Shown here: one piece after another, positions 1 to 64,000 of the stretch
Position numbering within the stretch: the first letter of the stretch is position 1
How the letters are laid out: the number at the start of each line of letters is the position of its first letter
DNA from: a virus
Taxonomy: Duplodnaviria > Caudoviricetes
Strand: one strand, 5' to 3'
Virus record (IMG/VR): IMGVR_UViG_3300037400_003271
Span: 1-64,000 of that record
Length of the DNA stretch: 64,000 bases
Program-made: the position numbers and the translations under genes
Notes under the pieces: generated by a model
What the model saw: the letters and a program-made list of their open reading frames with translations, nothing else
Told to the model about the DNA's origin: nothing
Databases searched by the model: none

Positions 1-141
1 GGCGCCGTCGGCACATTCCGGTATGACAGCCGCGTCGGCAACAAGGACGGGAATTACTTTCAGGACCTCGAGTGCTGGTCCTGGACAACCGGTGCCCAGC
101 AGCCGGCGTACCAGCCGGCGCCCACGCAGGGCCCGATTTAG
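1..141 (+). CDS. 3' end of a gene truncated by the window edge; DUF3127-like putative ssDNA-binding protein
   Basis: Frame 1 is open from base 1 to TAG 139-141 (...FRYDSRVGNKDGNYFQDLECWSW followed by a Q/P-rich tail), resembling the Bacteroidota DUF3127 C-terminus. Confidence 0.5.
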   Translation, partial: GAVGTFRYDSRVGNKDGNYFQDLECWSWTTGAQQPAYQPAPTQGPI

Positions 142-249
142 GGATCGCCGCAGCGATGCGGCAGGGGCGGCGCGACACTTTTGCTAACTAAAAAAGGAGG
201 TAACCGCATCATATTTGCCGCCCCTTTATAATTTTTTCGAACATAACCT

Positions 250-279
250 TTTGAATTACACCGCGAATCGTTATATTTG
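250..279 (+). promoter_or_regulatory. Bacteroidota sigma-A type promoter for terminase
   Basis: TTTG at 250-253 and TATATTTG at 272-279 (TAnnTTTG consensus), 7 nt before ATG 287. Confidence 0.65.
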
Positions 280-286
280 CGGTGTT

Positions 287-2050
287 ATGTTTCGTCTCCG
301 GCCAAATCACGCACCGTTCCCGCCGCTCTATGCGCACGTAGAGCGGAAGCTCCCGACCGTCAAAGACAAGGGCTGGGACAAGGTCGGCGACTTCGTTCTG
401 CGGGAGAAGGTTGACTTTATGCCACAGGCCGGAATGCAGGAAGATTTCCTCGCCTGCGAGAGCAGCTTGATCTTCTTGGCTGGCGCCGCGCAGATGGGTA
501 AGACATACGCGATGTTTATGAAGATGCTGTATGGCATCAATAAGGTCGGCTTCTCCGGAAGATTCATCTCGATGCGCTTGAACGATTCAAAGAAGGGTAC
601 GTCTCTATTCAGAGACGCGACCGAGCTTATCGGAAACTTCCCTGGTTGCGAGGTCTCATCGAGCGATTCTCCGACATTCTCATTCCCGAAATGGAACTCG
701 GCCGTACAGCTAATACACAGCAACTTCAACATTGACAACCCGACAGAATGGGATGATTTTCGCGAGCACGCGAAGAAGAATCAGGCATCCATCATCGAGG
801 TTGACGAGGCCACGGACATGCCGTACAAAATGTTCTCGTATTGGTTTAGCCGTAACCGAGATTCTTCCGGGCAGAAGCCGCAGTTCGTGATCTCTTTCAA
901 TGCCGAGTACACGCACTGGACGACGACCTTCCTCCTCCTTGCCGGATATATTGACCCCGAGACGTGGTATATAAAGCCGGAGATGAACGGGAAGACAAGA
1001 TATTTCTACCCGAAGGGGGATACCGTGGAGGAGATTATTTTTGGCGACGACCCGGCAGAAGTTGCGCGAATCGCCGGTGTCGTGCTTACGCAGAAGGAAA
1101 TTGATGCCGGCCTCAAGGCGAGCGATATGGTAAAGTCCTTCACTCTTTTTACCGGAGAGGCGGCCGACAATCTCAAACTATTGCACATAACTGGCGGCGG
1201 GTCTATCGCAAATCTTCACGCGGTCGGCGGCACACAGCGCGCGGTGCTCAAGGGCGCATATTTCGGGCCGGTCAACAACGACAAGTCCTCCGTATCGAAG
1301 CAGATGATCCTCAATCTCGCCACCAACCCAGAGAACGACGACGAGAACATGTATGCGACGATGGATATTTCCGGCGCCGCCTCATCGAAGAAGCCGGACG
1401 TCTGCCAGATGGTGATCTGGAAGGGCCTTCGGTTTATCGCAATTGAATCATATCACGGCAACATGAAAGATATTGTTCCGTGGATAAAGAATATGCTCGA
1501 CAAGTACGGAGTACCCGTCGAGAACTTCGCGTTCGACGCGACCGGAATGGGTTTCTTCTTGAAGGACTATGTCAAAGGGTATCCAGTCACGGCGAACAAG
1601 ACCCCGATCCAAGAATACGACGAGAACGGGAACCCCGTTACGCTCGAGCAGTATTTCAATGTAAGAAGCCAACTCCTCGGAAAGACGAGGGTGCTCCTCG
1701 AGACGGGACAGATGAGCACGAGCATGGACTTGAGCGCAGAGATTCCGTACGGAAAGAACGGATCGCTGCGTTCGCTGAGAGACATCCTGTTCGACGCTAC
1801 GGATCTGTTCGTGTCTACGACAAAGAACAAGCGCATCTACTACCTATCGAAGGACGAATACAAAGCGCGGCACCAGAAGAACTCTCCTGACCTAATGGAT
1901 TGCATTGCGCTCCGCGCCGTTTTTGAGCTTGATGCCAGGCCGAAAAAACAGCCGGCCCCGGAGATAGAAGATGACGCGTATGATGATCTTTTTACGCCGT
2001 ACCAAGGCTATGGTGGCGGACGCGCCCCGAGTGTAGTCTGGGTCGGTTAA
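287..2050 (+). CDS. terL: Terminase large subunit
   Basis: Walker A GAAQMGKT, Walker B IIEVDEA, RNase H-like nuclease aspartates (ATMDISG, FAFDATGMG, SPDLMDC); ATG 287 preferred over TTG 215. Confidence 0.9.
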   Translation: MFRLRPNHAPFPPLYAHVERKLPTVKDKGWDKVGDFVLREKVDFMPQAGMQEDFLACESSLIFLAGAAQMGKTYAMFMKMLYGINKVGFSGRFISMRLNDSKKGTSLFRDATELIGNFPGCEVSSSDSPTFSFPKWNSAVQLIHSNFNIDNPTEWDDFREHAKKNQASIIEVDEATDMPYKMFSYWFSRNRDSSGQKPQFVISFNAEYTHWTTTFLLLAGYIDPETWYIKPEMNGKTRYFYPKGDTVEEIIFGDDPAEVARIAGVVLTQKEIDAGLKASDMVKSFTLFTGEAADNLKLLHITGGGSIANLHAVGGTQRAVLKGAYFGPVNNDKSSVSKQMILNLATNPENDDENMYATMDISGAASSKKPDVCQMVIWKGLRFIAIESYHGNMKDIVPWIKNMLDKYGVPVENFAFDATGMGFFLKDYVKGYPVTANKTPIQEYDENGNPVTLEQYFNVRSQLLGKTRVLLETGQMSTSMDLSAEIPYGKNGSLRSLRDILFDATDLFVSTTKNKRIYYLSKDEYKARHQKNSPDLMDCIALRAVFELDARPKKQPAPEIEDDAYDDLFTPYQGYGGGRAPSVVWVG

Positions 2051-2072
2051 CATAAATCGCGATTAAGAGCCT

Positions 2073-3647
2073 ATGAAAGTAAGTGACTACATTAATCCGG
2101 CAAAGAAAAAGCCGTGGACAAGATTGGTAAAGGACGACTCGCCGTCGAACCAGTCCGGGACCAAGATGAAGGTAATGACGCAGCAGGACTTCCTGAACGA
2201 AGTCTGTTCGGCCGCGCATGAGATCAACAGCCAGATGATGTCCAGGCGCCCGATCTACGGACCCACGGGAGATAAGGACAAGAACGGGAAAGAAAAGTGG
2301 GCGATAGTCGGATATGACGAGGTGGAGACCATCCCTATCAGTAAGCAGTGGGAGATCATCTCAAAGAAGATCTCGCACTTCGCGGGAGACGGGTTCTGGA
2401 CGGCGTCTGAGTCGGCAAGCGAGGACCTCTTCCAGAAGATGATGTCCTGGGCGGACACCGCCGGAATGAAAACCGCGTTCATCGAAGCGATATGGCATTG
2501 CTTCCGGACAGGAGATTCTGCGGTGTATTGGTACCAATCCAGCGACAACGACGACCCGCTTCAGTACGAGGTCTACGGATACGAGGAGGGGAGCGTACTG
2601 TTCCCGAGCACGGACATCAACGGACGAGAGACTCTCGCGAGGAAGTATAAGTTCAACGGCCACGACGCCGTCGACATATTCACGCCGGAAAAGATCGAGA
2701 CGTGGATGATGTTGGACAAGAACGATGAGGACTACAAAGAGTTCGTGCAGGACGAGAAGAAGGCGGAGGTGTCCGAAGACGGCTACACGCTCGTGCGGAG
2801 CAAGGACGCGCAGGCCGGAGACCGCTGTCAGTGCGTTTACTTCCGCGTAAGCGATATTCCTTCCGGCGTAGTCCAGCCGAGCATTGACAAACTCGAAGAT
2901 GCGAAGACGTATGTTGGCGAGCACCTGAAGGGCACCTCGATGCCGATTCTGTTTATGAAGGCAGAGAAGACGACGAGCCTTCCGCCGTCCAGCCTCGCAA
3001 ACAAGATTATCGGCGTGAAAGGTACGGCGGACAGCCTCGCCCACGCCGACGCGAAGTTCCTTGCGCCGCCAGACGCGAGCAACATCGCCGACCTGCACAT
3101 CAACGGGCTTGAGTCGGACATCCGGGACGGCGCAATGTCGGTCAAGATTGACCCGGATGTCATCAAGCAGGGCAGCGACAGCAGCGCAACCATGAAGATC
3201 CTGTACGCGCCGGAGATCCAGTGGTGCCAGATTCACTGGCCCGAGATCTTCAAGTCCGTCAAGCAGATGATGCTCGTCTTCAAGGCGCTCGTCGGAAAAG
3301 TCGAGGGAAAAGCGACGGAATACAGCAATATGAGGATTTCGGTCGGGCAGGAGATATGGATTCCGCAGAACGCGGCGGAGGCTCTCAAGATGGAACTTGA
3401 TCAGGTCTATGCTCGTGTCAAGTCCCGCCGGTCCGCAATGGAGGACATCGGCAACGCACATATCGGAGACGGGGAGCAGATCGAGCGGGAGTGGGAGTGG
3501 GAGCTCACGAAGAAGGCGGAGGCCGGTCCGAAGGCTAAGGCGAAATTCGGAGACACGGCGGACACGGGCGGTAATTCCGGAGACGAGCCGAAGGACAATC
3601 CGGCAGATGTTAACAACCAGGCGCCCGGAAAAAGTATCCAGAACTGA
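2073..3647 (+). CDS. Portal protein
   Basis: 524 aa directly after terL, helical, acidic disordered C-tail; canonical synteny. Confidence 0.8.
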   Translation: MKVSDYINPAKKKPWTRLVKDDSPSNQSGTKMKVMTQQDFLNEVCSAAHEINSQMMSRRPIYGPTGDKDKNGKEKWAIVGYDEVETIPISKQWEIISKKISHFAGDGFWTASESASEDLFQKMMSWADTAGMKTAFIEAIWHCFRTGDSAVYWYQSSDNDDPLQYEVYGYEEGSVLFPSTDINGRETLARKYKFNGHDAVDIFTPEKIETWMMLDKNDEDYKEFVQDEKKAEVSEDGYTLVRSKDAQAGDRCQCVYFRVSDIPSGVVQPSIDKLEDAKTYVGEHLKGTSMPILFMKAEKTTSLPPSSLANKIIGVKGTADSLAHADAKFLAPPDASNIADLHINGLESDIRDGAMSVKIDPDVIKQGSDSSATMKILYAPEIQWCQIHWPEIFKSVKQMMLVFKALVGKVEGKATEYSNMRISVGQEIWIPQNAAEALKMELDQVYARVKSRRSAMEDIGNAHIGDGEQIEREWEWELTKKAEAGPKAKAKFGDTADTGGNSGDEPKDNPADVNNQAPGKSIQN

Positions 3648-3702
3648 TTGAGCGACAACTATAAAATAACAAAAACATATTGCAAAATAAATGCCAAACA
3701 TT

Positions 3703-3710
3703 TATATTTG
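3703..3710 (+). promoter_or_regulatory. Bacteroidota -7 promoter box for the head operon
   Basis: TATATTTG in an AT-rich intergenic gap upstream of ATG 3743. Confidence 0.6.
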
Positions 3711-3742
3711 CGGCAAGGAACTCAATTCTAACACAAAAACAT

Positions 3743-4453
3743 ATGTTTAAAGAAAAAATCGTAGAGGGGCTCAGGGCGAAATCTGAAATCAAGCGTTTCG
3801 GGCTGAGCAACGAGGCTATTGACCGGATTGCCACCGAGAGGGAAAAGACGGTTACCGAAGAGTCTCAGGTCGAAACCGTCCTTACGGATGCGGAAACCAT
3901 GAGGCTGATCGCCGAAGAGCTGATGAAGCATCGTGACCAGGAAATCACCAAGAGGACCGAAGCGCAGAGTGCTTTCAACGACTACAAGGCGAAGCATCCA
4001 GAGAAAACGGACGATCCCAACGACAAGCACGACGTTGACGACCCGGACAGTAAGAGCCTCATCGAGAAGATTCAGGCAGCCGTAACCGCAGCCGTCACGC
4101 CGCTGAACGACAAGATCGCCGCTCTGGAAAACCTTAATTCAACCAAGGCCGCGCTTGACGGCGCTCGTGAGAAGTTCTTTGGAGGCGACTATGCCAAGAA
4201 GTACAAGGACGAAGCTGACGACGCGTGGGATCGGGCGGTTGAGATGAATGAGGCCACCGGGAACAAGATGACCGCGGACGAACTGGCCGAAAAGGCCACC
4301 GGCTACTTCAACAAGGCCGTTTCCAGAAAGGGTGTTGACACCTCGCTGCCGTTCAAGGCCGACAAGACCGGGGACGAAGACGAGGGCACGCTCGACTGGA
4401 GCGACGAGAAGAAGCGCCTGCAGGACGAGGGCCGTCTTCCCAAAGATCAGTAA
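3743..4453 (+). CDS. Capsid scaffolding protein
   Basis: Charged helical protein between portal and capsid genes; start re-assigned to ATG 3743. Confidence 0.65.
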   Translation: MFKEKIVEGLRAKSEIKRFGLSNEAIDRIATEREKTVTEESQVETVLTDAETMRLIAEELMKHRDQEITKRTEAQSAFNDYKAKHPEKTDDPNDKHDVDDPDSKSLIEKIQAAVTAAVTPLNDKIAALENLNSTKAALDGAREKFFGGDYAKKYKDEADDAWDRAVEMNEATGNKMTADELAEKATGYFNKAVSRKGVDTSLPFKADKTGDEDEGTLDWSDEKKRLQDEGRLPKDQ

Positions 4454-4477
4454 GTTTAACCCAAAAACCATTCAGAA

Positions 4478-5119
4478 ATGAGCAACTACGGTAACGCTTT
4501 TTTCTCGACCGAGTCCAAGCAGTATCCTGCCGGCTCCATGCCGATTTGGCTCGAGGTCAACAAGCGCAAGATCGCGGGTGGCACTTTCAGCCTCAGCGGC
4601 GTCGCGAAGGGTACGATCTACCCTATCGGCCTGCCCGTGCGTCTTGACAAGATGGGTGGCACCGTCACCCTTCTTCCTACCTTCACCGTGGTGGGCGCTG
4701 TTACTTCTGAGGGCACCACGCTCGTGCTGAAGCCTCAGACCAACATCATCCCGGCTTCCGGTATGATCGTCGGTAAGATGACTTCTGCTGGCGTGTGCGC
4801 GAAGGCTGTCGCTCTCGGCGACGCCACCCCGCTGACCGGCGCGGACGCCGGCAAGTATCAGTTCACCATCACCGCGAACTCTCTCGGCGCCCTGGCTGAC
4901 GGCGACCTTCTCGTGATCGCCACCGTCGCCGGTTCCAACAAGGCCGCCGTTCTCCCGAACGGCCTGTCTTACCGCCAGGTGGTCGTCGACTCCGACAACG
5001 CCACGCTGGGCACCATCGCCGTCGTGACCGAGGGCCAGATCCTTGCCGATCGCATCCCCGCGATGCCGGACTTCTACAAGGACGCCCTGTCGAACATCGA
5101 CTTCCAGTACGAACTTTAA
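4478..5119 (+). CDS. Head decoration/cement protein
   Basis: 213 aa, beta-rich and G/A/T/V-rich, strong codon bias, directly upstream of the capsid gene. Confidence 0.6.
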   Translation: MSNYGNAFFSTESKQYPAGSMPIWLEVNKRKIAGGTFSLSGVAKGTIYPIGLPVRLDKMGGTVTLLPTFTVVGAVTSEGTTLVLKPQTNIIPASGMIVGKMTSAGVCAKAVALGDATPLTGADAGKYQFTITANSLGALADGDLLVIATVAGSNKAAVLPNGLSYRQVVVDSDNATLGTIAVVTEGQILADRIPAMPDFYKDALSNIDFQYEL

Positions 5120-5137
5120 TTCAAGGAGGAAAGCACT

Positions 5138-6355
5138 ATGAGTAAGTATAGCAACGGTTTTTACACCCTTATGGAGGAGGCCGGGATTCTTTCTTCCAAG
5201 AGTTTCACCGCCTACATCCGCGATGTTGTCGGTTTCGGCAATATCCAGGATCTGAACCTCGACGGGTTCGCATGGGACCCCGTCTCCTCTCTGACCTTCG
5301 ACTACGAGCAGCTCATCGCGAGCAATCGTCTGAAGGTGATGGCCACCTACACCGACAAGGACTCCGAGGCCATTCCGTTTGGCACGGAGGGCTTCGAGGC
5401 CGCCCGTGGTGTCATCCCTCGTCAGAAGGCCCGCTTCCTGTGGGACGAGGACGACTACCGCAAGTACCTTGACGCTGTCAACAAACTGGACTTCCAGAAC
5501 ACGACCGCCAAGAGATATGCGCTCGACCTCCTGTTCAACGGCCTGTCCGACATCAAGAACGCCCACGAGCTGTCCATGACCTACCAGCGCGACCAGATGG
5601 TTTCCAACCGCGGCCTCACGCTGTCCGCCGACAACAACCCCCGCGGCATCGTCGGCCTGACCTTCTCCGCCAACGTCCCGGACGGCAATGTGACCACAAA
5701 GACGAGCACCGCCCGCTGGTTCACCGACCCGGACCACAAGGACTCCGACCACGAAGGTTCCACCTCCGATCCCGTGAAGGATATGCGCACCATCATCCGC
5801 GCGATGAAGCGCAAGGGCTACACCAACATCGTTCTCGAGGTTGACGAGCAGTCCTGGCTCGAGGATATGGATCACAGCAAGTGGCGCACCGCCATCGGCT
5901 ACAAGCTCCGTCCCGACCTGGTCCTCGCGCCGAGCAACGACGCCAACGCCCTCGCTGTTGGCACCGCCGCGGACGACGACGAGGTGAAGCAGATGTTCGC
6001 GAAGATCATCGGCATTCCTCTGTCCAACATCAAGTTCCGCCAGGGTCTTGCCGCCGTCGAGAAACTGCAGGGCAAGGGTCCGGACGCCAAGCTCGTCCGC
6101 ACCAGCTTCCGCACCTTCAACGCGAACACCTATGTGCTCTACCCGGCCGGCCCTCTTGGCACCATCAAGAGCGTCCTGCCTCTCGTTCCGGACAGCAAGG
6201 CCATGTATGCCACCTTCTTCGGCGGCAAGGGCCTCATCCAGTACGAGTACGACGCCAAGGCAAAGACCCAGGATTGGTGGTCCGAGCTCACCGCTCTCTG
6301 CGTGCCCAACCGCCCGCAGGAGATGTACTACCTCATCACCATTTCCGGTTCCTAA
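5138..6355 (+). CDS. Major capsid protein (lambda gpE-like, HK97 fold)
   Basis: 405 aa, strongest codon bias in the module, follows scaffold and decoration genes. Confidence 0.8.
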   Translation: MSKYSNGFYTLMEEAGILSSKSFTAYIRDVVGFGNIQDLNLDGFAWDPVSSLTFDYEQLIASNRLKVMATYTDKDSEAIPFGTEGFEAARGVIPRQKARFLWDEDDYRKYLDAVNKLDFQNTTAKRYALDLLFNGLSDIKNAHELSMTYQRDQMVSNRGLTLSADNNPRGIVGLTFSANVPDGNVTTKTSTARWFTDPDHKDSDHEGSTSDPVKDMRTIIRAMKRKGYTNIVLEVDEQSWLEDMDHSKWRTAIGYKLRPDLVLAPSNDANALAVGTAADDDEVKQMFAKIIGIPLSNIKFRQGLAAVEKLQGKGPDAKLVRTSFRTFNANTYVLYPAGPLGTIKSVLPLVPDSKAMYATFFGGKGLIQYEYDAKAKTQDWWSELTALCVPNRPQEMYYLITISGS

Positions 6356-6369
6356 AAACCTGAAGAAGT

Positions 6370-6792
6370 ATGACTGTCGAAGAGTATCTGCGTAGTCTGG
6401 TTCCTGGTCTCGACCTCCAGGACAACGTGGTGGCCAGAGCCGCCAGAAGCCCGAAAGATGTCGGACTCGACCCGCTCCCCCTCAACGAGGACATAGACTA
6501 CTATGACGACGGGCAGGGGCATCAGCTCCCGAGAACCGACGAAGAGTACCAGATGAGGCTGGACTACGCCTCTTCGACGATCTACTATTCGGTGTTGGGG
6601 GTTTTCGCCGGCGGCGGCTATTCGGAACAGGTCGGAGATGTCCGCGCTTCACGCGGCGGCTTCGTGATCACCAAGGATGACCGGGCTCGGTACAAGACCC
6701 TTGGCGACGAACTCCGCAAGAAGTGGGGATTCGCCCTCCCGGACGACGACACCGGCAACGAAATGTTTGACGCTACTTATTTGAGGCGATAA
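6370..6792 (+). CDS. Head-tail connector/adaptor
   Basis: 140 aa after the capsid gene, YSEQVGD motif; synteny. Confidence 0.55.
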   Translation: MTVEEYLRSLVPGLDLQDNVVARAARSPKDVGLDPLPLNEDIDYYDDGQGHQLPRTDEEYQMRLDYASSTIYYSVLGVFAGGGYSEQVGDVRASRGGFVITKDDRARYKTLGDELRKKWGFALPDDDTGNEMFDATYLRR

Positions 6793-7127
6793 TGCAGTTC
6801 ATTGAATTCCGTGACCATTGCACCATCAAGCGCCAGACTGGCGAGAAGGATGAGTGGGACAACCTGGTGCGGCAGACCGTCTATGACGGCGACTGCAACT
6901 ACCAGGAGGGTGGCGCCTCGTATTCGAGGGTGTTCACTACCAGAAACCCGGTCGTCTTCCTCCCGAGCGACGGTGTCCTCGTGCAGATCAACGACTCGAT
7001 CGAGATCGTGACCGAATTCGGACGCGAGATCAAGTCCGTCGTCAAGATCGTGCGGGACATCAAGCTCCCCGGGCGCGCGAACGCAAAGGTCACGAGAATC
7101 GAACTGAAGCAGACGCAAGGAGATTAG
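6792..7127 (+). CDS. Head closure protein
   Basis: 111 aa beta-rich, one-base overlap with the upstream stop; synteny. Confidence 0.55.
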   Translation: MQFIEFRDHCTIKRQTGEKDEWDNLVRQTVYDGDCNYQEGGASYSRVFTTRNPVVFLPSDGVLVQINDSIEIVTEFGREIKSVVKIVRDIKLPGRANAKVTRIELKQTQGD

Positions 7128-7129
7128 GT

Positions 7130-7765
7130 ATGGCAAAACGGAATATAAAGTTCTCTGGGTGGAACTGGAGCGAGACGAAAACTCAGCTTCAGAAGGAGCT
7201 CATCGGCCAGAAAGAGAAAGTCAATCAGGCCGCATTGAGCATCTTCGCTGATGCCCAGCGGGACTTTATCAAGAACCTCCCTGCAAGCGAGGATCCGTCA
7301 ATGCCGTTCATCACCGGAAACCTGCACGACAGTATCGCCGGCGTTATTTCGGTCGCCGGCAGCCGGGTTGTAAAGGCTTCTTTTGCGGAAACGCTCGCCA
7401 GCGCTCCTTCAACGGACAATGGCAGAAGGAAGCTCACCCCGACCACGATTGGTGGCGGAAAAAAGATTTTCGGTCACCTCGAGGCTATCAGGGCCGTCTA
7501 CGGATCGAGACAGACCAACTATCCGGACGGGATCGCGGCCACGCTTGTAGTGGCTGTCCCGTACGCCGAGAACCCGAACGAGTTCTCCGAGAGGAACAGG
7601 ACCGGCAAGCACGTCGGATACCTTGACATCTTGGCGAGCAGATATGTGAAGAACATCGAGCAGGCGTTCCGCGCGTGCGAATATCTTGGTATGTTCAGAT
7701 GGAATGGAGGGTCTGACATTCCCCAAAAATACGTTGATTCAATTTATCGAGCAGCAGCGAAATGA
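7130..7765 (+). CDS. Tail completion/neck protein (HK97 gp10-like)
   Basis: TGNLHDSI and VPYA motifs; position between closure and terminator genes. Confidence 0.55.
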   Translation: MAKRNIKFSGWNWSETKTQLQKELIGQKEKVNQAALSIFADAQRDFIKNLPASEDPSMPFITGNLHDSIAGVISVAGSRVVKASFAETLASAPSTDNGRRKLTPTTIGGGKKIFGHLEAIRAVYGSRQTNYPDGIAATLVVAVPYAENPNEFSERNRTGKHVGYLDILASRYVKNIEQAFRACEYLGMFRWNGGSDIPQKYVDSIYRAAAK

Positions 7766-8211
7766 TCAGTTTATCATCGATTCATCCAGATGCCGAGCTG
7801 CGGGATTACCTGCAGAACAGGATCAGCGTTGTCTCCGAGGCGGGCGAGACAGTTCCGGTCGCCGTATACGGGGACTGGGAAAAGCCGACGAACGCCGTCC
7901 CGGACGACCTCATTATCGTGATGACCAACGGGGATGTCGGCGGAGTTGGTATGGATACTCCTTTTGCGAAAGGTTCCATCATGGTGAGCCTGTTCTGCAA
8001 GCTCAACGACGACGGCACTCTTAAGAAGAACCGCGTAGACAAGATCCTTTCGCAGTTTGACGGCATCATCGAGAAGCTGATCACGGACCACTACTACTAC
8101 GAATACGACGCCAAGCGATTCATAACCCCTACTACACCGAATGCTACTTCGGGATATTCAGAAACAAACCTCAACTTGAGGTGGACTACTAACAGCAATT
8201 TTAACCAATAA
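7762..8211 (+). CDS. Tail terminator protein
   Basis: 149 aa, ATGA overlap, directly before the tail tube gene. Confidence 0.55.
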   Translation: MISLSSIHPDAELRDYLQNRISVVSEAGETVPVAVYGDWEKPTNAVPDDLIIVMTNGDVGGVGMDTPFAKGSIMVSLFCKLNDDGTLKKNRVDKILSQFDGIIEKLITDHYYYEYDAKRFITPTTPNATSGYSETNLNLRWTTNSNFNQ

Positions 8212-8224
8212 AAACGCATAGAAA

Positions 8225-8827
8225 ATGGCAGATATTATTACCAAGATCGATGCCGCGACCAACCCCTTCGTTGGCCAGGGCGACCTCATCATCTTCGACC
8301 CGGTTCAGGACTACTCGTCCGCAAAGATTGCCGATTTTGCGAACCCGAAGTCTCTCGGCCAGATCGTCCAGGAATCTACCTCCTGGGATGGTGAGGATGT
8401 TTCCACCGAGCAGATCCTCGACGAGCAGGGCAACCTGATTACCGCGAAGGTCACCGCTGGCACTCTGGGCTTCTCCTTCGAAATCGCTTCTACGAGCGAC
8501 AACATGATGAAGAAGTTCATGGCCGCCACCGACATCCCCGTGGCCAATCTGGGCAATCCGGCCTTCCTGGAGGAACTGACCTCTGGCGCCGGCCTGAATG
8601 CCGTCGGCTTCGGCGTGAATCTTCCCGTGTTCACCGTTCCTATTCTGGTCGCCGACCAGGAGAAGAAGCGCTGCTTCATCTACCCGAAGGCGAAGATCAC
8701 CTCGAACCTGTCCCTCAGCGAAGGTATGTACCGCATCAAGGCCACCGTGCTCGCCGAGCAGGTCGACACGGCCTACCTGAAGACCGGTATCCTCATCGAG
8801 GGCAAGCTCAAGTACGTGTCCGCCTAA
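8225..8827 (+). CDS. Major tail tube protein
   Basis: 200 aa beta-rich with high-expression codon bias, followed by a terminator and chaperone genes; no sheath gene present. Confidence 0.75.
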   Translation: MADIITKIDAATNPFVGQGDLIIFDPVQDYSSAKIADFANPKSLGQIVQESTSWDGEDVSTEQILDEQGNLITAKVTAGTLGFSFEIASTSDNMMKKFMAATDIPVANLGNPAFLEELTSGAGLNAVGFGVNLPVFTVPILVADQEKKRCFIYPKAKITSNLSLSEGMYRIKATVLAEQVDTAYLKTGILIEGKLKYVSA

Positions 8828-8850
8828 CGGCGAATCGCATCGAACCGATT

Positions 8851-8877
8851 GGGCGGGCGTTACTGCCCGCCCTTTTT
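8851..8877 (+). terminator. Intrinsic terminator after the tail tube gene
   Basis: GGGCGGGC-gttact-GCCCGCCC-TTTTT. Confidence 0.8.
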
Positions 8878-8890
8878 CAAATAAAACCGT

Positions 8891-9418
8891 ATGGAGAAAA
8901 CCGAAAAGTTTTTGGAGGGCGCGTACAGGACGATCACCGGAGAGAAGACTCTGGTCGTCGTTGGGCGCCGGAAATACAGGGTGCGCCAGGTCGCTCAGGC
9001 CGTAAAGGAGAAGATCGTACTGCTTGAGCAGCAGTGCGGGATCCTCGAGGAGAAAGGCAAGGCTGGCGTGCCGCAGAGAGAAGCGAAGAAGATCACCAAG
9101 AAGTTGTACTCGCTCCACTCCAAGGAGGCCGCATACTACCTCCTCGGGAACTGGGCGCTGTTTGTGCCCGGGCTCTGGGCAATCCGCTGGAGGCTCCTGC
9201 AGTTGGCCGGCAATGAAACGACATTCAAGATCAACGAGGCGGGAGTCGTGAATGCAGATCTGGGTTTTTCCAAGGCCAACTGGGATATCTCAAGGCAGGT
9301 ACGCGAGCTTTATATGAGACCGGTTGGCGAAGTCGCCAAGCAGGCGCAAGAGCGAGTGGAGACAGTGTTAAATATGCTGGAGACGGACGCTTTGGGGATA
9401 AAGGAGGAAAGCAAGTAG
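8891..9418 (+). CDS. Tail assembly chaperone (lambda G-like)
   Basis: Between tail tube and tape measure; contains in-frame slippery heptamer G GGT TTT at 9262-9268. Confidence 0.7.
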   Translation: MEKTEKFLEGAYRTITGEKTLVVVGRRKYRVRQVAQAVKEKIVLLEQQCGILEEKGKAGVPQREAKKITKKLYSLHSKEAAYYLLGNWALFVPGLWAIRWRLLQLAGNETTFKINEAGVVNADLGFSKANWDISRQVRELYMRPVGEVAKQAQERVETVLNMLETDALGIKEESK

Positions 9419-9744
9419 GATCTGCTTTCTGGATCTCCGAGCATAACGAGCGAATCAAGTATGTGTACGGCAACTACTGCTGGTGGTCCTGGTTTCGCTA
9501 CTTCTATTTGGATTCGTGCAATCTTGTCACGATGATGCTGGTTGACAAGGGCTACTACGACTATGACTTCGAAAATACGAAGGCTCCGGTGAGTAAAGTC
9601 ACATACAACTGGGAGGATACGATAAAATCAGACGAAGAGGTCGACGGCATTTTGGCGATGTTTGGTATGAGCGCAAAAAGGACGAAGCCGAAGACCGACG
9701 AGGAGATACAAAGTTACATTCTAAAACAAATGGAGGAACAGTAA
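9268..9744 (+). CDS. -1 frame extension of the tail assembly chaperone (G-T-like fusion, about 284 aa from ATG 8891)
   Basis: The -1 frame is open from 9217 to TAA 9744 and is entered at GGGTTTT; the tracked ORF 9463-9744 is its distal part. Confidence 0.65.
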   Translation, partial: FQGQLGYLKAGTRALYETGWRSRQAGARASGDSVKYAGDGRFGDKGGKQVGSAFWISEHNERIKYVYGNYCWWSWFRYFYLDSCNLVTMMLVDKGYYDYDFENTKAPVSKVTYNWEDTIKSDEEVDGILAMFGMSAKRTKPKTDEEIQSYILKQMEEQ

Positions 9745-9745
9745 T

Positions 9746-12700
9746 ATGGCAGTAGAAATTCCGGTAGTTATTGATATAGACAAGGCGTTTGAGGACGCCG
9801 CGAAGAGTGTTGATTCTGCTATCAAGCCACTTCAAAGAAAAATTTCGGCGAACACGCTTAAGCTCAAAATTCAAATCGGCGTCGATGACGAAGGGCACGC
9901 AGTAACGACTACATTCAAAAAGATTAAGGACGGCTCTATTCACGAGCTTTCCACTCTCCAGAACGCCATTTCAAGCGTAAAGATGGCGATGATTTCTGCG
10001 GCCGAGGCGGGAGACAAGGCGAAATTCACATCTCTTCTCGAGGCAAAGACCTATTTGGAAGATATGGTGAGGGCCTCGGAGGTGCTTCGCCTCGATATGG
10101 ATGGCATCGCGAAGACAATGGCGGGGCTTAATGCCAGGATGTCTGCCGCAAGAGAGACATTTGCGAACACCAGAATCAACAGCGCGGACTGGCGTGCGGC
10201 CGCGAGGGAGATCCAGAAAGTCACGGCCGAGATGGACAAGGCCCAGCGAAAAGTCGCAGAAATGGGGACGAAGGCGGGCAGCATCGATCGGCTGAATATG
10301 AAAATCAGCGAATTGCGTGACAAGTGGAACGCAATGAGCCGCGCGCAGAAGTTCGATGCGGACGGGAACTTGAAAGCCTCGGCGAGAAGGGTCGTCGAGC
10401 AATACAAGAAGGTTTCAGAGGAGGCGGCCAAATTTGGTCAATCGCTGGAGGCGACCGCGCGCGGCGCGAACAATGAGACGAAGAAACTCGAGAAGAATGT
10501 TCGTAATGTCAACAGAGAACTCGAGCAGTCGGAGTCGAAACTGGCGATGTTGGTAAAGAACTCTCTTCGCCTGCTCGCCATTCATTCCGCAGGCACGTTT
10601 GTCAGAAATATCCGAGAGGTAACGTCCGAGTTCGAACTGCAAAGGGTAGCCCTCGCGTCAATCATTCAGGACACGGAAAAAGCAGAATCTCTGTTCAAGC
10701 AAATCAAGGCTGCTGCGGTGGAGTCTCCGTTCCAGATCAAGGAACTTGTGACGTATACAAAGCAGCTCTCCGCGTATCAGATAGAAACAGAGAAACTGTT
10801 CGACACGACCCAGAAGCTCGCCGACATTTCCGCCGGTCTCGGCGTTGATATGGGCCGACTCATCCTGGCTTTTGGACAGGTGCGCGCCGCGGCCGTACTC
10901 CGCGGCCAGGAGCTCAGGCAGTTCACGGAAGCCGGCATACCGTTGGTGGAACGCCTCGCTGACAAATTCACCGAGCTTAACGGGAGGATCGTGTCTACGT
11001 CGGAGGTCTTTGAACTCATATCCAAGCGGGCTGTTCCGTTTGCTATGATCGAGGAGATCTTCAATGACCTCACCAGCGCTGGCGGCGCCTTCTACCAGAT
11101 GCAGGAGAAGCAGGCAGAGACGTTGCTCGGCCAGTGGAACAACCTTAAGGACTCGATCAGCATTATGTATGACGAGATCGGAAATACAAAGGCGGTTCAC
11201 TCTGCGATGGAGGGCCTTATTTCCGATGCGAAGAAAATAATGCAGAACTGGAGGAGCGTAGCCACGATTATTAAGTTTGTCGGGACGCAGTATGTCTTTC
11301 TGAAAATTGCCTCGGCGTTTCTCCCGACGCTTACATACAATACGAAGATGCTCGAGAAGGCCGAGCTTGCCGAAGCGAGAGCGAAGCAACTATCGAACGC
11401 TGCGCACAGGTCCGGAAACAAGATCCTTGACATGTCAGCAAAGTCTACCAAGGCATACGCTTTATACACGCTCAAGGCAGCCAGGTCCGCCACGCAGTTT
11501 GGCCGCGCCATAAACGGAATAAAGGCTTTTTTGTCTGGCAACTGGGTTGCGATACTCATATCCGCGCTTACCCTGTTGGCAGCCAAGTTCGTTGCTGCGA
11601 GGAAAGAAGCGAACAGGCTGAACGAAGAGCTCTCGAAGATAGAAGGGGAAGGCGTTACGAAAATAGAGCAGTCCATCAGGAATTTCTCCCGGCTCGCGGA
11701 CGCAGCTGTCAAATCAATAGACGGGACAAAAGAACAGCGCGAGGCCGTTGATGAACTCGTTAGGACCTACGGCGACCTGCTTCCTCCGGCCGACAAGGTC
11801 GTAGACAAACTGCGTGAGATGAACGGCGAATACAAGGACCTGACAGACGCGATCCGGCACAAGATTGACCTTCAGATACAGGAGCAGAAGGTTGAGGAGA
11901 TTCTCTCGGAGTTCGGCACGAAGATTGGCGGTAAACGGGATTCTCTGAAGAAGATACTCAAAGAGCAGGGGTTCACCAGCGCGGAGGTCTCCGGGATTAT
12001 GTCGGAAGTAGAGAGCGCGGTGAAAGAAGGACTCGTATCCACCGAGATGGATGTAGCCGCTCAGGCTAAAGCCATCGAGGGTATAATTAAGGACTATACC
12101 GGGAAATACATCAAGCTGACGGAATCCGCATACGCGTCTGTCGCCGGCACGAACCAGAAGGTTTACCAGGGCGAGCGCTCGACGAAACTTTCAAGGACGT
12201 TCTCCGATCTCATCAAGCTCTTCGGCGATATGAACGGGAAGATTCAGGAGGTCGAGGAATCTATGGAAGATGGCGGTGGCGTGCTCGGGAAATATGCAAA
12301 AGAGTGGAAAGACCTCAAGGAGGAGATCTCTCAGATGCCGATGACCGGCGATACGCGGTTCGAGCAGAACGAGTCGAAAATTGAGAACTATGTCAGCAAG
12401 GCGGTCTCTTTTATGGAAGAGAAGTTCAGGGCTGCCGAGATCGACGTCTCTGGCGCGTTTGACGCCAACAAGATCGATTTCGATGTTCTCACGCAGCTCG
12501 TCGAAAACATCAAGGACAAGGAGGCGCAGGCTTCCATGCGTACGATCATAAAAGACTTCAAGAAAGAGTACGACAAGTTGGTTCCAGACGATGTGATCGT
12601 AGATTTGGTAAAAAGCAAATTCAAGGAGATCTCGGAGAACACGGGAATATCTTTGGATAAGTTCACCTCATACGTCAAGAAGGCTGGAGATGACAACAAG

Positions 12701-15484
12701 GAGTACATTGAGAATCTCGGAGATAGCATAAAGAAGTTCCGCGACGACGCAGAGTCTCTGCAGGAGGCGATGAAGATATTCCCCGAATCCGACACAGAGC
12801 GAAACCGGAAGAAGGTTAAAGAGTACACCGATATGGCGAACTCGCTCCAGATTGTGTACGACTTATTGGTCGGGATAATCAATTTGAACACGAGCGGAGG
12901 AGGAACATACAAGCAGGATCCGTTTATCAAGAACATGCAGGACCGCATAAAGTTTATGCAGGACTTCAAGAAGGGGTATGACAGCCTGAATAAGTACATG
13001 ACAAGTAGCGGCGCGCTGGCTCGGCAGTTTGACATTATGCAGTCCCGCGGCCTGTCTATTGGCATTGACCCTGCAGAGCAGAAGCGCGCGGCCGGAGAAC
13101 TTTCCGCCTGGTATGAAGACGCAATCAACGAAGCCTTTGAAGAGGCAAAGAAACACGGCGCGTCTGGTAGCATCACGGCGTTTATGAGCAAGCAGATTGA
13201 GGACAATACAAACCGCGGGAAGATGTTGAAGAGCTTCCAGGACCTCATTCACTCCCTTTGGGACGCGAAGACCGACTTCGATACCAGTCAGCTCAAGAAG
13301 GATCTTGAGGATGCGCTGAAGCGCGTCACAGAAGAGGTGAAGCGGTCAGACACGGCTCGAAACTTATTCCAGAACATCCTCGACTTAACCGGAGACGAGG
13401 AGGTGTCCAGGAGCATCACGCTAAGCGTTTACGGAGAGCCTGGAGTGGATTTTAAAGGCTCTCTCCAGAAGCAGCTCGACGCCGCATTTATGTCTCTCGA
13501 CTGGTCTGAGCTTCCGGATGATATCTGGGGGCAGCTTTCTACGGCCATCGCTTCGCAGGACTTCGATACAATTATCGGGTATATCGGCCTCTTCCCGACC
13601 GCGTGGCAAGATGCCATTAAGCAGATGAAGGCGGATAATGAAAAGTTCAACGCGAGCTGGGTGTCCGACATTCTCAAAACCTATCAGAAGACAAAGTCTT
13701 TCGAGGAAAGAATGACCGACGTGCGAAAGCGTGAGGAGCAGAAGCGCAAAGAAATCGCCGAGAGCAAAACTCTTGGCGACGAGGAGAAGGCGGCTCTTAT
13801 TGCGGCCTCCAACAGAAAAGAGGCGGAAGACATTGCTTCTATCCAGGTCGAAGCACTGAAGGCCACATACGAGTGGACGAAGGCATTCGAAGACCTTGAC
13901 AGGGTCGGCAACAAGACGCTGACTGGTCTTCGTGATAAAATCGTAGCGCTTATAGAGGCGGAGAGCGGCAACCTTACTGCAGAGGAACTCAAGACGCTCC
14001 GCCAGGAGCTCGAGAAGATCAACGATGTTCTCGCAGAGAGAGACCCGTTCTCGGCGATTGTGTCCGGCGGGAACAGAATGCTGCTTATCATGCGGGCAAT
14101 GAAGCAGAGCAAGGGTACCGAAGCATACTCGGAGGCCATCGCGAAGATTAAGCAGTTTAACGAGACCGCGAAAGATTCAGACAAGATTGACATCGATCAC
14201 CTCGAAGACTCCTTCCGGGACGCGAACAAGGATCTCGAGAAGGGAATTAGCGGCGTGGCAGACTATCTATCTGCTTGGAAGAGCGTGGTCGACACGGTGT
14301 CTGATGCGTTCAACCTCGACGAGGTTCCCGTCCTGGGCGAGACGCTTGAAGGCGTCTCGGATGCCCTGTCTTTCGTCGCGTCCATCCTGCCCGTAATCAT
14401 CACGCTGAACGGCATCCTGAACGGGACCCTGATGATGAACCCGATCATCGCCGCTGGCGCTGGCATTGTCGCTATTGTCGGGGCGATTGTCGGCCTCGTG
14501 AAGGGCCTCGTGAACGCAAAGGTGGAGCGACTGAACAAAAAGATAGAGGAACAGGAGAAACTGATTGACAGCCTCGAGCGGTCGTATGACCGCCTCGATT
14601 CTGCGATCGAGAAAGCCTTCGGCTCCGACTACATCTACAACTACACGAAGCAGCTTGAGATCCTCGCCGCGAAGCAGGCCGCCTACGAGGAGCAGGCCCG
14701 CCTTGAGAGCGAGAAGGGCAAGAAGGCGGACAAGGACAAGATCGAGGACTACACGAACGCGGCTCGGGACGCTGAAGACGCCATTGCGGATATGAAGGGC
14801 CAGCTCGCCGAGTTCTTCACGGATACCGATGTAACGTCGGCGGCAACGGAATTCGCGACCGCGTGGATTGACGCGTACAAGGAGTTCGGAAGCACGACTG
14901 ACGCCATGAAGGAGAAGTTCAACGATATGGTCCAGTCAATGATCACGAAGTCTCTTGCCGCGAAGATAATGCAGTCCGTACTGCAGCCGCTCTTCGACCA
15001 GATCGACGAGATGGCCCAGTCCGGCGGCGAGCTCTCCGCACAGGAGATCGCCCAGATTGCTAACCTCGCCCCGGAGTACATCAACCAGATCAGCGACGCG
15101 ATGAACTCGCTAATGGCACAGATGTCTGCAGCTGGGTATAACCTGCGACAGCGGGTTGGAGGTTTCACCGGCATCAAGCGCGACATCGCCAACGCCAGCG
15201 AGGAGTCCATTAACGGGCTGGCTACTGGAATCAACACGCAGAACTTCTATATGCAGCTGATCAGCCAGAACGTGGCGGCCATCCTTGCCGTATTGACCGG
15301 CAGCGCGGAGGTCTCCGGCCCCGCGGGCGCCGCGGCCGTCACGGACCCGTACAAGGACCAGATGCTGCAGTATGTCAGCGCGCTTCCGCAGATGCGCGAC
15401 GACATAGCCGCGATGCGTTCGATGTGGGAGAAGGTAATCCGGCCTAACGGCACGAGCGCTACGCATTATGTGTCTACGAGATAA
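9746..15484 (+). CDS. Tape measure protein
   Basis: 1912 aa helical; tape-measure domain (FQIKELVTYTKQLSAY...GQELRQFTEAGIPL); hydrophobic segments. Confidence 0.92.
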   Translation: MAVEIPVVIDIDKAFEDAAKSVDSAIKPLQRKISANTLKLKIQIGVDDEGHAVTTTFKKIKDGSIHELSTLQNAISSVKMAMISAAEAGDKAKFTSLLEAKTYLEDMVRASEVLRLDMDGIAKTMAGLNARMSAARETFANTRINSADWRAAAREIQKVTAEMDKAQRKVAEMGTKAGSIDRLNMKISELRDKWNAMSRAQKFDADGNLKASARRVVEQYKKVSEEAAKFGQSLEATARGANNETKKLEKNVRNVNRELEQSESKLAMLVKNSLRLLAIHSAGTFVRNIREVTSEFELQRVALASIIQDTEKAESLFKQIKAAAVESPFQIKELVTYTKQLSAYQIETEKLFDTTQKLADISAGLGVDMGRLILAFGQVRAAAVLRGQELRQFTEAGIPLVERLADKFTELNGRIVSTSEVFELISKRAVPFAMIEEIFNDLTSAGGAFYQMQEKQAETLLGQWNNLKDSISIMYDEIGNTKAVHSAMEGLISDAKKIMQNWRSVATIIKFVGTQYVFLKIASAFLPTLTYNTKMLEKAELAEARAKQLSNAAHRSGNKILDMSAKSTKAYALYTLKAARSATQFGRAINGIKAFLSGNWVAILISALTLLAAKFVAARKEANRLNEELSKIEGEGVTKIEQSIRNFSRLADAAVKSIDGTKEQREAVDELVRTYGDLLPPADKVVDKLREMNGEYKDLTDAIRHKIDLQIQEQKVEEILSEFGTKIGGKRDSLKKILKEQGFTSAEVSGIMSEVESAVKEGLVSTEMDVAAQAKAIEGIIKDYTGKYIKLTESAYASVAGTNQKVYQGERSTKLSRTFSDLIKLFGDMNGKIQEVEESMEDGGGVLGKYAKEWKDLKEEISQMPMTGDTRFEQNESKIENYVSKAVSFMEEKFRAAEIDVSGAFDANKIDFDVLTQLVENIKDKEAQASMRTIIKDFKKEYDKLVPDDVIVDLVKSKFKEISENTGISLDKFTSYVKKAGDDNKEYIENLGDSIKKFRDDAESLQEAMKIFPESDTERNRKKVKEYTDMANSLQIVYDLLVGIINLNTSGGGTYKQDPFIKNMQDRIKFMQDFKKGYDSLNKYMTSSGALARQFDIMQSRGLSIGIDPAEQKRAAGELSAWYEDAINEAFEEAKKHGASGSITAFMSKQIEDNTNRGKMLKSFQDLIHSLWDAKTDFDTSQLKKDLEDALKRVTEEVKRSDTARNLFQNILDLTGDEEVSRSITLSVYGEPGVDFKGSLQKQLDAAFMSLDWSELPDDIWGQLSTAIASQDFDTIIGYIGLFPTAWQDAIKQMKADNEKFNASWVSDILKTYQKTKSFEERMTDVRKREEQKRKEIAESKTLGDEEKAALIAASNRKEAEDIASIQVEALKATYEWTKAFEDLDRVGNKTLTGLRDKIVALIEAESGNLTAEELKTLRQELEKINDVLAERDPFSAIVSGGNRMLLIMRAMKQSKGTEAYSEAIAKIKQFNETAKDSDKIDIDHLEDSFRDANKDLEKGISGVADYLSAWKSVVDTVSDAFNLDEVPVLGETLEGVSDALSFVASILPVIITLNGILNGTLMMNPIIAAGAGIVAIVGAIVGLVKGLVNAKVERLNKKIEEQEKLIDSLERSYDRLDSAIEKAFGSDYIYNYTKQLEILAAKQAAYEEQARLESEKGKKADKDKIEDYTNAARDAEDAIADMKGQLAEFFTDTDVTSAATEFATAWIDAYKEFGSTTDAMKEKFNDMVQSMITKSLAAKIMQSVLQPLFDQIDEMAQSGGELSAQEIAQIANLAPEYINQISDAMNSLMAQMSAAGYNLRQRVGGFTGIKRDIANASEESINGLATGINTQNFYMQLISQNVAAILAVLTGSAEVSGPAGAAAVTDPYKDQMLQYVSALPQMRDDIAAMRSMWEKVIRPNGTSATHYVSTR

Positions 15485-15576
15485 CAATTTGGCACGAAAT
15501 TTGGTGTCTTTCGCATAATCTCTCAGGCATTACGTTTTTTTTCTCCGGCAGTTGTGAAATTCCCGGAGAAATTTTT

Positions 15577-15584
15577 TATATTTG
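15577..15584 (+). promoter_or_regulatory. Bacteroidota -7 promoter box
   Basis: TATATTTG 9 nt before ATG 15594, just after the inverted repeat TTCTCCGG...CCGGAGAA (15541-15570). Confidence 0.6.
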
Positions 15585-15593
15585 CGATGTATC

Positions 15594-16085
15594 ATGGAAC
15601 AGGACTGGAAAAGACAACTCCGCCGCGAGGCTTCTGCGCACGGTATGTGCCGAGAAAACAGGGACGCTCTTGACCGCATTGAGGACAAGGGCTCCGCTAT
15701 CAGCCTCTACAAGAAGACCATTGACTGGGCCCTGGAGGTCGGATACCCGAGTTTCAGCACGCTCCAACGGTATTTCTCCGACTGCGGTAACTACGGCGTG
15801 TTCGTGAACCGCGAGTTCCACGGAGAGATTCTCAACGACCAGAAAGTTTATGTTTTCCATCACTGCTCCGGATGGGTCCGCGTCGGCTTGAATGTCGCGA
15901 AGCGGATCATCCCGATGCTCTATTTCGCGAACGGGTGCGATATGGTCCTGCGCCCGTCCGGCCCGTCCGACCACGATGTCCGCGTTCCGCTGTATGTCTT
16001 CGGCGAGAACCTTATCAAGCCTGACGCTTCCGGCGATGTCGTTTTTAAAACCTATAAATTTGATGTGAAAAATGGAAGAGACTAA
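15594..16085 (+). CDS. Hypothetical phage protein
   Basis: ATG 15594 after promoter; tiles with the next gene. Confidence 0.6.
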   Translation: MEQDWKRQLRREASAHGMCRENRDALDRIEDKGSAISLYKKTIDWALEVGYPSFSTLQRYFSDCGNYGVFVNREFHGEILNDQKVYVFHHCSGWVRVGLNVAKRIIPMLYFANGCDMVLRPSGPSDHDVRVPLYVFGENLIKPDASGDVVFKTYKFDVKNGRD

Positions 16086-16446
16086 TGTGCTCATAGAGAT
16101 CCTGGAAAAGGTCGGGATACCGGTTCTCACGCTTATTGGCGGATGGTTTGGTGGAATTTTCCGCACGAAACAAAAAAAAGAGCAGGACATACTCACCAAT
16201 GTTACGCAAATTTTGGATATGCAGAAAAGCTACATAGCAGACCAGGACGCGGAGAACAAGAAGACAAGAGATATGAACATCCGCCTCGAGCGGAAACTGG
16301 ACGACAAGCGAGAGTCCATCCGCCAGGCGAATAAGTGCAAACACACGGCTGAAGACGGAGGGTGCCCGGTGCTGAACCACGAGGACTACCTTGACGAGAA
16401 GTGTAAGACATGCAGTTACAAGGACAATGTTGCACGCAAGAATTAA
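16072..16446 (+). CDS. Membrane-anchored coiled-coil protein (holin-like candidate)
   Basis: N-terminal hydrophobic helix (IPVLTLIGGWFGGIF), coiled coil, Cys-rich C-terminus. Confidence 0.45.
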   Translation: MEETNVLIEILEKVGIPVLTLIGGWFGGIFRTKQKKEQDILTNVTQILDMQKSYIADQDAENKKTRDMNIRLERKLDDKRESIRQANKCKHTAEDGGCPVLNHEDYLDEKCKTCSYKDNVARKN

Positions 16447-16927
16447 AATAGTTGGCACACACACAGACCCTGTCGACACGACGACCTACGGACTGGTTTA
16501 CCTGGATTCTGACAAGGTTACAGGTGCTCCGTCCAAGGGCTTCGAGTCTACGTCCTATCCAGAAGAGGAAGGCGAGCACATCATACCGAAGACCGTAGAT
16601 GCGGCCTTCGACTACAAGGCGAAGTTCTTTATACGCGCCACCTCGCTGAAGGACGCGAACGCGCTCATCAAGGAATTCAACGCCGCCCTGTACACGCAGG
16701 AGCAGGGGAGCGACGTGAAGACCTACAAGCAGGTGGAGTTCTACAACGACTACAAGAGGCATAAGGTGGTCGGATACCCGCAGCCTATCGCAGAGGCCAC
16801 CGACTTCTGGCGTGACACGAAGAATCAAGTCAACGATGTCGTTGTTGTCGAGTGGATCATTAGGGTAAACCAGCCGAGCCTCTGCGACTTCGCGCTTAGC
16901 GCATCCGCAGGCGCCGGCCAAAGCTAA
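16427..16927 (+). CDS. Distal tail (Dit-like) protein
   Basis: About 166 aa beta-rich gene directly before the large tail protein; start ATG 16427. Confidence 0.55.
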   Translation: MLHARIKIVGTHTDPVDTTTYGLVYLDSDKVTGAPSKGFESTSYPEEEGEHIIPKTVDAAFDYKAKFFIRATSLKDANALIKEFNAALYTQEQGSDVKTYKQVEFYNDYKRHKVVGYPQPIAEATDFWRDTKNQVNDVVVVEWIIRVNQPSLCDFALSASAGAGQS

Positions 16928-16933
16928 TAGAAA

Positions 16934-19900
16934 ATGATACCGGCCATCACAGAAGTCAATTTTCCGTCCTACGCGACTTTACATCAGGCAACCGTATCCC
17001 TTCAGGATATGGGTGACCGCGTTATTACCACGCAGGTCCGCATTGACGGAGACATTGTTCCAGACTTCTCCGGCTGGGAGCTCAGATTCAAGGGCGAGCG
17101 TTTCGTCCTCCCGAGCGACAACCCGCAGGCGTCGAAAGACAACACTACAAGGAATTCTATTGTCGACCTGCAGTTCCAGTCATGGGCTATACAGGAGCTG
17201 AAGCGCTATTACTTCTTCGAGGCCGCTTCGGTTTCTGCCGGCGTGGCGATCGCCGATAAGTATATCGCTCCTGTCCGGTTGAACGTCGAGGACTTTGTCG
17301 CGTTGCTGAATCAGGTCCTGCAGTATTACTTCGGCGGGAAGATCGTGGCCGACCTGTATCTTTCAGGAACCGGCATCTATTCGCAGGAGCCGAAGGCCAT
17401 AGACATCAACTACTCTTACCTGTGGGATGTCATCGGGAAGATTTTCGAGATCTACGGCGTGCGAAACAGGATCGAGTACGACGCGTCCAGCGACGTGTAC
17501 ACGATTAAGATCAACTATCCGGCGCCGGAGATTTCCGACCACGATTTCGAGTACGGCTACCAGGGCGGATTGCTGAAGTTTGAGCGTCAGGTCCAGGACG
17601 AAAGTTTGTCGAACATCCTGCTTGGCCGCGGAGGTACGAAGAACCTGCCGTACAGATATTTCAAGAAGGTCGACCCGCAGAACCAGGAATGGGCCGCAGA
17701 TCCGGACGCCATCCCTGAACTTGCCAGCATTTACTTCGATCGGCTTCACGACATCAACTTCCGTTGGTATGTTCGCGGCTGGATGCACAACCCGAACCGC
17801 GATACGAGCGGTGACGAGGCGTGGGATCCCGGCCACGTGTTCCCGACATACGAGATCTCCTCCGACTCTCCGCACTACTGGGCCTACCAGAAGGGCCTGA
17901 CTGACGAAACATTCTCGCCCGTTGAGTATGTCAAGGATGACGACTCGATCGCGGCATACGGAGAGCACTGGGGCGCGCTTGACGACAACGATGATGTGTA
18001 CCCTACCATTCAGGGCCGCAGCCGTTCCGGTATCGGACGGATTGACGAGGTTGTCGCTGTATCTCCGATAATTACCGACGATATTGACGCTATGTCGGAG
18101 GCGGCCTCTATAGAAAAGAGTATAGACTCGCTTGTAGTAAGCGTATACGCCAACAACAGGACCCAGTTTGAGATAGAGTCCAAACAGTTCACTATTCCGG
18201 CCGGGTCTGTCGGGAATATCACATATACTCCGCTGTCGAACGAGACGGTTTTCCCGAATTTCGTGAAGTACGACACGGAAAACACAAGACTTGTCGCGGT
18301 TCCTATAAGCGGCGGCGCCGAGATTCCCGCAACCGGAATCCCCGCTGGGACATATCGATTGAAGTTGTATCTCGTCCTTTCGGTCGAAAGCCCCGCGTCT
18401 GTCGCGACCGGCGACTTTGGCATAGAGAACATCGTGCTCACGATGACAGCTCAGGACGAAAACGCCTGGAAGCCTACATTCGACATCTGGGTGAAGGACA
18501 TCTGGGGGACGTCGCGGCAGCAGGGAGAGACAGACGAGCAATACTCCGAACGGGTCTGGGGGCCTATTCTCGGCGACCGCGCAGGAAACGAGGCGAAGGT
18601 GGCCTTTTCGACCGGCTTCATGGCATCGTCTTCCGACTACGAATTCGTGATTGCGTCCTATCCGGTTCCTGACACCTCGAAATCGATTGGCGGCGTCCAG
18701 TCCGCGTGGCGCATAACGCTTCGCAAATCCGACGCAGAGTTCGATGCTACGGGTCTGTATATCCCAAACGCGACAACAGGAGGGAAGCCTGTGGCTGGCG
18801 ACAAATTCTTCTTCACCGGGATCGACATGCCGCACGCGTATGTGGAGATGGGAGAAGAGGAGCTCAGTACGGTAAAGTCCGGAGAACTGCAGGGCACGGC
18901 CACGGTAAACCCGACTTGGATAATATCTCTCGACAAGGTACGAGTCAACACGCTCGAGGCCGGAGAGTTTGGGCAGACGCTTGCCGACAGACTGGCCGCT
19001 GGCGCCAAGCTCCGGGTCACAGACCCGCGGTTCTCTGGCGGAGATGTGCTGATTCTGCATGCGCAGTCCATCACATACACCTGGAACGAGCCGACGGACG
19101 ACAGTCCGTACATCGTCCCGGATATTGAGGTCGTCCTGTCCGACAAGGTCGTGTCTCGAGAGAGCAGGCAGGACAAGATCGAGTCTTCTGTCGAGCAGAT
19201 AAAGGCGCAGTACGCCAGGCTTGATGCCGTCGAGTCCGTAGTCAGAATGGTGGCCGAGCCGCTCTTCCTGAAAAAGACGGGCGAGAGCGATTCTTCGGCA
19301 TCTCCGACCCAGTTCTCGAGCAAGGTGTCTTCTAAGGGCTTCCGGCAGGGCGGCGTAGGCGGCTCCGGCTGGGGATTCTATAAAGATAACACGGACGAAC
19401 TCGCAGAGGGAGAAATCGGCGATGGGGATACCGTTCTCGAGGTTGACAGGATGGTCGTCCGCAAGGGCCTTCAGGTGAACAGCCTCGTCGTGAATCAGGT
19501 TGAATACCGCGGTGGTATGGAGGTGATCTCTGCGGCAAAGATAGAGATCTCGAAAGTCATAGAGACCAATACTCGGTATATCTGCTATTTCGACCAGCGC
19601 AAGAACAGTATCGCGAACAACTTCCAAGTCGGCGACATTGCTTACGGGCAAGTCTTCACGCCGCAGAACGCAACGCTTCGCTACTACAAGTGCAAGGTCG
19701 AGGCGGTTGACATAGACCGCGTCGAACTCTCGAAGACGGTGAAGGACGGATCTGGCGTTCCTCAGGCCGGAGACATCATCGTCCAGTACGGCAGTTACAC
19801 GGACGCCGCCCGCCAGTATGTCATCGTCCGTGATGTTATTGGCGGAGGCTATGAGCGCATGATCTCCGGGCTTAACGCCGTGGATGCGCCGGGCGCCGAG

Positions 19901-22900
19901 TATTACTTCGCCGGCCGCCAGTCCGGTAACGGGCCGCGCTGGTTTGTCGGTGGGCACGGAGCAAATGACGACTACGCCGAGTTCGTAAACGGCGTGTTGA
20001 CAATCAAGGCGAACGTGGTATTTAAGCCCGGCCAGCAGATCCCCGGCCTCGAGGACTACGAGTACCTCAAGACCGCGCTCCCGCTTGACGAGGACGCAAC
20101 ACTCGTGAGCGGCGGCCTCATCCTCTCCAAGACCATAGCCCTCACTGACGCGCAGGGCAACATAAAGGCCGGCATCAACGGCCTCGCGACCCTTGGCGAC
20201 ATCGCCGCCTGGTATGGCGGCCCGATGGTCGACCACGAGGCTATCCCGGCCGCATCCGCTTTCGCGAAGTCGCTCTTCCGTTTCGACGGCTCGGGCTACC
20301 TCGCCGGAGGCAACATCCACTGGGGCTCCGACGGCTACGGCGGCATCCCGGGCGTCACCTGGAGCCGCGAGGACGGGCAGGACGTCGTAACCATCGGTGG
20401 TAACGTGAAGCTCGCGTCCGTGTCCGGCGACACCGTCACCGACCTGCTTACCGCGATCCAGCAGCTCCCGACGACATACGTCGACTTCGTGTCGAACCAG
20501 ACCATCACGGGCGTGAAGACATTCACGAACGGCATCAAGATCGGCGACGCGACCCTCACCTGGGTCCCCGGCGCCGCCGGCGCTCCTGGGCACCTGCACA
20601 TCGACCAGGCGCTCGTCACCGAAGGCGACCAGATCGTGATAGCTGGCGAGCCGGGTGGCGGTGGCGGTGGCGGCGTGAGTTGGCTCTCGGAGCTGATGGA
20701 CGTGAAGAAGAACCTTGCGCCGAGCGTGAATGACATCCTCGTATGGCGTAGCAACGTGTCCCGCAACGACGGGACGACGGCGCCGGGCTGGACGAACATG
20801 ACGAAGTCCACTTTCCTCTCCGGCTATGCGACGCAGACGTGGGTGACGGGGCAGATCAACGACATCCTTTCATCGGTTCTCAAGTTCCAGGGCACGACGA
20901 CGACGGCCATCGCGGACGGCTCAACGACGAACCCCATCACGATCGACGGGGCGAGCTACACGGCGCAGAAGGGCGACGTGGTGCTATACGATGGCAAGGA
21001 ATACCTCTGGCAAGGAAGCTCATGGGAGCAGCTTGGCGACGAGTCCTCGTGGGCGTTGAAGACCACGAAGATTCAGGCGGGGACGGGCTTGACGGGCGGC
21101 GGCACCCTCGCGGCGAACCGCACCATCTCGCTCTCCTCTGCGAGCATCGCTTCCCTTGCGCTTGCGGACACGGCATACCAGAAGCCTTCCTCCGGCATCC
21201 CGGCCACGGACCTCGCAAGCGCCGTGCAGACGAATATCACAAACGGAGCGACGGCATACAGCTACTTCACGAACGGCGTGGCGAACTCTGCCGCGCGTCT
21301 CTCCGGCAATACGGCCTACTCTGTCTGGGGCGTGGAGTTCTGGGCCAACGGCGTGCCGAAGTCGGCCACCGCACGGCCGAACCTCTATGTCGGCAACACG
21401 AAGGTGGCCACATCCGCGCAGACCGCGATGAGCATCGGCGGATTGGGTACTCTTACTCTCGCTAACGGAAGTGGGATTAGATTCGCGGACAACCCCGCCG
21501 AGGGCGCGACCGCGCAGAACCTCACCGCGCTCCAGTTCGCCACGACCAACAAACTTCTTATAGGCTTTGATACTTCCACCGCTGGCGCAGAGACCATCCT
21601 CTACGGCAACGAGATAACCCTGCGCTACGGCACGGGGCATACGAATGGAATGATTATCAACTCGACCGCCATCACCGCATATCGGGACATCATTCCGAGT
21701 TCAAGCGGATCGAGGAATCTCGGCTCATCCACGGCCCTCTGGAAGTACGCATACGCGCAGCGGCTCTACCTGACGAGTTCCATCTACATCGAATATGTGG
21801 ACAACTCCGGCAACGGCTATGTGCATATCAACGCCCCGCTGGTGACGGACGGCGACCAGATCGTCGTGAGCGGCACCCCCGGTGGTGGCTCGGGCGGCGT
21901 GAACTGGCTCTATGAGCTCCAGGATGTCGACCCGACCCTCTCCTCGCCTACAGGCGGGATGGTCCTGCAATACGACGCGACCTCTCACTTGTGGAAAGGT
22001 GCCGCATCTGACACCATCGGCATCACCACGGCGGGCACCGTCGCGGAACTGAACGCCGCGACCCCGACCACCGAGAAGCGCGTGTGGTCTCCTTCCGTGC
22101 TGGCCTCGTGGCTCGCTGGGAAGAACTACATCACCGGCGCCGACGCGGTGTCCAACGTCGCGGTCGGAGGAACCGGCCATACCAACGAGCTGGCCATCAC
22201 GAAGAACGGCTCCACCTCCTACATCACCGTCCCCTATGCCAACACCGTCAAGCGGTTCAAGCGTTATGCCGGTACAGACGAGGTTGGCGGCTACGACCTC
22301 AATACCCTCCTCTCCGGCGGCGGCATCACGAGCCAGTACAACGGTTCGAGCCGATGGGCCAACCGCCCGGATTCGATGTCTTTCGGTGGCGTTCTCCAGA
22401 TCAATCCGAATACTAACAACAACCTCTCTATGCAGCTCGCCTGGGATGTTGTAGACAACCGGACGCAGGAAATCTATAAGACCGGCAAGATGTGGTGGCG
22501 TGACTACAACGCCATCACGGGCTGGGGTTCCTGGCACATCATCTACGACAACACCACCCTCCTGCTCAACGGCGCGGAGGGCACGGATACACCGTTGACA
22601 TTCTTCGCCCCCACGGGCGCCGGTAACGCTGGACAGGTCCTTCTATCCGGCGGCGCCGGTGTCGCTCCGGCGTGGTCGTCCGCCGCGCTCGGCGCGGCCA
22701 ATAAGCCCGTATACATAAACGCATCTGGAGTATTGACCGAGGGAAGCACCTGCGTCACCCTCGCCGGGGCGCAGACCATCACCGGCGCGAAGACGCACTC
22801 CGCGAACATCACGCTCAACAATGCCGTCGGCCTCTACTGCGAGGACACCAACGACGCTTCCGTCGAGGCCGTCAGTATGTCTACCTCGAACACCCTGCGT

Positions 22901-23608
22901 TTTGGCTACGGCAACCGCCTTGCCGGCACTACCGGCCTCTTCGGAAAGACGTTCCGGATCGGTACGACCGACACCGCAGCCGGGCCGGACATATATATCG
23001 GCGGATTGAGCAGCACGCACAACACAGATGCTGCGAACATCTACTTCCACTCGACCCTCGCATCGGGCGCTGTCCGTAACGGCGTGAAGGTGGCTGCGGA
23101 GCACGTAGCGAGCGCCGACCGGCTCAACCTCTCCGTCTATACATCGAACAACGCAACCTCGCCTTACGCTCCATCCTGGAACAAGACGCTGGAGGTGACA
23201 TACGACGGCAAGGTGAACATCGGAGCGCCGTCCTTCTCGGACGGGGCGCTGAACGTGAACGGCGCCATCGTGTCGGCGGGCGACCAGGTCATCGCCTCCG
23301 ACGAGCGCATCAAGCGCAACTTCAAGCCGATCGAGCTCTCCGTCGAGCAGATCGCCTCCTGCCGGGCCGTGTCCTTCGACTGGGCGTCGGGCGGCCACTC
23401 CTTTGGCAGCGTTGCGCAGGATTGGGAGCCCATGGTCCCCGAGGCGGTCAAGCAGGGTGACATCAAGACGCTCGCCTACGGGCAGCTCGCCCTCGTCGCG
23501 GCCATCAACATCGCCAAGCACGAGACGGAGCAGGACGAGGAAATCCGCAGGCTCCGCGAGCGCGTGGCCGACTTGGAGAAAGAAGTGAAACGATTAAGAA
23601 CGAACTGA
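16934..23608 (+). CDS. Fused baseplate hub/tail tip and tail fibre with C-terminal peptidase S74 intramolecular chaperone
   Basis: 2224 aa; N-terminal hub-like region, G/T/S/A-rich fibre repeats, pyocin-knob-like segment (KMWWRDYNAITGWGSWH), SDERIKRNF plus terminal coiled coil. Confidence 0.85.
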   Translation: MIPAITEVNFPSYATLHQATVSLQDMGDRVITTQVRIDGDIVPDFSGWELRFKGERFVLPSDNPQASKDNTTRNSIVDLQFQSWAIQELKRYYFFEAASVSAGVAIADKYIAPVRLNVEDFVALLNQVLQYYFGGKIVADLYLSGTGIYSQEPKAIDINYSYLWDVIGKIFEIYGVRNRIEYDASSDVYTIKINYPAPEISDHDFEYGYQGGLLKFERQVQDESLSNILLGRGGTKNLPYRYFKKVDPQNQEWAADPDAIPELASIYFDRLHDINFRWYVRGWMHNPNRDTSGDEAWDPGHVFPTYEISSDSPHYWAYQKGLTDETFSPVEYVKDDDSIAAYGEHWGALDDNDDVYPTIQGRSRSGIGRIDEVVAVSPIITDDIDAMSEAASIEKSIDSLVVSVYANNRTQFEIESKQFTIPAGSVGNITYTPLSNETVFPNFVKYDTENTRLVAVPISGGAEIPATGIPAGTYRLKLYLVLSVESPASVATGDFGIENIVLTMTAQDENAWKPTFDIWVKDIWGTSRQQGETDEQYSERVWGPILGDRAGNEAKVAFSTGFMASSSDYEFVIASYPVPDTSKSIGGVQSAWRITLRKSDAEFDATGLYIPNATTGGKPVAGDKFFFTGIDMPHAYVEMGEEELSTVKSGELQGTATVNPTWIISLDKVRVNTLEAGEFGQTLADRLAAGAKLRVTDPRFSGGDVLILHAQSITYTWNEPTDDSPYIVPDIEVVLSDKVVSRESRQDKIESSVEQIKAQYARLDAVESVVRMVAEPLFLKKTGESDSSASPTQFSSKVSSKGFRQGGVGGSGWGFYKDNTDELAEGEIGDGDTVLEVDRMVVRKGLQVNSLVVNQVEYRGGMEVISAAKIEISKVIETNTRYICYFDQRKNSIANNFQVGDIAYGQVFTPQNATLRYYKCKVEAVDIDRVELSKTVKDGSGVPQAGDIIVQYGSYTDAARQYVIVRDVIGGGYERMISGLNAVDAPGAEYYFAGRQSGNGPRWFVGGHGANDDYAEFVNGVLTIKANVVFKPGQQIPGLEDYEYLKTALPLDEDATLVSGGLILSKTIALTDAQGNIKAGINGLATLGDIAAWYGGPMVDHEAIPAASAFAKSLFRFDGSGYLAGGNIHWGSDGYGGIPGVTWSREDGQDVVTIGGNVKLASVSGDTVTDLLTAIQQLPTTYVDFVSNQTITGVKTFTNGIKIGDATLTWVPGAAGAPGHLHIDQALVTEGDQIVIAGEPGGGGGGGVSWLSELMDVKKNLAPSVNDILVWRSNVSRNDGTTAPGWTNMTKSTFLSGYATQTWVTGQINDILSSVLKFQGTTTTAIADGSTTNPITIDGASYTAQKGDVVLYDGKEYLWQGSSWEQLGDESSWALKTTKIQAGTGLTGGGTLAANRTISLSSASIASLALADTAYQKPSSGIPATDLASAVQTNITNGATAYSYFTNGVANSAARLSGNTAYSVWGVEFWANGVPKSATARPNLYVGNTKVATSAQTAMSIGGLGTLTLANGSGIRFADNPAEGATAQNLTALQFATTNKLLIGFDTSTAGAETILYGNEITLRYGTGHTNGMIINSTAITAYRDIIPSSSGSRNLGSSTALWKYAYAQRLYLTSSIYIEYVDNSGNGYVHINAPLVTDGDQIVVSGTPGGGSGGVNWLYELQDVDPTLSSPTGGMVLQYDATSHLWKGAASDTIGITTAGTVAELNAATPTTEKRVWSPSVLASWLAGKNYITGADAVSNVAVGGTGHTNELAITKNGSTSYITVPYANTVKRFKRYAGTDEVGGYDLNTLLSGGGITSQYNGSSRWANRPDSMSFGGVLQINPNTNNNLSMQLAWDVVDNRTQEIYKTGKMWWRDYNAITGWGSWHIIYDNTTLLLNGAEGTDTPLTFFAPTGAGNAGQVLLSGGAGVAPAWSSAALGAANKPVYINASGVLTEGSTCVTLAGAQTITGAKTHSANITLNNAVGLYCEDTNDASVEAVSMSTSNTLRFGYGNRLAGTTGLFGKTFRIGTTDTAAGPDIYIGGLSSTHNTDAANIYFHSTLASGAVRNGVKVAAEHVASADRLNLSVYTSNNATSPYAPSWNKTLEVTYDGKVNIGAPSFSDGALNVNGAIVSAGDQVIASDERIKRNFKPIELSVEQIASCRAVSFDWASGGHSFGSVAQDWEPMVPEAVKQGDIKTLAYGQLALVAAINIAKHETEQDEEIRRLRERVADLEKEVKRLRTN

Positions 23609-23609
23609 T

Positions 23610-24788
23610 ATGGGGTTCAACGGAGATATACTTACATGGCCATTCACAAAGATAGCCGCGAATGGAAACGGGGACTTGCAACGCGCTTTGCGTACTTCAG
23701 TGAAGAGTGAAATACAGCTGGTCGCGGACGTAGACAGGAACGGAGATCCTGCGGACAGAATCAACATCTGGGCGAAAGGAAAACCGTTCCGCGACCAGAC
23801 GAATGTCTTTGCGTCCGACGCAGCTCGCAATTCAGCAAGGCAACTTGCGAATTTTGGGTTGAGCATCCCGGATATGGGTTACAGTTCACTCAACAGCATG
23901 ATTGCCAATCTGCAAGGAGCTGCGTGGACTTACCTCAAACCGCGTATCGGGACAGATCCGCTTCGGCCCCTCGATTTCGATGGGTATGCTCCGTATGCTA
24001 CCGCGCCAATCTCTCCGCTCCAAGCGACGATCGAAGTAGATTCCGCCGAAGGTACAATAAACGCCGGAGTCGGTTACTCTCGGAATATGCCGTCGCAGGC
24101 GGGCTTCCTTACACTCGACGATTTGCGTATTGATGGTCACAGCATAAACGATTCGTTTGGGGAGTATTACTTTGGCGTTTGCCTGTACTACTCCGACACG
24201 ATAAGGTATGCTTCCACGATGGCCGACAAGTACAAGACGATTCAGGCGGCGTTGGATGAGATTGGTTTGTCCGTGCGTGGGGTTTCCGTACCCGGCACAG
24301 GAACCAGGACATACAGAGCGATTCCTTTCTTTGCAACCGTCCCGTTTGACACGATGCCGTCTAACTATCAGGGATCACTCTATGCTCTGCCGTTTGCAGA
24401 GTGCGCGGTTTCCGTCACGAGAACGCAGGGTATATCTATCACGATGCTCATGTACACGCTACTCGGCTCTGATACCATCTACTACCAGTACAAGTACAAT
24501 AACCCGACACGCGCGGAATCTTCTGGGGAAGTCACTCTCTGGGCGTTACAATCCTACAATATCAACGATTTCTATGGCAGCGCACTTTTGAGGGAAACTC
24601 GAACTGTCCCAGCTCAATCCGACTACACTTCTCCCATCTATTCGATCACGGATGGAATCACTGCCAGAGACATCTTGGCACACTGCTCTTTTGCCGGCGC
24701 TGAACTCAAACAAGGAACAATGCGGGTCGCGCAATCGGTCACAAGTATCATCATCGACGCCGATCCTACTGACCCGCCAACTATTTAA
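23610..24788 (+). CDS. Tail fibre-associated/receptor-binding protein candidate
   Basis: 392 aa directly after the fibre; beta-rich C-half; codon usage differs from the flanking genes. Confidence 0.5.
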   Translation: MGFNGDILTWPFTKIAANGNGDLQRALRTSVKSEIQLVADVDRNGDPADRINIWAKGKPFRDQTNVFASDAARNSARQLANFGLSIPDMGYSSLNSMIANLQGAAWTYLKPRIGTDPLRPLDFDGYAPYATAPISPLQATIEVDSAEGTINAGVGYSRNMPSQAGFLTLDDLRIDGHSINDSFGEYYFGVCLYYSDTIRYASTMADKYKTIQAALDEIGLSVRGVSVPGTGTRTYRAIPFFATVPFDTMPSNYQGSLYALPFAECAVSVTRTQGISITMLMYTLLGSDTIYYQYKYNNPTRAESSGEVTLWALQSYNINDFYGSALLRETRTVPAQSDYTSPIYSITDGITARDILAHCSFAGAELKQGTMRVAQSVTSIIIDADPTDPPTI

Positions 24789-24799
24789 CAACCAATATT

Positions 24800-25009
24800 A
24801 TGACAGAACAGAACAAAAAAAACCTGAAGGACGGCATCGTCAAGATTGCCCTCATCATCTACGCGCTCCTCACGATCATCACGTGCGCGGGCGTCTGGAA
24901 CTACTGCCCGGAGGACACCGTAAAGGTGCTCGCCGGTGTGCTTTTCGCCTGCAACGGACTCGTCGTCGTCAGGCTCTGGAAGAAATCCGAGGACAAACCC
25001 TCGGCGTAA
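24800..25009 (+). CDS. Holin candidate
   Basis: 69 aa with two hydrophobic helices and charged termini, near the endolysin. Confidence 0.5.
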   Translation: MTEQNKKNLKDGIVKIALIIYALLTIITCAGVWNYCPEDTVKVLAGVLFACNGLVVVRLWKKSEDKPSA

Positions 25010-25025
25010 TGCTCCTTTGTTTGCC

Positions 25026-25045
25026 GGGGAGGGGCGACCCTCCCC
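25026..25045 (+). other. Intergenic GNRA hairpin
   Basis: GGGGAGGG-GCGA-CCCTCCCC, with outer GTTTGC/GCAAAC pairing. Confidence 0.55.
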
Positions 25046-25106
25046 TCTGCAAACGGGAGAAATCACAAAGTCAAACAACAACAATCAAACAAACAAAGGA
25101 ACAACC

Positions 25107-25562
25107 ATGAACAAAGAAAACATCATCAACCTCGTCAACGCCGGTGTGCCCGGCATCACGAACCTCACCCTCTCCGGCAAGCACGCCTACAAGGTGCTGA
25201 AATTCCGCCGCGCCATCCTCGCCGTCCACGGCCAGATCTGCGACGAGTTCTCCGCCATCTTCAAGGAGGCGGGCATCGAAGACCCGCAGGCGTTCGACAA
25301 GGAGCGCAACGAGCTCCGTACCATCTCCAGCCGCACCGCCGAGCAGGAGGCTCGCCTGGCAGAGCTCGACAAGACCTTCGTCCGCTACAAGGAGCTCGAA
25401 GAAGAGATGCTGAAGGAGGAGGTGAAGCTCGACTGCGTGCCTATGCCCTACGAGGACTTCCACGCGCTCCAGAAGGAGAACGAGAAGACCTGCCCGGCCC
25501 TCGCGCACGGCTACATCGAGGACGTCCTGGAAGGCGTGCTCTGGACGGCGCCGGAAGAATAG
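25107..25562 (+). CDS. Hypothetical protein (possible fibre assembly chaperone)
   Basis: ATG 25107 after an A-rich leader; acidic and helical; strong codon bias. Confidence 0.55.
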   Translation: MNKENIINLVNAGVPGITNLTLSGKHAYKVLKFRRAILAVHGQICDEFSAIFKEAGIEDPQAFDKERNELRTISSRTAEQEARLAELDKTFVRYKELEEEMLKEEVKLDCVPMPYEDFHALQKENEKTCPALAHGYIEDVLEGVLWTAPEE

Positions 25563-25571
25563 TTGAAAAAG

Positions 25572-25591
25572 GGCGCCCGCCAACGGGCGCC
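25572..25591 (+). terminator. Terminator-like hairpin
   Basis: GGCGCCCG-CCAA-CGGGCGCC followed by an AT run. Confidence 0.55.
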
Positions 25592-25609
25592 TATATATAT
25601 CAAAAAGAA

Positions 25610-25771
25610 ATGAAAGGGTTCATATTGACTTATTCATATATTGGTGATATGGGGGAACCGATCCACCACAAGGAGGAGTACCCCACGCGAATCTCTGCCA
25701 TCATCAACTGTTGGTTCGCCAAACATGATCGCCGCAAGACTTTTGTAACACTCAGAGAAAATAAAAAGTAG
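25610..25771 (+). CDS. Small hypothetical protein, 53 aa (not in ORF track)
   Basis: MKGFILTYSY...RENKK; fills the gap before the endolysin. Confidence 0.4.
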   Translation: MKGFILTYSYIGDMGEPIHHKEEYPTRISAIINCWFAKHDRRKTFVTLRENKK

Positions 25772-25775
25772 CCTT

Positions 25776-26216
25776 ATGGGAAAGTACAAGTATTTTGAAC
25801 TGTACGAGTTCTTGCGATCCGAGAAAGCGAAAAAGAACGGTATAGACAACACTCCAACCTTCGAAATCGTGGAACGGATCTGCCAGCTCGTCTCGTCCAT
25901 CCTCGATCCGTTGCGCGCCGCGTGGGGGTCTGGAATCAACATCAACTCCGGTTTCCGCTGCGAGGCCCTCAACAAACTCGTTGGCGGTTCCACTACTTCG
26001 GTCCATAAGCTCGGATGGGCTGCGGACCTTACCCCGGCAAACGGAAAGTTCGACGAGTTCGTCAAGTTCGTCGGGGACTGGCTCAAGAAGAACAGAATCA
26101 AGTTCGACCAACTCATCATCGAGTCCGATAGTAAGGGTAATCGCTGGCTCCATATCGGACTTTACAACAACGCCGGCCAGCAGAGGTGTGAGGTCAAAAC
26201 GATGAACGTGAAATGA
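25776..26216 (+). CDS. Endolysin, peptidase M15 family zinc peptidase
   Basis: SGFRC..LN..VGG...SVHKLGWAAD and WLHIG zinc-binding motifs. Confidence 0.88.
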   Translation: MGKYKYFELYEFLRSEKAKKNGIDNTPTFEIVERICQLVSSILDPLRAAWGSGININSGFRCEALNKLVGGSTTSVHKLGWAADLTPANGKFDEFVKFVGDWLKKNRIKFDQLIIESDSKGNRWLHIGLYNNAGQQRCEVKTMNVK

Positions 26217-26824
26217 AATTCGATAGGATTCTTGACGACATTTTGCTTGTCGTCTGTGTGATTGTCGTCGCCTACTTTTCGTGGGAAATAAGCGGCAACA
26301 TACACTATTCATCGGGGTATGATGATGCGCTCGCGTCCATCAAGCCCGACACGGAGTATGTAGACAAGCCGATCTACATCGACAAGCCCGTCCCGGTCAT
26401 CGAGTATCGCGATACGGGCAGGGTGGTGTATGTGCCGGTCATCATCAAGGACAGCACCGGCCACACGGACACGACCGCAGTGCCGATGCACCCGGATGTG
26501 AAGCAATACGAAGACTCCACCTATCGGGCGCAAGTATCTGGTATCAATCCGAATCTCGATTGGATAGAGGTCTACCAGCGCACATTCTACATCACGAAGG
26601 TCGTGCCGGAGTACAAGTACCCAACCTTCGCACTATCTCCTACCATAGACGCATTTGTCTTCCCTGGCCATTTCTCGTTCGGAGGAGGTCTGGAGATAGA
26701 CTATTGGAAGGGCCGGTGGCAGTTCTCGGCTGAGGGAGGATACGGCGTATTCTATGACTTCAAGCGCGCAATCGCTGGTCCGTACGGCCAGATAGGCGCA
26801 AAGTATAACCTTATCAGAAAATAG
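26213..26824 (+). CDS. Spanin-like lysis accessory protein
   Basis: N-terminal TM helix, extended P/V/D/T-rich linker, C-terminal amphipathic beta strands; ATGA overlap with the endolysin. Confidence 0.5.
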   Translation: MKFDRILDDILLVVCVIVVAYFSWEISGNIHYSSGYDDALASIKPDTEYVDKPIYIDKPVPVIEYRDTGRVVYVPVIIKDSTGHTDTTAVPMHPDVKQYEDSTYRAQVSGINPNLDWIEVYQRTFYITKVVPEYKYPTFALSPTIDAFVFPGHFSFGGGLEIDYWKGRWQFSAEGGYGVFYDFKRAIAGPYGQIGAKYNLIRK

Positions 26825-26830
26825 TAGGCT

Positions 26831-27010
26831 ATGACAAGATCAAAAGTGAAAGTATCGACGAAGCCCGGCCGGTCCGGACAGCTTCTCGCAAAGGCGCCAG
26901 TGCTGGTTAAGACAACGTCAAACGCGGCCGGATCCCCGATCCACAGCTCGCGGGCCCATATCGGTGTTCATATCAGGACGACGCACGATGGGAAGCCGCG
27001 GCCTAAATGA
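26831..27010 (+). CDS. Small basic protein, 59 aa (not in ORF track)
   Basis: MTRSKVKVSTKPGRSG...KPRPK; tiles between neighbours. Confidence 0.4.
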   Translation: MTRSKVKVSTKPGRSGQLLAKAPVLVKTTSNAAGSPIHSSRAHIGVHIRTTHDGKPRPK

Positions 27011-27011
27011 C

Positions 27012-27383
27012 GTGGCGGAGTACATTCGTACGCTGAAACGGGTGACAATTTTCACACAATTGCTCCCGTTTCTTTATTCGCTATGCTACATCGCGGTTCT
27101 TCTGGCATATCAGTTCGTTCCAGAGTGGGCGGTGGACCTTCTTGATTCGCTATTCTACATATCTCCAGCGTTTATGGCTGGCGCCGTAATCCTTTCCAGA
27201 CTGCTGCACCTCTGCAGATGGCATCAGCTGGCATGCGTGATACCTGCAATATCTCAGATCCCGGTGCTGTTCGACAGGTTTTTTTCGTCGATGGATCAGG
27301 GTGCGGCAATGATTTCGAATATTTCGGTTGCGCTTATGGCCGCACTCTTTATCATTTCCGCGTATAAAGTGTTCTTAAGATAA
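27012..27383 (+). CDS. Multi-pass membrane protein
   Basis: About four hydrophobic segments; GTG 27012 is the likely start (ATG 26988 is an alternative). Confidence 0.55.
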   Translation: MAEYIRTLKRVTIFTQLLPFLYSLCYIAVLLAYQFVPEWAVDLLDSLFYISPAFMAGAVILSRLLHLCRWHQLACVIPAISQIPVLFDRFFSSMDQGAAMISNISVALMAALFIISAYKVFLR

Positions 27384-27667
27384 TGGATGTAAAGAAATAT
27401 CTGATCGAGATACTTGACTACTACAAATACAAGGTCGAGAATGACCTGTGCAACCTTGAAGAGATGAATTCGGTTATCCGCTCGCTGGAAGAGAACGCGA
27501 AAGTGACCGGGACGATCTCCGACTTTGCGAGATTCTTCAATGTTCCGGAGACGACGGTCAGGACAAACATCTTCCGGAAGATGTTCTCGAAGCCGAAGCG
27601 AAAGGTGCTGTACTCGTTCAGCGAGTTTCTGAAGATTGTTCCAGCGAGGTGGCGAAATAACAAGTAG
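27383..27667 (+). CDS. HTH DNA-binding protein
   Basis: TISDFARFFNVPETTVRTNI helix-turn-helix pattern. Confidence 0.55.
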   Translation: MDVKKYLIEILDYYKYKVENDLCNLEEMNSVIRSLEENAKVTGTISDFARFFNVPETTVRTNIFRKMFSKPKRKVLYSFSEFLKIVPARWRNNK

Positions 27668-27713
27668 TTGCCGGAAGTAAAGAACACTTTTCCTCCACAT
27701 AGTTTTTCTGCCG

Positions 27714-27752
27714 AACTTTGTCGTAAAGATGTGGCCCATCTACGACAAAGTT
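27714..27752 (+). promoter_or_regulatory. Long inverted repeat (operator or leader hairpin) upstream of the cassette
   Basis: Perfect 12-bp arms AACTTTGTCGTA (27714-27725) and TACGACAAAGTT (27741-27752) with inner GATG/CATC. Confidence 0.6.
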
Positions 27753-27773
27753 TAACTTTTAATTCAAACTAAA

Positions 27774-28661
27774 ATGGCAGAGTCCGATAAAACTATCATT
27801 CTTCCCGACAACCAGTCTCACGGATACGGCTATCCTATGGGCGGTTTCGGGGGCTTCGGTTCCTTTAACAGCATCGCCGACCTGTTCGGCCTTGCGATCA
27901 TCGCCAGCATGTTCGGCTGGGGCGGCAACTGGGGTGGCGGCTTCGGCGGCTGGGGTGGCAACTCTGGCGCCGGTTTCCTTTCCAACCAACTCAACAACGA
28001 CAGCGGCCGCGAACTGATTATGAATGCGGTCACCTCCCAGGGTGAGGCATCTCGTACGGCCATCCAGAGCCTTGCAACTATGCTCGGCCAGGACTTCAAC
28101 CTCGTGAACGGCGCTGTTCAGAATGTCCAGAACGCCCTCGCTACCATCGCCGCCAATCAGGGCATGAACACCCTGCAGGTGGTGAACGCGATCCAGAATG
28201 GCAACTGTCAGCTCGCGAGCCAGTTCCAGCAGTGCTGCTGCGAGAACAAACTTCTCGTCACCGAGCAGGGCTATCAGAACCAGCTCCGCACCGTCGCGCA
28301 GACCAACGAGATCAACGGCAACATCGCCGACCTCAAGGCGACCGTTATTGACCAGTTCTGCGGCCTCGAGAAGCGCGAGATGCAGGCCAAGATCGAGACG
28401 CAGGCAGACATTATCGGCCAGCTCCGCGGTCAGATCGACAACGCGAACCAGACCGCGGCCATCACCGGTTACGTCAACAGCCTCGTGACCCCTCTCGCGC
28501 AGAAGGTGAACGAGATCGCAGCCAAACAGCTCCCTACGGTGCCTGTCGTGTATCCCAACATTCAGGCCGTGAACAACACGCCGTTCATGGGAAACTACTA
28601 CGGCGGTTTCAATGGCTACGGCTACGGACCCGGCTGGGGCAACGGCAGTTACTGGGGCTAA
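27774..28661 (+). CDS. Gly/aromatic-rich, Q/N-rich coiled-coil protein of unknown function (cassette gene 1)
   Basis: 295 aa; GFGGFG/GWGG N-terminus with hydrophobic helix, QQCCCEN motif, GY-rich C-terminus; capsid-like codon bias. Confidence 0.8.
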   Translation: MAESDKTIILPDNQSHGYGYPMGGFGGFGSFNSIADLFGLAIIASMFGWGGNWGGGFGGWGGNSGAGFLSNQLNNDSGRELIMNAVTSQGEASRTAIQSLATMLGQDFNLVNGAVQNVQNALATIAANQGMNTLQVVNAIQNGNCQLASQFQQCCCENKLLVTEQGYQNQLRTVAQTNEINGNIADLKATVIDQFCGLEKREMQAKIETQADIIGQLRGQIDNANQTAAITGYVNSLVTPLAQKVNEIAAKQLPTVPVVYPNIQAVNNTPFMGNYYGGFNGYGYGPGWGNGSYWG

Positions 28662-28670
28662 TGTTTACAG

Positions 28671-28698
28671 ATAGGCGGAGCGCAACAACTCTGCCTAT
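28671..28698 (+). terminator. Intercistronic hairpin after cassette gene 1
   Basis: ATAGGCGGAG-cgcaacaa-CTCTGCCTAT. Confidence 0.55.
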
Positions 28699-28715
28699 TT
28701 AAAAAAGATTTCAAT

Positions 28716-29054
28716 ATGGCAAAGTGGCCTTTTCAGTATGTAAATATCAACGGAATCCCGACCATCCAGTCTCGTTCCGTTACGGTGTCCGAGACCTCGG
28801 TTGACTTCAAGTTCAACCCGGACTGGGACCGCAGACCGTTCCGTGGGCTGATCCTCGTGTATCTCTCCGAGGAGATCCCGGACGGGACCACTACGACGCT
28901 TCCGATTCGGTTCTCGATGGGCGGCACGACGAGCAATGTTGCTCTTGCCGGCGGCGCGAACTGGACGGTGGCCGACATTCCTGGGCCCGGCGTCTACCTC
29001 CTGTACTACGACAGGTTGGCAGACACGCTCCAGCTTCTCAATACGACTATATAA
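28716..29054 (+). CDS. Beta-rich hypothetical protein (cassette gene 2)
   Basis: 112 aa, alternating hydrophobic pattern. Confidence 0.7.
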   Translation: MAKWPFQYVNINGIPTIQSRSVTVSETSVDFKFNPDWDRRPFRGLILVYLSEEIPDGTTTTLPIRFSMGGTTSNVALAGGANWTVADIPGPGVYLLYYDRLADTLQLLNTTI

Positions 29055-29074
29055 AAACAAAAACAGTTTAACAA

Positions 29075-29590
29075 ATGCTTTCAGGACTTAGACAAGGTAC
29101 TCCCGTGTACGTTCTATATAAGAACGAGCCGCGATTCGCGGTAGGAAAAGTCGCTCAAGTCAGCAATCAATATCCGCCGCAGTTCAATTTCCAGCAGCCA
29201 ATCAACCCTAACACGATGGGGATGATGGTAGACCTCTCGATCGAGGTGGACGGGAAAACGGAGACATATCCGAGGATACCGATCAACTCGTCGATAGCGG
29301 AATTCCCCGATAAGGGCGTGATCCTCAGCGAGACCCGTGACGGCATCGTGAACGAAATCAACGTCATTCGCAATGCCAGCCAGACGGCGATCGATCAGGT
29401 GGATCTGCACAAGCGAATCATCGAATCGTGTGACCAGCTCCTGCTTGACCTTAATCCTCAGCTCAAGCACGACCAGGAGCAGGCGGGGAAGATCGCAAGG
29501 CTGGAGGAGCAGATAGCGGGGATGAGCGAGCAGATAGCGGCTATGACGGGGCTCCTGTCTAAGTCCCTTGGAAAAAAGAAGGAGGAATAA
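29075..29590 (+). CDS. Hypothetical protein with C-terminal coiled coil (cassette gene 3)
   Basis: 171 aa; SH3-like beta N-half, heptad C-half. Confidence 0.7.
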   Translation: MLSGLRQGTPVYVLYKNEPRFAVGKVAQVSNQYPPQFNFQQPINPNTMGMMVDLSIEVDGKTETYPRIPINSSIAEFPDKGVILSETRDGIVNEINVIRNASQTAIDQVDLHKRIIESCDQLLLDLNPQLKHDQEQAGKIARLEEQIAGMSEQIAAMTGLLSKSLGKKKEE

Positions 29591-29593
29591 AAA

Positions 29594-29842
29594 ATGGGAT
29601 ACGCAGTTTACAACCTCAAGGGACGCAAGTCCGACGCCATGGAGTTCGAAGAGGCCGCAAGAATGGTCGAAGAAGGACTCGAGTGTATGCGCGAACTCGC
29701 CGAGGATATGAAGGAGCAGTACGGCATGCGCCGTGGCGGCTACGGAATGCGCGGCGACTATGGCCGGCGTGACGACTGGGATGAAATGGACGACATGTAC
29801 GGCATGCGCCGGCGTCGTGACTCCCGCGGCCGCTATATGTAG
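29594..29842 (+). CDS. Small R/G/Y/D low-complexity protein (cassette gene 4)
   Basis: 82 aa; YGMR repeats, ends RRRRDSRGRYM. Confidence 0.7.
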   Translation: MGYAVYNLKGRKSDAMEFEEAARMVEEGLECMRELAEDMKEQYGMRRGGYGMRGDYGRRDDWDEMDDMYGMRRRRDSRGRYM

Positions 29843-29849
29843 TATGACC

Positions 29850-29871
29850 GGGGCGGGGAAACCCGCCCTTT
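29850..29871 (+). terminator. Intrinsic terminator
   Basis: GGGCGGG-GAAA-CCCGCCC-TTTT. Confidence 0.8.
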
Positions 29872-29880
29872 TAAAAACGA

Positions 29881-30291
29881 ATGATTATGGCAGAACGGAT
29901 TGACGATTACGAACCTATGCCCAGAGGGCTTCGTGAATACCTGTCCTACAACGGGCGCCACTTCAGCAAGCCCCTCTATGAGTGGGCCGTAAAAATGATG
30001 GAGACGAGGACTGGGGACAAGGTGCGGCCGGTTGAGAAAAGCGCGTTCGATGAAAAGATGCGGACGAACAACGTGACACTCAAGAACGACAAGGGATACG
30101 ACGGCGTGTATGTGTGGTGTATGGCCACCGCGGACTATCTCGGTTCATCCATTACGGACGAGGCGCACCTGGCCAAGTTCGTAAAAGACTACCTCGACGA
30201 TCCGGACGGATCGCAGACAAGGGCGTTTGACGAGTTCTACGCGAAGACGATGGCGCTCGGGATCCCCGTTATTTGGGACGATATGCTTTAG
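29881..30291 (+). CDS. Hypothetical helical protein (cassette gene 5)
   Basis: 136 aa; YLSYNGRHFSKPLYEWAV motif. Confidence 0.7.
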   Translation: MIMAERIDDYEPMPRGLREYLSYNGRHFSKPLYEWAVKMMETRTGDKVRPVEKSAFDEKMRTNNVTLKNDKGYDGVYVWCMATADYLGSSITDEAHLAKFVKDYLDDPDGSQTRAFDEFYAKTMALGIPVIWDDML

Positions 30292-30294
30292 AAT

Positions 30295-30696
30295 ATGATC
30301 TCGCGAAAGGTGCACATACCAGGATGGACGATCTTGTTCCTATTCTCCTTCGACAGGCACGATATGGAGAGTATCCGCGATGCCCTGCTCTGGGCCGAGG
30401 CTCCCGATTCTATTATAGACGATGTGTCGGAGAATGTTTATTCTGGTAGACTGAACGAGGGCTTCACGTTCAGCGAGCCCTCGCTCAGGCGTACCGTATT
30501 CGCGACGAGCGGGACCACCAGCGGTCCAGAAATGCTGAACACGATAGTTCACGAAATAGTGCACATAGCACAGCACATCTCTGAAGAGAACGGAATCGAC
30601 CCGCTATCGGAGAGGATGGCATACCTGTGCGGAGACATAGCAAGTTCGGTCAGTGACATAGTCTGCAGGCTTTCGTGCCCGCATTGCAATAAATAG
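30295..30696 (+). CDS. Putative zinc metallopeptidase (cassette gene 6)
   Basis: HEIVH (HExxH) plus downstream ERMAYL glutamate. Confidence 0.6.
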   Translation: MISRKVHIPGWTILFLFSFDRHDMESIRDALLWAEAPDSIIDDVSENVYSGRLNEGFTFSEPSLRRTVFATSGTTSGPEMLNTIVHEIVHIAQHISEENGIDPLSERMAYLCGDIASSVSDIVCRLSCPHCNK

Positions 30697-30725
30697 AGCG
30701 GTACCGGCAAGTTGGTTGCTCTATA

Positions 30726-30770
30726 AATCCCCGGCAGGTTTTTGCGGTTACCTCGCCGGGGATTCTTTTC
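30726..30770. terminator. Bidirectional terminator between converging operons
   Basis: AATCCCCGGCAGG ... CCT(C)GCCGGGGATT followed by TCTTTT. Confidence 0.65.
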
Positions 30771-30771
30771 G

Positions 30772-30996
30772 TTAAATAAGGCCGAAATCGCGTGGCTCAA
30801 GCGCAAGGGTGTAGAATCTTGCCAGCGGGACCTTTAATGAGGAGCAAACGCGCTCTATTGTCTCGGTTTTGGCCTGCGTCTTACCGGCCTCGATTTTCCA
30901 AATCGACGCGGGGGTGATTCCTACCCGCTTCGCCAGATCCGGACGGGACAGGCCGTTCTCTTCCCGGATCGTCTTGATTGCTTTTCCTGTGTTCAT
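30772..30996 (-). CDS. XRE-family HTH regulator
   Basis: IKTIREENGLSRPDLAKRVGITPASIWKIEAG; real start 30996. Confidence 0.8.
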   Translation of the reverse strand: MNTGKAIKTIREENGLSRPDLAKRVGITPASIWKIEAGKTQAKTETIERVCSSLKVPLARFYTLALEPRDFGLI

Positions 30997-31259
30997 TTTT
31001 TGTTGGTTTGTATTTGTCCAATAATTTTTCCTTCTTCGCCCCAATGGATTCCGACAAGCGCTTGGAGAGCGCGGATGAGCCAACACGGGCGTTTGCCAAC
31101 GATGAAGTACATGCCGACCCGTTCTTCCGGCGGGAGGTGCTTGATGTTCTTCCCGACGTAGTAGTAGTAGTAATTCGGCTTCGGCTTGGGCGCCGCTGCT
31201 TGCTTGGCTTTCTCTTCTTCGTAGAGCTTCGCCCATCTGCCGTTTTGTTGTTGTGTCAT
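30993..31259 (-). CDS. Hypothetical protein
   Basis: Tiles in the leftward operon. Confidence 0.5.
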   Translation of the reverse strand: MTQQQNGRWAKLYEEEKAKQAAAPKPKPNYYYYYVGKNIKHLPPEERVGMYFIVGKRPCWLIRALQALVGIHWGEEGKIIGQIQTNKK

Positions 31260-31266
31260 TTCTTTT

Positions 31267-31584
31267 TTATTTGAGGGTTACGAATTCGATGAGGTACACG
31301 ATTCCGGCCACGATGCCGGCAATAAGTCCGACGCGGAGGTCGCGGAGGAGTAGACGCTTCCGTGGCGTGAGCTTCTTCCGATTGCTGGCGCGCCGCTCCT
31401 TTCGGCTTGCGCGCAGGAGGCGATTGGGGTAGTCCTTACCTCGCGGGCAGGCCGGGAGGGTGGAGATTGGATCACCCCCTCCGAAGGGCTCGGGGAAGGT
31501 GCAAATCGGCGTCCCGGATTCATCGGCATCGCGCCAGCAGCAGCCGCAGCCGGCGCAGTATTTCTTGATGAATTTCTCTTTCAT
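31267..31584 (-). CDS. Cys-rich protein with basic stretch and C-terminal TM helix
   Basis: CxxCxCC motif, R/K-rich segment, hydrophobic C-terminus. Confidence 0.5.
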   Translation of the reverse strand: MKEKFIKKYCAGCGCCWRDADESGTPICTFPEPFGGGDPISTLPACPRGKDYPNRLLRASRKERRASNRKKLTPRKRLLLRDLRVGLIAGIVAGIVYLIEFVTLK

Positions 31585-31853
31585 TTCTTGATGGTGTTAA
31601 GTTTGTCGATGGATGGAAGCCCGAGGAGGCGGAGGGCCTGGTCGGCCTTGCACTTGGTGGTCACTCCCTTTAGAATAAGATAGCTGAAATCGTGGTAAAT
31701 TTCGAGCGTTTCGGTGTCAGGCCGATATTCCACATAATCGTATCTTCCGTGTCCGTTGTCGTCCGTGACAACAAACCTAAAGAAAGTGATGGGAGGGATA
31801 ATCTCGTTCCCTTTCTCGAATCCCCATTTGAGTAGGTCTTTCTCTGTAATCAT
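31581..31853 (-). CDS. Hypothetical protein
   Basis: ATGA overlap; tiles. Confidence 0.5.
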   Translation of the reverse strand: MITEKDLLKWGFEKGNEIIPPITFFRFVVTDDNGHGRYDYVEYRPDTETLEIYHDFSYLILKGVTTKCKADQALRLLGLPSIDKLNTIKK

Positions 31854-31854
31854 A

Positions 31855-32043
31855 CTATTCCTCCACTTTTTCTAATTTAATTCTGCCAACAGGTTTGGTT
31901 GCGGCTTCCAACAAGAAATACACTTTGCGTTGCGCATACTTCTTCGCGCCGTCCTCTCCGGTGTTTAAGTACGCTCTTTCAAGCTGTTCGTCCGTAACTT
32001 CGTATGTACGCTTAATGTCAATCGTAACTCTGTACTTTGCCAT
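31855..32043 (-). CDS. Hypothetical protein
   Basis: Tiles. Confidence 0.45.
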   Translation of the reverse strand: MAKYRVTIDIKRTYEVTDEQLERAYLNTGEDGAKKYAQRKVYFLLEAATKPVGRIKLEKVEE

Positions 32044-32045
32044 AG

Positions 32046-32333
32046 CTATTCCTCCACATTAGGTTCGATGAACTCGATGTCCATATATTCGCACATATCC
32101 TCAAAGGAACCGAAGCGCTTTGACCCCGGGAAATAGGCGCAAAATTCAGCGCCGTAACACCAGAAAGCATATCTGCCGTACTCATTCTTTTCTCCCCTAC
32201 AAATCTCTCGGTACGGCTCGTTCTTGGCAACGTTCCACCCATTATTAACGATGCACACAACTGGGCCTCCCTTATCCAGCAGCTCCTTGAGCCGCTTGTA
32301 GTCCTTTGATGTCTTGTAGTTCAGCTTGCTCAT
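32046..32333 (-). CDS. Hypothetical protein
   Basis: Start MSKLNYK at 32333 overlaps the upstream stop. Confidence 0.5.
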   Translation of the reverse strand: MSKLNYKTSKDYKRLKELLDKGGPVVCIVNNGWNVAKNEPYREICRGEKNEYGRYAFWCYGAEFCAYFPGSKRFGSFEDMCEYMDIEFIEPNVEE

Positions 32334-33112
32334 ACTCTCTTGATTTTGAAAATGTCGATAGGTGTCTGCGGCGGCATCCCAAGATAGTCCGTAATGCTTT
32401 TCTTGAGGTAGTAGGGCTTGTTTCTGCAATAGAGCAAGGACGCAATCCGCTCAACCTCGTTCCTATTATACTCCGACAGGCTTTTGCCGCTCATAAGGCC
32501 GACCTTAATCAAGTCGCAGTAGTCATTGATGAGATGGATGATCTCCGCAGTCTTCAGAGGATCGACCACCGGCTCCAAGGAGGCGAAAGTTCGATAGCCG
32601 TACTGGTGGAGGGTTCTCATCGTCTCGCACCTTTCCGCGTTAGTGGATGCCCCCGGCTCCAGATCGTCGCGGCCCGTGAGGGTAAACCCGAAAGCCAGAT
32701 CATCCCGATAGCACCAACAATGGGTGAGCAAGGTGTCGAACACCTTGATGAAGTCCGCGTTTTTCGTGAGTACCTGGCATTTCACACCTCGCGTAAGAGC
32801 AAGGGTGATACACTCCCAGTTCAGCTCGCGCGTTTCCGGAATCATCGGGTCGCTGGAGAAGGTGAAGAACAGGCTTGACTTCTGCAATTCGGTGAGGTTC
32901 TTGTCAAGCTCCTTTACGAACACATTGAAGGCATCCTCCGGATCGCTGAAGCACTTCTTCAAGGTGGGCACCGGCCCGCCCATCGCGTGAGAGAGAAGTC
33001 CCCTCTTGCAGTAGCAGTAGGAGCAGTTGTTGCTGCACCCGACATAGAGGTTACACGCCCATTCTGCGTATTCCCCCGCCTTGCCTTTCGGCTTGTAGAT
33101 TGCTTTACTCAT
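32330..33112 (-). CDS. Radical SAM protein (spore photoproduct lyase-like phage family)
   Basis: NLYVGCSNNCSYCYC = CxxxCxxC; SSDP and SLEP motifs. Confidence 0.8.
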   Translation of the reverse strand: MSKAIYKPKGKAGEYAEWACNLYVGCSNNCSYCYCKRGLLSHAMGGPVPTLKKCFSDPEDAFNVFVKELDKNLTELQKSSLFFTFSSDPMIPETRELNWECITLALTRGVKCQVLTKNADFIKVFDTLLTHCWCYRDDLAFGFTLTGRDDLEPGASTNAERCETMRTLHQYGYRTFASLEPVVDPLKTAEIIHLINDYCDLIKVGLMSGKSLSEYNRNEVERIASLLYCRNKPYYLKKSITDYLGMPPQTPIDIFKIKRV

Positions 33113-33113
33113 A

Positions 33114-33482
33114 CTATTTATCGTTTGATTCCCAAATATGTGCGACCGGCTTTTCTACGAATTGCTCGCAGGCATCCGACTCCGGGAAGATGTAGTTGGT
33201 CGGAGAGGCGCAACACCCTTTCGGTGCTTTGTAAAAGCGGCAGCCCACACACTTCTTGCCTTCGACTTGCTCCCAGCGCTCCATCGCATCGTGCAGATAG
33301 ATGAGCGCCCGTTTCACGAAGGCCGGGACTTCCTGCCCGCCGGAGTTCCCTACCCCAACGCGGACAGATTCGAGGAACACGCCCTTTCCAGGGCAGTCGA
33401 AGCCGAGGTGGATGTCACCATCGTTTCCTCGGATGATGCGGAACTTGTTGCCGTTCCCATCGAGAGAGATAAGCTCTTTCAT
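33114..33482 (-). CDS. Hypothetical protein, paralog of 33479-33805, C-terminal Cys cluster
   Basis: Shared pattern SL..N..(K/R)..I.R..DGDI...VRVG..G. Confidence 0.55.
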   Translation of the reverse strand: MKELISLDGNGNKFRIIRGNDGDIHLGFDCPGKGVFLESVRVGVGNSGGQEVPAFVKRALIYLHDAMERWEQVEGKKCVGCRFYKAPKGCCASPTNYIFPESDACEQFVEKPVAHIWESNDK

Positions 33483-33805
33483 TTCTTGTCCTCCATTTCT
33501 TTAGGTAATCCGCCTTTGCCGGAATATGTGACGTGAGACCTCTCCAACTCGTCCTCCTTGTATCTTGCATCCCGTTCGTACTTGCAGTCCTCGAACTTCT
33601 CGAACTCGGTCGCAAGCTCGTTCAGCAAAGACCAGATGCGCCGGGGAATATCGTGGCCGGAGCCACAGCCTCCGACGCGAACTCCAAGCAAGTGGTTCTC
33701 TCGGTGCGTTTCTCCATCGTGGATGATGGTCACTTGTATATCTCCGTCGGGCTGACGGAAGATGCTCAACCTGTCTCGGTTGTCATTAAGGCTCCTGATT
33801 GTCAT
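33479..33805 (-). CDS. Hypothetical protein, paralog of 33114-33482
   Basis: Same shared pattern. Confidence 0.55.
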   Translation of the reverse strand: MTIRSLNDNRDRLSIFRQPDGDIQVTIIHDGETHRENHLLGVRVGGCGSGHDIPRRIWSLLNELATEFEKFEDCKYERDARYKEDELERSHVTYSGKGGLPKEMEDKK

Positions 33806-34074
33806 TTCTCGTCCTCCTTCGGAAAAACCTTTTCAGCATCAATGTCGAAGTATTCGCAGACCTCCTCAAAAGGGCAGAGTGCTACAGAGCCGTCGGGCTG
33901 CAGGCGGGTTTCGCACGGAAGTACGCCACAATCGAAAGCAGCATATAGCATATCGCAAAACTCTCTTAAATCATAATGCGACACGAAAAGAATTAGGTGA
34001 ACGCCATCATCCTCAATCCATCGCCACTCACATTCTTTCTCCTTGATAAACTTGTATAAATCTAATTCGGTCAT
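33802..34074 (-). CDS. Hypothetical protein
   Basis: ATGA overlap; tiles. Confidence 0.5.
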   Translation of the reverse strand: MTELDLYKFIKEKECEWRWIEDDGVHLILFVSHYDLREFCDMLYAAFDCGVLPCETRLQPDGSVALCPFEEVCEYFDIDAEKVFPKEDEK

Positions 34075-34238
34075 TTCTTGTCCTCCTTATACCCGTCCGG
34101 TATGTGAAACAACCCGACGCTAATACCACCATTGAGGTATTCGATAACCTCGTTCAACTTGTCCCTTAACGTGGCCTCGTGACAAAACGGCGTTTCGGGG
34201 ATCGGCTTGATGTATTCTTTAATGTACTCTTTTGCCAT
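34071..34238 (-). CDS. Small hypothetical protein, 55 aa (not in ORF track)
   Basis: MAKEYIKEY...EDKK; fills the gap exactly. Confidence 0.45.
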   Translation of the reverse strand: MAKEYIKEYIKPIPETPFCHEATLRDKLNEVIEYLNGGISVGLFHIPDGYKEDKK

Positions 34239-34239
34239 A

Positions 34240-34572
34240 CTATTCAGCTTTGTTTCTCCGCCGTGCCGGATTGTAGTTACAATGTTCGATCAGCTCTTTG
34301 TAGCGCTCAATCTGGGCGGCTTTGATCTCGTCCCAACATTGTTCGCTGCCGTCGTACACGAACCACTTCTCTGGATTGTGAGGTTTGTTGCTGTCGAACT
34401 TTTCGTTGTAGTACCTCACCGGCTCCTTGAACTCGTTGATGAAGATGGAGTAATTATCGTTGTGCGGCAGGGGGCACAGATACTCCAGGATGGTGGGGCT
34501 GACGGTGGCTCGGTCAATCGACCAGATCATATCGCCCGGTTTCAGTTCGGAAATGCTGTTGATTCTTTTCAT
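34240..34572 (-). CDS. Hypothetical protein
   Basis: Tiles. Confidence 0.5.
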   Translation of the reverse strand: MKRINSISELKPGDMIWSIDRATVSPTILEYLCPLPHNDNYSIFINEFKEPVRYYNEKFDSNKPHNPEKWFVYDGSEQCWDEIKAAQIERYKELIEHCNYNPARRRNKAE

Positions 34573-34573
34573 A

Positions 34574-35038
34574 CTACTTCTCCTTTTTGATGATGATTGC
34601 CTTGTACTCTCCCCGAGGTAGATGCTGGATATGCTCGTCCGTGGGGTTGATGTGGAGGATGTGCTGCTTGGTGTAGCGATTTATTGTGATGTCCGTGTCG
34701 ATCTCCACCGCATCCTTCATCAGCCGCTCGCGCTCGGCGAGCATTCCTTCTATGAAAGACTCTCGTTTTGTTTGATTTCTATCTATCATCAACCGCGGAT
34801 GATGTACGTCCCCTAACATATCGACAGGATATGCTTTGTGTGCCGCTTCCTGGACGTCGGAGGGGACAAGGATGGGGTTCTCTTCCGCAGGGAGAGAGTC
34901 GATGAATTTTTTGAGGTCGGTAAGCTCTGTGACGCGGCTTTGGCAATCACCCGCGTCACCCTCGTACTTGATCCCGGCCTGCCACGATTTTATCCGCCGT
35001 TCCACCTCGGCGCGTATCTGTTCTACTTGGTTGCTCAT
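34574..35038 (-). CDS. Hypothetical protein
   Basis: Tiles. Confidence 0.5.
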   Translation of the reverse strand: MSNQVEQIRAEVERRIKSWQAGIKYEGDAGDCQSRVTELTDLKKFIDSLPAEENPILVPSDVQEAAHKAYPVDMLGDVHHPRLMIDRNQTKRESFIEGMLAERERLMKDAVEIDTDITINRYTKQHILHINPTDEHIQHLPRGEYKAIIIKKEK

Positions 35039-35066
35039 ATCTTACTACATATTTTTTGCATTAACA

Positions 35067-35498
35067 TCAGCCTTCTTTGACAGAAATCCCGTCCAGGGTG
35101 ATCTCTTTCTCGATTCCGCAGATGGTGAGGAATTGCTGGAGCCGGTGGATAGAGCTGACATCCGCCGCGATATTCTGGCCGCAGACAATCTTCCCATCAC
35201 GAATAGTCAGCCCGAATTGCTCCCAGCCGTCGATAAACGGAATATCGTTGTATCGCCAGCCGTTCTTCTCTAAAACTTCCGAGGTGGTGGGGATCGGAGA
35301 CAGGTAGTCACACCAAATTCCGCCAGATGCCGACCTGTCATTCACATCCACGCAACGCGCGGAGCCGACAAGACCTTTTTCCGGGAATTTGTTGGCAGAA
35401 TCTACTTCTACTACCCTCACGATAGTCCCCTTCGGGATGCACAGACCACTCTTGTTTACCATCACAAGGTTTCCGGTCATTAACTCACTTGCTTTCAT
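35067..35498 (-). CDS. Hypothetical protein
   Basis: Start MKASELM at 35498. Confidence 0.5.
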   Translation of the reverse strand: MKASELMTGNLVMVNKSGLCIPKGTIVRVVEVDSANKFPEKGLVGSARCVDVNDRSASGGIWCDYLSPIPTTSEVLEKNGWRYNDIPFIDGWEQFGLTIRDGKIVCGQNIAADVSSIHRLQQFLTICGIEKEITLDGISVKEG

Positions 35499-35659
35499 AG
35501 CACGATAAACATTACGATTACGATGATAGCGGCCACGCCGCAGACGATCCACCGGGTAGTCCTTTCCCGGCTCATATAGACTGGGCAAACTCCGCTGAAC
35601 AGCGGGCAGAAGCCCTTGTAGCCCGCGCACTTCGCGCACATAGGAGGTAAGTGTCTCAT
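35495..35659 (-). CDS. Small Cys-rich membrane protein
   Basis: CxxC..C...C plus C-terminal TM helix; ATGA overlaps at both ends. Confidence 0.45.
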   Translation of the reverse strand: MRHLPPMCAKCAGYKGFCPLFSGVCPVYMSRERTTRWIVCGVAAIIVIVMFIVL

Positions 35660-36513
35660 TTTCCTTGCAGTTGTTTGATTAACTCGTCGGCATAGAGAAC
35701 CGCCATACCACATATCTCTTGCGGATCAGGGTAGGCGTCAGTATCGAAATCACACATAAGCATTTTGAGCATCGCCTCCTTCGCCGCCTCCCTACGGTAT
35801 GCGGCCCAATCGGTCTCGCTCTCGTCAAGGACTTCCCAATCCGTTGCAAGGCCGGAATAGTTGTGAAGCAATCCGTCCGCGCCGATGTAAGAGATCGTCC
35901 CGTATTCCTTCGACCATCCGAAGTTGCTCACAACCTCGCCGGTCACTTTGTTCCTTGCTTTCATAGGCTGCTTGACTAATTCGAACTCATAGACAAACAC
36001 CCACGGGTTGCTCTCCCAAGTTTTTCTGCCAGAGATCCGGTTGATGAGACCGACAAAGGCGGAAAGAGGATTAGTGAAACTGCCATCAATACCGGGCACG
36101 GTGCAGTAGTCATTATCGTCAAAAATGGACTCGGCCATAACGCCCTCTCGCAGACAATCCTCGTCGGAGATGTCTTGCAGCCGCTCGACGCGGACATTGG
36201 TGATGCGGATGCGGTATGTCATAAGTTCTGCGAGGACGAACATCTTGTTAGTCCACCCCGGAGAACGCCGCAGCAGTTCCTTTCTTCTGCGATTGATACG
36301 AGGATTCGGGTCTTTCAAGGTTTCCGCATAGCTCCGCGCCACGGCCACCACCTCGCCGACCTTGTAGCGGGATTCCATCACCGCGATGCCGGGGAGATGC
36401 CCTTTGATATACTTCACCAGATTCTCCGGAACGAGCCGCCGCGCCATAGTCTTGCGGCCCTCCAGGACGGCTTGCGTCAGGCCGAAACGATCCGAAAACA
36501 TTATCTTCTGCAT
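35656..36513 (-). CDS. ASCH/PUA-like domain protein, apparently fused to a downstream gene
   Basis: MQKIMFSDRFGLTQAVLEGRKTMARR...VERLQDIS...NPWVFVYEFEL, then CAG CCT ATG at 35970-35962. Confidence 0.6.
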   Translation of the reverse strand: MQKIMFSDRFGLTQAVLEGRKTMARRLVPENLVKYIKGHLPGIAVMESRYKVGEVVAVARSYAETLKDPNPRINRRRKELLRRSPGWTNKMFVLAELMTYRIRITNVRVERLQDISDEDCLREGVMAESIFDDNDYCTVPGIDGSFTNPLSAFVGLINRISGRKTWESNPWVFVYEFELVKQPMKARNKVTGEVVSNFGWSKEYGTISYIGADGLLHNYSGLATDWEVLDESETDWAAYRREAAKEAMLKMLMCDFDTDAYPDPQEICGMAVLYADELIKQLQGK

Positions 36514-36522
36514 AGTAAATTT

Positions 36523-37368
36523 TTATTTATTTCTATGATAGTCTTTACGATGTCCTCCCCATCTGTTCTCGTAGCAGGTTGTTGTGTTAAGCAGCTCCCA
36601 CGAAATGTCGTGTTTAGCGCTATGGTCTTTGTGGCGAATGTCATTGTTTGTAATTCCAAGCTCTTTCGCTGCCTTGTTCACGGATTCAAACATCTTTGTT
36701 GATCCGTCTGGAAGGAAAACCTTGACGCGAATCGTCTTTGGAATTTTATTCAACTCAACGAGGTGCGGAACTTCACCATCGCCACCTTCATAAGTCCAGA
36801 TAAAACCATACGCCTGTCGATTCTCTAATCGGCAGCATCCGGTTATTTTGCCAGACGCGGAGGCCAAGCGTTCTGTATCTTTCATATAAGCACGAGCGGC
36901 ATCGGAGGCCGATCCCCACCTTGACACAAATTCTCCGTCAAGCGAGAACTGAAGCACCGGTTTCTTTAAACTTTCACAGCATCCCTTCTCCCACTTCTTC
37001 TTCATCTCGATTCTTTGTGCTGCCGCTTGTCTTTGGCGAGAGATTGGATTGTTCGAGTTCTCTTTATGCGTGCACCATCGAAGATTCTCGACACGATTAT
37101 TTCGTGGGTTCCCGTCAATGTGGTCTATACATCTCTTTCCCTCCGGGTTCGGAATAAACGCCTGGGCCACGAGTTGATGGGTGCGCACATATTTTATGGT
37201 CTTATTCCTCACAAGAATTAGATCATAATATCCATTCTTGTTTATTCGTTGAAAGACATTATGGGTCTTGTACCCGCCGCGCCAACGAAGCGAACGAACA
37301 TTACCAATGTTGCTAACTTCATACAAACCCTCATAACCGACAACCGGCTTCCAGATTTCGTTCTCCAT
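36523..37368 (-). mobile_element. Free-standing NUMOD4-HNH-NUMOD1 homing endonuclease gene
   Basis: EIWKPVVGYEGLYEVSN, IDHIDGNPRNNRVENLRW; visibly lower GC than neighbours. Confidence 0.85.
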
Positions 37369-37885
37369 ACTCGATCAATAATTTCCTTGCGTTCTCGTAT
37401 CTACGAATGACCTGCATATTCCGAAGAATCTCCTTCTCATAACCAGCGCCTGCTCCGGGGTTATGGTGTTTGATCGCTTCGTGAATGTCCTTGTTTTGAT
37501 TGTATCTCCCCTGGACGATAGCAAACATCTCGATACTCTTTCGGATGTCAAAAGCATCATCGTGGGTATAGTTGCGCCCAGACAATCGGTTCGCCTCACG
37601 CATATACGGAAGGGTGATTTGATACACGCCCCGATCGTTTGCGCTGCCAACCGCATTTGGGTTAAATCGAGATTCTTTGAACATGATGGCGAGTTGGAGT
37701 ACATCCCACTCGGTCAGCTCTCCCTTGTGCAGATTGCGCAGGAGCTGGACGGCTGAATACTTCGGGGCTTCGGTTTTCGGTGTTTCCTCGCGGTGTTTGC
37801 TCGCATAGATGATCCCGACGATGCACCCGGCGATGATGGCCAGGGCGATGATCACGCCGACGGTGTTGTGTCTCTTGTCTTGCAT
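37331..37885 (-). CDS. Membrane-anchored lytic transglycosylase (SLT domain)
   Basis: N-terminal TM helix; AIMFKESRFNPNAVG...GVYQIT catalytic Glu motif; YNQ. Confidence 0.75.
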   Translation of the reverse strand: MQDKRHNTVGVIIALAIIAGCIVGIIYASKHREETPKTEAPKYSAVQLLRNLHKGELTEWDVLQLAIMFKESRFNPNAVGSANDRGVYQITLPYMREANRLSGRNYTHDDAFDIRKSIEMFAIVQGRYNQNKDIHEAIKHHNPGAGAGYEKEILRNMQVIRRYENARKLLIEYGERNLEAGCRL

Positions 37886-38108
37886 ATCTCTTTTGGTTTT
37901 TAGTTTCTGTAAAAAAGGGAGCCGCAGGGCTTTGGGGAAACTTGTTTAACGCTTTATTCTGTCCGAAATGAAATGTAGTAGTGCATGGGCCTCGCGGCCA
38001 ACTCCTTACGGCTCCCTATGTTTGATCGGCTGGGTTGCAGAGCAGAGCCAGCACCTCCCCGCGTCACCATCCTTAACCACTAAACCCGATGGGCCGGGGC
38101 GTTGCATC

Positions 38109-38243
38109 TTACACCGCGATCTTTGTCAGTCTCGCGCAGAGCGCATCGTTGCGCTTGTTGCGCCGGTATTCATTCTTGATCTGCCGCCACCAGAGCTTTA
38201 CCTTGTGAAACCGGGGCATACATCTGGGGTATTTAGCTTTCAT
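38109..38243 (-). CDS. Small basic protein, 44 aa (not in ORF track)
   Basis: MKAKYPRCMPRF...TKIAV, 1 nt after the previous stop. Confidence 0.35.
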   Translation of the reverse strand: MKAKYPRCMPRFHKVKLWWRQIKNEYRRNKRNDALCARLTKIAV

Positions 38244-38244
38244 A

Positions 38245-38592
38245 TTACTTTCGGATTATCGGCAGCTCGACCTTTTTCGCATCGTCCTCCCATCGGAGGT
38301 CAGGGAAAAAAGATTCGTCCAATTCAAACCAGTTGGCGGTTAGAGGCACCCACGATATAAGCCCTCTTTGCGGCACTACGAGGAAAAACCACAATGTGCC
38401 ATTTTTATTTCTCGCCACCCAGCCCTTGATGGTTGGGAGAGCGGAGATTTCTTCGGGGGCCTTTGCGTAAGCATCCCGTTTAATCGTCTGGACAAGAACC
38501 GCGCTGCCGAACGCATCGTCATCTGCGAAGTCACATCTGTTCAACTTCGGGAAAGCCTCACACGCTTTCTTGTGGATTTCCTGTGGTGTCAT
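38245..38592 (-). CDS. Hypothetical protein
   Basis: IKGWVARNKNG motif; tiles. Confidence 0.5.
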   Translation of the reverse strand: MTPQEIHKKACEAFPKLNRCDFADDDAFGSAVLVQTIKRDAYAKAPEEISALPTIKGWVARNKNGTLWFFLVVPQRGLISWVPLTANWFELDESFFPDLRWEDDAKKVELPIIRK

Positions 38593-38595
38593 AGG

Positions 38596-38829
38596 CTACC
38601 TTGCTTTTTCGGAACACACATTGTTGTAGAAATCCAACGCGGCATCACGGATCGTGTCACCGAATCCGGCCACGCCTTCTTGAATGTTATCTCCCAAGAG
38701 GAAACACCATTGGTTGCCATCTTTGGAGAGTTTCGGGCCGAGTGCTTGAATACACGGCCAGATTTCGAGGCTTGACTGCCACGGGGAGTAAGCTCCGTCA
38801 AGGACGGATGATAATTCGGAAGGTGTCAT
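38596..38829 (-). CDS. Hypothetical protein
   Basis: TAGCCTATG junctions on both sides. Confidence 0.5.
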   Translation of the reverse strand: MTPSELSSVLDGAYSPWQSSLEIWPCIQALGPKLSKDGNQWCFLLGDNIQEGVAGFGDTIRDAALDFYNNVCSEKAR

Positions 38830-38832
38830 AGG

Positions 38833-39507
38833 CTAAAATTCTTCTTCAAGGTCATTTTGGAGTTCGATTATATCGTCATAGGTTCGTCCCATCTTTTGAA
38901 GGATGCCATAAGCCTCGGCCATATCGAGAACTTCTTTGAGGGCGTTCTTTTGGGCCTCGCTGGGCTTCCAATTAGGTAAAGGACGGAGGGATTTGAGCCA
39001 GTCGATAGCTTCATCTATTGCACTTTTAAGAGCATATTGCTCCCTCGCTGTTTCAAGAAAGTAAATAGCATCTGTTCTTCTATGCTCGTCCTCCTCGCTC
39101 CACCCTGCCGGCTTCTGAACTTGCCGCTTGCTCTCAATCCAGTTTATAAGTGCTTGCACTTCTTCGCCGGGCGTATCATCAGAGGTTGCCTCCGCGTAGT
39201 TTAAAATAGCAATCAATCTGCTCCACGCTTTTTTGTCCGGCTCACCATCGTGATAGTTGAAATCCTGCATAGTTGCCCATTCTACGAGCTTCTGCTCTTT
39301 CTGCTTTTCGAGGTAGGCTTCCATCTGGCATCTTTCGTGATTAACAGCGTGTTTCTTCACAAGTGCAAGGATGTTTTTCCTTGTCCTCTCATCCTCGCTC
39401 TCCTGCAGCTCCGGGAAATCCCTCTTGATGGCATCGCAAGCCTCTTGGCTCAACGCTCCGCAAGCAAGCAACTCACGAGCTTTCTCTATTGCTTCTTTTC
39501 TGTCCAT
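38833..39507 (-). CDS. Hypothetical protein with QK(P)xxWSEEDE-type modules
   Basis: Repeated short motifs typical of Bacteroidota phage early proteins. Confidence 0.5.
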   Translation of the reverse strand: MDRKEAIEKARELLACGALSQEACDAIKRDFPELQESEDERTRKNILALVKKHAVNHERCQMEAYLEKQKEQKLVEWATMQDFNYHDGEPDKKAWSRLIAILNYAEATSDDTPGEEVQALINWIESKRQVQKPAGWSEEDEHRRTDAIYFLETAREQYALKSAIDEAIDWLKSLRPLPNWKPSEAQKNALKEVLDMAEAYGILQKMGRTYDDIIELQNDLEEEF

Positions 39508-39513
39508 ATCGCT

Positions 39514-40284
39514 TTATTCTTCGTATTTCTTGAGTTCGTTCTTGAATTTCTGAATGTCGGCCTTCGTCTGCTCGATTTTCTGGGGGATAAATCTGTTAAC
39601 CGCCTCCTTTACCTTCCGGTAATGTTCGTTGTTGTTGAACGCATCGAGGTCGTCCTTGCTGAAGAAGGCGCGGCTCTCACGAGAATCCATGCGGTAGCCA
39701 TCCTCGTTGTAGATGTCTTCAATCAGTAAAAGCGACCGGCCGTCGCTTCCGTTCAGAACCTTGTAACCCTCGGATGTCAAGAGGTATGCGAGGCCATCCT
39801 TGCCAAAGACCTTGAGTTCGATGGTGGTCTTTGAGCAGACGGTGCCAACAGGAAAAACAACAGAATCACCAAAGTTCAAAGCGGAAATATCGTGCGGGCG
39901 CTCCTTAATCTCAGACATGCTGGCCAACTCGCTTTCCATCTTAGAAAGTTCGGATTCGTGCTGCTTCAGATATACCTCATGCTTCCTTATGCGCTTGCTG
40001 ATCATGTCTCGAAAGGCAGCATTCTTGGTTTCGTGGAATTGAGAATCGAGGTCTCCAGTGGTGTGAAAGCACTCATACTCCTTCGCAGACTCATTGATGA
40101 GTGCTCCGAGCTCCCAATGGTCTCCAACCCTCTTAACGGAAACTCTGCAATGGTCTCCTTCGTGTTTGCAGGTCGTGTCCTCATAGATATTGCCTTCTAT
40201 GCGCTTATAGGCTGCAATACCACGCATTCCGCGATACTTATAGAGGGTTTCCGGCATAATGTCGATTTCTTCTTTCTCTTTCAT
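39514..40284 (-). CDS. Hypothetical protein
   Basis: Tiles; two coiled-coil segments. Confidence 0.5.
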   Translation of the reverse strand: MKEKEEIDIMPETLYKYRGMRGIAAYKRIEGNIYEDTTCKHEGDHCRVSVKRVGDHWELGALINESAKEYECFHTTGDLDSQFHETKNAAFRDMISKRIRKHEVYLKQHESELSKMESELASMSEIKERPHDISALNFGDSVVFPVGTVCSKTTIELKVFGKDGLAYLLTSEGYKVLNGSDGRSLLLIEDIYNEDGYRMDSRESRAFFSKDDLDAFNNNEHYRKVKEAVNRFIPQKIEQTKADIQKFKNELKKYEE

Positions 40285-40296
40285 AACCGAATCATC

Positions 40297-41055
40297 TTAA
40301 TTCTTTATCAACACGTCATTCGCCCATCTGGAGAGGACGCCCTTCGACAGGCGGCATCCCTCGCGCGTTCCGTAGGCGTCAGGATCCTTTTCGAACAGCT
40401 CGTCGGTCATCCGGAGGATCTCGCTCCGCGGAACACCCTTGAGGACGAGCCGAGTGGCCATCATATACAACGGCGATCGGCGCTTCCACTCTGCGGCATT
40501 CTCCATCTTCTTGGCGCACATCGCCAGGCCGGCGTTGGGGTTCTTGTCGCCCTTCTTCCGGCCGAGATGGTCGCAGAAGTTCCCGGACTTGGACACGAAG
40601 CCGCCGTCTTTCTTGATCCGCTCCTTGCGGGCGTCGATGGCCGACTGGGTACGCTGCTGGATCATCTCCTTTTCGAGCTGAGCGGCGAAAGAGAACGCGT
40701 AGAGAAGCATCTGGTCGACGGCTTTCAGCTCCGAACAGTCCAGGTCGATACCCATCTTGATCACGATGAGGCGAACACCGCGCTTCTTCAGTTCCTCGTT
40801 AACCAGTGTGTTGAGGTCAGACATCGAGCGGCCGAGGCGGGAGATCTCGGTCACTATCAGGACATCGCCACGGGACATGCGCTTCACGAGGCCGGCAAGT
40901 TTTCTGTCCTTGTAGGACACGCCGCCGGACACGCCCTCGTCTTTCTCGACAACATCGATGGTGAGTCCCTTCGATGAGGCGTACTGCTCGATGGCGTATA
41001 CCTGCTGTACCTCGTCCTGGTGGTCTGTACTGAATCGGATATAAGCGTAGTTCAT
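40297..41055 (-). CDS. Small serine recombinase (resolvase/invertase family)
   Basis: YAYIRFST catalytic Ser, DEGVSG, VTEISRLGRS; C-terminal DNA-binding region. Confidence 0.9.
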   Translation of the reverse strand: MNYAYIRFSTDHQDEVQQVYAIEQYASSKGLTIDVVEKDEGVSGGVSYKDRKLAGLVKRMSRGDVLIVTEISRLGRSMSDLNTLVNEELKKRGVRLIVIKMGIDLDCSELKAVDQMLLYAFSFAAQLEKEMIQQRTQSAIDARKERIKKDGGFVSKSGNFCDHLGRKKGDKNPNAGLAMCAKKMENAAEWKRRSPLYMMATRLVLKGVPRSEILRMTDELFEKDPDAYGTREGCRLSKGVLSRWANDVLIKN

Positions 41056-41056
41056 G

Positions 41057-41131
41057 TTACCTTTTCTCGTTGAACAGTTCCGGGATGAAGCTGAGGCCGC
41101 AGATGATATATGCTATGATGAACGCGATCAT
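41057..41131 (-). CDS. 24-aa hydrophobic peptide (not in ORF track)
   Basis: MIAFIIAYIICGLSFIPELFNEKR; ATGA overlap with the upstream gene. Confidence 0.3.
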   Translation of the reverse strand: MIAFIIAYIICGLSFIPELFNEKR

Positions 41132-41400
41132 GACCGAAGCGTTTTGATATAAGCGTCGAGAAGATGCACTTTCGCGCGGTTGACCGCCTCCGTGTCGAGG
41201 GCGGTGAACTCGAACGACTTGATGAGAGAGTGTCCGGAGTAGATGGCCACATCGAAGGTGATGTGCGTGCCCTCCCCCCAGAAGTTGTCGTGGATGCTCG
41301 TGTCCAGGTGCATCGAATGCCGGCGCCTCAGACATTCCGTCTGAAGCGGCTGGACCGCGGCGAGGATCTCGAGCATAATTTCGTCTTTTACTTGCTCCAT
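41128..41400 (-). CDS. Hypothetical protein
   Basis: Start MEQVKDE at 41400. Confidence 0.45.
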   Translation of the reverse strand: MEQVKDEIMLEILAAVQPLQTECLRRRHSMHLDTSIHDNFWGEGTHITFDVAIYSGHSLIKSFEFTALDTEAVNRAKVHLLDAYIKTLRS

Positions 41401-41443
41401 AACTTTGATGTTTTGATGTTTACCTGCAAGAAATGTGCCAATA

Positions 41444-41728
41444 TTAGTCTGCTCCGTATCTGTTGCACCACTCGAGTTTCTGCCGGCAGAACTCGTCGTA
41501 GTCTGCCTGCCACTTCGCGTCGTCAATCTTGATCCGGTCGAACCAGTCCGCATCCGGCGTAATGATGAGGTTTACGTCACCATAGGCCGCAAGGAGATCC
41601 TCCTTCGCTTTGTCGAACTGGCTCTTGTTCTCGAACAGGCGCAGCCCGTCCGAGCAGTCCGTGTGGATGTGCGCCCTGGACAGCCCGATGGACTGCAGGT
41701 GCGCGTAGGTTAGTTCAGAGAGTTTCAT
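41444..41728 (-). CDS. Hypothetical protein
   Basis: Start MKLSEL at 41728. Confidence 0.5.
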   Translation of the reverse strand: MKLSELTYAHLQSIGLSRAHIHTDCSDGLRLFENKSQFDKAKEDLLAAYGDVNLIITPDADWFDRIKIDDAKWQADYDEFCRQKLEWCNRYGAD

Positions 41729-41729
41729 C

Positions 41730-41984
41730 TTACTTGGCTGTTGTTGTGAATTTGACTTCGATAATGATTTCGCCATTCGGGAGCGCCTTGAAGGACGTCG
41801 TGTCAAACAGCGCGTCTCCATAGTCGTCGTATGCGGCGCTAATGGACAGGTCGATGCAGCGCCGGCCGATCATCTTCTCGGCCTCGGAACGCAGGTTCTT
41901 GATCACGAAATCAGCATCCGCGTCGTCTTCGAATGTGCGGCGGAACTCCTTGTAGTTCGTAATCCAGATTCGCTTCAGTTTCAT
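41730..41984 (-). CDS. Hypothetical protein
   Basis: Tiles. Confidence 0.5.
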   Translation of the reverse strand: MKLKRIWITNYKEFRRTFEDDADADFVIKNLRSEAEKMIGRRCIDLSISAAYDDYGDALFDTTSFKALPNGEIIIEVKFTTTAK

Positions 41985-42447
41985 TTCTTTCCTTTAAGTA
42001 TTCTTTGACTTTCTTGAGATCCGGCCACCCGCTCTTCGTGACAATGTCGCCGACAAGAGAGTCGTGGCCGATGTGCTGGCCGAGATACTCGCACATTTCG
42101 GACAGGGCGCCATCGAGGGTGGGCGCCACAAAGCCCCGGCCGGAGAACCGGCCGACGAGCCACTCGGTGGTTACGTGCTGCCCGGCGTCATCCATATAGG
42201 TGCAGTCCGGGTCGACCCCGCGAATAAGGGTGACGAGTTCTTCATTGTCAATCACGATCGGCTTGTAGGCCGACTTGATGTATTCGAGCGTCTTCTCTAC
42301 GCGTTTCTTCTCGTCCAGGCAGTCCATCTGGGCCACCTTGTTCCCACCATCGCGATACGCCTCCGAATCGCGGTAAAGGCGGCTAATGCGGTTACGCAGC
42401 GAGTCAATAATGATCCCGTGCTGCTCCGGTGTGATTTCGATTGTCAT
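41911..42447 (-). CDS. Hypothetical protein
   Basis: ATGA-coupled start; C-terminus runs 74 nt into the next gene. Confidence 0.45.
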   Translation of the reverse strand: MTIEITPEQHGIIIDSLRNRISRLYRDSEAYRDGGNKVAQMDCLDEKKRVEKTLEYIKSAYKPIVIDNEELVTLIRGVDPDCTYMDDAGQHVTTEWLVGRFSGRGFVAPTLDGALSEMCEYLGQHIGHDSLVGDIVTKSGWPDLKKVKEYLKERNETEANLDYELQGVPPHIRRRRGC

Positions 42448-42746
42448 TTCTTTTCTACGCTAAAGGTTACACTGTCGTCGCGGAGAACCCGCGTCTTGTC
42501 TTTCTTGTGGGTGAAGGCATCAATGCCGTATTTGAATCCCCACCTGCAGACGGCGGCCCAGGATCCGATTCTATAGCCGATCTGCTCGCAGGCGTACCAG
42601 AAGATCTCGTCGTTGGCCTCGTCAAGGGAGAGGTTGTCGTCCCAGACCCAGGCCACCGGCGTCTGGCCGTCGTACTTGAGCACCTCCTGTCCGTTGTAGT
42701 GCATCCGCGCATTGTACGGATCGCACCTTGCTACTATTCTGTACAT
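42444..42746 (-). CDS. Hypothetical protein
   Basis: Tiles. Confidence 0.5.
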   Translation of the reverse strand: MYRIVARCDPYNARMHYNGQEVLKYDGQTPVAWVWDDNLSLDEANDEIFWYACEQIGYRIGSWAAVCRWGFKYGIDAFTHKKDKTRVLRDDSVTFSVEKK

Positions 42747-42747
42747 A

Positions 42748-42942
42748 CTACATATATTCGTCAGTTACCACTCGCAGGCCGGCCTGCAGGCCGCCGTAGA
42801 TTCTGAGGTATCGCTCCGCCTCGGAGCCGTCGCACGCAAGCGCGCCCTCGAGGAAGAACGCCATCGCTTCCTGGCGCCGCCAGACTTTCGTAGTGCCGCC
42901 ACAGGTCACTTCGACCTTGTCGTTGATTCTCGCGCGTGCCAT
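42748..42942 (-). CDS. Small conserved-looking phage protein
   Basis: FLEGALACDGSEAERYLRIY; start 42942. Confidence 0.5.
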   Translation of the reverse strand: MARARINDKVEVTCGGTTKVWRRQEAMAFFLEGALACDGSEAERYLRIYGGLQAGLRVVTDEYM

Positions 42943-42946
42943 ATCC

Positions 42947-43252
42947 CTAAGCCTTTGCAAGTCCGATAAACTCCGTGCAGATGAACGACCGCCACATACC
43001 TTTGACGCAGTCGAAGAACCGGACCTCCGTCTTCGGCTCGGGCACACTTTCGCCCTTAGGTTCCCAAAGTGTGCCGTCCGGCCGCTTCATCAGGCTCCGG
43101 TTGAGCGTGCCCACCGCGTCGCGGATGCTGCCGTCCTTCTTCCTGAACTGGAACTTGACGGCCTGCTCCATCATCTTCTCCTGAAGCAGCATGATCTCGT
43201 CGGCCTTGAATCCCTCAATGCCGAGGTTAACTAAGTCTTCTCGTGTCTTCAT
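42947..43252 (-). CDS. SH3 beta-barrel (WYL_2/DUF2693-like) protein
   Basis: VKFQFRKKDGSIRDAVGTL...FFDCVKGMWRSF. Confidence 0.65.
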   Translation of the reverse strand: MKTREDLVNLGIEGFKADEIMLLQEKMMEQAVKFQFRKKDGSIRDAVGTLNRSLMKRPDGTLWEPKGESVPEPKTEVRFFDCVKGMWRSFICTEFIGLAKA

Positions 43253-43275
43253 AACTTTGCTTTGATTGTTAGTGT

Positions 43276-43740
43276 TTAACTGATAGGGTGTTCGTACCAC
43301 TGGTCGATGGCCAGCAGGAACTTCTTACCCTCTACCTCGTCGACCCAGATCTCGTGCGCTCCGATCTTCGCGCAGAGCCATGAGTTGTCGGTCTTCGGGC
43401 AGTGGTCCACCGGACTCCAGCGGGAGCCGTATGCGTTGAGCATTGCGTGTTTCCTGATGAACTCCTCGACAGCCTTTTTCGCATTGGTGAATTCGTTGAC
43501 CTCGTTAAAGGTTGCCCATTTAGCGGATACGTGCCCGTCGCTGGAGAAGACCGTGATCTCCGCCGTAAAGGCGGACATATCCCCGTCGTCGTTTCGCGGC
43601 GTGTACTGCGTAATGATGTGGACTGTCAGCTTTTCGAACAGGAGCTGGTTCTGGATCTTGAGCATCCACTCGTAAGCGGACAGGAAACTTCTTTGCGCTT
43701 CTTCGTTCTCGAAGCGTCTCATATCTTCGCTTGTTGCCAT
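43276..43740 (-). CDS. Hypothetical protein
   Basis: Tiles. Confidence 0.5.
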   Translation of the reverse strand: MATSEDMRRFENEEAQRSFLSAYEWMLKIQNQLLFEKLTVHIITQYTPRNDDGDMSAFTAEITVFSSDGHVSAKWATFNEVNEFTNAKKAVEEFIRKHAMLNAYGSRWSPVDHCPKTDNSWLCAKIGAHEIWVDEVEGKKFLLAIDQWYEHPIS

Positions 43741-43888
43741 ACTTCTACTTTCTTAAGATTTTATCGATGTACCGTTTCCACTGGCCGGCGGAGTCAAACT
43801 CCATCCATCGGCCGGAGACTTCTGACTTGTAGCCGCGCCCCCATTCATAGAGGGCATAGCCTTCGTAGGTGATGAGCGCGTTACACAT
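43719..43888 (-). pseudogene. Possible small gene split by a 1-nt deletion
   Basis: MCNALITYEGYALYEW continues as (R)GYKSEVSGRWMEFDS... in another frame across GGGGCGCGG near 43836-43841. Confidence 0.25.
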
Positions 43889-44096
43889 AGTCTTCGATGT
43901 AAGTTACTGCGTCACCGATGCTGCTGGCCGCATCCTCGAACGCGCTGATTTTTTCCTCCAGCGCAGGTGCGGCGTCGCTTTCCAGCCACTTCTCGGAGCG
44001 GCTGTCGTAATACTCCTGGGCCTTTTCGGCCATCTCTGTCAGTTCTGCCTGCAGACCCTCCAGTTTGTCTTTAATCTTTTCGATCTTCTTTGACAT
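43881..44096 (-). CDS. Small acidic helical protein
   Basis: Coiled-coil pattern; tiles. Confidence 0.5.
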   Translation of the reverse strand: MSKKIEKIKDKLEGLQAELTEMAEKAQEYYDSRSEKWLESDAAPALEEKISAFEDAASSIGDAVTYIEDYV

Positions 44097-44142
44097 AGTG
44101 AATGTGTTTTATGGTTGTTTCCTTGCAAGAACTACGCCACGA

Positions 44143-44409
44143 TTAGCGGATGCGTTCTTGAACTACTGAGAGTTTAAACTCGGCGTCCGGGATGAATTTC
44201 AAGACACTCTCCTTTGCAAGCCGGAGCGCAGAGTCTTTGCTTGTCCGAGTCCCGACCTCCTCAAAGAACGGCCAGCCGGCGAAGACAACATACTTGCCTT
44301 CCTTCCGGTTGACAACGGCTACCATTTTGCCGCTCTCTTTCAAGGTAAACTTTGTGCGCTTGCCCTGTCGGCAAAGCACATCGGTTAAGATAATTCTTGT
44401 TGTTTCCAT
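44143..44409 (-). CDS. Hypothetical protein
   Basis: Tiles. Confidence 0.5.
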   Translation of the reverse strand: METTRIILTDVLCRQGKRTKFTLKESGKMVAVVNRKEGKYVVFAGWPFFEEVGTRTSKDSALRLAKESVLKFIPDAEFKLSVVQERIR

Positions 44410-44412
44410 GTT

Positions 44413-45021
44413 TTATTTTTCTTTTCGTTTCCACATATAGCCACCAGATGTTTTTGATGCTCCTCTGCACGCCTGGGATATGCAATCTGCGCTTATCCCG
44501 GTTTTCTTACTAGCCTCATCAATTGAATCATATTCTGCTACAAGAATTCCAGATAAGGAGTATTGGGCGCATGCCGTATATTTTTTCTTTAGAATTCCTT
44601 CGTCCCACATTTTACGAATGTGTATTTTCGCTGCAGCGCTAAGTCTCGCCCTACGATTCTTCTCATTGCAGTTCTCTTTTGCTGTACCCCATGCAAGATT
44701 CGCCGAATTATTATTCATTGCGTTTCCATCGAGATGCATGCATTGATAACCTGCCGGTCTGGGGCCATGAAACGCTTCGCAAACTAGATTGGATACCCTT
44801 ACGCAACGAATTTTGGAATTTTTACAAAGCATTATGACTGGCGTTCTGTATGAGTAACCACGCTTCTGGTTAATCTGCGTTTTCATAATCCTTCCCTTCC
44901 AGTTCTTCCTGATTCCATTAGCGTAAATTGTGATCCTATCAAGACTCTTCACTCTTCCCAGGCTGCTCACTTCGTACAGCCCATCATAGCCGAGAACCGG
45001 CTTCCAGATTTCCTCTGTCAT
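44413..45021 (-). mobile_element. Free-standing NUMOD4-HNH-NUMOD1 homing endonuclease gene
   Basis: EIWKPVLGYDGLYEVSSLGRV, CMHLDGNAMNNNSANLAW, YDSIDEAS; low GC. Confidence 0.85.
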
Positions 45022-45124
45022 ACTACTTAAAAATAGCCCAGATGTTCAGTGTACGGTGCGAGCATACGCCTACTAATCTGGGCCTTTAAGTGTCTATGTC
45101 TCGTTACCTCGCACGTAACTATTG

Positions 45125-45132
45125 CAAAGGTA
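45125..45132 (-). promoter_or_regulatory. Bacteroidota -7 box (TACCTTTG on - strand)
   Basis: CAAAGGTA on + strand in the gap between the MTase and HNH genes. Confidence 0.5.
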
Positions 45133-45177
45133 AGAAACATTTTTCAGAAATCCTAATCAGTGTGCCTCGAAAAAGAT

Positions 45178-45600
45178 TTAGAAAATTACCACCATGCTCG
45201 GGAACGGTGCCCCTTGCTTGGACTCATTGAAATGGAGACGGCCACGGATGAACCGGATCTCCTTCGCTTTGTGGTAGATGTACTCGTGGAAGTACGATGT
45301 GTCGGTTCTGGCCGGGATGAGCATCACGACCAGGGTGTCCGGATTCCTTGACTCCTCGTAGCACTTCTTGACCCACTTGTGCAGCTCACGCCCGTATGGA
45401 GGGTTGCAGAACACTCTTGCCCCCCCCCATGACCTCGCAAGTCCGTCATCTTCAATGGTATAGAACCGCTTACATTTAGCGTTACTCTCGGTAGCGCACG
45501 GGTCAAGATTGAAATGGAACTCAGCGTCCAACGCCCTGAAGAACTCCTTCGGGGTGGCCCACTCATTGCTGTTCGATGAGAATAATCCTTGATTGATCAT
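45178..45600 (-). CDS. dam: Phage DNA N6-adenine methyltransferase (Dam family)
   Basis: LFSSNSNEWATP, LDPCA, VFCNPPYG, LIPARTDT. Confidence 0.85.
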   Translation of the reverse strand: MINQGLFSSNSNEWATPKEFFRALDAEFHFNLDPCATESNAKCKRFYTIEDDGLARSWGGARVFCNPPYGRELHKWVKKCYEESRNPDTLVVMLIPARTDTSYFHEYIYHKAKEIRFIRGRLHFNESKQGAPFPSMVVIF

Positions 45601-45601
45601 A

Positions 45602-46318
45602 TCAGTGTGCTTCAAATAAGATTCTCTGTCCGGGCTTCAGACTCCAGCAGCCCTCGTCCTTCACGGCACAGGCCGAGCAGTCGCCACCGCACCAGATGCC
45701 GCTCGGAACCATCTCGCCCTTCCACACCGGCCTCGAGGTCGGCAGGTTGTGCGGGTTGGGCACGGACAGGCCGCGCCACTCGCTGAAGATAATGTGCAGG
45801 TTCTCCGGCAGGTTTCCGTTGGCGTCAATCCAGCGGTTGACAATGTCGAACTGCTTCGTGAACGCCAGCACCTGGCAGTGCGTGTTATTCATGGCCACGA
45901 CAACCATGCCGGTGAAGAAGTTGTCGTCGAGGATGTCGCCCGAAACGAAAAACCTGAACCATTTGTTCTTCTTCATCTCCCCATCTACCTCTCGGAAGAA
46001 CTTCACGGGATCTCCGTGGGCGATTGCGCTGTTGTTGGCGAATGCCGCCCTGCTTGCGTCGTAGCAGGCGATGTTCCGCGCTGCATAACAGCCCTTCGCG
46101 CAGCAGGCGCAATTTGCCCCGCAATCAGCGATTGGGATGATCGACACGGACGGGACAAGGTTGCCCGTCTTGCGGTTGCCGTAGGAGAACTTGACATGCG
46201 CGTTCTCTACATCAACCTGACCGCGCAGGTCTACCATCTTCTTGACTCTGGTCGCGATGGCCTCTTCCTTGAATTCGACGTAGTTGTGTACGCCGGTAAG
46301 TGCTTTGTGTGTTGCCAT
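45602..46318 (-). CDS. GP88-like Cys-rich (radical SAM-related) protein
   Basis: CGANCACCAKGCYA cluster; FRFFVSGD, AFTK. Confidence 0.6.
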   Translation of the reverse strand: MATHKALTGVHNYVEFKEEAIATRVKKMVDLRGQVDVENAHVKFSYGNRKTGNLVPSVSIIPIADCGANCACCAKGCYAARNIACYDASRAAFANNSAIAHGDPVKFFREVDGEMKKNKWFRFFVSGDILDDNFFTGMVVVAMNNTHCQVLAFTKQFDIVNRWIDANGNLPENLHIIFSEWRGLSVPNPHNLPTSRPVWKGEMVPSGIWCGGDCSACAVKDEGCWSLKPGQRILFEAH

Positions 46319-46320
46319 AA

Positions 46321-46500
46321 CTATACCCGTTTGATGTTTTCGATTATAATGGACACGGAGCTGTCTCCGTCACCCAGAAATTCGCGGTTATCGTAGAAGT
46401 AGCCGTCAAGCATATTCTGGATCTCCGACTTCACCTGTTCCTTTGACTTGAACGCCGACCCTTCAAATCTTATGGTGCTGGTAACGATATACTTTGCCAT
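46321..46500 (-). CDS. Hypothetical protein
   Basis: Start MAKYIV at 46500. Confidence 0.45.
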   Translation of the reverse strand: MAKYIVTSTIRFEGSAFKSKEQVKSEIQNMLDGYFYDNREFLGDGDSSVSIIIENIKRV

Positions 46501-46502
46501 AG

Positions 46503-46733
46503 TTACTTTATGTTTTTGAGATAGTTTTCCAGCTCCTCCTCCGTCTCGCAGGTGCACCGGTACTGGCTGCTGATGCCGCTCCAATGCAGGTGCAGCTGAT
46601 AGATTGTGTCGAACACATAGTGGTAGCCGTTTCCGTACAGGACATACAGCACCACGCCGTCAACGAGGCAGGGCTGCACGGTTTCGCTTGCGCAGCCGCA
46701 ATACTCGGTTGTGAGCCACTGTAACTTTGCCAT
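46503..46733 (-). CDS. Hypothetical protein
   Basis: Tiles. Confidence 0.45.
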   Translation of the reverse strand: MAKLQWLTTEYCGCASETVQPCLVDGVVLYVLYGNGYHYVFDTIYQLHLHWSGISSQYRCTCETEEELENYLKNIK

Positions 46734-46736
46734 AAC

Positions 46737-46973
46737 TTAGTCTCTTTTGATCGTATGGTTGAGCTCTAATACTCTGAAATCCCCATTCTCGTATCGGAAA
46801 AGCCTGTTGAATCTCGATTTTTTCGACGGGGACAATTCGTGGTCTGCCCAGGCGAACCACGCAAAATTGTACTTGTCTTGCGGAATCGCCTTGAACTCTT
46901 CCAGCGACAGGCGGAACCAATACTTCTCCAAGCCCTGCGCGATCAGAACCCTGTAGTTGAGAATCTTTGCCAT
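46737..46973 (-). CDS. Hypothetical protein
   Basis: Start MAKILN at 46973. Confidence 0.45.
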   Translation of the reverse strand: MAKILNYRVLIAQGLEKYWFRLSLEEFKAIPQDKYNFAWFAWADHELSPSKKSRFNRLFRYENGDFRVLELNHTIKRD

Positions 46974-46983
46974 AACCCTTGCT

Positions 46984-47226
46984 TTAGTCCGGGAAGATCC
47001 GGAGGTAATACTTCTGCGGGTCGAACGCACCTTCGTCGAGGCTGATGAGGTCCTCCAGTTCACCCTGCTCGTACCACGCGAGGAACTCGTCGTGTTCGCC
47101 CCTATTAAGGAGCGTTTTCCTTTGCCGAAACAGCTCGTCTATAATGGCGCCTTGGCTCATATCCAGGATAGCCTCGAGGTCCACGCCATCCGGGAGCAGG
47201 TCCCGTCTCAAGATGTATGCTTTCAT
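46984..47226 (-). CDS. Hypothetical protein
   Basis: Tiles; partial copy of the shared leader upstream. Confidence 0.5.
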   Translation of the reverse strand: MKAYILRRDLLPDGVDLEAILDMSQGAIIDELFRQRKTLLNRGEHDEFLAWYEQGELEDLISLDEGAFDPQKYYLRIFPD

Positions 47227-47285
47227 ATTCTGAATGATTTAAGGTTAAACCCGCCCGGCGCCGGTCGTGGCGCCCGTGGATATGA

Positions 47286-47747
47286 TTATTCGCAGCTGAT
47301 TTTGCGGAGGAACTCGTCCTTCCAGTAGTCATTGAGGCCGTCGTAGAACTCGGCCATCATATCGGTCCTGCTTTCTTGCGAGATCTTGCAGAACAATGCG
47401 CGGAGTTGGGCCTCCTTCTCCTCCTGCGTCTCTTCTATCCGGTCGCACTCAAAGAAGAAGACATTTTCATACCGCTCCGGGCAGAAGAGCGGATAGTCAT
47501 CATCCATATCTTTGAACTCCCAGCAGCATTGCTCGCCCTGGAAAGTGTACGGCGCGAGTTGGTAGATATAATCCACCGAGGTTTCGATCTCTCCGCCGCT
47601 ATCTTTCTTGATAGTGATGATGTCGTCATCTCCTACGATGTATTCTGGGCGCCCATCTTCTCTGTTTACAAGGACGATTGTTCCCCATCCGTTCATGTGG
47701 TCGTCTTCGAACCACACACGCTCGTCAATTCTAATGATTCGTTTCAT
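47286..47747 (-). CDS. Hypothetical acidic protein
   Basis: Start MKRIIR at 47747. Confidence 0.5.
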   Translation of the reverse strand: MKRIIRIDERVWFEDDHMNGWGTIVLVNREDGRPEYIVGDDDIITIKKDSGGEIETSVDYIYQLAPYTFQGEQCCWEFKDMDDDYPLFCPERYENVFFFECDRIEETQEEKEAQLRALFCKISQESRTDMMAEFYDGLNDYWKDEFLRKISCE

Positions 47748-47784
47748 AATGATTCGATTTAGTTGGTTAACGGAGGCCAGGCGC

Positions 47785-48018
47785 CTACTCGCTGCGGACG
47801 ATCTGGTCCAGTTCGTCGATGATTCCTTCTGCATCGAGTAGAACCCCAATTCCTTCGAGGTCTTCGATGAGCGCGGTGAGTTTCCCGTAAGCGGCTGCGC
47901 CAGCCTTCGTGAAATACTCGTAGTCGCCATCGTCGTTGAGCTTCCTCGGATTCTTGAGGAACGGATTCTTCCCTTTGCAGCCGAAATACTCCTGCAGGAT
48001 TTCTTCAAGTGATTTCAT
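47785..48018 (-). CDS. Hypothetical protein
   Basis: Start MKSLEE at 48018. Confidence 0.5.
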   Translation of the reverse strand: MKSLEEILQEYFGCKGKNPFLKNPRKLNDDGDYEYFTKAGAAAYGKLTALIEDLEGIGVLLDAEGIIDELDQIVRSE

Positions 48019-48081
48019 AAACGTGAGATTTTTAAAGGTTAAACTTACCAGAAGCCGGTAGTCTCCGGCCGGCACCCGCTG

Positions 48082-48351
48082 TCAGAGCTTGTCGAGGTCT
48101 ATGTCCTTGACCTCTACGTACTGGAGTCTGCCGGTGTATCCGCGTCGCTTGAGCTCCTCCATCAGCTGACGGGGAGTGAAGTCCTCGAGCGGGTTGGCCT
48201 TCGGCTTGTAGTTGACGAAGGCGTTGCCGGCCGTGATGATGAGCTTGAGATAAGGCAAGGATACGTGGAACTTCTCGACGGCCTCTCGCTTTGAAAGGCC
48301 GTTCTTGACCGCGAAGTAGATCTCCGCGAAGTCGTATTTCTTTTTGCCCAT
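48082..48351 (-). CDS. HTH-like DNA-binding protein
   Basis: LSKREAVEKFHVSLPYLK; FTPRQLMEELKRRGY. Confidence 0.55.
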   Translation of the reverse strand: MGKKKYDFAEIYFAVKNGLSKREAVEKFHVSLPYLKLIITAGNAFVNYKPKANPLEDFTPRQLMEELKRRGYTGRLQYVEVKDIDLDKL

Positions 48352-48362
48352 ACTTTGTCTGA

Positions 48363-49031
48363 TTATCTTGAAATCGGATTCTTCGCGTATTCGAAGAGAC
48401 CTTTCTCTACCTCGTCGAACTTTTCGAGCAAGCGCTCAAGATCTCTGATGTAAAGTCTCTTGTAGTCGCAACTCGATCGCACCGAGAAGTCGTACCGCTT
48501 CACATTCCCGTCACGGTCGACCATAAGATCCTGACTACCGCAGGCGCCTCCGTTGGCGATCCCGAAGTATCCGGTCATCGAGAAATTTCTCGCCGGAGCG
48601 TCGAAATACGGATGGTCACAGAAGAAACCTACGCGGTGTGTGATGTGCTCTGTGCAGAACAGCGGGCTCTCGCGCGCCTTAGGCCCGAGATAGAACCGAT
48701 TCCTCGTGAGCGCATCGGCCACATCGAACATCTTCCTAAGCCGCGGGGCCAGGTCTTTGACTTTCTTTTCGAGCCCGCGCATATGCTCGAGCTGCCGGTA
48801 TTCGGCCTCCAGTGCAGCATCGTCAAGCGATTTTCTCTTCGCCGCGATTCCGGCAACGACATCCTCATTCTTCTCCTCCGGCTCCTGGACCTCAACGAAC
48901 TCGAGCCGTCCGTTTCCGTGCTCGAACTCGTGCTCGTCACCGAAATTGTCCTCGTATGCGGTCGCAAAGTCCCGCAGGCTGTCCGCAACGAATCCCTCGT
49001 CACAGATCATAGTTACCTTTACTTTTCTCAT
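48363..49031 (-). CDS. Hypothetical protein
   Basis: Tiles. Confidence 0.5.
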   Translation of the reverse strand: MRKVKVTMICDEGFVADSLRDFATAYEDNFGDEHEFEHGNGRLEFVEVQEPEEKNEDVVAGIAAKRKSLDDAALEAEYRQLEHMRGLEKKVKDLAPRLRKMFDVADALTRNRFYLGPKARESPLFCTEHITHRVGFFCDHPYFDAPARNFSMTGYFGIANGGACGSQDLMVDRDGNVKRYDFSVRSSCDYKRLYIRDLERLLEKFDEVEKGLFEYAKNPISR

Positions 49032-49033
49032 AT

Positions 49034-49219
49034 CTATTTCTCTATTTCTTCTACATCAGGAGCATCGTCCTCGGTCACATTATGTACAATCTGCGCGTCG
49101 TACTTCTTGTCTCCAACCTCGATTGATGCCTCGGCGATGGCCTCTTCCTCGTCTTTTGCGGTTACCACAACGGTTGCACTTGTGTGGTAGTAAAATGTTA
49201 CTTGGTACTTCTTTTTCAT
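49034..49219 (-). CDS. Small hypothetical protein
   Basis: YQV...VVVTAKDEEEA pattern; start 49219. Confidence 0.5.
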   Translation of the reverse strand: MKKKYQVTFYYHTSATVVVTAKDEEEAIAEASIEVGDKKYDAQIVHNVTEDDAPDVEEIEK

Positions 49220-49221
49220 AT

Positions 49222-49548
49222 CTATTTCTCGTGAATGATTTCCACCTCGCTTGCGATGATGTCCACGGACTCGCGGTATACACCCTCGCGGTCCGTGTAC
49301 TTCTGATACCGGATGCGGCCGATCACATGGAGCTTCGTGCCCTTTTCGATCATATCCACAGCCTTGATGTTCCGGCCCTCCCACGCGATGACGTTGTGCC
49401 ACGTTGTCTCGATGACAGGACGCCCGTCTGTGCCCCTGTAGCCGTAGTTGGTGGCCAGGCTGATCCGGGCCATCTTGTCGTCGCCGTACTGCTGCACGCG
49501 CACGATGCCTACGATGCCGCGCAGTTCCACTCTGTTAAGCTGTTCCAT
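49222..49548 (-). CDS. ssb: Single-stranded DNA-binding protein (OB fold, no acidic tail)
   Basis: LNRVELRGIVG, SLATN, TTWHNVIAW, KGTKLHVIGRI. Confidence 0.85.
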   Translation of the reverse strand: MEQLNRVELRGIVGIVRVQQYGDDKMARISLATNYGYRGTDGRPVIETTWHNVIAWEGRNIKAVDMIEKGTKLHVIGRIRYQKYTDREGVYRESVDIIASEVEIIHEK

Positions 49549-49550
49549 AC

Positions 49551-49745
49551 CTATTCGAATTTGATCGTTACCTTCAGGCCGAGAGCGCCGGCCCAGATGT
49601 TCAGGCGCTTCAGAGACGGGCTCCGCTTGCCGCACTCCAGTTCGGAGAGACGCGACCGCTCCATCCCCATCTGCTGCGCCAGCTGCGTGATCGTCAGCCC
49701 CCGCTCGAGGCGACGCTCCTTGAGTTTGCTTACTATCTGTTCCAT
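49551..49745 (-). CDS. XRE-family HTH regulator
   Basis: LKERRLERGLTITQLAQQMGMERSRLSELECGKRSPS. Confidence 0.85.
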   Translation of the reverse strand: MEQIVSKLKERRLERGLTITQLAQQMGMERSRLSELECGKRSPSLKRLNIWAGALGLKVTIKFE

Positions 49746-49746
49746 T

Positions 49747-50187
49747 TTATCCGCGGTTGATTCTGTCGTCCGTAAAACTGAAGAAGCAGTCGTCGGCCAT
49801 CACGAGGTGGTCGAGCAGGCTGATTCCCAAAGCGTGCAACACATTCCGAAGCGCATCCGTCTGGCGGATGTCCGCCGGGCCGGGCGTCGGATTGCCGCTG
49901 GGGTGGTTGTGGACGAGGATGACCCCGTCCGCAAAGGCGCCGAGCGCTGCGACTCCGATTGCCGTGGCGTCAATCGCGCACGATTCTCTCCCGCCGACGC
50001 TGACAAGGAAATGGCCGAGGATCGTATTGCTTTTATCCGTAAAGAGCGCCCAGCAGCACTCGCGCCACATCTGCTCCTTTTTCAGCAGGTGCTTCCTGAC
50101 ATACTCCGCGACCCGTCTTGAATTGGTCGCAACATACCGCTCGTCGTCACCCTTGATGGCGCGACGGACAATCTTGAATTCGTACAT
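49747..50187 (-). CDS. RadC-like JAB domain protein
   Basis: VILVHNHPSGNPTPGPAD...LLDHLV. Confidence 0.85.
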   Translation of the reverse strand: MYEFKIVRRAIKGDDERYVATNSRRVAEYVRKHLLKKEQMWRECCWALFTDKSNTILGHFLVSVGGRESCAIDATAIGVAALGAFADGVILVHNHPSGNPTPGPADIRQTDALRNVLHALGISLLDHLVMADDCFFSFTDDRINRG

Positions 50188-50195
50188 ATGCTTTC

Positions 50196-51023
50196 CTATT
50201 GGTTAACTCCAAGTGAAACAACATTCGCCTCGGTCACCCCGACGAACCTGCCGACGACCCTCTTCGCTGCGTGCTCCGCCCCCTTCCTCGTGGCATACTT
50301 GTGCGCGCTGTCGGCCCACCGCGTGAACCACAGGTGGCGGCCGGTAAGCCGGAACAGATACTTGTCCACGCCGTTCTCCTTCAGCGCGACGATGAAGCAC
50401 TCCGTATGCTCCCGCTTCACGCGGTTCATCCGGTTGCGGTCCTTCACCTCGCGCCAGGCACGCTGCGCGGACCCGTCTGTCAGACAGACCCACGGGGTGA
50501 TGCCTCGCGCGCGCAGCCGATCCCACTTCTCGGCCAGCTCTTCCTCGTTCTGGACATACTCGTGATGCCCGCCGTTCGTATTGTCGTACCAGAACAGCGA
50601 TAGACCACCATCGAGCTCGTCCATCGTGATGGCGTTGCGGAACCCGCTCTTGAAGAAGTTAAGGAACAGCGCCGCCGTCTGCTCACTGGCGCCACTGATC
50701 TTTACACAACTGAAGTAGTAGAAATCCTTCAGGACCTGCTCCTTCGTGTGCGGCTCTCCGCCGAACGCAGGCTCGCGGCCGTCATACTCCTTGACCTTCT
50801 GGTCCACGAACGCCTGCGCGCTGGATATGATCTCCTCCTCGGTCAGCGAGAACCTCGCCTTCTGCTCCTCGGTCTCGTAATTCCACCGATGCGAGCACCA
50901 CTCTCGGGAGCGCCTGCGGTTGTCGCAATCCCAGACGTTGTTGTCCCCGCTCTCAATCGTGGGGATATATGTGCCGTCCTTCATCTTGATGAACATGGCA
51001 CGGTAAAAGATCGAATAACTCAT
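50196..51023 (-). CDS. Hypothetical protein
   Basis: 275 aa; tiles. Confidence 0.55.
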   Translation of the reverse strand: MSYSIFYRAMFIKMKDGTYIPTIESGDNNVWDCDNRRRSREWCSHRWNYETEEQKARFSLTEEEIISSAQAFVDQKVKEYDGREPAFGGEPHTKEQVLKDFYYFSCVKISGASEQTAALFLNFFKSGFRNAITMDELDGGLSLFWYDNTNGGHHEYVQNEEELAEKWDRLRARGITPWVCLTDGSAQRAWREVKDRNRMNRVKREHTECFIVALKENGVDKYLFRLTGRHLWFTRWADSAHKYATRKGAEHAAKRVVGRFVGVTEANVVSLGVNQ

Positions 51024-51086
51024 ATTCTGTGTTTTCTATTCTGTTCAACTCTTCGGCTATCGCCCATCTCAGTACCATTCCCATAC

Positions 51087-51389
51087 CTAATTCAGTTTTG
51101 TCCCGTACGGCAGGGCCATACGGATAGTCCTCATATCGGTCGGACCGATGGTGCGGCCGCTGTCCATCGACTCGTCGAGCCAGACGGTCACGCTGCCCCA
51201 GCCGCTATTCTCGGCGGCCCTGTGGTTCCCGTAGAACCCGTCAAGGATCATCTGCACATCGCAAATGGTCGCCGGCGTCTCCGAGCAGACAAGGAGCTGC
51301 CCCTCGTCCGAGCAGTCTTCGAAATCGCAGTTGTGCGCCTTGGCGCACTTCTGCAGTACCTTCTTCAGGTTCGCTATGTTTGCTATCAT
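51087..51389 (-). CDS. Hypothetical protein
   Basis: Tiles. Confidence 0.45.
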   Translation of the reverse strand: MIANIANLKKVLQKCAKAHNCDFEDCSDEGQLLVCSETPATICDVQMILDGFYGNHRAAENSGWGSVTVWLDESMDSGRTIGPTDMRTIRMALPYGTKLN

Positions 51390-51391
51390 CG

Positions 51392-51619
51392 TTAAAGAAA
51401 ATTATAAACCGAGTATCCGTTACCATACCCGACGAAATCGTAAAGGGCCTCGATGTACGCCTTCTTCTCCGCCTCGGTCTCGAACTTCTTCTCGACCAAC
51501 TCGTAGTTGAGGTAATCCTTCTCGTCCACGCGGCGCACCTTGCGCAGGCCGCCCTCGTTGAAGATTTCCGCGGCGTCATCGTCCATAAAGATGACGCGCA
51601 ACTTGAATTTCTTTGCCAT
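51392..51619 (-). CDS. Hypothetical protein
   Basis: Tiles. Confidence 0.5.
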   Translation of the reverse strand: MAKKFKLRVIFMDDDAAEIFNEGGLRKVRRVDEKDYLNYELVEKKFETEAEKKAYIEALYDFVGYGNGYSVYNFL

Positions 51620-51623
51620 ATCT

Positions 51624-51947
51624 CTATTCGTTTTCGTATATCGCCTTGATCTGCTCCGCTATCAGGCGGCAGTCCTCTTCCGAGAGATCACCCTCCGAAC
51701 ACTCGCAGAAATGCGCGTCCTCGTAGAAGTCCTCATTCACTCCCCAATGCCACAGGCCGACCTCGACTCGCCCACCTTCGCGGACAGCAGCATATGACAC
51801 GGATATGTTCTCTCCGTGCTCGTTCCTATACTCCAGCCCGGCATTATTGAAGAAGTCCGCAACCCTCTCGGCGGACTCCAGGCCGAAGTCCTGCTCGTGA
51901 ACCTTGTTCCAAGGCTCGCCGAGACGCAGTATCAGTTCGCTCAGCAT
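51624..51947 (-). CDS. Hypothetical acidic protein
   Basis: Tiles. Confidence 0.5.
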   Translation of the reverse strand: MLSELILRLGEPWNKVHEQDFGLESAERVADFFNNAGLEYRNEHGENISVSYAAVREGGRVEVGLWHWGVNEDFYEDAHFCECSEGDLSEEDCRLIAEQIKAIYENE

Positions 51948-51950
51948 ATC

Positions 51951-52199
51951 CTAAAGGTTTTGGATGATCAGGTCGCGTACCCTCTCGCCATACTGGCCCA
52001 TCTTTAGGGCGCTCAACAAGAAGGTCTTCTGCGCGTCAATCTTCATCAGGCTGAAAAGCGCGATCGCTTGGTCGTTGTGTCCATTGATGTACGATTCGAT
52101 GATGTAGTCGAAATACTGCATCGGGTGCTCGAACTCGTATCTCTTCAGCAGGGTCTCCATTCTGGTTCCCCGCCGGCCGTGGTTGATGATCGCTCTCAT
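51951..52199 (-). CDS. Hypothetical protein
   Basis: ATGA-coupled start at 52199 (52160 is an alternative). Confidence 0.45.
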   Translation of the reverse strand: MRAIINHGRRGTRMETLLKRYEFEHPMQYFDYIIESYINGHNDQAIALFSLMKIDAQKTFLLSALKMGQYGERVRDLIIQNL

Positions 52200-52510
52200 T
52201 TTATCTCCTCCAGCAGTTGTTTCAGTTCGTCTTCCGTGTCGAAGTGACCGCCGAACCGCGTCCGTTCGCCGTCTTTGGTCAGGACGGTAAGCCACGCACC
52301 GCAGTCGCCCATCACCATCTCAAAGATAGCAAGCGGCGTCTTGTACAGGTCGCGCTCGACGATCTTCGCAATCTCGCCGCCAGACGCAGAATCGGCCGCC
52401 TCACACAGATACCCATTTCGCTCGAAATATGCGTACGGGTGACAGAACACCGGATTCGGCATTCCGTTAAATGTGCGGTCAAACACCGCCTTGATTTCTT
52501 TAGGGTCCAT
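52196..52510 (-). CDS. Hypothetical protein
   Basis: Tiles. Confidence 0.5.
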   Translation of the reverse strand: MDPKEIKAVFDRTFNGMPNPVFCHPYAYFERNGYLCEAADSASGGEIAKIVERDLYKTPLAIFEMVMGDCGAWLTVLTKDGERTRFGGHFDTEDELKQLLEEIK

Positions 52511-52522
52511 ATTGCTTTGTAG

Positions 52523-52834
52523 TTAATCGATCTTATAAAGCCACACTTCCTGATCGTCCGTAGCAACCAGCTCCGGTTCGATCCTCTCGAGGACAACGTC
52601 CGGCGCATAGTTCGCGTTGAACGGATAAAAAAAGTTCGAGTCGCACTGCCACAGCACAAGGTAGTCGCACTCTTCGACTTCTCCGCTCTTAATGCGGAAG
52701 TCCCCGAAGCAGTTACTCAACCACCGCTCGACTGACATATAATCCGCGCCGGGCCATCTGTGCACCTGCGCGTGCTCGGCGATTGACGCATCCGCCACCA
52801 TCGCCCGAATCAATTCGATCGCTTTCATTTGCAC
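52523..52834 (-). CDS. Hypothetical protein
   Basis: Tiles. Confidence 0.45.
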   Translation of the reverse strand: MQMKAIELIRAMVADASIAEHAQVHRWPGADYMSVERWLSNCFGDFRIKSGEVEECDYLVLWQCDSNFFYPFNANYAPDVVLERIEPELVATDDQEVWLYKID

Positions 52835-53052
52835 ATCGCTTTAAGTTCAGCCTTGATCCGCCTGGCCGTATCGCCCCTCCAGGACGCGGCGTTGCTCAGA
52901 AAATACAGCACCACAGACTTGGCGCTGTCAAAGTAGTAGTTGTCCTCGATGCTGTCCAACTGGCCCATCGCATCAAGGTACGGCTTCGCATAAGGGGAAA
53001 CATTCTTCCAATCCTTGCGAATCTCGTCCGCAATCTCGCGAATCGCTCTCAT
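52825..53052 (-). CDS. Small conserved-looking phage protein
   Basis: AKPYLDAM...VVLYFLSNAASWRGDTARRIKAELK. Confidence 0.6.
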   Translation of the reverse strand: MRAIREIADEIRKDWKNVSPYAKPYLDAMGQLDSIEDNYYFDSAKSVVLYFLSNAASWRGDTARRIKAELKAMCK

Positions 53053-53138
53053 ATTCTATTTGCTTTTTTTTGTTGTCCTTGCCCCTCAACCCAATTATTT
53101 GCAAGCGGGGCCGGTATCACCCAACCCCGCCCGATTCG

Positions 53139-53579
53139 CTATTCGGCCTTCGCAATCGGTGCGGCGCCGAACAGGCCGCCCGTCGCGTCGCGCACGAGCT
53201 CGTCCAGGTCCACGATCCACAGGCCATCGTCATCGTAGCCGATTCCCACGACCAGCGGCTTCCCGACAGCGCACTTCTCCGCGAACTTCTTCTTGTACTC
53301 GTCGCCATACGTCTTCATATACACGAGCTGCTGGAGCGTCTTCACCTCGTCGTCGGTCTTCGGGATCACGACGAACGCCTGGTTTTCCTCGCTGCCCGCG
53401 CCCTTGAACAAGGAGCATTCGTCCGTCTGCTTCACGGCCATCTGCACGAGCCGGAACTTCAGCATCCCGTACGCGCTCTGCTCGAACGCGAGGCACTCGC
53501 CCTTGTCGCCGAACTTCGTCCCGTCGAACGCGACATACTCCTCGCGGATACTCTTCACTTCGATTTTCTCAATCTTCAT
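53139..53579 (-). CDS. Hypothetical protein, paralog of 53674-54132
   Basis: YVAFDGTKF...C..(F/Y)E shared N-terminus. Confidence 0.6.
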   Translation of the reverse strand: MKIEKIEVKSIREEYVAFDGTKFGDKGECLAFEQSAYGMLKFRLVQMAVKQTDECSLFKGAGSEENQAFVVIPKTDDEVKTLQQLVYMKTYGDEYKKKFAEKCAVGKPLVVGIGYDDDGLWIVDLDELVRDATGGLFGAAPIAKAE

Positions 53580-53622
53580 AATTCGCTTTGTTCACTATTA
53601 AACCCGTGTTCCCGGCTTAAAG
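53580..53622 (-). repeat. Conserved leader, copy 1
   Basis: CTTTAAGCCGGGAACACGGGTTTAATAGTGAACAAAGCGAATT then ATG. Confidence 0.75.
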
Positions 53623-53673
53623 ATTAAACTGAATTGGCAAGCGGACGGCCTATCACAGCCGCCCGCCCATTCT

Positions 53674-54132
53674 CTATTTTGCCTTCTCGGCCGGGACCAC
53701 CGTGAACTGACCATTCGTCCCTTTCGCGATGATGTCCTTCATGCTGTCGATCCAGCAATTCTCGTATTCGCTGTCGAAGATGACTGTCATCGGTTCGCCG
53801 ATACACCCATCCGGCACCATATTCTTCGCGGGCTCCGGCGCGGTGCCGTACGCCATAACCAACGACCGCAGGAGCTCGACGTCTCCCTTCACCTTCGGAA
53901 CGAGCACGATCGCCTCGTTGTTCTCAAACCCCTCCCCGTTGTACAACTCGCAGCCGTTCGTCACCTTGATGGCCATCTGTCTCGCGCGGACACGAAGGAC
54001 CACCCGCTGCGCATCCTCGTATTCGATGCACTCGTCCTCCTCGTCAAACCGCGTTCCGTCATATGCGACGAAAACATGCGTCTTGGTCTCGCGCTCAGCC
54101 GTGTACTTCTCTACGGTTTCCTCTATCTTCAT
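53674..54132 (-). CDS. Hypothetical protein, paralog of 53139-53579
   Basis: FVAYDGTRF...CIEYE. Confidence 0.6.
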   Translation of the reverse strand: MKIEETVEKYTAERETKTHVFVAYDGTRFDEEDECIEYEDAQRVVLRVRARQMAIKVTNGCELYNGEGFENNEAIVLVPKVKGDVELLRSLVMAYGTAPEPAKNMVPDGCIGEPMTVIFDSEYENCWIDSMKDIIAKGTNGQFTVVPAEKAK

Positions 54133-54174
54133 AATTCTTTTGTTCGGTATTAAACCCCCGTCCCCGGCCTAAAG
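54133..54174 (-). repeat. Conserved leader, copy 2
   Basis: CTTTAGGCCGGGGACGGGGGTTTAATACCGAACAAAAGAATT then ATG. Confidence 0.75.
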
Positions 54175-54267
54175 TAAAAACATTGCATACAACGCGGCGA
54201 CACACGCCACCGCTCCAAGGACGGCCATCACCAGGTCCGCCCACCACTTGCGCCCGCTCTTCTCCAT
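54169..54267 (-). CDS. 32-aa single-TM peptide (not in ORF track)
   Basis: MEKSGRKWWADLVMAVLGAVACVAALYAMFLL. Confidence 0.4.
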   Translation of the reverse strand: MEKSGRKWWADLVMAVLGAVACVAALYAMFLL

Positions 54268-54278
54268 ATCCCGTCCGT

Positions 54279-54431
54279 TTAACTCAGCGCCCTAACGCGC
54301 CATTCAACTCCAGTCTGGTCCGTCATTCGCCGGCGCACAACCATAGCGCACTCCATCGTCTTGCAAAATGTCGGCACGAATCCCTTCACATACTGCGTCG
54401 GGAATACCTTGTACTTGTAATTCTGTTCCAT
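54279..54431 (-). CDS. 50-aa hypothetical protein (not in ORF track)
   Basis: MEQNYKYKVF...RALS; fills the gap. Confidence 0.4.
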   Translation of the reverse strand: MEQNYKYKVFPTQYVKGFVPTFCKTMECAMVVRRRMTDQTGVEWRVRALS

Positions 54432-54446
54432 AATACTCTGTGTGTT

Positions 54447-54749
54447 TTAGTCCATATAGTCCGCCCAAACTCCTGCGCCATCCCACCGATGAGCATAGAT
54501 GTGAGTGCTCCGGCTCAGCGGGACCACAATCGCCCCGCCGTCCACACGACAAGTGTGCATCGGCTCGCTGTCGTCAACCTTATACGGAACGGACGGGAAC
54601 TCGTAACCCTGCATTCCTGCGCTGTCCTTCTTCAGTTCGCGCACCTTCACGCGCTTCTCGGTCACCTTGACCACAATGAAAAACGAGGGGATGATCATAC
54701 TATAACCCCAGGTACCGACGAATACATCGCCAACTTTGATTTCTTCCAT
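54447..54749 (-). CDS. Hypothetical SH3-like protein, paralog of 55088-55390
   Basis: KVGDVF..TWGY....FF.VVKVTEK.V.VR...WDG. Confidence 0.55.
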   Translation of the reverse strand: MEEIKVGDVFVGTWGYSMIIPSFFIVVKVTEKRVKVRELKKDSAGMQGYEFPSVPYKVDDSEPMHTCRVDGGAIVVPLSRSTHIYAHRWDGAGVWADYMD

Positions 54750-54764
54750 ACTTTGCTATTTTGA

Positions 54765-54938
54765 TTACTGATTTAATTCTTTCATCGCTCGTGCAAGCGC
54801 AAGCGCCTGCCGTGCGTCCAACCCGGCAAGCGTGTCAAGGACCTCCTGCGCGTCGCTCGTCAGGTCCATCCGCTCGCTCATTGACTTGCAGATTCCGGCC
54901 ACCTTGGCCCAATCGTACATCGTGTCCAACTTAAGCAT
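54765..54938 (-). CDS. 57-aa helical protein (not in ORF track)
   Basis: MLKLDTMYDW...ELNQ. Confidence 0.4.
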   Translation of the reverse strand: MLKLDTMYDWAKVAGICKSMSERMDLTSDAQEVLDTLAGLDARQALALARAMKELNQ

Positions 54939-55086
54939 AATTCCTGTGGTTCTTCTTGTTCAACTTGTTCGTTCGCCTCGTTCGCCCCGTCCTCCGGTCA
55001 ATGGCGGCCAGGAACTCGTCCTCGTCCCACTGCTCACGGGCCCGCTTGTCGCTCGCCCGGTCGAATTGTGTGTAGTCCTTGCTCAT
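54931..55086 (-). CDS. 51-aa charged protein (not in ORF track)
   Basis: MSKDYTQFD...RNYA. Confidence 0.35.
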   Translation of the reverse strand: MSKDYTQFDRASDKRAREQWDEDEFLAAIDRRTGRTRRTNKLNKKNHRNYA

Positions 55087-55087
55087 A

Positions 55088-55390
55088 TTAGTGCAGATTG
55101 TAGTTCATTCCCCACATTGGATGGTTGTTTTGCAGCGGTTTCCCGTCCCATATTTTCGCGCTCGTCCAATCGCCCAGCCTAATCCGTCCGTTATCTACGC
55201 GCCTTCTTTGTTCGGGCGATTCATAGTAGCCGCCCTCGGTCAGGAAATCATTCGGTCGGGGCGTTCCCTCTCGTTTGTTCGAGTTGATTCGTCGCACCGT
55301 CACAGTTTTGTCGGTCGCTTTGATTACTTGCAAAAAGTAGTAGTAATTCGAATACACATTGCAAGCCAGCAGGATGTCATTTGCTTTCAT
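55088..55390 (-). CDS. Hypothetical SH3-like protein, paralog of 54447-54749
   Basis: YYFLQVIKATDKTVTVRR...AKIWDG. Confidence 0.55.
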   Translation of the reverse strand: MKANDILLACNVYSNYYYFLQVIKATDKTVTVRRINSNKREGTPRPNDFLTEGGYYESPEQRRRVDNGRIRLGDWTSAKIWDGKPLQNNHPMWGMNYNLH

Positions 55391-55421
55391 TGCTTTGTCC
55401 GTTTGTGGTTATAAAATGGCG

Positions 55422-55456
55422 AGCGGTCGGAGACATTCAACCCCGACCGCCCGAAA
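55422..55456 (-). terminator. Terminator-like hairpin after the first early gene
   Basis: GCGGTCGG ... CCGACCGC arms with flanking A/T runs. Confidence 0.55.
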
Positions 55457-55477
55457 AATCTCGCTCTCGTCGCTCGC

Positions 55478-55972
55478 TTACTTGTTCAGTTCCTGCTTGG
55501 CGATGATAGCAAGGCGGAAATAACGCCCGACCTTCGCAGGGGTCCACCGCTCGACCTCTTCCCAAGTTTTCTCGGTCGCGTCCTTGTCCTTCTTCCGCAG
55601 TTCGCGCACGAGGCCCTCGCTCACATAGTCCGTCCCAGTCAGGTTCTCGCGGATGAAGTCGGCCGTCAGACACCCGAAAGCAAGGCCGTAGTTGTCGTGC
55701 AGGTTCGCGATGACATCCTTGACCTCGTCCGTCAGCACCATAGCCTTGACCCTCGCGCAGACCTGCTCGAGCGCGTACCGCTGGTTCTTCAGCGCTTGAT
55801 TCTTCGGATCCTCGTGCAGTTCGTCCACGATGCGCTTTAACTCGGCGAGCATCTCGGACTTGTACACCTTGCCCCAATAGGCGCGGAACTCGTTCACATT
55901 GGTTTCGAACTTTCTGCGGTTCTCGTTAATGTCCTTAGCGATAACACCGATTTTCATACTCTTGTTAGCCAT
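55478..55972 (-). CDS. First leftward early protein, helical
   Basis: 164 aa, strong codon bias, preceded by leader copy 3. Confidence 0.65.
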   Translation of the reverse strand: MANKSMKIGVIAKDINENRRKFETNVNEFRAYWGKVYKSEMLAELKRIVDELHEDPKNQALKNQRYALEQVCARVKAMVLTDEVKDVIANLHDNYGLAFGCLTADFIRENLTGTDYVSEGLVRELRKKDKDATEKTWEEVERWTPAKVGRYFRLAIIAKQELNK

Positions 55973-56016
55973 AATTCGATTTATTCAGTATTAAACCCCT
56001 GTCTCCGGTCTAAAAG
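55973..56016 (-). repeat. Conserved leader, copy 3
   Basis: CTTTTAGACCGGAGACAGGGGTTTAATACTGAATAAATCGAATT then ATG. Confidence 0.75.
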
Positions 56017-56034
56017 TTAATATAAAATGATTCG

Positions 56035-56141
56035 CGGACGCATAAGGGAGTCGAACCCCTACTCGCCCATAGCCGTTCGCGTTTCTCCTTTCTGCGAATA
56101 ATCCCATATTCGCGCTTTACTACTTGAAACGCCATCTGCCC
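56035..56141 (-). ncRNA. Structured element with a tRNA-type T-arm
   Basis: - strand AGGGG-TTCGACT-CCCTT; 7-bp hairpin GCGAATA/TATTCGC; acceptor pairing poor. Confidence 0.3.
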
Positions 56142-56804
56142 TATTCCATCGGCCTATTTTTTGCCTACAATACTATGTATATATCGCACCGCTACTCGTT
56201 TAGCATTGTACGAATTCAGTCTAAATTCGATTCGTACATAGTTAGCCCGCATATCGCGTCGGGACGCCTTTTTTAGTCCTATTTATTTATCCGGCGTTCA
56301 TCGTTCAATTTTATAATCGGTTTCCCTATATTCGTCTATCCCGCCTATAGTCCGGCCTTTTTATTTAGACTGCCGTTTCAGTGTTTTTAGTTCCGCTCGG
56401 CTTGCAAAACTCACCTACATAGTAGGCCGTAGTCGGCTACAGGGTAAATCGTCGCTCATTCGTGGGTCATCCGTGGATGTAAGATTGGTAAGCATACAAT
56501 GCCCCCCTATGAGGATTTCATTCCCTTTTACCTTCTCGCATTCAAACTTATAAAGAACTTTCAAATCGCTTACGCCTATATATATAACAATTGCCGTGCC
56601 AAAATACGGCACGCGTGCCAAAAATTAGCAAAAAAATTTAGGCCGTGCGTATCTTATTGATTTCCAGCGGGTTACGGGCGTCAATTTAGAGAAATTCTAA
56701 ATAGGAGGGCGCGGAGCGCCACTGTACTAGTATACTAAGACACCCCCTGGGTTTCATAAGCAAAAATTATGGGTTTCATACCTTTGCCGACCGCCAAAGG
56801 TTTG

Positions 56805-56829
56805 TAACTGCTTGATTATCAATAAGTTA
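56805..56829. promoter_or_regulatory. Back-to-back IHF-consensus palindrome
   Basis: TAACTGCTTGATTATCAATAAGTTA matches WATCAANNNNTTR on both strands; related copies at 56650-56674, 57002-57026, 57076-57088. Confidence 0.6.
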
Positions 56830-56980
56830 GGCCGGCGAAGGGGTACGGGGGTTTATTGTGGCGGCTTATCGAAGGCCCCGCCTGCGACTCTGAAATTTTT
56901 TTTTCTTATAATCCGGGTTGCCTGGATTTCGACCAGCCCGGAGATCCTGAACTCGAGGGGGTTGACACAAATTGTCAAAA

Positions 56981-57268
56981 TGTGGCTAAGTTGAGCGCTT
57001 GTAAGTCACTGGAATAGAGCAAGTTGATGAAATGTGGTTAACTTTTTACCACGAAAATTATATTCTGCTCTGCTGTAAGTAGTTGATTATGAGGGCGGTG
57101 GTTAAGTGGAAGAATATAACTTAAATAAATAAGTGGAAGAATTTTATGCAATATATAGCGTTCTACGAGAGGTCTTTAAAAATGGCTTCTCAATTTCAAG
57201 CAAATCTGCATTCTACGGCATTCCATTCGATAAAGTATATGTACAACTTAACCACAGACTTAACCACA
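56981..57268. repeat. Cluster of DnaA-box-like ACTTAACCACA repeats
   Basis: Exact copies 57246-57256 and 57258-57268; inverted 1-mismatch copies 56981-56991, 57033-57043, 57097-57107. Confidence 0.65.
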
Positions 57269-57299
57269 AATTGGCGCAAATCTGCATTCTACGGCATTC
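57200..57299 (+). repeat. Perfect 24-bp direct repeat pair
   Basis: GCAAATCTGCATTCTACGGCATTC at 57200-57223 and 57276-57299. Confidence 0.85.
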
Positions 57300-57382
57300 T
57301 GACAAAGATTTCCGTACAACCATGTTGTAAACCAAATCAGCCTCCTACGACCCTACGATTTAAAAAAATGTGAACAAATGGG

Positions 57383-57412
57383 TTGCAAAGTTGTTAAAAA
57401 TGCCTATATTTG
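57383..57412 (+). promoter_or_regulatory. Bacteroidota promoter for the rightward module
   Basis: TTG at 57383-57385 and TATATTTG at 57405-57412, 8 nt before ATG 57421. Confidence 0.65.
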
Positions 57413-57420
57413 CCGTCGGT

Positions 57421-57765
57421 ATGAGATACAAAGGAGAACAAGGGGTCCGGGCCGAGCAGCTCGGAACGGGCCAAATCAGGGTGTTCAAGACCGTACGCGA
57501 GGCGTCCGCCGGCCTCGGGGTGACCCAGCAGGCGGTGTCGAGGGCCCTCGCGAGGGGAGGGCTCTGTCGGGGCTGCTCCCTCTCGCGCGTGCAGCGCTTC
57601 TGGATGGTCAAGGACTCCGCCGGCGAATACCTCGTCTGCAGGCGCGACCGATACGGGCGGTTCGAATCCATCGGCCGGTCCGGAGGAGTCATCGACCAGA
57701 AGAATGTTGTCGCCGCCAAGGAGATCACCGTGAGCGTCTGGACCGAAGAGGAGGAGAATCTATGA
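57421..57765 (+). CDS. NUMOD1/IENR1-like DNA-binding domain protein
   Basis: FKTVREASAGLGVTQQAVSRAL. Confidence 0.55.
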   Translation: MRYKGEQGVRAEQLGTGQIRVFKTVREASAGLGVTQQAVSRALARGGLCRGCSLSRVQRFWMVKDSAGEYLVCRRDRYGRFESIGRSGGVIDQKNVVAAKEITVSVWTEEEENL

Positions 57766-58118
57766 TGCGGTTCAGGGAATTCTATGTGGTCGCCACCGAC
57801 GTGGAAACCGGATTCGAGGAGTGGTTCCGGACCCTCAAGCAGGCCGGCGCTGCGTGCGGCGCCAGCGACGACGGGATAGAGCGCGCGATCCGCTTCGGCC
57901 GGACCATCCTGTACTGGCGCTTCAGGAAAGCGCACGTGCGCTACCTGATCGTCAGCCGCACCGGACAGGAGGTCGTCTGCAGGTACGATCCGGAAAGGAA
58001 GGTGCTCGTCAGCGTCGACGGCGGCATCGAGTTTGGGAAAAGGCAGTACAGGAGCTGCGAGGAACTGATAGTTGAAAAAGATGGGAGTCTTCAGCGTAGA
58101 CAGGCCGGAACGGCGTAA
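57762..58118 (+). CDS. NUMOD1-like DNA-binding domain protein
   Basis: VATDVETG...FRTLKQAGAACG; ATGA overlap. Confidence 0.5.
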   Translation: MMRFREFYVVATDVETGFEEWFRTLKQAGAACGASDDGIERAIRFGRTILYWRFRKAHVRYLIVSRTGQEVVCRYDPERKVLVSVDGGIEFGKRQYRSCEELIVEKDGSLQRRQAGTA

Positions 58119-58572
58119 GAAGGTGCCGGGCTACGGCGGCCGCTACGAGGTGAGCGACCTCGGGCGGGTGTACTCGGGCGGGTTCGAGCTGACGCCCGTG
58201 CTCGGTCGGTACGTGTACCTGCACGACAGGGGGCAGGCGGACCGCGCGTCCGTGTGCTACCTGGTGGCGAGGGCCTTCGTGCCCAACCCGGAAGGGCGGC
58301 CCTTCGTGCGGCACCGGAACGGTATGGCCGGGGACAACCGGGCCGAGAACCTGGAGTGGGTGGAGGCGAAGGAGCGCTGCGGCCAGCCCGTCGGCCGGAA
58401 GGGCGTCTGCAGGAGTGTGGTGGCGTACGACCGGGAGACCGGCGAGTTCGTCGGAAAGTGGGACAGCGTGAAAAATGCGTCCGAGGCGCTGGATGTGGCA
58501 CGGTGTTTGATACGTAACTGCGCAGAGGGAAGAGCGAGGAGGGCGAAAGGATACGTGTTCAGATATGTATAA
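58081..58572 (+). CDS. NUMOD4-HNH-NUMOD1 endonuclease-like protein
   Basis: VPGYGGRYEVSDLGRV, VRHRNG..GDNRAENLEW, WDSVKNAS. Confidence 0.75.
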   Translation: MGVFSVDRPERRKKVPGYGGRYEVSDLGRVYSGGFELTPVLGRYVYLHDRGQADRASVCYLVARAFVPNPEGRPFVRHRNGMAGDNRAENLEWVEAKERCGQPVGRKGVCRSVVAYDRETGEFVGKWDSVKNASEALDVARCLIRNCAEGRARRAKGYVFRYV

Positions 58573-58744
58573 AGAAAAAGGAACAGGAAGAAGCAAGGAA
58601 GAGGCCCGCAGGCGGGCTGAGGAGGCGCTGAAGGAGCGTCTCTGGAGAGAGTGCTGGAAGGAGGCGATCGAGGTGCCGCGGGATGCTGTCGAGCATGTGG
58701 TGGCGATCGAGGGTGGACTTTTCGAAGTAACTATAGAGATATGA
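58565..58744 (+). CDS. 59-aa hypothetical protein (not in ORF track)
   Basis: MYKEKGTG...VTIEI; overlaps both neighbours. Confidence 0.4.
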   Translation: MYKEKGTGRSKEEARRRAEEALKERLWRECWKEAIEVPRDAVEHVVAIEGGLFEVTIEI

Positions 58745-59067
58745 TTTCATTGGATGATTTTCAGCGGGGCGCTCTGGAGACGGCCGTCTATCCGGAGCAG
58801 CATCGGGTGATCTACCCGGCCCTTGGTCTCGCGGGCGAGGCCGGCGAAGTGGCGGACAAGGTAAAGAAGGTCCTGAGGGGCGACGGCCCGCTGGACGAGG
58901 AGCGGAAGAAGGCGATAGCGCAGGAGATCGGCGACGTGCTGTGGTACTGCGCGGTGCTGGCCAGCGACCTCGGGTTCGGCCTCGAGGAGATCGGGTCGAT
59001 GAACTACGCGAAGCTGCACAGCCGGAAGGAGCGCGGGATGCTCGGAGGGGACGGAGATGATAGATAG
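58741..59067 (+). CDS. MazG-like nucleotide pyrophosphohydrolase
   Basis: LGLAGEAGEVADKVKK...EIGDVLWY ExxE/ExxD motif. Confidence 0.85.
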   Translation: MISLDDFQRGALETAVYPEQHRVIYPALGLAGEAGEVADKVKKVLRGDGPLDEERKKAIAQEIGDVLWYCAVLASDLGFGLEEIGSMNYAKLHSRKERGMLGGDGDDR

Positions 59068-59094
59068 TATATAGTGTTTAATTCTTAATAGTTA

Positions 59095-59355
59095 ATGACA
59101 ATGGAAACAAAGTATTCGATTTGCGACAAGGTCGCGTTTTTCAACACGACGGAGCGTAAGGTGCTGACCGCGGAGGTCAAGGGTATCCAGATTGTTCCGA
59201 CTGGGATCAGCAAGAACGAGAAGGGTGAGAACGTGCTGGACGGCTACGTCGTCCTGTACCAGACCTTCGACGGCCCGATCCTCGCGGAGTCCGAGTGTTT
59301 CGACAGCGAGGAGGCGTGCAAGGCGTTCTACCGGGACTTCTTCAACAAGGAGTAG
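59095..59355 (+). CDS. Hypothetical SH3-like protein
   Basis: KYSICDKVAF pattern; codon-biased. Confidence 0.55.
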   Translation: MTMETKYSICDKVAFFNTTERKVLTAEVKGIQIVPTGISKNEKGENVLDGYVVLYQTFDGPILAESECFDSEEACKAFYRDFFNKE

Positions 59356-59522
59356 TAGCATCGGGTTTCCGGCGTTAAGGCGGGGGTGCCCGGCCGCGCA
59401 CACCGTCAAGGGTAGGTCCGGAATATGGCAGGCGCCAGCCCGAGGATAGTTTGTGTGGCGTCGGCCGGATCAAAGCGGGCCGGAATAAAGGACATACCGC
59501 AATTCCGGGCAGCGGCAGACAG

Positions 59523-59604
59523 AGTGTGGTAGCTCAGTGGACAGAGCGCCGCCCCAAGCGCATGGGGATCAACGGAGACGCGGGTTCGAATCCCGTCCAC
59601 GCAC
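59523..59604 (+). tRNA. tRNA-like element 1 with enlarged non-canonical anticodon arm
   Basis: 6-bp acceptor GTGTGG/CCACGC, D arm GCTC-AGTGGACA-GAGC, T arm GCGGG-TTCGAAT-CCCGT; 27-nt anticodon region. Confidence 0.7.
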
Positions 59605-59622
59605 AGAGAGATCTTTGAAATT

Positions 59623-59976
59623 GGGGCTGGTTTGGTTTAGACTTGCATGAGGCAGGTACTGACTTACGCACTGGGCGGTGATCCCAGTTGAATAAAGCAC
59701 CGAAAACACAAAAGGCAAGAATTTCATCAGCAGGATGGCGGGCAAGGCTCGTGCTCTGCGCGAAAAGGTCGCCGGGATCTTCGCTCCCCGCGAGATTGAA
59801 GAGTTCGCTCTGGCGATTGCCTAATTTCTCGGCTTAGGAAAACCGAGTGGTGGAGATGGGCAGTGAACTTCTGTCCTGACCGTCCTGGAGCCGGACAAAA
59901 ATGGCTATCCTAAGCGTATGAACAAAGTCAGTATGGGCACATGTATAGGACGAGGGTTCGACTCCCTCCAGCTCCA
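59623..59976 (+). ncRNA. ssrA: tmRNA, complete, with a 36-codon tag frame (59714-59824)
   Basis: GGGGCTG/CAGCTCC acceptor with G3:U70 and A discriminator, T arm GAGGG-TTCGACT-CCCTC, helix TACTGACTT/AAGTCAGTA, PK1 CTGGG/CCCAG + CGGTG/CACCG, 11-nt spacer to GGC resume codon. Confidence 0.92.
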
Positions 59977-60001
59977 CAAAGGCAGTGAGGTATGCCCTAT
60001 A

Positions 60002-60159
60002 GGGAACAACATTGGACTTGCCGTACAATAGTGCTTAGGAATCAAGTGCTATGCCCAATGCCCGAAGAACCTGGTAGCGCAGGTCGCTGCAAACATATCG
60101 TCCCGCCGTGAGGCGCGAGCGCAGGCGCGAGTACATAGTGTCTTAGTGTATTAGTTCCC
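60002..60159 (+). ncRNA. Unidentified multi-stem structured RNA
   Basis: GGGAAC/GTTCCC closing stem, CATTGG/CCAATG, ATAGTGCTT/AAGTGCTAT, ACCTG/CAGGT, CGCC-GTGA-GGCG. Confidence 0.5.
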
Positions 60160-60181
60160 CGGGCCGCCTGACCGGGATTCT

Positions 60182-60253
60182 GGGAGGGTAGCTCAGAGGT
60201 AGAGCGGGCGCCGAGGGGCGCGAAGGCCGGCGGTCCGAATCCGCCCCCTTCCA
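60182..60253 (+). tRNA. tRNA-like element 2: Ala-type acceptor, no canonical anticodon loop
   Basis: GGGAGGG/CCCTTCC-A with G3:U70; D arm GCTC/GAGC; T arm GGCGG-TCCGAAT-CCGCC; anticodon arm pairs only as GCGCC-GAGG-GGCGC. Confidence 0.7.
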
Positions 60254-60351
60254 CACAGGAAGCGCAGTGATGCGCGGTGTAAACGGAGGATTTGCCATAT
60301 AGTGAACTGGATAGTTATTGCTGATGGCCGTGTTCTTCCGTGCGGCCACAT

Positions 60352-60426
60352 AGCGGGGTGGTGAACCGGTAACACGCGAAGCCCCATGTACGCATCGAGA
60401 AGCAAGTTCGATTCTTGCCCCCGCAA
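60352..60426 (+). tRNA. tRNA-like element 3 with extended anticodon arm (CAT in a 9-nt loop)
   Basis: GCGGGG/CCCCGC acceptor, T arm GCAAG-TTCGATT-CTTGC, D stem GTG/CAC; 21-nt anticodon arm. Confidence 0.65.
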
Positions 60427-60544
60427 CTCTATGAAACGGACAGCAGCATACGGCGTCAGCAGGACGCGGGATGCCAGGGGCGTGTCTTCTGGAGATATAT
60501 CCCGAAGAAACCGGGCAGGATTTGTAAGTTTGGAATAGTTTTTG

Positions 60545-60552
60545 TATGTTTG
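60545..60552 (+). promoter_or_regulatory. Bacteroidota -7 box upstream of the primase gene
   Basis: TATGTTTG, with TTTG motifs upstream. Confidence 0.45.
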
Positions 60553-60671
60553 TAATCCGCGTCTATGGGTACGGCGCAGAAGAAAATTCGAGCCAGAGTC
60601 GTAGGGGAAGTACCCACCTTTCTTCGGAGAGGTCCCCTCGGCCCTGGCTTTTTGTTTAAAAACCGCAAGTT

Positions 60672-62135
60672 TTGAGCAAGAAGAATGATGTCATAGACTA
60701 CCTCATTTCGGTCCTGGAGCCGGAGATTTCCGGCAAGGGGGCGACTGACGGCAAATTGGACAAGCTCAAGGAGGCAGAGCTCTGCGACGCCTTCGAGAGT
60801 TATGTCTGTGGCAGGCCGGACGATACGGGGTGCGACTTTTTCAAGGTCGCGGAGGGTGATGTCTTGTTCATGTTCAACGGGAAGTGGTACGAGAAGATTG
60901 ACGATGTGCGCCTGCGCTTCATCGTGAAGGAGGTGCTTAGGAAATGCCACGTGGGTTCGATCTATATCCGTAACTCTGCGTCGAAGATCGCCGACGAGTG
61001 CAAGGAGACGCTCCTTTCATGCGAATGGTGTTTCTTCGAGCCGGACCGCAGGTATGTGGTGTTCCGGAACGGTGTTCTGGATATGGAGACGAGGCGCTTT
61101 TATGAACACGACATCAAGTACAAGACGGACATAGTCCTGAATTTCAACTACCTATCGAACGAGAGGAGCGGCCTGTGGGACCGTCTCATCTCGCAGACGG
61201 TTCCGGACGAGGGTATGCGCGGCGCGATGCAGCAGTTCTGCGGCGCCATGCTCGCGGACCGGAAGAAGTTCAAGATCGAGTACATGCTGATGCTGGTCGG
61301 TAGCGGCCGGAATGGCAAGTCGGTGGTTACCGACGCCATCGCGAACGTGTTCGGAGACGATCTGGTGAGTTCGTACAGCCCGGAGCAGCTCTTCGGGAAC
61401 ACGGGCCATAGCCTGTACAACCTCGCGGACATCAACGGAAAGTTGGCGAACATCTGCGACGATCTGAAGAACAAGGAATTCTCCGGAGGCGAGTTCAAGC
61501 AATTCATCTCCGGGCACAAGTTCCAGGCGCGGCACATCTACGGCCGCCCGTTCGTGGTCAGCAAGATCCCTCTGATGGTGTGCTGCATGAACGAGATTCC
61601 TCCGACCACGGACGATACTATGGGCCACTACCGCCGGCTCCTGCCGATCCTCTGCCCGAACCAGGTGGCGGAGAAGGACGTGGACTACGAGCTGTCGGAC
61701 AAGTTGGCGACGGATGACAACAAGGCGGCCATCTTCAACTGGCTCCTCGACGGCTACAAGGCGTTCGTGGAGAACAAGGGCCGCATCGAAATCAGCGACA
61801 GCATCAAGAATATCCGCGAGGACATCAAGGCCGACGCGAACTCCGCCCGGCAGTGGATCCGAGAGATGGGATACACTCCCGTCGCCGTGCGCGATCCGAA
61901 CGACCCTCGCTGGAAGCCTATCAACGAGTGGATGCGCGAGTACATCGATTGGTGCCGCGAGTGCTCCGAGAACGCGAAGACGGCCAAGGCAGTCGGCTCC
62001 GTGCTGAAGGACCTCGGGTTTGCCAGCGAGAAGCGCAGGAGCACCACTTGGTATTGCATCGGGAGGAAGGCCGAAGAGAATGTTGTGTCTACCGACCTCC
62101 CCGGCGAGGATGGTAAGGACGATCTTCCGTTCTGA
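60672..62135 (+). CDS. D5-like/P4-family primase-helicase (SF3 ATPase)
   Basis: D5-N-like region (VVFRNGVLDME), Walker A GSGRNGKS, Walker B ICDD, motif C CMNEIP; C-terminal DDLPF. Confidence 0.88.
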   Translation: MSKKNDVIDYLISVLEPEISGKGATDGKLDKLKEAELCDAFESYVCGRPDDTGCDFFKVAEGDVLFMFNGKWYEKIDDVRLRFIVKEVLRKCHVGSIYIRNSASKIADECKETLLSCEWCFFEPDRRYVVFRNGVLDMETRRFYEHDIKYKTDIVLNFNYLSNERSGLWDRLISQTVPDEGMRGAMQQFCGAMLADRKKFKIEYMLMLVGSGRNGKSVVTDAIANVFGDDLVSSYSPEQLFGNTGHSLYNLADINGKLANICDDLKNKEFSGGEFKQFISGHKFQARHIYGRPFVVSKIPLMVCCMNEIPPTTDDTMGHYRRLLPILCPNQVAEKDVDYELSDKLATDDNKAAIFNWLLDGYKAFVENKGRIEISDSIKNIREDIKADANSARQWIREMGYTPVAVRDPNDPRWKPINEWMREYIDWCRECSENAKTAKAVGSVLKDLGFASEKRRSTTWYCIGRKAEENVVSTDLPGEDGKDDLPF

Positions 62136-62137
62136 TT

Positions 62138-63052
62138 ATGGCAGGATATAGAGTAGCAAGGGCTTTCGAGCGGATCCCGGAGATCACCGGGCTGGAACTT
62201 GTGCGCAACGGCGCCAAGTGGCAGGGCGGCTATTATCTGAACGGCGACAGGCATCAGTTCCGCCGCGACAAGCTGAAAGTGGTGGAGTGGAAGAACGGCA
62301 TCTGGCTGTTCGAGGAGGGGGGCGACAGCATGAGCCTCGAGAACTGGCTGCAGCAGTATGGCGGCGCCAAGGACTATTGGGACGCAGTGGCGATCATAGA
62401 GGGGAGGTCTGAAGGGTTTCGGTATGACCGCGATGTGAGGAAGAAGGAGACGCGGCAGCAGTATGTCGATCCGAGCGCGCTCGCCGGGGCGAAGCAGTAT
62501 GATCTGAGGAAGTGCAACCTCTTCAACTGGATGTGCACGATGTTCCCGGAGAAGAGAGTACGCGAGGTGTGGGATATGTACAACGTGACGACAGATTCGC
62601 ACGGTAATTGCGTCTTCTGGTACGTTGACCAGGACGGAAAGATATTGTATGACAAGAGAATCCTATATAAGGCCGATGGCCACAGAGATCGAGGTTTCTT
62701 CCCCGGACGGCAATACAGAGTCGCTGACGGATACGTTGGAAAGTGCTATTTCGGTGCGCATCTTAAGGACGACGGGAAAAAAGCCTTTATTATGGAGAGC
62801 GAAAAGTCAGTGCTGCTCTCGTCGCTCTATTTCGGAAATAGAAGATTTATGGCTTGCGGTGGGAAGTCGAATCTCCGCGAAATAGAGCCGAACACACTGC
62901 TTGTCCCCGATATGGATGCCCGCATTGAATGGGATGAGAAGGGCGAGGTATGGCCGTGGTGGGAGAAGTGGGGGAAGCCCGTGAGCGAGATCCCGGAGAA
63001 GGCCGACATCGGCGATATGATCGAAAGCAGGTTATTGCGTAATTTAGAATAA
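62138..63052 (+). CDS. Replication protein, DUF6371-like / Toprim-related primase partner
   Basis: VFWYVDQDG, CYFGAHL, IMESEKS, ACGG, PDMD, ADIGD. Confidence 0.65.
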   Translation: MAGYRVARAFERIPEITGLELVRNGAKWQGGYYLNGDRHQFRRDKLKVVEWKNGIWLFEEGGDSMSLENWLQQYGGAKDYWDAVAIIEGRSEGFRYDRDVRKKETRQQYVDPSALAGAKQYDLRKCNLFNWMCTMFPEKRVREVWDMYNVTTDSHGNCVFWYVDQDGKILYDKRILYKADGHRDRGFFPGRQYRVADGYVGKCYFGAHLKDDGKKAFIMESEKSVLLSSLYFGNRRFMACGGKSNLREIEPNTLLVPDMDARIEWDEKGEVWPWWEKWGKPVSEIPEKADIGDMIESRLLRNLE

Positions 63053-63065
63053 TTCCAAATTAGAT

Positions 63066-63464
63066 ATGAACAAGAACTGCGTCTGGAAAGTGAAAGAGGA
63101 GGACCGCAATTGCGGATATTGCGTCATAAGGAGATGGTGTGGCGTGCGCGTTCGTCCGTCCGCCAGCCCGCTTGTGACCGGCAAGAAGTATATCGGCGTT
63201 GCTTGGGCGGTTACGGGAGAGGACCCGCTGTCCGGGTCCAGACGCCGTGCTGCCGTGTGGGCGAGGAATATGGTCGCGTACAGGATGTCTCTGGACGGGT
63301 ACACGCAGGAGGCGATAGCCCCAGTGGTAGGGCGCGACCGTTGTACTGTCATGCACTGCATCCAGAGAATGTCAGATGCGCTCGCGTCTCCGAAGCAGTA
63401 TCCGGACGAGGTGGAGTATTGGAATATGTTTCAGGAAAGGTTATCTTTGAGTAAAACAAACTGA
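63066..63464 (+). CDS. Stand-alone DnaA domain IV-like HTH protein with N-terminal Cys cluster
   Basis: SRRRAAVWARNMVAYRM...AIAPVVGRDRCTVMH parallels DnaA RSRSVARPRQMAM...IG..FGGRDHTTVLH. Confidence 0.7.
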   Translation: MNKNCVWKVKEEDRNCGYCVIRRWCGVRVRPSASPLVTGKKYIGVAWAVTGEDPLSGSRRRAAVWARNMVAYRMSLDGYTQEAIAPVVGRDRCTVMHCIQRMSDALASPKQYPDEVEYWNMFQERLSLSKTN

Positions 63465-63465
63465 T

Positions 63466-63942
63466 ATGTGGAAGAAATTTGTAACATGGTGGTATTTCCA
63501 CCTCGCTAATCCGGTGATCCGGAAGGGCGAAAGCGGCGGATTCCGGTGGTGTTTTCGCCGATTCTGGCTCGAGATCTCGTCTCTGAGCGGCAACTTCAAG
63601 GCGCGGTTCACTGCTTCCGAGCACCCTACCAGCTACCTGCTGGCCGGCAAGACTGACGACAATATCGTTGGATTTTGCGAGATCATGTACACGGTCGGCA
63701 TGCTGCTGACGAGAGACCAGGGCTTCGTCAACGACATCAACAAGGCTATCCAGAAGTACGACAAGCGCCTGCAGAAGTCCAACGCGCCGAAGGAGGACGA
63801 GGCCGAGGAGAGGATTGACCTTGAATATGTGAAGGGCGTCCAGGATTTTGTTGAGCAGCCGAAGAGCGAGCGTAGCAAGCGCGCAAAGGCGGTGGACAAG
63901 AAGTTCAAGGCCGCGGCACGGAATTTGCAGAAAGAGGAGTAA
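63466..63942 (+). CDS. Hypothetical protein
   Basis: 158 aa, tiles. Confidence 0.55.
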   Translation: MWKKFVTWWYFHLANPVIRKGESGGFRWCFRRFWLEISSLSGNFKARFTASEHPTSYLLAGKTDDNIVGFCEIMYTVGMLLTRDQGFVNDINKAIQKYDKRLQKSNAPKEDEAEERIDLEYVKGVQDFVEQPKSERSKRAKAVDKKFKAAARNLQKEE

Positions 63943-63954
63943 AAACGAGCGATT

Positions 63955-64000
63955 ATGGAATCTCAAGAAAACATCCACTACAGGGTCGGCGGCAAGCTGA
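63955..64000 (+). CDS. 5' end of a gene truncated by the window edge
   Basis: ATG 63955, open to the end (MESQENIHYRVGGKL). Confidence 0.45.
   Translation, partial: MESQENIHYRVGGKL

Follow-up and report, generated by a model that had tools for sequence, protein, structure and literature searches.

An autonomous, mobile accessory operon of Bacteroidales phages encoding a coiled-coil protein with capsid-like codon bias and a predicted zincin peptidase

The region at 27774-30696 of the stretch of DNA analyzed here (the window; 64,000 nucleotides of the virus record IMGVR_UViG_3300037400_003271), together with the gene immediately upstream, forms an accessory operon of Bacteroidales phages that is autonomous and moves horizontally; it consists of a small HTH gene and six further genes (g1 to g6). 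No viruses of the mammalian gut are more abundant than the Bacteroidales phages, the crAss-like ones among them, and the majority of their genes have no assigned function. This compact module of six or seven genes keeps its order across unrelated phage lineages, and no protein in it has an assigned role; its job is probably that of a membrane-linked protein assembly, still undescribed. Its retention and exchange as a unit imply that it confers a selectable trait where phages compete with their hosts or with one another in the gut and rumen. Because a cultured phage and the assemblies of several cultured strains carry the cassette, what it does can be tested directly.

The six genes are co-oriented on the plus strand, with the bounding hairpins on both sides confirmed, and 27774-30696 is a real, separately bounded operon. 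The upstream hairpin, which lies between the HTH gene and g1 (27713-27753, plus strand; −19.1 kcal/mol, z −5.1), has a 12-bp perfect outer stem. Further hairpins follow g1 (28669-28700, plus strand; −17.0 kcal/mol, z −4.6) and g4 (GGGGCGGG/CCCGCCCU, 29850-29869, plus strand, with UUUU to 29872; −18.1 kcal/mol, z −3.3), and a closing hairpin (30726-30764; −23.9 kcal/mol, z −4.1) separates g6 from a convergent XRE-type repressor gene (30772-31002, minus strand; HTH_3 match, E 2e-11). All four fold much more stably than shuffled sequence. A sequence-only reading of this DNA had described six co-oriented genes with hairpins upstream, after g1, after g4 and at the close, and both the open reading frames and the stable folds (z −3.3 to −5.1) agree with it. 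A simple terminator scan of the window listed none of the four cassette hairpins, because their T runs are short. The post-g1 hairpin is specific to this phage, a stable hairpin being present in 0 of 33 related g1-g2 spacers; the post-g4 hairpin is conserved, with a stable hairpin in the g4-g5 spacer of 31 of 35 distinct loci, and its folding and conservation predict an internal terminator or attenuator-like element. It splits the operon, setting g1-g4 apart from g5 and g6, which are tightly coupled: the start of g6 overlaps g5 or is no more than 12 nt away in 48 of 51 loci.

Recurrence of similar gene sets in gut phages, already noted in the sequence-only reading, was confirmed by a synteny search that recovered the same order, with products of ~300/112/175/80/135/130 aa, in most of 80 IMG/VR and 80 bacterial-assembly loci. 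Among the 80 IMG/VR loci (tblastn and ORF maps), many of which are cut short by a contig edge, g1 was found in 80, g2 in 67, g3 in 67, g5 in 68 and g6 in 48, with constant order. The bacterial-assembly loci, which are mostly from Bacteroidales and include isolates, also kept the order unchanged (g1 in 78, g3 in 74, g5 in 71, g6 in 63 and g2 in 60 of 80). Well over a hundred independent loci thus share one gene order amid unrelated flanks, and no flank family occurs in more than 22 of the 80 IMG/VR loci. Elsewhere the cassette lies behind tail-fiber genes, behind recombination genes or beside the capsid gene, so that its location between the lysis genes and the early region, given earlier as part of its description, is not a property of the module. 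The cassette is present in C3_41T2LP, a cultured phage of Bacteroides uniformis, behind recombination genes, and in cultured-strain assemblies of Paraprevotella xylaniphila YIT 11841, Parabacteroides segnis BX2 and Bacteroides sp. ET71. The crAss-like phage cr116_1 has the order holin, endolysin, HTH gene, cassette, gp31 homologue and capsid gene, whereas in crAss001 gp28, gp30, gp31 and gp32 are adjacent, the cassette is absent and the homologous holin and endolysin are kept. Because the two phages have the same neighbors with and without the cassette, the module is accessory and mobile. No cassette was found within 9 kb on a contig carrying a 63%-identical endolysin. Genome comparison indicates that the cassette is dispensable for virion building or release, and it moves as a single unit between hundreds of Bacteroidales phages of the gut and rumen, the crAss-like ones among them. 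Inheritance within the cassette is mosaic, some crAss-like versions lack g5 or g6, and cr116_1 has an extra zincin 5′ of g1; given this mosaicism and the absence of g5 or g6 from crAss-like versions, the six proteins need not form one obligate complex. PADLOC defense models gave no match better than E 0.005, and none for g1-g4. The notion of a module therefore stands, since the genes co-occur and since HMM and fold searches of the cassette proteins matched no family of known function that would assign them to unrelated roles.

The unit often extends to a seventh gene, the small HTH-like gene (27383-27667, plus strand; 94 aa) directly 5′ of the upstream hairpin and g1. Homologues of this gene, which gave no match in a Pfam search, adjoin g1 in 13 of 80 loci, and in 30 of ~70 loci the upstream neighbor is a protein of 75-110 aa from one of three unrelated families, one of these sharing 56% identity with a protein of cr116_1 whose annotation reads excisionase-like HTH. 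A profile of this family matched an HTH-repeat design at E 9e-7, with no single stretch passing, and the PurR HTH weakly, and we consider the small upstream gene a probable regulator of the module. The XRE-type gene on the opposite flank adjoins the cassette in just 3 of 80 loci.

The first cassette gene, g1 (27774-28661, plus strand; 295 aa), encodes a Gly/aromatic head, a hydrophobic helix of ~16 residues (33-48) flanked by Gly/Trp stretches, a conserved helical domain (~66-150), a CCC motif (154-156), a coiled coil of variable length and a C-terminal tail rich in Pro, aromatic residues and Gly; with Gly/aromatic ends and a helical middle, it fits its earlier description as a Gly/aromatic coiled-coil protein. 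Invariant residues are concentrated at 81-143 (alignment A2), and in the AF2 monomer (mean pLDDT 56) residues 80-150 reach 75-81. The C-terminus of its homologues is aromatic, the last residue being nearly always Phe. The family, which comprises 829 clusters at 50% identity, matches phrog_16490, a family with no assigned function. The capsid-like codon bias claimed for g1 was recovered with the capsid gene as reference, against which g1 has a CAI of 0.65, two other top genes have 0.66 and 0.67, and all remaining genes tested, which are non-structural, fall below g1, at 0.26-0.51. This bias is that of the major capsid and tail proteins, and suggests that g1 is probably expressed at capsid-like levels. 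The KD hydropathy of the hydrophobic helix is 1.4 over 19 residues and 1.9 over 15; a value of at least 1.6 over 19 residues is found in just 2 of 38 g1 homologues, and the holin-like and DUF6808 neighbors have 2.2. Because the sequence of the helix changes from subfamily to subfamily while its hydrophobicity persists, g1 is probably membrane-held. In public records, depositors named crAss-like g1 homologues "outer capsid protein/viral fiber" or "spike protein"; the names "spike" and "viral fiber" are most likely mislabels that reflect generic coiled-coil similarity.

The products of g2, g3 and g4 are cytoplasmic by sequence, a KD scan of g2-g6 having found no hydrophobic segment, signal peptide or membrane segment (maximum 1.05 over 19 residues). 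The protein encoded by g2 (28716-29054, plus strand; 112 aa) matches phrog_31654 (homologues in alignment A3). It is 79% identical to that of one locus (L025), yet 35-39% identical to those of loci in which g1 and g3 are ~90% identical; of the cassette genes, g2 is exchanged most freely. Most g2 homologues begin with MxC or MNCNCNC, but that of this phage does not. The g3 product (29075-29590, plus strand; 171 aa) has an N-terminal domain followed by a helical or coiled-coil C-terminal half and matches phrog_28898, as do 44 of 44 family members (alignment A4). Its amino acid identity is 92-95% where nucleotide identity is 73-83%, indicating strong purifying selection. Identical contigs bearing g3 are present in two RNA libraries, a weak hint only. 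The g4 product (29594-29842, plus strand; 82 aa), read earlier as an RGY-repeat protein, is indeed Arg/Gly/Tyr-rich, with an acidic helix carrying a conserved Cys, an Arg/Gly/Tyr-rich stretch and a basic C-terminal motif, RRRRDSRGRYM. An ORF occupies the g4 position in 58 loci, in most cases with an N-terminal MG[YWL]I and a C-terminal RDSRGR[YF]x or Arg-rich end. In two reduced cassettes (L055 and L056) the g1 tail, g2 and g3 are absent together; g4 is retained, and g5 and g6 stay with g1 and g4.

The g5 product (29881-30291, plus strand; 136 aa) is an all-helical DUF7841 protein (PF25223; E 5e-16, 59.3 bits against a Pfam cut-off of 25.2, profile positions 2-113 of 114) that also matches phrog_38431 and in which Y20, A36, M40, D85, D107 and D109 are invariant. 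AF2 predicts it to be helical at pLDDT >90, and its structural neighbors in BFVD are DUF7841 proteins of crAss-like phages. The structure of g5 and g6 is one read-through model (pLDDT 94) with residue numbering that runs across both, and in it g5 is helical, as had been proposed. The g6 product (30295-30696, plus strand; 133 aa) is predicted to be a stand-alone zincin peptidase of the gluzincin type, belonging to the polyvalent-protein MPTase superfamily. Residues W11, H86, E87, H90, E106 and G113 are invariant in 50 sequences, and this conservation of HExxH, together with the zincin fold of the model, upholds the earlier call of an HExxH protease. The HExxH motif sits on model helix 215-237 (g6 residues 77-99) and the third zinc ligand, E106, on the next helix (model 244-256), in agreement with the known layout of zincin-like MPTases, in which the HExxH helix is followed by a helix with the third-ligand Glu (PMC5512222). 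Core strands lie at 140-146, 149-157, 194-199 and 204-210 (model numbering), with flanking helices and pLDDT ~95, and the C-terminus is Cys-rich. A Foldseek search of BFVD returned a "PolyVal metallopeptidase superfamily domain" protein (E 1.1e-9, TM 0.80, rmsd 1.3), with weaker rows naming metalloprotease, SprT-like and IrrE proteins, and the g6 homologue of C3_41T2LP is annotated as PolyVal metallopeptidase superfamily; solved zincin structures reached Z scores of just 3.5-4.0 against the model. A Pfam search up to E 1 returned zero matches for g6 of the window, and among 50 g6 members four matched DUF6782, two M78 (E 0.003) and two SprT-like, every match falling below cut-off. Because g6 has no curated family match above threshold, it is filed at superfamily level only.

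Our best reading, a tentative one, is that g1 builds a membrane-linked assembly, served by adaptors and a peptidase, in an accessory envelope role. The g1 protein would be produced at capsid-like amounts as the major subunit of a protein assembly, would probably be anchored in or on the cytoplasmic membrane by the hydrophobic helix between its Gly/Trp belts, and would oligomerize via the conserved helical domain and the variable coiled coil. The products of g2 and g3 may serve g1 at its Pro/aromatic/Gly tail, the tail, g2 and g3 being jointly missing in one lineage, that of g4 (Arg/Gly/Tyr) would be a constant small partner, and those of g5 (DUF7841) and g6 may process or control some component. 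Because neither signal peptides nor membrane segments occur in g2-g6, the complex would lie on the cytoplasmic side, and because a crAss-like relative without the cassette builds virions and lyses, the role would be accessory. Most likely this role would be a change in the cell envelope during infection or lysogeny, leading to exclusion of competitor phages or control of release timing. The shortness and borderline hydropathy of the g1 helix count against this reading, and high expression and late-gene placement suit a virion component equally well. Of the multi-component machine that the sequence-only reading had envisaged, one co-inherited module and a zincin in g6 are retained, and a polymer-like major subunit accompanied by minor partners fits the g1 codon bias and the post-g4 hairpin; the limit of six genes is not, since the HTH gene is often a seventh. 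It is possible, though doubtful, that the unit is an unrecognized multi-protein device, with a membrane-anchored array of g1 coiled coils, adaptors and its own peptidase for envelope remodeling that serves rival exclusion or alternative release, exchanged as a whole among crAss-like phages, siphovirus-type phages and prophages.

An optional virion appendage, in which g1 would form a trimeric coiled-coil fiber or whisker on the head or neck whose distal end, rich in Gly and aromatic residues, is sticky, g2 and g3 would be adaptors or chaperones and g6 a maturation peptidase, the whole being dispensable, is unlikely. It draws support from the match of g1 codon bias to that of major virion proteins, from the usual co-orientation of the cassette with late genes, after tail-fiber or lysis genes or beside the capsid gene, from the fiber-like layout of g1 (conserved N-terminal domain and variable-length coiled coil), from the depositor names of crAss-like homologues, and from a dispensability that suits decoration proteins; phi29 head fibers, T4 Hoc and T4 whiskers are dispensable appendages. 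Like reovirus sigma1, T4 fibritin and class I fusion proteins, g1 has a long helical coiled coil and a hydrophobic segment near one end, but it gave no significant sequence-profile or Foldseek match to these proteins, and none to the structure of any fiber. Moreover, the cassette is shared by phages whose virions are unrelated in type (crAss-like ones of the podovirus type and others that encode a 1,900-aa tape measure), carries a probable regulator and putative terminators of its own, and follows recombination genes in C3_41T2LP, and a helix conserved in hydrophobicity alone would be unusual as a docking motif. The adjacency of holin/endolysin genes here and in cr116_1, cr4_1, cr272_1, L015, L028, L056 and L169, phages from which canonical spanin annotation is absent, favors a lysis helper: g1, akin to a spanin or fusogen, would have its anchor in the inner membrane and, once holin and endolysin have acted, would bridge to the outer membrane or disrupt it, its soluble partners entering the periplasm via holin holes. 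Such adjacency, an N-terminal hydrophobic stretch and a long coiled coil with conserved cysteines are likenesses to the spanins lambda Rz/Rz1 and T1 gp11, and the aromatic C-terminus of g1 also fits. However, we regard this role as very improbable: crAss001 lyses its host without the cassette and with the same holin and endolysin, a comparison by which g1 is not needed for lysis as a spanin is, many loci have the cassette away from lysis genes, and the holin-like and endolysin genes fall far short of g1 in codon bias. Unlike spanins, g1 is ~2× as long, has low-complexity Gly/aromatic ends and capsid-like codon bias, matches none in sequence or fold, and has no lipoprotein partner among g2-g6 by N-terminal hydropathy; the hydropathy of its anchor is also borderline.

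It is quite unlikely that g1 instead organizes replication or assembly as a cytoplasmic scaffold, whether of the intermediate-filament/keratin type, in which a coiled-coil rod with Cys cross-links lies between a head and a tail rich in Gly and aromatic residues, or as a condensate with g4 through Arg-aromatic contacts. The composition of the g1 ends and of g4, the likely abundance of g1, the retention of g4 as the sole small partner in the reduced cassettes and the cytoplasmic character of all partners by sequence are consistent with it, and g1 resembles keratins, crescentin and FilP in its head, tail, helical rod and cross-linkable cysteines, a likeness of composition and layout only. Yet g1 has no homology to any filament protein, its rod is shorter than theirs, and it bears in addition a hydrophobic helix with Trp belts that a membrane accounts for better; a dispensable mobile module would also be odd as a core organizer. 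We likewise give little credence to two separate units that travel together, g1-g4 being structural and the DUF7841 protein and zincin of g5-g6 acting on host or competitor proteins, as stand-alone relatives of polyvalent-protein peptidases are thought to do. A conserved hairpin splits g4 from the tightly coupled g5-g6 pair, some crAss-like cassettes lack g5 or g6, a second zincin lies 5′ of g1 in cr116_1, and inheritance is mosaic, but by far most of the 160 loci in the two collections have g5 and g6 behind g1-g4, and both genes remain with g1 and g4 where g2 and g3 are lost.

Among known systems, the membrane-linked assembly that we favor has partial counterparts. The g6 protein is like the polyvalent-protein MPTase zincins (Iyer et al. 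2017, PMC5512222) in its HExxH helix, Glu helix and small alpha/beta core, but is a stand-alone 130-aa protein rather than a domain of a giant injected protein. It also recalls ImmA/IrrE (peptidase M78) as a small HExxH + Glu peptidase adjoining an XRE-type HTH gene, although the XRE gene here is convergent and not co-transcribed, and M78 was matched by 2 of 50 g6 members, at E 0.003. In contrast to phage morons (lambda bor and lom, HK97 gp15), which have one gene, the cassette has six or seven with a probable regulator of their own, is found in crAss-like phages as well, and has no homology to any described moron; like morons, it is self-contained, lies in or after late operons, is bounded by its own putative terminators, is present or absent at one site among relatives (cr116_1 versus crAss001) and is dispensable for virions.

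The six plus-strand open reading frames of the cassette, g1 (27774–28661), g2 (28716–29054), g3 (29075–29590), g4 (29594–29842), g5 (29881–30291) and g6 (30295–30696), together span exactly the coordinates given in the sequence-only reading, which had described them as a self-contained unit, and the string that they form recurs widely. A search of IMG/VR with g1 yielded 140 relatives, from which 80 loci were kept, and tblastn together with ORF maps revealed a string of approximately 300, 112, 175, 80, 135 and 130 amino acids in nearly all loci of sufficient length. Genes g1, g2, g3, g5 and g6 were present in 80, 67, 67, 68 and 48 of these loci, respectively. All-against-all clustering returned cassette genes as the five largest families, each found in 52–71 loci, and no flanking family occurred in more than 22. 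A separate scan, in which each prokaryotic species was represented by one genome, added 82 further relatives, most of them in Bacteroidales assemblies and some on contigs of several hundred kb; isolates that carry relatives include Paraprevotella xylaniphila, Parabacteroides segnis, Parabacteroides leei, Bacteroides sp. ET71 and Phocaeicola dorei. Profile searches of the ORFs of 80 bacterial-assembly loci detected g1 in 78, g3 in 74, g5 in 71, g6 in 63 and g2 in 60, with the gene order unchanged. Among deposited phages, the cultured Bacteroides phage C3_41T2LP carries the complete cassette, with its last gene annotated as a PolyVal metallopeptidase, and crAss-like phages from two families carry slightly varied versions. 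At 50% identity, the g1 family resolves into 829 representatives, and 491 of these match at E 1e-10 or better. The synteny search, one of the checks proposed along with the sequence-only reading, returned co-occurrence in a fixed order in IMG/VR and bacterial assemblies.

The source genome is that of a complete phage of 72,852 bp with direct terminal repeats, most of which is covered by the window. Its plus-strand order opens with terminase, portal, capsid and tail genes, followed by a 1,912-aa ORF of tape-measure size, a 2,224-aa fibre that carries an S74 chaperone domain, an M15 endolysin (25776–26216) and an adjoining DUF6808 protein (26213–26824). Next lies a gene (26964–27383) whose product contains a strongly hydrophobic segment (Kyte-Doolittle hydropathy, KD, 2.2) and is possibly a holin, and then a 94-aa gene (27383–27667) directly 5′ of the cassette. 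On the 3′ side, the cassette faces a convergent gene for an XRE-type repressor (30772–31002; HTH_3, E 2e-11). The four hairpins that had been noted from the sequence all fold far better than shuffled versions: 5′ of g1 (27713–27753, z −5.1), 3′ of g1 (28669–28700, z −4.6), 3′ of g4, where UUUU follows (29850–29869, z −3.3), and at the close of the cassette (30726–30764, z −4.1).

Across relatives, a stable hairpin occupies the g4–g5 spacer (median length 76 nt) in 31 of the 35 distinct loci compared, the g1–g2 and g2–g3 spacers are short (median 25–33 nt) and unstructured, and g5 and g6 overlap or lie no more than 12 nt apart in 48 of 51 loci. Based on these features, the conserved plan is g1 to g4, a hairpin, g5 and g6, and a terminator, and the hairpin 3′ of g1 is private to the window phage. 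In the window, the g5 TAG, an AAT and the g6 ATG follow one another in the same frame (30289–30297), and in 23 other loci the frame is likewise kept across a single stop (TAG, TAA or TGA). It is probably a case of translational coupling and not of programmed read-through, since the in-frame share is approximately that expected by chance among non-overlapping pairs. The immediate 5′ neighbor of the cassette is, in 30 of about 70 loci, a protein of 75–110 aa belonging to one of three unrelated families. The first shares 56% identity with an excisionase-like HTH protein of the crAss-like phage cr116_1, the second, to which the window's 94-aa gene belongs, yields a weak HTH signal, and the third has a C-terminal half that is HTH-like by eye only, searches with it having given nothing significant. 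The replacement of one small DNA-binding-type protein by another, non-homologous one at the same position is suggestive of a dedicated regulator.

The cassette occupies diverse sites. It lies 3′ of lysis genes in the window, cr116_1, cr4_1 and the related locus L169, 5′ of the endolysin and terminase genes in cr272_1, directly 3′ of tail-fibre genes in many IMG/VR loci and behind the RecT, YqaJ and SSB genes in C3_41T2LP. The clearest case of presence and absence is provided by crAss001 and cr116_1, which belong to the same crAss-like subfamily. In cr116_1, the holin and endolysin genes are followed by the excisionase-like HTH gene and an additional small HExxH gene; g1 comes next, then a gene of 136 aa, g3, a gene resembling g4, and g6, and beyond these lie homologs of gp31 and of the capsid protein of crAss001. 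In crAss001 itself, gp28, gp30, gp31 and gp32 are neighbors, with only a 235-bp spacer between, and no relative of g1 was detectable. Because crAss001 is, according to its record, a cultured phage of Bacteroides intestinalis, it produces virions and lyses that host with no cassette; its virion structure has been solved. That this phage does without the cassette argues that the latter is neither a core part of the virion nor a required part of lysis. An endolysin-anchored search for relatives gave three loci only, and a contig with a 63%-identical endolysin lacked the cassette within 9 kb. Within the cassette, inheritance is mosaic: the window and locus L001 share 88% identity in g1, 39% in g2, 92% in g3, 45% in g5 and 57% in g6, whereas the window and locus L025 share 79% in g2 and only 39% in g3.

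The lead gene, g1, has a codon adaptation index of 0.65 relative to the capsid gene, on a par with the other two top-ranking structural genes (0.66 and 0.67), while all other genes measured range from 0.26 (the holin-like gene) to 0.51, with the endolysin at 0.42; the capsid-like codon bias attributed to it earlier therefore holds. In the family alignment, the N-terminal part consists of a conserved peptide, a Gly/aromatic low-complexity stretch, a hydrophobic helix of about 16 residues and a Gly/Trp linker. There follow a strongly conserved helical domain, which contains most of the invariant residues (81–143), an almost invariant CCC, a coiled coil whose length differs between members through insertions of 30–45 residues, a conserved Pro-rich motif (PTVPVxYPNxxAVNTTPY) and a Gly/aromatic tail whose final residue is nearly always Phe. 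The AlphaFold2 monomer (mean pLDDT 56) is confident for the helical domain only (75–81) and places helices at 33–46, 66–177 and 185–250. Across subfamilies, the hydrophobic helix changes in sequence (versions include IADLFGLAIIASMFGW, GILGFLLGLLFG, FLWIIFLFFLFPLL and WIWILFLWLIW) and retains its hydrophobicity and its aromatic/Gly borders. Such behavior is that of a membrane segment, but the hydropathy is borderline (1.4 over 19 residues), so that this helix is no more than a likely membrane anchor. Hydropathy profiles of g2 to g6 contain no hydrophobic segment.

Homologs of g2 mostly begin with a Cys-rich MxC or MNCNCNC, which the g2 of the window lacks. In loci L001, L003, L053 and L054, g3 is 92–95% identical to that of the window in amino acids at a nucleotide identity of 73–83%, and g1, g2 and g5 are far more diverged. 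The preservation of the protein at low nucleotide identity, beside far more diverged neighbors, indicates either very strong purifying selection or the transfer of g3 alleles from one cassette to another. Two RNA libraries, from separate studies of cattle gut and sheep gut, contain contigs that match 29111–29547 with 0 to 7 differences; covering only part of g3 within a 3.8-kb stretch, these contigs give a weak hint of transcription. Inverted repeats (29434–29483) lie inside the matched stretch. Common to the g4 homologs are a strand of sequence MG[YWL]I at the N terminus, a conserved Cys within an acidic helix, a stretch of Arg, Gly and Tyr, and a basic motif at the C terminus. Loci L055 and L056 encode a g1 without the Pro/aromatic tail and lack both g2 and g3, while the HTH gene, g4, g5 and g6 are kept; from this natural co-loss, our sole basis, we infer that g2 and g3 may act on the g1 tail. 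Complex prediction in which g3 was the partner of g1(176–295) plus g2 gave 'no answer' at a score of 0.04 and carries no weight either way.

The g5 product is a DUF7841 protein (59 bits), and g6 retains W11, H86, E87, H90, E106 and G113 as invariant residues. Among fused or longer forms of g5, one 400-aa protein on a 1.5-kb contig was found, and no informative fusion. In locus L038, what looked like a fusion of g5 with g6 proved to be an artefact, produced by an over-long ORF in a different frame. The pair was modeled as a read-through with TAG read as Q, the halves being in frame and separated by TAG-AAT. The underlying alignment drew its paired rows from 22 other natural in-frame read-throughs and was supplemented with rows of g5 or g6 alone. 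In this confident model (mean pLDDT 93.6), the relative placement of the halves is not readable as a complex, given a tether of two residues. The g5 half is all-helical and matches DUF7841 proteins of crAss-like phages in BFVD. The g6 half combines a small sheet with the HExxH helix and the Glu-bearing helix that follows it, the layout described for the zincin core of polyvalent-protein peptidases, and matches a viral 'PolyVal metallopeptidase superfamily domain' protein in BFVD (E 1.1e-9, TM 0.80). Foldseek against the PDB gave nothing significant, and VIA-align against 48,161 chains reached a best Z of 5.5, with rows mostly on g6 and g5 alone barely covered; solved structures offer nothing decisive for the predicted model, and no new fold is claimed. 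A second small HExxH protein (IAHECLHV) is encoded 5′ of g1 in the cr116_1 locus L083 (positions 4267–4614 of that locus) and is recognized by the g6 profile (E 1.8e-6), such that this cassette has two zincins and no g5.

Searches of Pfam, PHROGs and PADLOC with single cassette proteins and whole alignments returned only families of 'unknown function', DUF7841 and coiled-coil noise. Profile searches of solved structures with g1, g2, g3, g5 and g6 found nothing below E 0.03, and the g1 monomer had no Foldseek match in the PDB at E 0.001 or better. In the ESM Atlas, g1 matched unnamed viral clusters only and g3 scored 0.81 or less. A DNA search of deposited phages gave no match, and literature searches on DUF7841 and on C3_41T2LP found no papers.

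Any reading must account for a unit that is mobile, dispensable and self-bounded; for a lead protein that combines the codon bias of a capsid gene with a membrane-like helix and a long helix of oligomer type; and for constant small partners without export signals, together with a coupled DUF7841–zincin pair behind an attenuator. We rank first a membrane-linked accessory assembly, tentatively and at somewhat less than an even chance, because of the behavior of the hydrophobic helix and the independence of the module from virion type. The strongest rival, an optional virion fibre, would fit the codon bias, late placement and dispensability of the cassette, and we consider it unlikely. A filament or condensate scaffold, suggested by composition, seems improbable. 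More improbable still is a spanin-like lysis helper, a role weakened both by the codon bias of g1 and by crAss001, which lacks the cassette. We give the same slim chance to a division of the cassette into two independent units, to which the conserved hairpin between g4 and g5 and the crAss-like variants without g5 or g6 would point.

Some relatives of g1 occur in other settings. A 425-aa reverse transcriptase-like ORF lies directly 5′ of g1 in loci L063 and L066 (at about 5500–5810) and is probably part of a diversity-generating retroelement near tail-fibre genes. Relatives (phrog_16490) are present in Caudoviricetes sp. vir215 (L085), where the gene adjoins a reverse transcriptase and an integrase, and in vir335; the records of both name Methanomassiliicoccales archaea as host, so that either this assignment is doubtful or the g1 family reaches beyond bacteria. 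Other g1 contigs are binned with or filed under genomes outside Bacteroidota (Vibrio, Treponema, Synergistales or Bacillota), among them L151 (Vibrio olivae, a 2.2-kb contig), L090, L094, L097 and L109. Because most of these contigs are short or in MAG bins, mis-binning or contamination is the likely cause.

In the DUF6808 protein beside the endolysin of the window phage (26213–26824), a membrane helix (KD 2.26) lies at the N terminus, and the C-terminal half resembles an outer-membrane beta-barrel in its frequent alternation of Gly and aromatic residues; the protein is a candidate for the envelope-disruption function missing in these phages.

Follow-up and report, generated by a model that had tools for sequence, protein, structure and literature searches.

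Genomic context of the RNA island

The window analysed, a stretch of 64,000 nucleotides, makes up the opening 64 kb of a phage genome from IMG/VR, which is 72,852 bp long and carries direct terminal repeats. An island of 1.1 kb (59356-60430), located on the plus strand of the early/replication arm, carries seven RNA elements, all on one strand, in the order element A, tRNA-like 1, tmRNA, RNA B, tRNA-like 2, RNA C and tRNA-like 3. The gaps between successive elements are 2, 18, 5, 5, 7 and 10 nt. The order and coordinates, first proposed in the initial annotation of this DNA, were borne out by Rfam, ARAGORN, folding and a scan for tRNA elbows. The absence of a credible ORF, also proposed there, holds as well: the longest ORF of the island is 77 aa on either strand, and the indels found in relatives (16 nt, 3 nt and 1 nt) cut across the island ORFs and ignore their frames. 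A search of Rfam with positions 58900-61000 at E<=10 gave no matches other than one to the tmRNA and two to the tRNA model.

Upstream of the island, the Pfam and PHROG searches place an HNH endonuclease, a MazG-like pyrophosphatase and a conserved ORF of 86 aa. This small ORF (59095..59355, plus strand) directly precedes the island and is described for context only. Its product has no match to a Pfam or PHROG family. The AlphaFold model (pLDDT 94.7) predicts an SH3/Tudor-like barrel followed by a C-terminal helix, and a fold search of the PDB returns weak matches to Tudor/chromo-barrel proteins with a TM score of about 0.45. In 15 related loci a homologue of the ORF is the immediate upstream neighbour of element A. 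Downstream of the island is the gene of a D5-like primase/helicase (60672..62135, plus strand; Pfam DUF5906 and D5_N; PHROG DNA primase, 6.9e-57). The gene for RtcB, an RNA repair ligase, is situated at 68792-69985, 8 kb downstream of the island (Pfam 6.2e-62). No defence or anti-defence gene adjoining the island was detected with Pfam and PHROG. The whole genome encodes no canonical tRNA and has four tRNA-like elements, the fourth of which lies at 66632-66749.

The Bacteroidota-type -7 box, TAnnTTTG, is enriched in the genome (31 found, 17.5 expected). This enrichment, together with one metagenome-assembled contig described below, suggests a host among the Bacteroidales. The phage is of a rumen type.

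Related loci were gathered from IMG/VR and the JGI metagenomes using the helicase as an anchor and conserved DNA words, which yielded about 30 distinct contigs; no relative was found among the INPHARED phage genomes. The closest relative, L052, has a helicase that is 95% identical, and its entire island can be aligned at 86%. The corresponding values for L053 are 85% for the helicase and 71% for the island. The other most useful contigs are L002, L003 and L055. The module content of the island varies even among close relatives; the tmRNA, for example, is absent from L003 and L055. In L052 and L055 a C5 DNA methylase gene is inserted ahead of the helicase.

Element A

The island begins with element A (59362-59520, plus strand), a multi-helix RNA of about 160 nt that had been described in the initial annotation as a stem-loop RNA. 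It is defined here by a covariance model, R1, built from six sequences. R1 matches 14 loci of the clade with E values from 1e-6 to 1e-37, and a pattern scan combined with R1 located the element in five further contigs, one of which belongs to a Paludibacteraceae metagenome-assembled genome from roe-deer rumen. Compensatory changes are present in 25 of the 34 base pairs, and the junction nucleotides are invariant. In the alignment, which was fitted to the model and so favours the structure, 87% of the cells are paired compared with 31-48% when the pairing partners are slid. Rfam has no match to the element at E<=10 (59345-59530). The assignment of element A to a new structured RNA family of Bacteroidales-type phages is well supported. 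With its highly conserved junction nucleotides, the element lends itself well to studies of structure and function.

The 3' context of element A is restricted. In this clade the element is always the first RNA of the array, and throughout the helicase clade (at least 13 contigs) it is found 0-25 nt before a tRNA, a tRNA-like element or a tmRNA; in L137 it directly precedes the tmRNA. A different ending, an intrinsic terminator made up of a hairpin and a T run, is seen in three other phage contigs (L112, L125 and L135). A likeness to the P4 region of RNase P and another to a T-box sequence were noticed by eye; both were rejected, as they have no statistical support and differ in topology.

The tmRNA

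A one-piece tmRNA occupies positions 59623-59979 of the plus strand. It matches Rfam RF00023 over the full length of the model (positions 1-374) with 67.9 bits, compared to a gathering score of 47, and an E value of 2.6e-24. In the acceptor stem GGGGCUG pairs with CAGCUCC, which creates a G3:U70 pair; the T arm is canonical and the CCA is not encoded. The tag reading frame (59714-59824) has 36 codons, ends in ...FALAIA and is closed by a TAA stop. Compared with L053, the frame has 8 synonymous and 12 non-synonymous codon differences, and homologous tags are present in L066 and L137, where ARAGORN calls the homologues as tmRNA. Membership in RF00023 is confirmed by the score, by the tRNA-like domain and by the tag with its hydrophobic, Ala-rich tail, which is conserved as a coding sequence. 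The conserved tag of 29-36 residues indicates that these phages invest in changing ribosome rescue.

The tRNA-like elements

As described in the initial annotation, all three tRNA-like elements of the island retain the acceptor, D and T arms, and the anticodon arm is broken in three different ways. The canonical tRNA body, with G18G19 and a TPsiC-type T loop, is present in all three, in tRNA-like 3 as judged by the fold and the scan only. None has the 5-bp anticodon stem, 7-nt loop, U33 and three-base anticodon of a canonical tRNA. Each is an intact acceptor/T-arm stack that borders other RNAs at distances of 2-18 nt, and the positions next to element A and to the tmRNA are retained in relatives. 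The comparisons with close relatives given below use one to three sequences, with one or two for each element.

tRNA-like 1 (59523-59604, plus strand) scores 41.1 bits with the Rfam tRNA model, is called 'tRNA-???' by ARAGORN with a two-base 'anticodon', and has a cloverleaf as its minimum free energy (MFE) fold. There is an A:A mismatch at 1:72, and the D and T arms are normal. The anticodon arm is an extended, bulged helix of 8 bp with a 6-nt loop. The L052 copy differs at 7 of 83 positions and no pair is broken: four of the seven changes compensate each other within one pair of the D stem and one pair of the anticodon helix, and the other three are in unpaired positions. In 200,000 trials with random substitutions, 1.2% left every pair unbroken, and unbroken pairs combined with two compensated pairs were obtained in 0.02% (P=1.9e-4).

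tRNA-like 2 (60182-60254, plus strand; Rfam match 60182-60253) scores 43.6 bits with the Rfam tRNA model and is also called 'tRNA-???' with a two-base 'anticodon'. Its acceptor stem of 7 bp is perfect and contains G3:U70, followed by A73. The T loop, TCCGAAT, is unusual in having C at position 55. The anticodon arm consists of a 5-bp stem and a tetraloop, and the MFE cloverleaf represents 62% of the ensemble. In L052 the acceptor is identical, including G3:U70 and A73, and one pair of the T stem is altered on both sides and is now U:G. The L052 arm is likewise a 5-bp stem with a tetraloop, yet its sequence is unrelated. Position 8 of the L052 copy is an A.

tRNA-like 3 (60352-60426, plus strand) is called by neither Rfam nor ARAGORN and was found with our own scan for the acceptor/T-arm elbow and by folding. 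The predicted structure has a 6-bp acceptor stem (A:A at 1:72), a 3-bp D stem, GG in the D loop and a canonical T arm. In the place of the anticodon arm a weak stem of 3 bp carries a long loop, which does not amount to a stable arm. The only difference in the L052 copy is a deletion of 16 nt with a 4-nt direct repeat at its flanks, through which the whole 'anticodon' insert is lost.

The unusual arms could in principle represent introns, with the elements being tRNA precursors from which splicing, by means of the phage RtcB, would produce tRNAs able to decode. In archaea and animals RtcB acts as the ligase of tRNA splicing, this phage has one, and in its intron mode ARAGORN suggests short 'introns' in several members of the clade. 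The arms themselves make this explanation very improbable. The arm of tRNA-like 2 has a normal length and no extra bases to remove; the removal of any 10 nt from tRNA-like 1 never yields a 5-bp stem with a 7-nt loop; neither a splicing endonuclease nor a bulge-helix-bulge motif was found; and the exon junctions proposed by ARAGORN give mismatched stems, while its intron mode finds nothing in the window. Splicing was rejected on these sequence grounds.

RNAs B and C

RNA B (59980-60181, plus strand) was delineated by aligning four homologues and folding the alignment with RNAalifold. It begins with a domain of 109 nt, B1 (59982-60090), which is closed by a 6-bp helix and contains inner hairpins. 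B1 is followed by a hairpin with a GUGA loop, an AT-rich segment and, immediately 5' of tRNA-like 2, another hairpin (60158-60176). The 158-nt multi-stem RNA proposed for this region is, on this evidence, a 109-nt helix-closed domain with further hairpins. RNAalifold predicts 20 pairs, 6 of them with compensatory changes, from only two independent lineages; the closing helix and the inner hairpins of B1 covary. L002 retains B1 alone, with a tRNA-Thr immediately after it. An exact-word scan of IMG/VR gave chance matches only, which leaves B limited to four contigs, and the AT-rich motif (60135-60155) is not a signal repeated across the genome. RNA B would constitute a second new RNA family, narrower than that of element A.

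RNA C (60255-60343, plus strand) has a predicted MFE of -31.1 kcal/mol and a z score of -2.57. The predicted fold consists of two hairpins and not of the three-way junction suggested earlier. The first (60262-60275) has 5 bp and a GNRA loop, and the second (60283-60341) is long and irregular. The sequence is 96% identical in L052, where the loop changes from GUGA to GCGA and stays GNRA. RNAs A, B and C have no match at E<=10 to ROOL, GOLLD or any other relevant Rfam family.

tRNA shapes in the related phages

Across the clade, roughly 20 distinct non-canonical tRNA shapes and about 8 canonical tRNAs (Thr, two Ser, four Leu and Met) occupy the same slot on the same strand. In L053 and L002 the slot of tRNA-like 2 is taken by a canonical tRNA-Thr(UGU). 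The anticodon arms of the non-canonical shapes have loops of 3, 4, 6, 8 and 15 nt, G33, inserts of 30-70 nt or are completely deleted. The members of one subgroup agree in the base of their anticodon stem and in having a GAGAY variable region, and the distal part of the arm is hypervariable. The acceptor and T stems covary freely among about 28 distinct elements of the clade, and top halves are intact in the approximately 20 non-canonical shapes of phages whose helicases are only 43-50% identical. The part of the tRNA shape that is retained in these alignments is the top half, comprising the acceptor, T and D arms, and the anticodon arm is the sole free part.

The initial annotation had taken the view that the broken arms do not look like random decay, and had named normal anticodon loops in close relatives, as a sign of recent decay, and a lack of covariation as evidence against its proposal. 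Normal loops were found in part: they occur in the tRNA-Thr of L053 and L002, whereas the L052 arms are also non-canonical. Covariation is present in the stems of the tRNA-like elements as well as in element A. Compensatory changes and the clade-wide pattern agree with the view taken in that annotation, and recent random decay is ruled out by the pattern and the covariation of the predicted pairs. The more general possibility that the elements are functionless pseudo-tRNAs, left to decay after the loss of a tRNA array, is also improbable. The tRNA-Thr at the position of tRNA-like 2, the C55 of its T loop, the A8 of the L052 copy and the differences in module content among close relatives would be in line with it. 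However, the acceptor, D and T stems show compensatory changes and no broken pairs, the top halves persist in about 20 non-canonical elements over the large helicase distances given above, and this genome retains four tRNA-like elements and no canonical tRNA.

The variability of the arm brings up another function, in which the tRNA body would be a scaffold that provides processing and stability and the insert in the anticodon arm would be the payload, for instance an antisense or protein-binding hairpin. Many members of the clade have extended-hairpin inserts of 15-60 nt, as does the fourth tRNA-like element of the phage (66632-66749), and three inserts unrelated to one another share the short motif CATGTAC or its complement. 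In the window, on the other hand, the 'payloads' would be a tetraloop, a 6-nt loop and a weak loop that is deleted in the nearest relative; the inserts are not conserved between lineages and no target was found. We regard a payload as quite unlikely.

Proposed transcription and processing of the island

No TAnnTTTG box is present on the plus strand from position 57405 to 60525; boxes are located at 60525 and 60545. A scan for sigma-70 promoters and terminators, which was uninformative overall, found no terminator-like site within the island; the consensus sequences used in the promoter scan were of the sigma-70 and Bacteroidota types only. The region between the island and the helicase gene (60540..60671, plus strand) is conserved and contains a -7 box, TAnnTTTG, followed by a long hairpin and a T run. 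It aligns across all members of the clade, and the sequence of its outer helix differs between loci. The region is probably the end of the RNA unit, the leader of the helicase gene or both.

The tight packing of the elements and the lack of an internal -7 box or terminator suggest that the RNAs are made as one precursor and then cut apart. RNase P acts on the 5' ends of tRNAs, and RNase Z on tRNA 3' ends that have no encoded CCA. The explanation we favour, which the comparative data make somewhat more probable than not, is that the island is a co-transcribed operon of non-coding RNAs that is cut at its tRNA shapes by these two enzymes. The whole island would be transcribed as a single precursor, in which host RNase P would cut the 5' ends of the three tRNA-like elements and of the tRNA-like domain of the tmRNA. 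Encoded CCA is absent from every tRNA-shaped unit of the island, and RNase Z would hence cut after each discriminator base. The cuts would yield separate RNAs for element A, the tmRNA, B and C. Hairpins, frequently carrying GNRA loops, begin 5-10 nt past the tRNA-shaped 3' ends and would shield the new 5' ends. The tRNA-like elements themselves would derive from tRNA genes that have lost decoding and have kept the acceptor/T-arm/elbow shape for the enzymes.

Processing punctuation was one of two mechanisms put forward in the initial annotation, and it gains comparative support from the packing, from the lack of an internal promoter-like site, from the interchange of units in one slot and from the 3' contexts of element A. 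Because the enzymes read the acceptor/T-arm/elbow, the anticodon arm would be free to shrink, grow or vanish. The interchange of canonical tRNAs and mimics in one slot fits a role that needs only their common top half. Since element A ends either at a tRNA shape or at a terminator, the tRNA-shaped 5' end appears to substitute for a terminator. Against punctuation it can be said that tRNA-like 1 is not strictly needed, as the tmRNA is itself provided with an RNase P site.

The compensatory upkeep of the stable anticodon helices of tRNA-likes 1 and 2 is left unexplained by punctuation alone. These helices may be required for correct folding of the cloverleaf.

If the cuts take place as predicted, the island would be a clear case in a bacterial virus of tRNA punctuation of a whole ncRNA operon. 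The 'tRNA-???' calls with impossible anticodon loops in phage genomes may then be processing signals, and not broken genes, which would bear on phage tRNA annotation and on arguments about codon usage.

Possible tRNA mimicry and defence

Known anticodon nucleases recognise the anticodon loop. The second mechanism of the initial annotation, in which the elements are decoys against tRNA-targeting defences, finds no direct support: the loop is replaced by a tetraloop or deleted. Nor is the proposed 'all-RNA counter-defence system' established, as the only link to defence is RtcB, 8 kb downstream, and this is circumstantial.

A broader version of the idea does not depend on the loop. The tRNA-like elements could be stable, trans-acting, non-decoding mimics that distract a host factor which reads the tRNA body. 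Selection, which covers the entire cloverleaf including the stable anticodon helix, is consistent with such a role, as is the alanine identity set of tRNA-like 2, G3:U70 with A73, which is kept in L052. The presence of a phage RNA repair ligase suggests encounters with RNA-cutting defences. Phage tRNAs that act against anticodon nucleases are known and are reported to differ from the host tRNAs in the anticodon loop (PMC10264068; PMC11464382; PMC11555353). These published cases, however, are decodable tRNAs with resistant loops, not loop-less ones; they decode and replace the cleaved host tRNAs, which the elements here, with no anticodon in any of the three, cannot do. The loop that anticodon nucleases recognise is missing, the L052 copy of tRNA-like 3 is without any arm, the exchange of canonical tRNAs and very different mimics in one slot argues against a single target, and no defence or anti-defence gene is adjacent. 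Mimicry is therefore judged to be unlikely. The factors that might be distracted include a tRNA-directed defence nuclease, an aminoacyl-tRNA synthetase, EF-Tu, the CCA-adding enzyme and SmpB.

Equally doubtful is a more far-reaching proposal, by which the hypervariable arm of the mimics would be tuned against host tRNA-directed factors, and element A and the long-tag tmRNA would join them in an RNA-only module for the takeover or protection of host translation. In such a module one mimic is predicted to be chargeable with alanine, and element A would represent a new functional class of phage RNA, as a ribozyme or as an RNA that binds a protein or ligand.

Comparison with known systems

With regard to the processing of a single precursor at tRNA shapes, several known systems resemble the island in part. 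The tRNA cluster of bacteriophage T4 is transcribed as a unit, matured with the help of host RNase P, and also contains the small stable RNA species 1 and 2. It is the closest case among phages, but its tRNAs decode, whereas all the tRNA shapes here are non-decoding; in addition, the array described here includes a tmRNA, and the intervening RNAs are unrelated. The TMERs of murine gammaherpesvirus 68 are composed of non-aminoacylated tRNA-like units and downstream structured RNAs that are freed by tRNase Z. They differ in being eukaryotic and driven by Pol III, and their payload is pre-miRNA hairpins.

The closest known mechanism is the tRNA punctuation provided by the t-elements of plant mitochondria, which are substrates of both RNase P and RNase Z (Forner et al. 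2007, PMC1920247). They resemble the elements of the island in that their tRNA-like folds are non-canonical, the T arm is conserved and other transcripts border on them (PMC1920247). The t-elements are, however, organellar and flank mRNAs, while in the phage array the tRNA shapes part a tmRNA and RNAs A, B and C, and the cuts are predicted.

A literature search found no description of non-decoding tRNA shapes that part non-coding RNAs in phages, and a survey of structured RNAs in IMG/VR names 'tRNA or tRNA-like' candidates in general terms only (PMC10690425). Theta ribozymes, minimal HDV-like ribozymes that adjoin the tRNAs of gut phages, have been proposed to aid in the formation of tRNA ends (PMC10879173); no HDV-like family was matched in the island by Rfam at E<=10. 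ROOL and GOLLD are structured RNAs of phages and the rumen that are often found beside tRNA genes (PMC5737381; bioRxiv 10.1101/2024.12.08.627333). They are much larger, about 580-800 nt, than RNAs A, B and C, which span 90-160 nt.

Surroundings of the RNA island

The region of the island and of the helicase gene that follows it is a hot spot for accessory genes. In two close relatives, L052 and L055, the RNA island and the helicase are separated by an inserted C5 cytosine DNA methylase gene (L052:2244-3344 and L055:1880-2590), which is absent from the window. On the other side of the island, the gap between the HNH endonuclease and the small ORF in L052 (587-782) is too short for a MazG gene, whereas the window has MazG at this place, a comparison made between these two loci only. 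The small ORF encodes a protein of 86 amino acids (window 59095-59355) and in this clade always lies directly 5' of element A, the first structured RNA of the island. Its AlphaFold model is confident (pLDDT 94.7) and consists of an SH3/Tudor-like barrel and a helix. The protein matches no Pfam or PHROG family and the model has no clear structural match; a role in RNA binding is possible.

The region immediately before the helicase gene (window 60540-60671) is strongly conserved in all clade members. A TAnnTTTG box comes first; a long hairpin follows, then a T run, and finally a conserved 16-mer located at the TTG start codon of the helicase gene. The hairpin keeps a core containing CUUCGG, and the sequence of its outer helix varies among the loci. 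The region may terminate the RNA unit, act as a regulated leader, or do both.

The tmRNA tag

The tag frame of the tmRNA (window 59714-59824) has 36 codons, more than is usual for a tmRNA tag. The tags of the relatives are 29-36 residues long, are conserved as protein, and have in common the core K-x-R-x-L-R and a tail rich in Ala. Between the window and the related contig L053, the tag frame has 12 non-synonymous and 8 synonymous codon differences.

Element A in other contexts and the host

Element A is also found in phages of a different type, at L112:4828-4996 (-), L125:7036-7195 and L135:3640-3797, where an intrinsic terminator lies on its 3' side, ahead of genes for HU-like and Erf-like recombination proteins. 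In the relative L137 (5075-5248, -), only a short GAAA-type hairpin stands between element A and the tmRNA, and no tRNA-like element intervenes; the same hairpin is found 5' of tRNA-likes in L003, L055, L065 and L066.

Binning placed L112, a 64-kb contig, in a MAG of the Paludibacteraceae recovered from the rumen of roe deer, a hint that the host belongs to the Bacteroidales. The whole window contains 31 copies of TAnnTTTG, the -7 promoter motif of Bacteroidota, where 17.5 are expected; 0 of 100 shuffles reached this count, and the enrichment is consistent with a Bacteroidota host.

Further tRNA-like elements

A fourth tRNA-like element is located further along the phage genome, at 66632-66749 (L073:2733-2850, a stretch of the same genome). 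A 67-nt region replaces its anticodon arm and variable loop, and the element ends 1 nt ahead of an SF2 helicase start codon. The gene for an RtcB RNA ligase (genome 68792-69985; L073:4893-6086) is found 2 kb beyond this point.

Three tRNA-likes that are unrelated in other respects share a 7-nt motif, CATGTAC or its complement, inside their variable 'anticodon' inserts (window 60386-60392, L003:5779-5785 and L066:3357-3363), a recurrence that may be due to chance.

Follow-up and report, generated by a model that had tools for sequence, protein, structure and literature searches.

The tmRNA locus and the phage that carries it

The stretch of DNA analysed, referred to here as the window, comprises 64,000 nt and corresponds to the first 64 kb of a 72,852 bp virus genome (IMG/VR record IMGVR_UViG_3300037400_003271), which has direct terminal repeats and is rated complete. 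Genes for a terminase, a portal protein and a major head protein are present in the window; the nearest terminase from cultured isolates, with 38.6% identity, is that of Parabacteroides phages. The tmRNA gene (Table 1) lies among genes for an HNH endonuclease, a MazG-type pyrophosphatase and a D5-type primase-helicase, with a helicase gene farther along. It forms part of an island of RNA genes, approximately 1 kb in length (window 59515-60522), which comprises tRNA look-alikes, the tmRNA and other elements. The strand that carries this island also encodes an RtcB RNA ligase, at genome positions 68792-69985 (L045 8792-9985; Pfam E = 6e-62). No gene for SmpB, ClpP or a tyrosine integrase was found in the phage genome.

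The order of HNH endonuclease or MazG gene, tmRNA and D5-type primase gene is kept in four related contigs (L038, L040, L003 and L043), among which the identity of the primase to that of the window falls as low as 44%. This implies that the tmRNA has long been retained in the lineage. In two other contigs (L039 and L041) the flanks have none of the tested proteins in common with the window, indicating that the tmRNA family is also present in other phages. A close relative whose primase is 82% identical, L004, lacks the RNA island altogether: approximately 110 nt (L004 5739-5850) stand in its place, and both flanks can be aligned. Hence the island is accessory, and the tmRNA dispensable.

The tmRNA is flanked by two tRNA-shaped genes. 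Both score above the Rfam tRNA cut-off, and in the ARAGORN output each has a 6-nt loop with a two-base 'anticodon'. Six of the seven copies of the family studied below have a tRNA or tRNA-like gene whose end is roughly 15-25 nt from the start of the tmRNA, on its upstream side, an arrangement that fits co-transcription followed by processing by tRNA-maturing enzymes. A Bacteroidota -7 promoter box (TAnnTTTG) was considered within the conserved sequence TCTTTGAAATT just upstream of the gene; the match is imperfect, and given the tRNA-like gene that ends only 17 nt before the tmRNA, processing from a common transcript seems an equally likely origin.

Table 1. Positions in the window of the tmRNA gene, its parts and the two flanking tRNA-shaped genes
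Feature	Position	Strand	Basis or remark
tRNA-shaped gene, aberrant anticodon arm	59522..59605	+	Rfam tRNA 41.1 bits; ends 17 nt before tmRNA
tmRNA gene, G1 to discriminator A73	59623..59976	+	Rfam RF00023; CCA not encoded (CAA follows)
Acceptor stem 5' strand GGGGCUG, with G3 of the G3:U70 alanine identity pair	59623..59629	+	Pairs with 59969-59975
Long helix 2, 5' strand, replacing the anticodon arm	59642..59669	+	Partner 59915-59948
Pseudoknot 1: ACUGGG/CCCAGU and CGGUG/CACCG	59670..59702	+	All cells paired, 7 copies
A-rich spacer of 11 nt, A at -4 from the resume codon	59703..59713	+	Sequence reading
Predicted tag frame: GGC resume codon, 36 sense codons, TAA at 59822-59824	59714..59824	+	Frame kept in 7 copies
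Tag-template hairpin: outer helix 59714-59729 with 59797-59809; inner hairpin 59730-59759	59714..59809	+	RNAalifold, pair counts
Post-stop hairpin CUCGG...CCGAG	59828..59847	+	Compensatory changes in L039, L041
Reduced pseudoknot domain: helix GGGCAG/CUGUCC, then compact pseudoknot GUCC/GGAC and AGCC/GGCU	59858..59906	+	Pair counts
T arm 59952-59968 and acceptor 3' strand 59969-59975	59952..59975	+	3/5 T-stem pairs changed on both sides
Second tRNA-shaped gene, aberrant anticodon arm	60182-60254		Rfam tRNA 43.6 bits; has G3:U70 and A73

Detection of the tmRNA gene

The original prediction, made from the sequence alone, had described a complete phage tmRNA at this position. A search with the Rfam tmRNA model RF00023 confirms that this is a full-length gene within a complete phage genome: the match extends over 59623-59979 (+) and the whole of the model (positions 1-374), with a score of 67.9 bits (E = 2.6e-24) against a gathering score of 47. 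The coordinates and peptide originally proposed, including a frame of 36 codons from the GGC at 59714, agree with the reading of the sequence made here, and the mature 3' end is probably the discriminator A at 59976. The hallmarks of a tmRNA are present, namely a 7-bp acceptor stem with G3:U70, a discriminator A, a T arm with a GUUCGA-type loop, helix 2 and pseudoknot 1.

With its default settings ARAGORN does not call the gene in the window. Lowering its thresholds produces nothing but spurious tmRNA calls at other places in the genome, the gene at 59623-59976 never being among them. Some test copies from which internal tag codons had been removed are called, each time with resumption at GGC, and the L043 copy is called by default with a 29-residue tag starting at the same GGC. 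As the default mode of ARAGORN is the basis of tmRNA calling in the phage annotation pipelines described in the literature consulted, surveys probably under-count phage tmRNAs with long tags.

Relatives of the gene and covariation within its fold

Pattern scans found the same gene in two IMG/VR contigs and seven metagenome stretches, some of which are duplicates of one another. Seven distinct full-length copies, including that of the window, were aligned (alignment A2); one further copy is partial. The six relatives score between 54.8 and 73.5 bits with RF00023. Other routes to the family were less productive. The sole match in a BLAST search of the region against GenBank phages was a 32-nt stretch of the T arm of the crAss-like phage cr10_1, while a 16-nt pattern taken from the conserved region after the tag occurs at 33 viral loci, among which the true matches are three already-known contigs only. 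A back-translated search with the tag alignment returned only a known contig, and the 36-residue peptide had no match in Pfam or the protein atlas.

Covariation was studied using a hand-written structure of 90 pairs that takes in the two stems of pseudoknot 1 as well as a last pseudoknot. Standard pairs make up 95.3% of the pair cells, and 25 pairs are changed on both sides among the seven copies, although such counts from seven related sequences are not equivalent to probabilities. None of 500 shuffles reaches the observed pairing and number of doubly changed pairs, and sliding the partners by one to three columns, a control that leaves the relatedness of the copies intact, reduces pairing to 31-44%. 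The latter result is decisive: support for the RNA fold is far beyond chance.

The third acceptor pair is G:U in all seven copies. A fixed-column count gives 85.7% pairing for the acceptor helix, a value that reflects the rows of L038 and L043 being one column out of register; when alignment A2 is read by hand, all seven pairs are kept in these two copies through changes on both strands. Helix 2 consists of 24 pairs, with 99-100% of cells paired and five pairs changed on both sides, and four of the six pairs in the first stem of pseudoknot 1 are likewise changed on both sides. Between the tag frame and helix 2, where PK2-PK4 are expected in a tmRNA, there is pair support for one hairpin, one helix and one compact pseudoknot; PK2-PK4 have been reported to be dispensable (PMC11431127). 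The post-stop hairpin is shifted in L040 and L042, which have an insertion there, and in these two copies a plain hairpin takes the place of the compact pseudoknot. A candidate long-range pairing between the loop of the post-stop hairpin (CUUAGGA) and a segment before helix 2 (UCCUAAG) was dropped, as most relatives retain only four nucleotides of it, and L040 and L042 retain none.

Comparative evidence for translation of the tag frame

The predicted tag peptide of the window is GKNFISRMAGKARALREKVAGIFAPREIEEFALAIA, of 36 residues. Across the seven copies the tag lengths are 36, 36, 36, 36, 36, 34 and 29 residues, the shortest being that of L043, which lacks seven codons. The two indels responsible, of 6 and 21 nt, are both in frame, and the other two frames contain stop codons in several copies. 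The distance of 11 nt from pseudoknot 1 to the GGC codon is the one typical of tmRNAs (PMC11431127). In the window and L041 there is an A at position -4, as in host tmRNAs, which likewise resume at GGC.

The distribution of changes within the frame also follows that of a coding sequence, with the caveat that seven mutually related copies represent few independent events. The numbers of variable columns at codon positions 1, 2 and 3 are 15, 10 and 23 respectively, of 36 each (hypergeometric P = 0.004). For the insert described below, taken alone, the corresponding figures are 13, 10 and 17, which is marginal (P = 0.06). Of the differing codon pairs in the tag frame 34% are synonymous, compared with 18% and 13% when either of the other frames is read, and dN/dS between pairs of copies with different tags ranges from 0.15 to 0.87; L040 and L042 differ by only two synonymous changes. 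Replacements are mostly conservative (I/F/L, V/M/I, K/R), and twelve residues are invariant: G1, K2, N3, K11, L15, R16, A20, F31, A32, L33, A34 and A36. From these patterns we infer that the frame is translated from the GGC at 59714, such that both the resume codon and the 36-codon length originally proposed are borne out by the comparison of the seven copies.

Comparison with the tmRNAs of Bacteroidota

At least 120 genomes, all of them Bacteroidota, contain an exact match to 29 nt from the 3' end of the tRNA-like domain, and the 5' part of the domain, GGUUU(U/A)GAC in the D-loop region, is also of host type. The profile of the phage family matches host genes over their last ~100 nt only, and the best matches are mostly from assemblies of Prevotella or Prevotellaceae from ruminants. 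The host is therefore probably a Prevotella-type rumen bacterium. Among 401 genomes sampled from the host family, none was found to contain the phage tag template.

The one-piece tmRNAs of Prevotella and other Bacteroidales (L046-L165, L283-L287) share much with the phage copies. Both have G3:U70, A73, the 29-nt stretch, GGUUU(U/A)GAC, helix 2, pseudoknot 1 and a GGC with A at -4, which in the host genes is preceded by UAAUU or UAACU, and neither encodes CCA (not encoded in 113 of 120 Bacteroidota tmRNA genes). Both tags start with G-(K/E/N)-N and have (Y/F)-A-L-A near their end. The phage family differs in being carried by phages, in its reduced pseudoknot domain and in its lower Rfam score (55-74 bits, as opposed to 131-146 for host genes). 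It also differs in having a tag of 29-36 residues rather than 8-10, an end of A-(I/V)-A rather than AA, and a template that forms a covarying hairpin. Its genes measure 336-373 nt, compared with 362-410 nt (median 397) in the host, even though the phage tag template is longer. This comparison demonstrates that both ends of the tRNA-like domain are of host type, and that the predicted tag frame has grown from the nine codons of the host to 29-36.

ARAGORN yields a tag at 99 of the host loci. Its 101 calls comprise 95 tags of nine residues, four of 8 or 10 residues and two spurious long ones; the host loci without a call are either cut short or have ordinary tags. The approximately 107 Bacteroidota tags determined in all are of 8-10 residues, start with G (with E in one case) and end in AA without exception. 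The generalisation that Bacteroidota tags begin with Gly and end in YALAA therefore stands, with FALAA as an alternative ending, and long tags are not common in the host clade; had they been, this would have spoken against the original interpretation. One Prevotella assembly (G003, contig C87) was observed to carry two full-length tmRNA genes in tandem, at 61683-62083 and 62287-62686 (L284 and L287), which lie ~200 nt apart and score 138.5 and 131.4 bits.

The C-terminus of the phage tag

All seven phage tags end in A-(I/V)-A, an ending found in none of the host tags, with FALAIA as the usual form and FALAVA in L043. The changed C-terminus that had been noted in the window is thus common to every copy. 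The FALA portion is of host type, and it is the final Ala-Ala that is replaced by (I/V)-A. In the ssrA tag of Escherichia coli the terminal Ala-Ala-COO- is the main determinant of recognition by ClpXP, and substitution of the penultimate Ala increases the KM of ClpXP while leaving Vmax little altered (PMC7652416). By analogy with E. coli, rather than from Bacteroidota themselves, the phage tag should bind ClpX less well.

The insert as RNA hairpin and as peptide

When set against host tags such as GNEEFALAA and GNNNFALAA, the phage tag has the layout GKN, an insert of 19-26 residues, (E/N)FALA, an added Ile or Val, and A. It reads as a host-type tag split by an insert. At the RNA level the template forms a hairpin of 24 pairs, 95% paired and with eight pairs changed on both sides, in whose outer helix the first codons of the tag pair with codons around EFA. 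Some of the compensatory changes are synonymous on both sides (AAG/UUC to AAA/UUU), while others couple two residues, G10 occurring with A12, and D10 or N10 with V12. The presence of both kinds of compensation implies that selection has acted on RNA and peptide alike, and part of the apparent conservation of the insert peptide may reflect selection on the RNA.

A probably amphipathic, basic helix had been proposed for the tag. Its helical component is in line with an AlphaFold model based on a six-sequence alignment, which has one helix spanning residues 2-23 and another spanning 27-35, separated by a break at A-P-R (mean pLDDT 71.5), and hydrophobic positions are kept in the insert. Amphipathicity does not fare as well, as the hydrophobic moment is not clearly above that of shuffled peptides, 4-28% of which have one as high. 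Nor is 'basic' more than weakly supported, the net charge of the tags being +1 to +4.

Known phage tmRNAs and long tags

Complete tmRNAs have previously been described in the mycobacteriophage Bxz1 group and Bacillus phage G (PMC4131195) and in huge phages (PMC7162821), and approximately 2.3% of sequenced phages have a tmRNA, the OM43 phage Melnitz among them (PMC9004378). Like the window, the Bxz1 group, phage G, Melnitz and cr10_1 have a complete phage tmRNA that is usually near tRNA genes; those of cr10_1 and Melnitz are two-piece (permuted), whereas that of the window is one-piece. Tags are known to range from 8 to 35 residues (2024 paper, PMC11431127), and the bacterial tags at the upper end of that range resemble the present ones in having a long template. 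Other phage tmRNAs sampled from IMG/VR have tags of 8-20 residues, and the literature searched contained no description of conserved long tags, or of a conserved long helical insert, in phage tmRNAs. Hence phage tmRNAs, and tags of up to 35 residues, were already known; what is found here is a conserved phage-borne family with long tags.

A changed C-terminus that goes with a different set of proteases is seen in Mycoplasma, where tags end in AFA (PMC3985003). Both the Mycoplasma tags and the long bacterial tags, however, belong to the only tmRNA of the cell and are matched to its own proteases, whereas the phage brings a second type of tmRNA into a cell with a 9-residue tag.

The tmRNA of cr10_1 (L166 1442-1827; MT774382) is identified by ARAGORN as a permuted two-piece molecule with the tag GNNFVTDYTQLAVA, ending in A-V-A. 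Its tag ends in LAVA, as does that of L043. Two families of two-piece tmRNAs in contigs of crAss-like phages, including cr10_1, end in LAVA and RAVA. Two IMG/VR contigs (L187 and L242) carry 80-nt genes that correspond approximately to a tRNA-like domain alone, with an acceptor stem, D-loop region, short connector and T arm. These resemble the tRNA-like-domain-only gene of mycobacteriophage DS6A, the product of which has been suggested to titrate SmpB (PMC4131195).

Likely function and alternative explanations

The explanation that accounts best for these results, and which is considered probable, is that a probably virulent phage of Bacteroidota has at this locus a functional one-piece tmRNA gene, with a long tag that is translated and constitutes a mark distinct from that of the host. 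The RNA would be made within an array of tRNA-type genes and its ends trimmed by the tRNA-processing enzymes of the host, which would also add CCA, and the host AlaRS would charge it with alanine through G3:U70 and A73. As no phage SmpB was found, host SmpB would be needed, and together with EF-Tu would bring the tmRNA to stalled ribosomes. Resumption at GGC 59714 and decoding of 36 codons would then leave unfinished proteins with an Ala plus 36 residues. The phage tmRNA may thereby add ribosome-rescue capacity during infection, at a time when messages and tRNAs are cut, and the rescued products would receive a mark unlike that of the host, one expected to bind ClpX less strongly owing to the replacement of its penultimate Ala by Ile or Val. 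As originally proposed, this could redirect, slow or block the proteolysis of stalled products, and the tmRNA might serve against RNA-cleaving defences; both consequences are hypotheses. The insert appears to be doubly constrained, as an RNA hairpin that would juxtapose the two host-like halves of the template and as a predicted helical peptide with invariant K11, L15, R16 and A20; it may serve as a handle for another factor.

A more far-reaching version of this explanation treats the long tag as a functional peptide module, through which trans-translation is reprogrammed: the conserved helical handle and a C-terminus poorly recognised by host ClpX would give rescued proteins a different fate, be it sparing, sequestration or capture by a host or phage factor, within an accessory RNA-damage island that includes the tRNA look-alikes and RtcB, and long conserved tags would be a general hallmark of phage tmRNAs overlooked by ARAGORN-based annotation. 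As a whole this is possible, though the balance is against it. Somewhat less likely still is that the tmRNA is functional while its insert has been selected only as RNA, for example as a hairpin that shields or compacts the template, leaving the peptide as a passenger, required only to remain open for the C-terminal degron to be made, and the tag as an ordinary degradation mark. The two helices with their eight doubly changed pairs would be expected in such a case, as would the coupling of some residue changes through base pairs, the marginal third-position excess within the insert, the variation in tag length including the loss of seven codons in L043, and the lack of significant amphipathicity. 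An RNA-only role fits less well with a synonymous share in the tag frame that is twice that of the other frames, with mostly conservative replacements and with the four invariant residues of the insert, while the A-(I/V)-A ending, which is separate from the hairpin and kept in all copies, argues against an unchanged degron.

It is improbable that the molecule is instead a decoy, which captures host SmpB, AlaRS or stalled ribosomes and thereby obstructs trans-translation in the host or diverts it, its long structured template slowing or jamming rescue. The titration suggested for DS6A provides a precedent, to which the 80-nt genes of L187 and L242 may be added; furthermore, the GGC resume codon falls inside a helix of the predicted fold, and the Rfam scores are far below those of host genes. 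A decoy would nevertheless have no need of an open, codon-biased frame of 29-36 codons with in-frame indels and a kept stop, nor for pseudoknot 1, the spacer and the A at -4 all to be kept. Very improbable is the addition of a short, host-like tag of ~10 residues, either by resumption far downstream near the EFALAIA codons or by a ribosome hop over the hairpin. The hairpin does set the GKN codons beside those for EFALAIA, and the joined halves would resemble host tags such as GNEEFALAA, but a skipped segment would not be expected to maintain its frame, third-position variation and exclusively in-frame indels, and resumption there would put more than 80 nt, rather than the usual 11 nt, between pseudoknot 1 and the resume codon. 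Hopping was rejected, given the conserved frame of the insert and the lack of matched take-off and landing codons; there is also no stop after the take-off site.

That the gene is simply host DNA, either an ssrA gene of the host bordering a prophage or a copy captured recently and without function in the phage, is barely credible. Admittedly, ssrA is a frequent site of prophage integration, host-type tmRNA genes or 3' fragments of them are found in many IMG/VR contigs, and the tRNA-like domain has host-type ends. The full-length gene nonetheless lies in the interior of a complete genome that has terminal repeats and in which no tyrosine integrase was found; its resemblance to host tmRNAs is limited to the last ~100 nt and does not extend to the tag, its genomic place is kept across diverged phages, and it was not found in the 401 host-family genomes.

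The tags of tmRNAs are usually viewed as short degradation signals tuned to the proteases of the cell itself. In the case of a translated phage tag, a virus would be bringing in a second tmRNA in which the host-compatible tRNA-like parts have been kept and the message rebuilt, with a tag four times as long, a conserved inner segment and a changed final dipeptide. This fourfold difference in length suggests that the phages probably mark unfinished proteins differently from their host. If the tag is read as predicted, control over the marking of unfinished proteins would pass to the phage during infection, which raises the question of whether the fate of the tagged proteins, beyond the release of ribosomes, matters to the virus.

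Other features of the phage contigs

Directly 3' of the tmRNA, at 59980-60025, is a block of ~45 nt (CAGTGAGGTATGCCC...GGAACAACA...CTTGCCG) that is conserved in five contigs (the window, L038, L039, L042 and L003), some of which have otherwise different flanks. It matched no Rfam family, and may represent a further structured RNA or a processing signal. In the closely related contig L038, positions 4441-4517 match the type-P5 twister ribozyme with 43.9 bits (cut-off 37.6). The window also contains a region of ~1.4 kb (55972-57360) without an ORF of at least 80 residues, which has the lowest G+C content of the window (0.487) and is situated between a leftward and a rightward block of genes.
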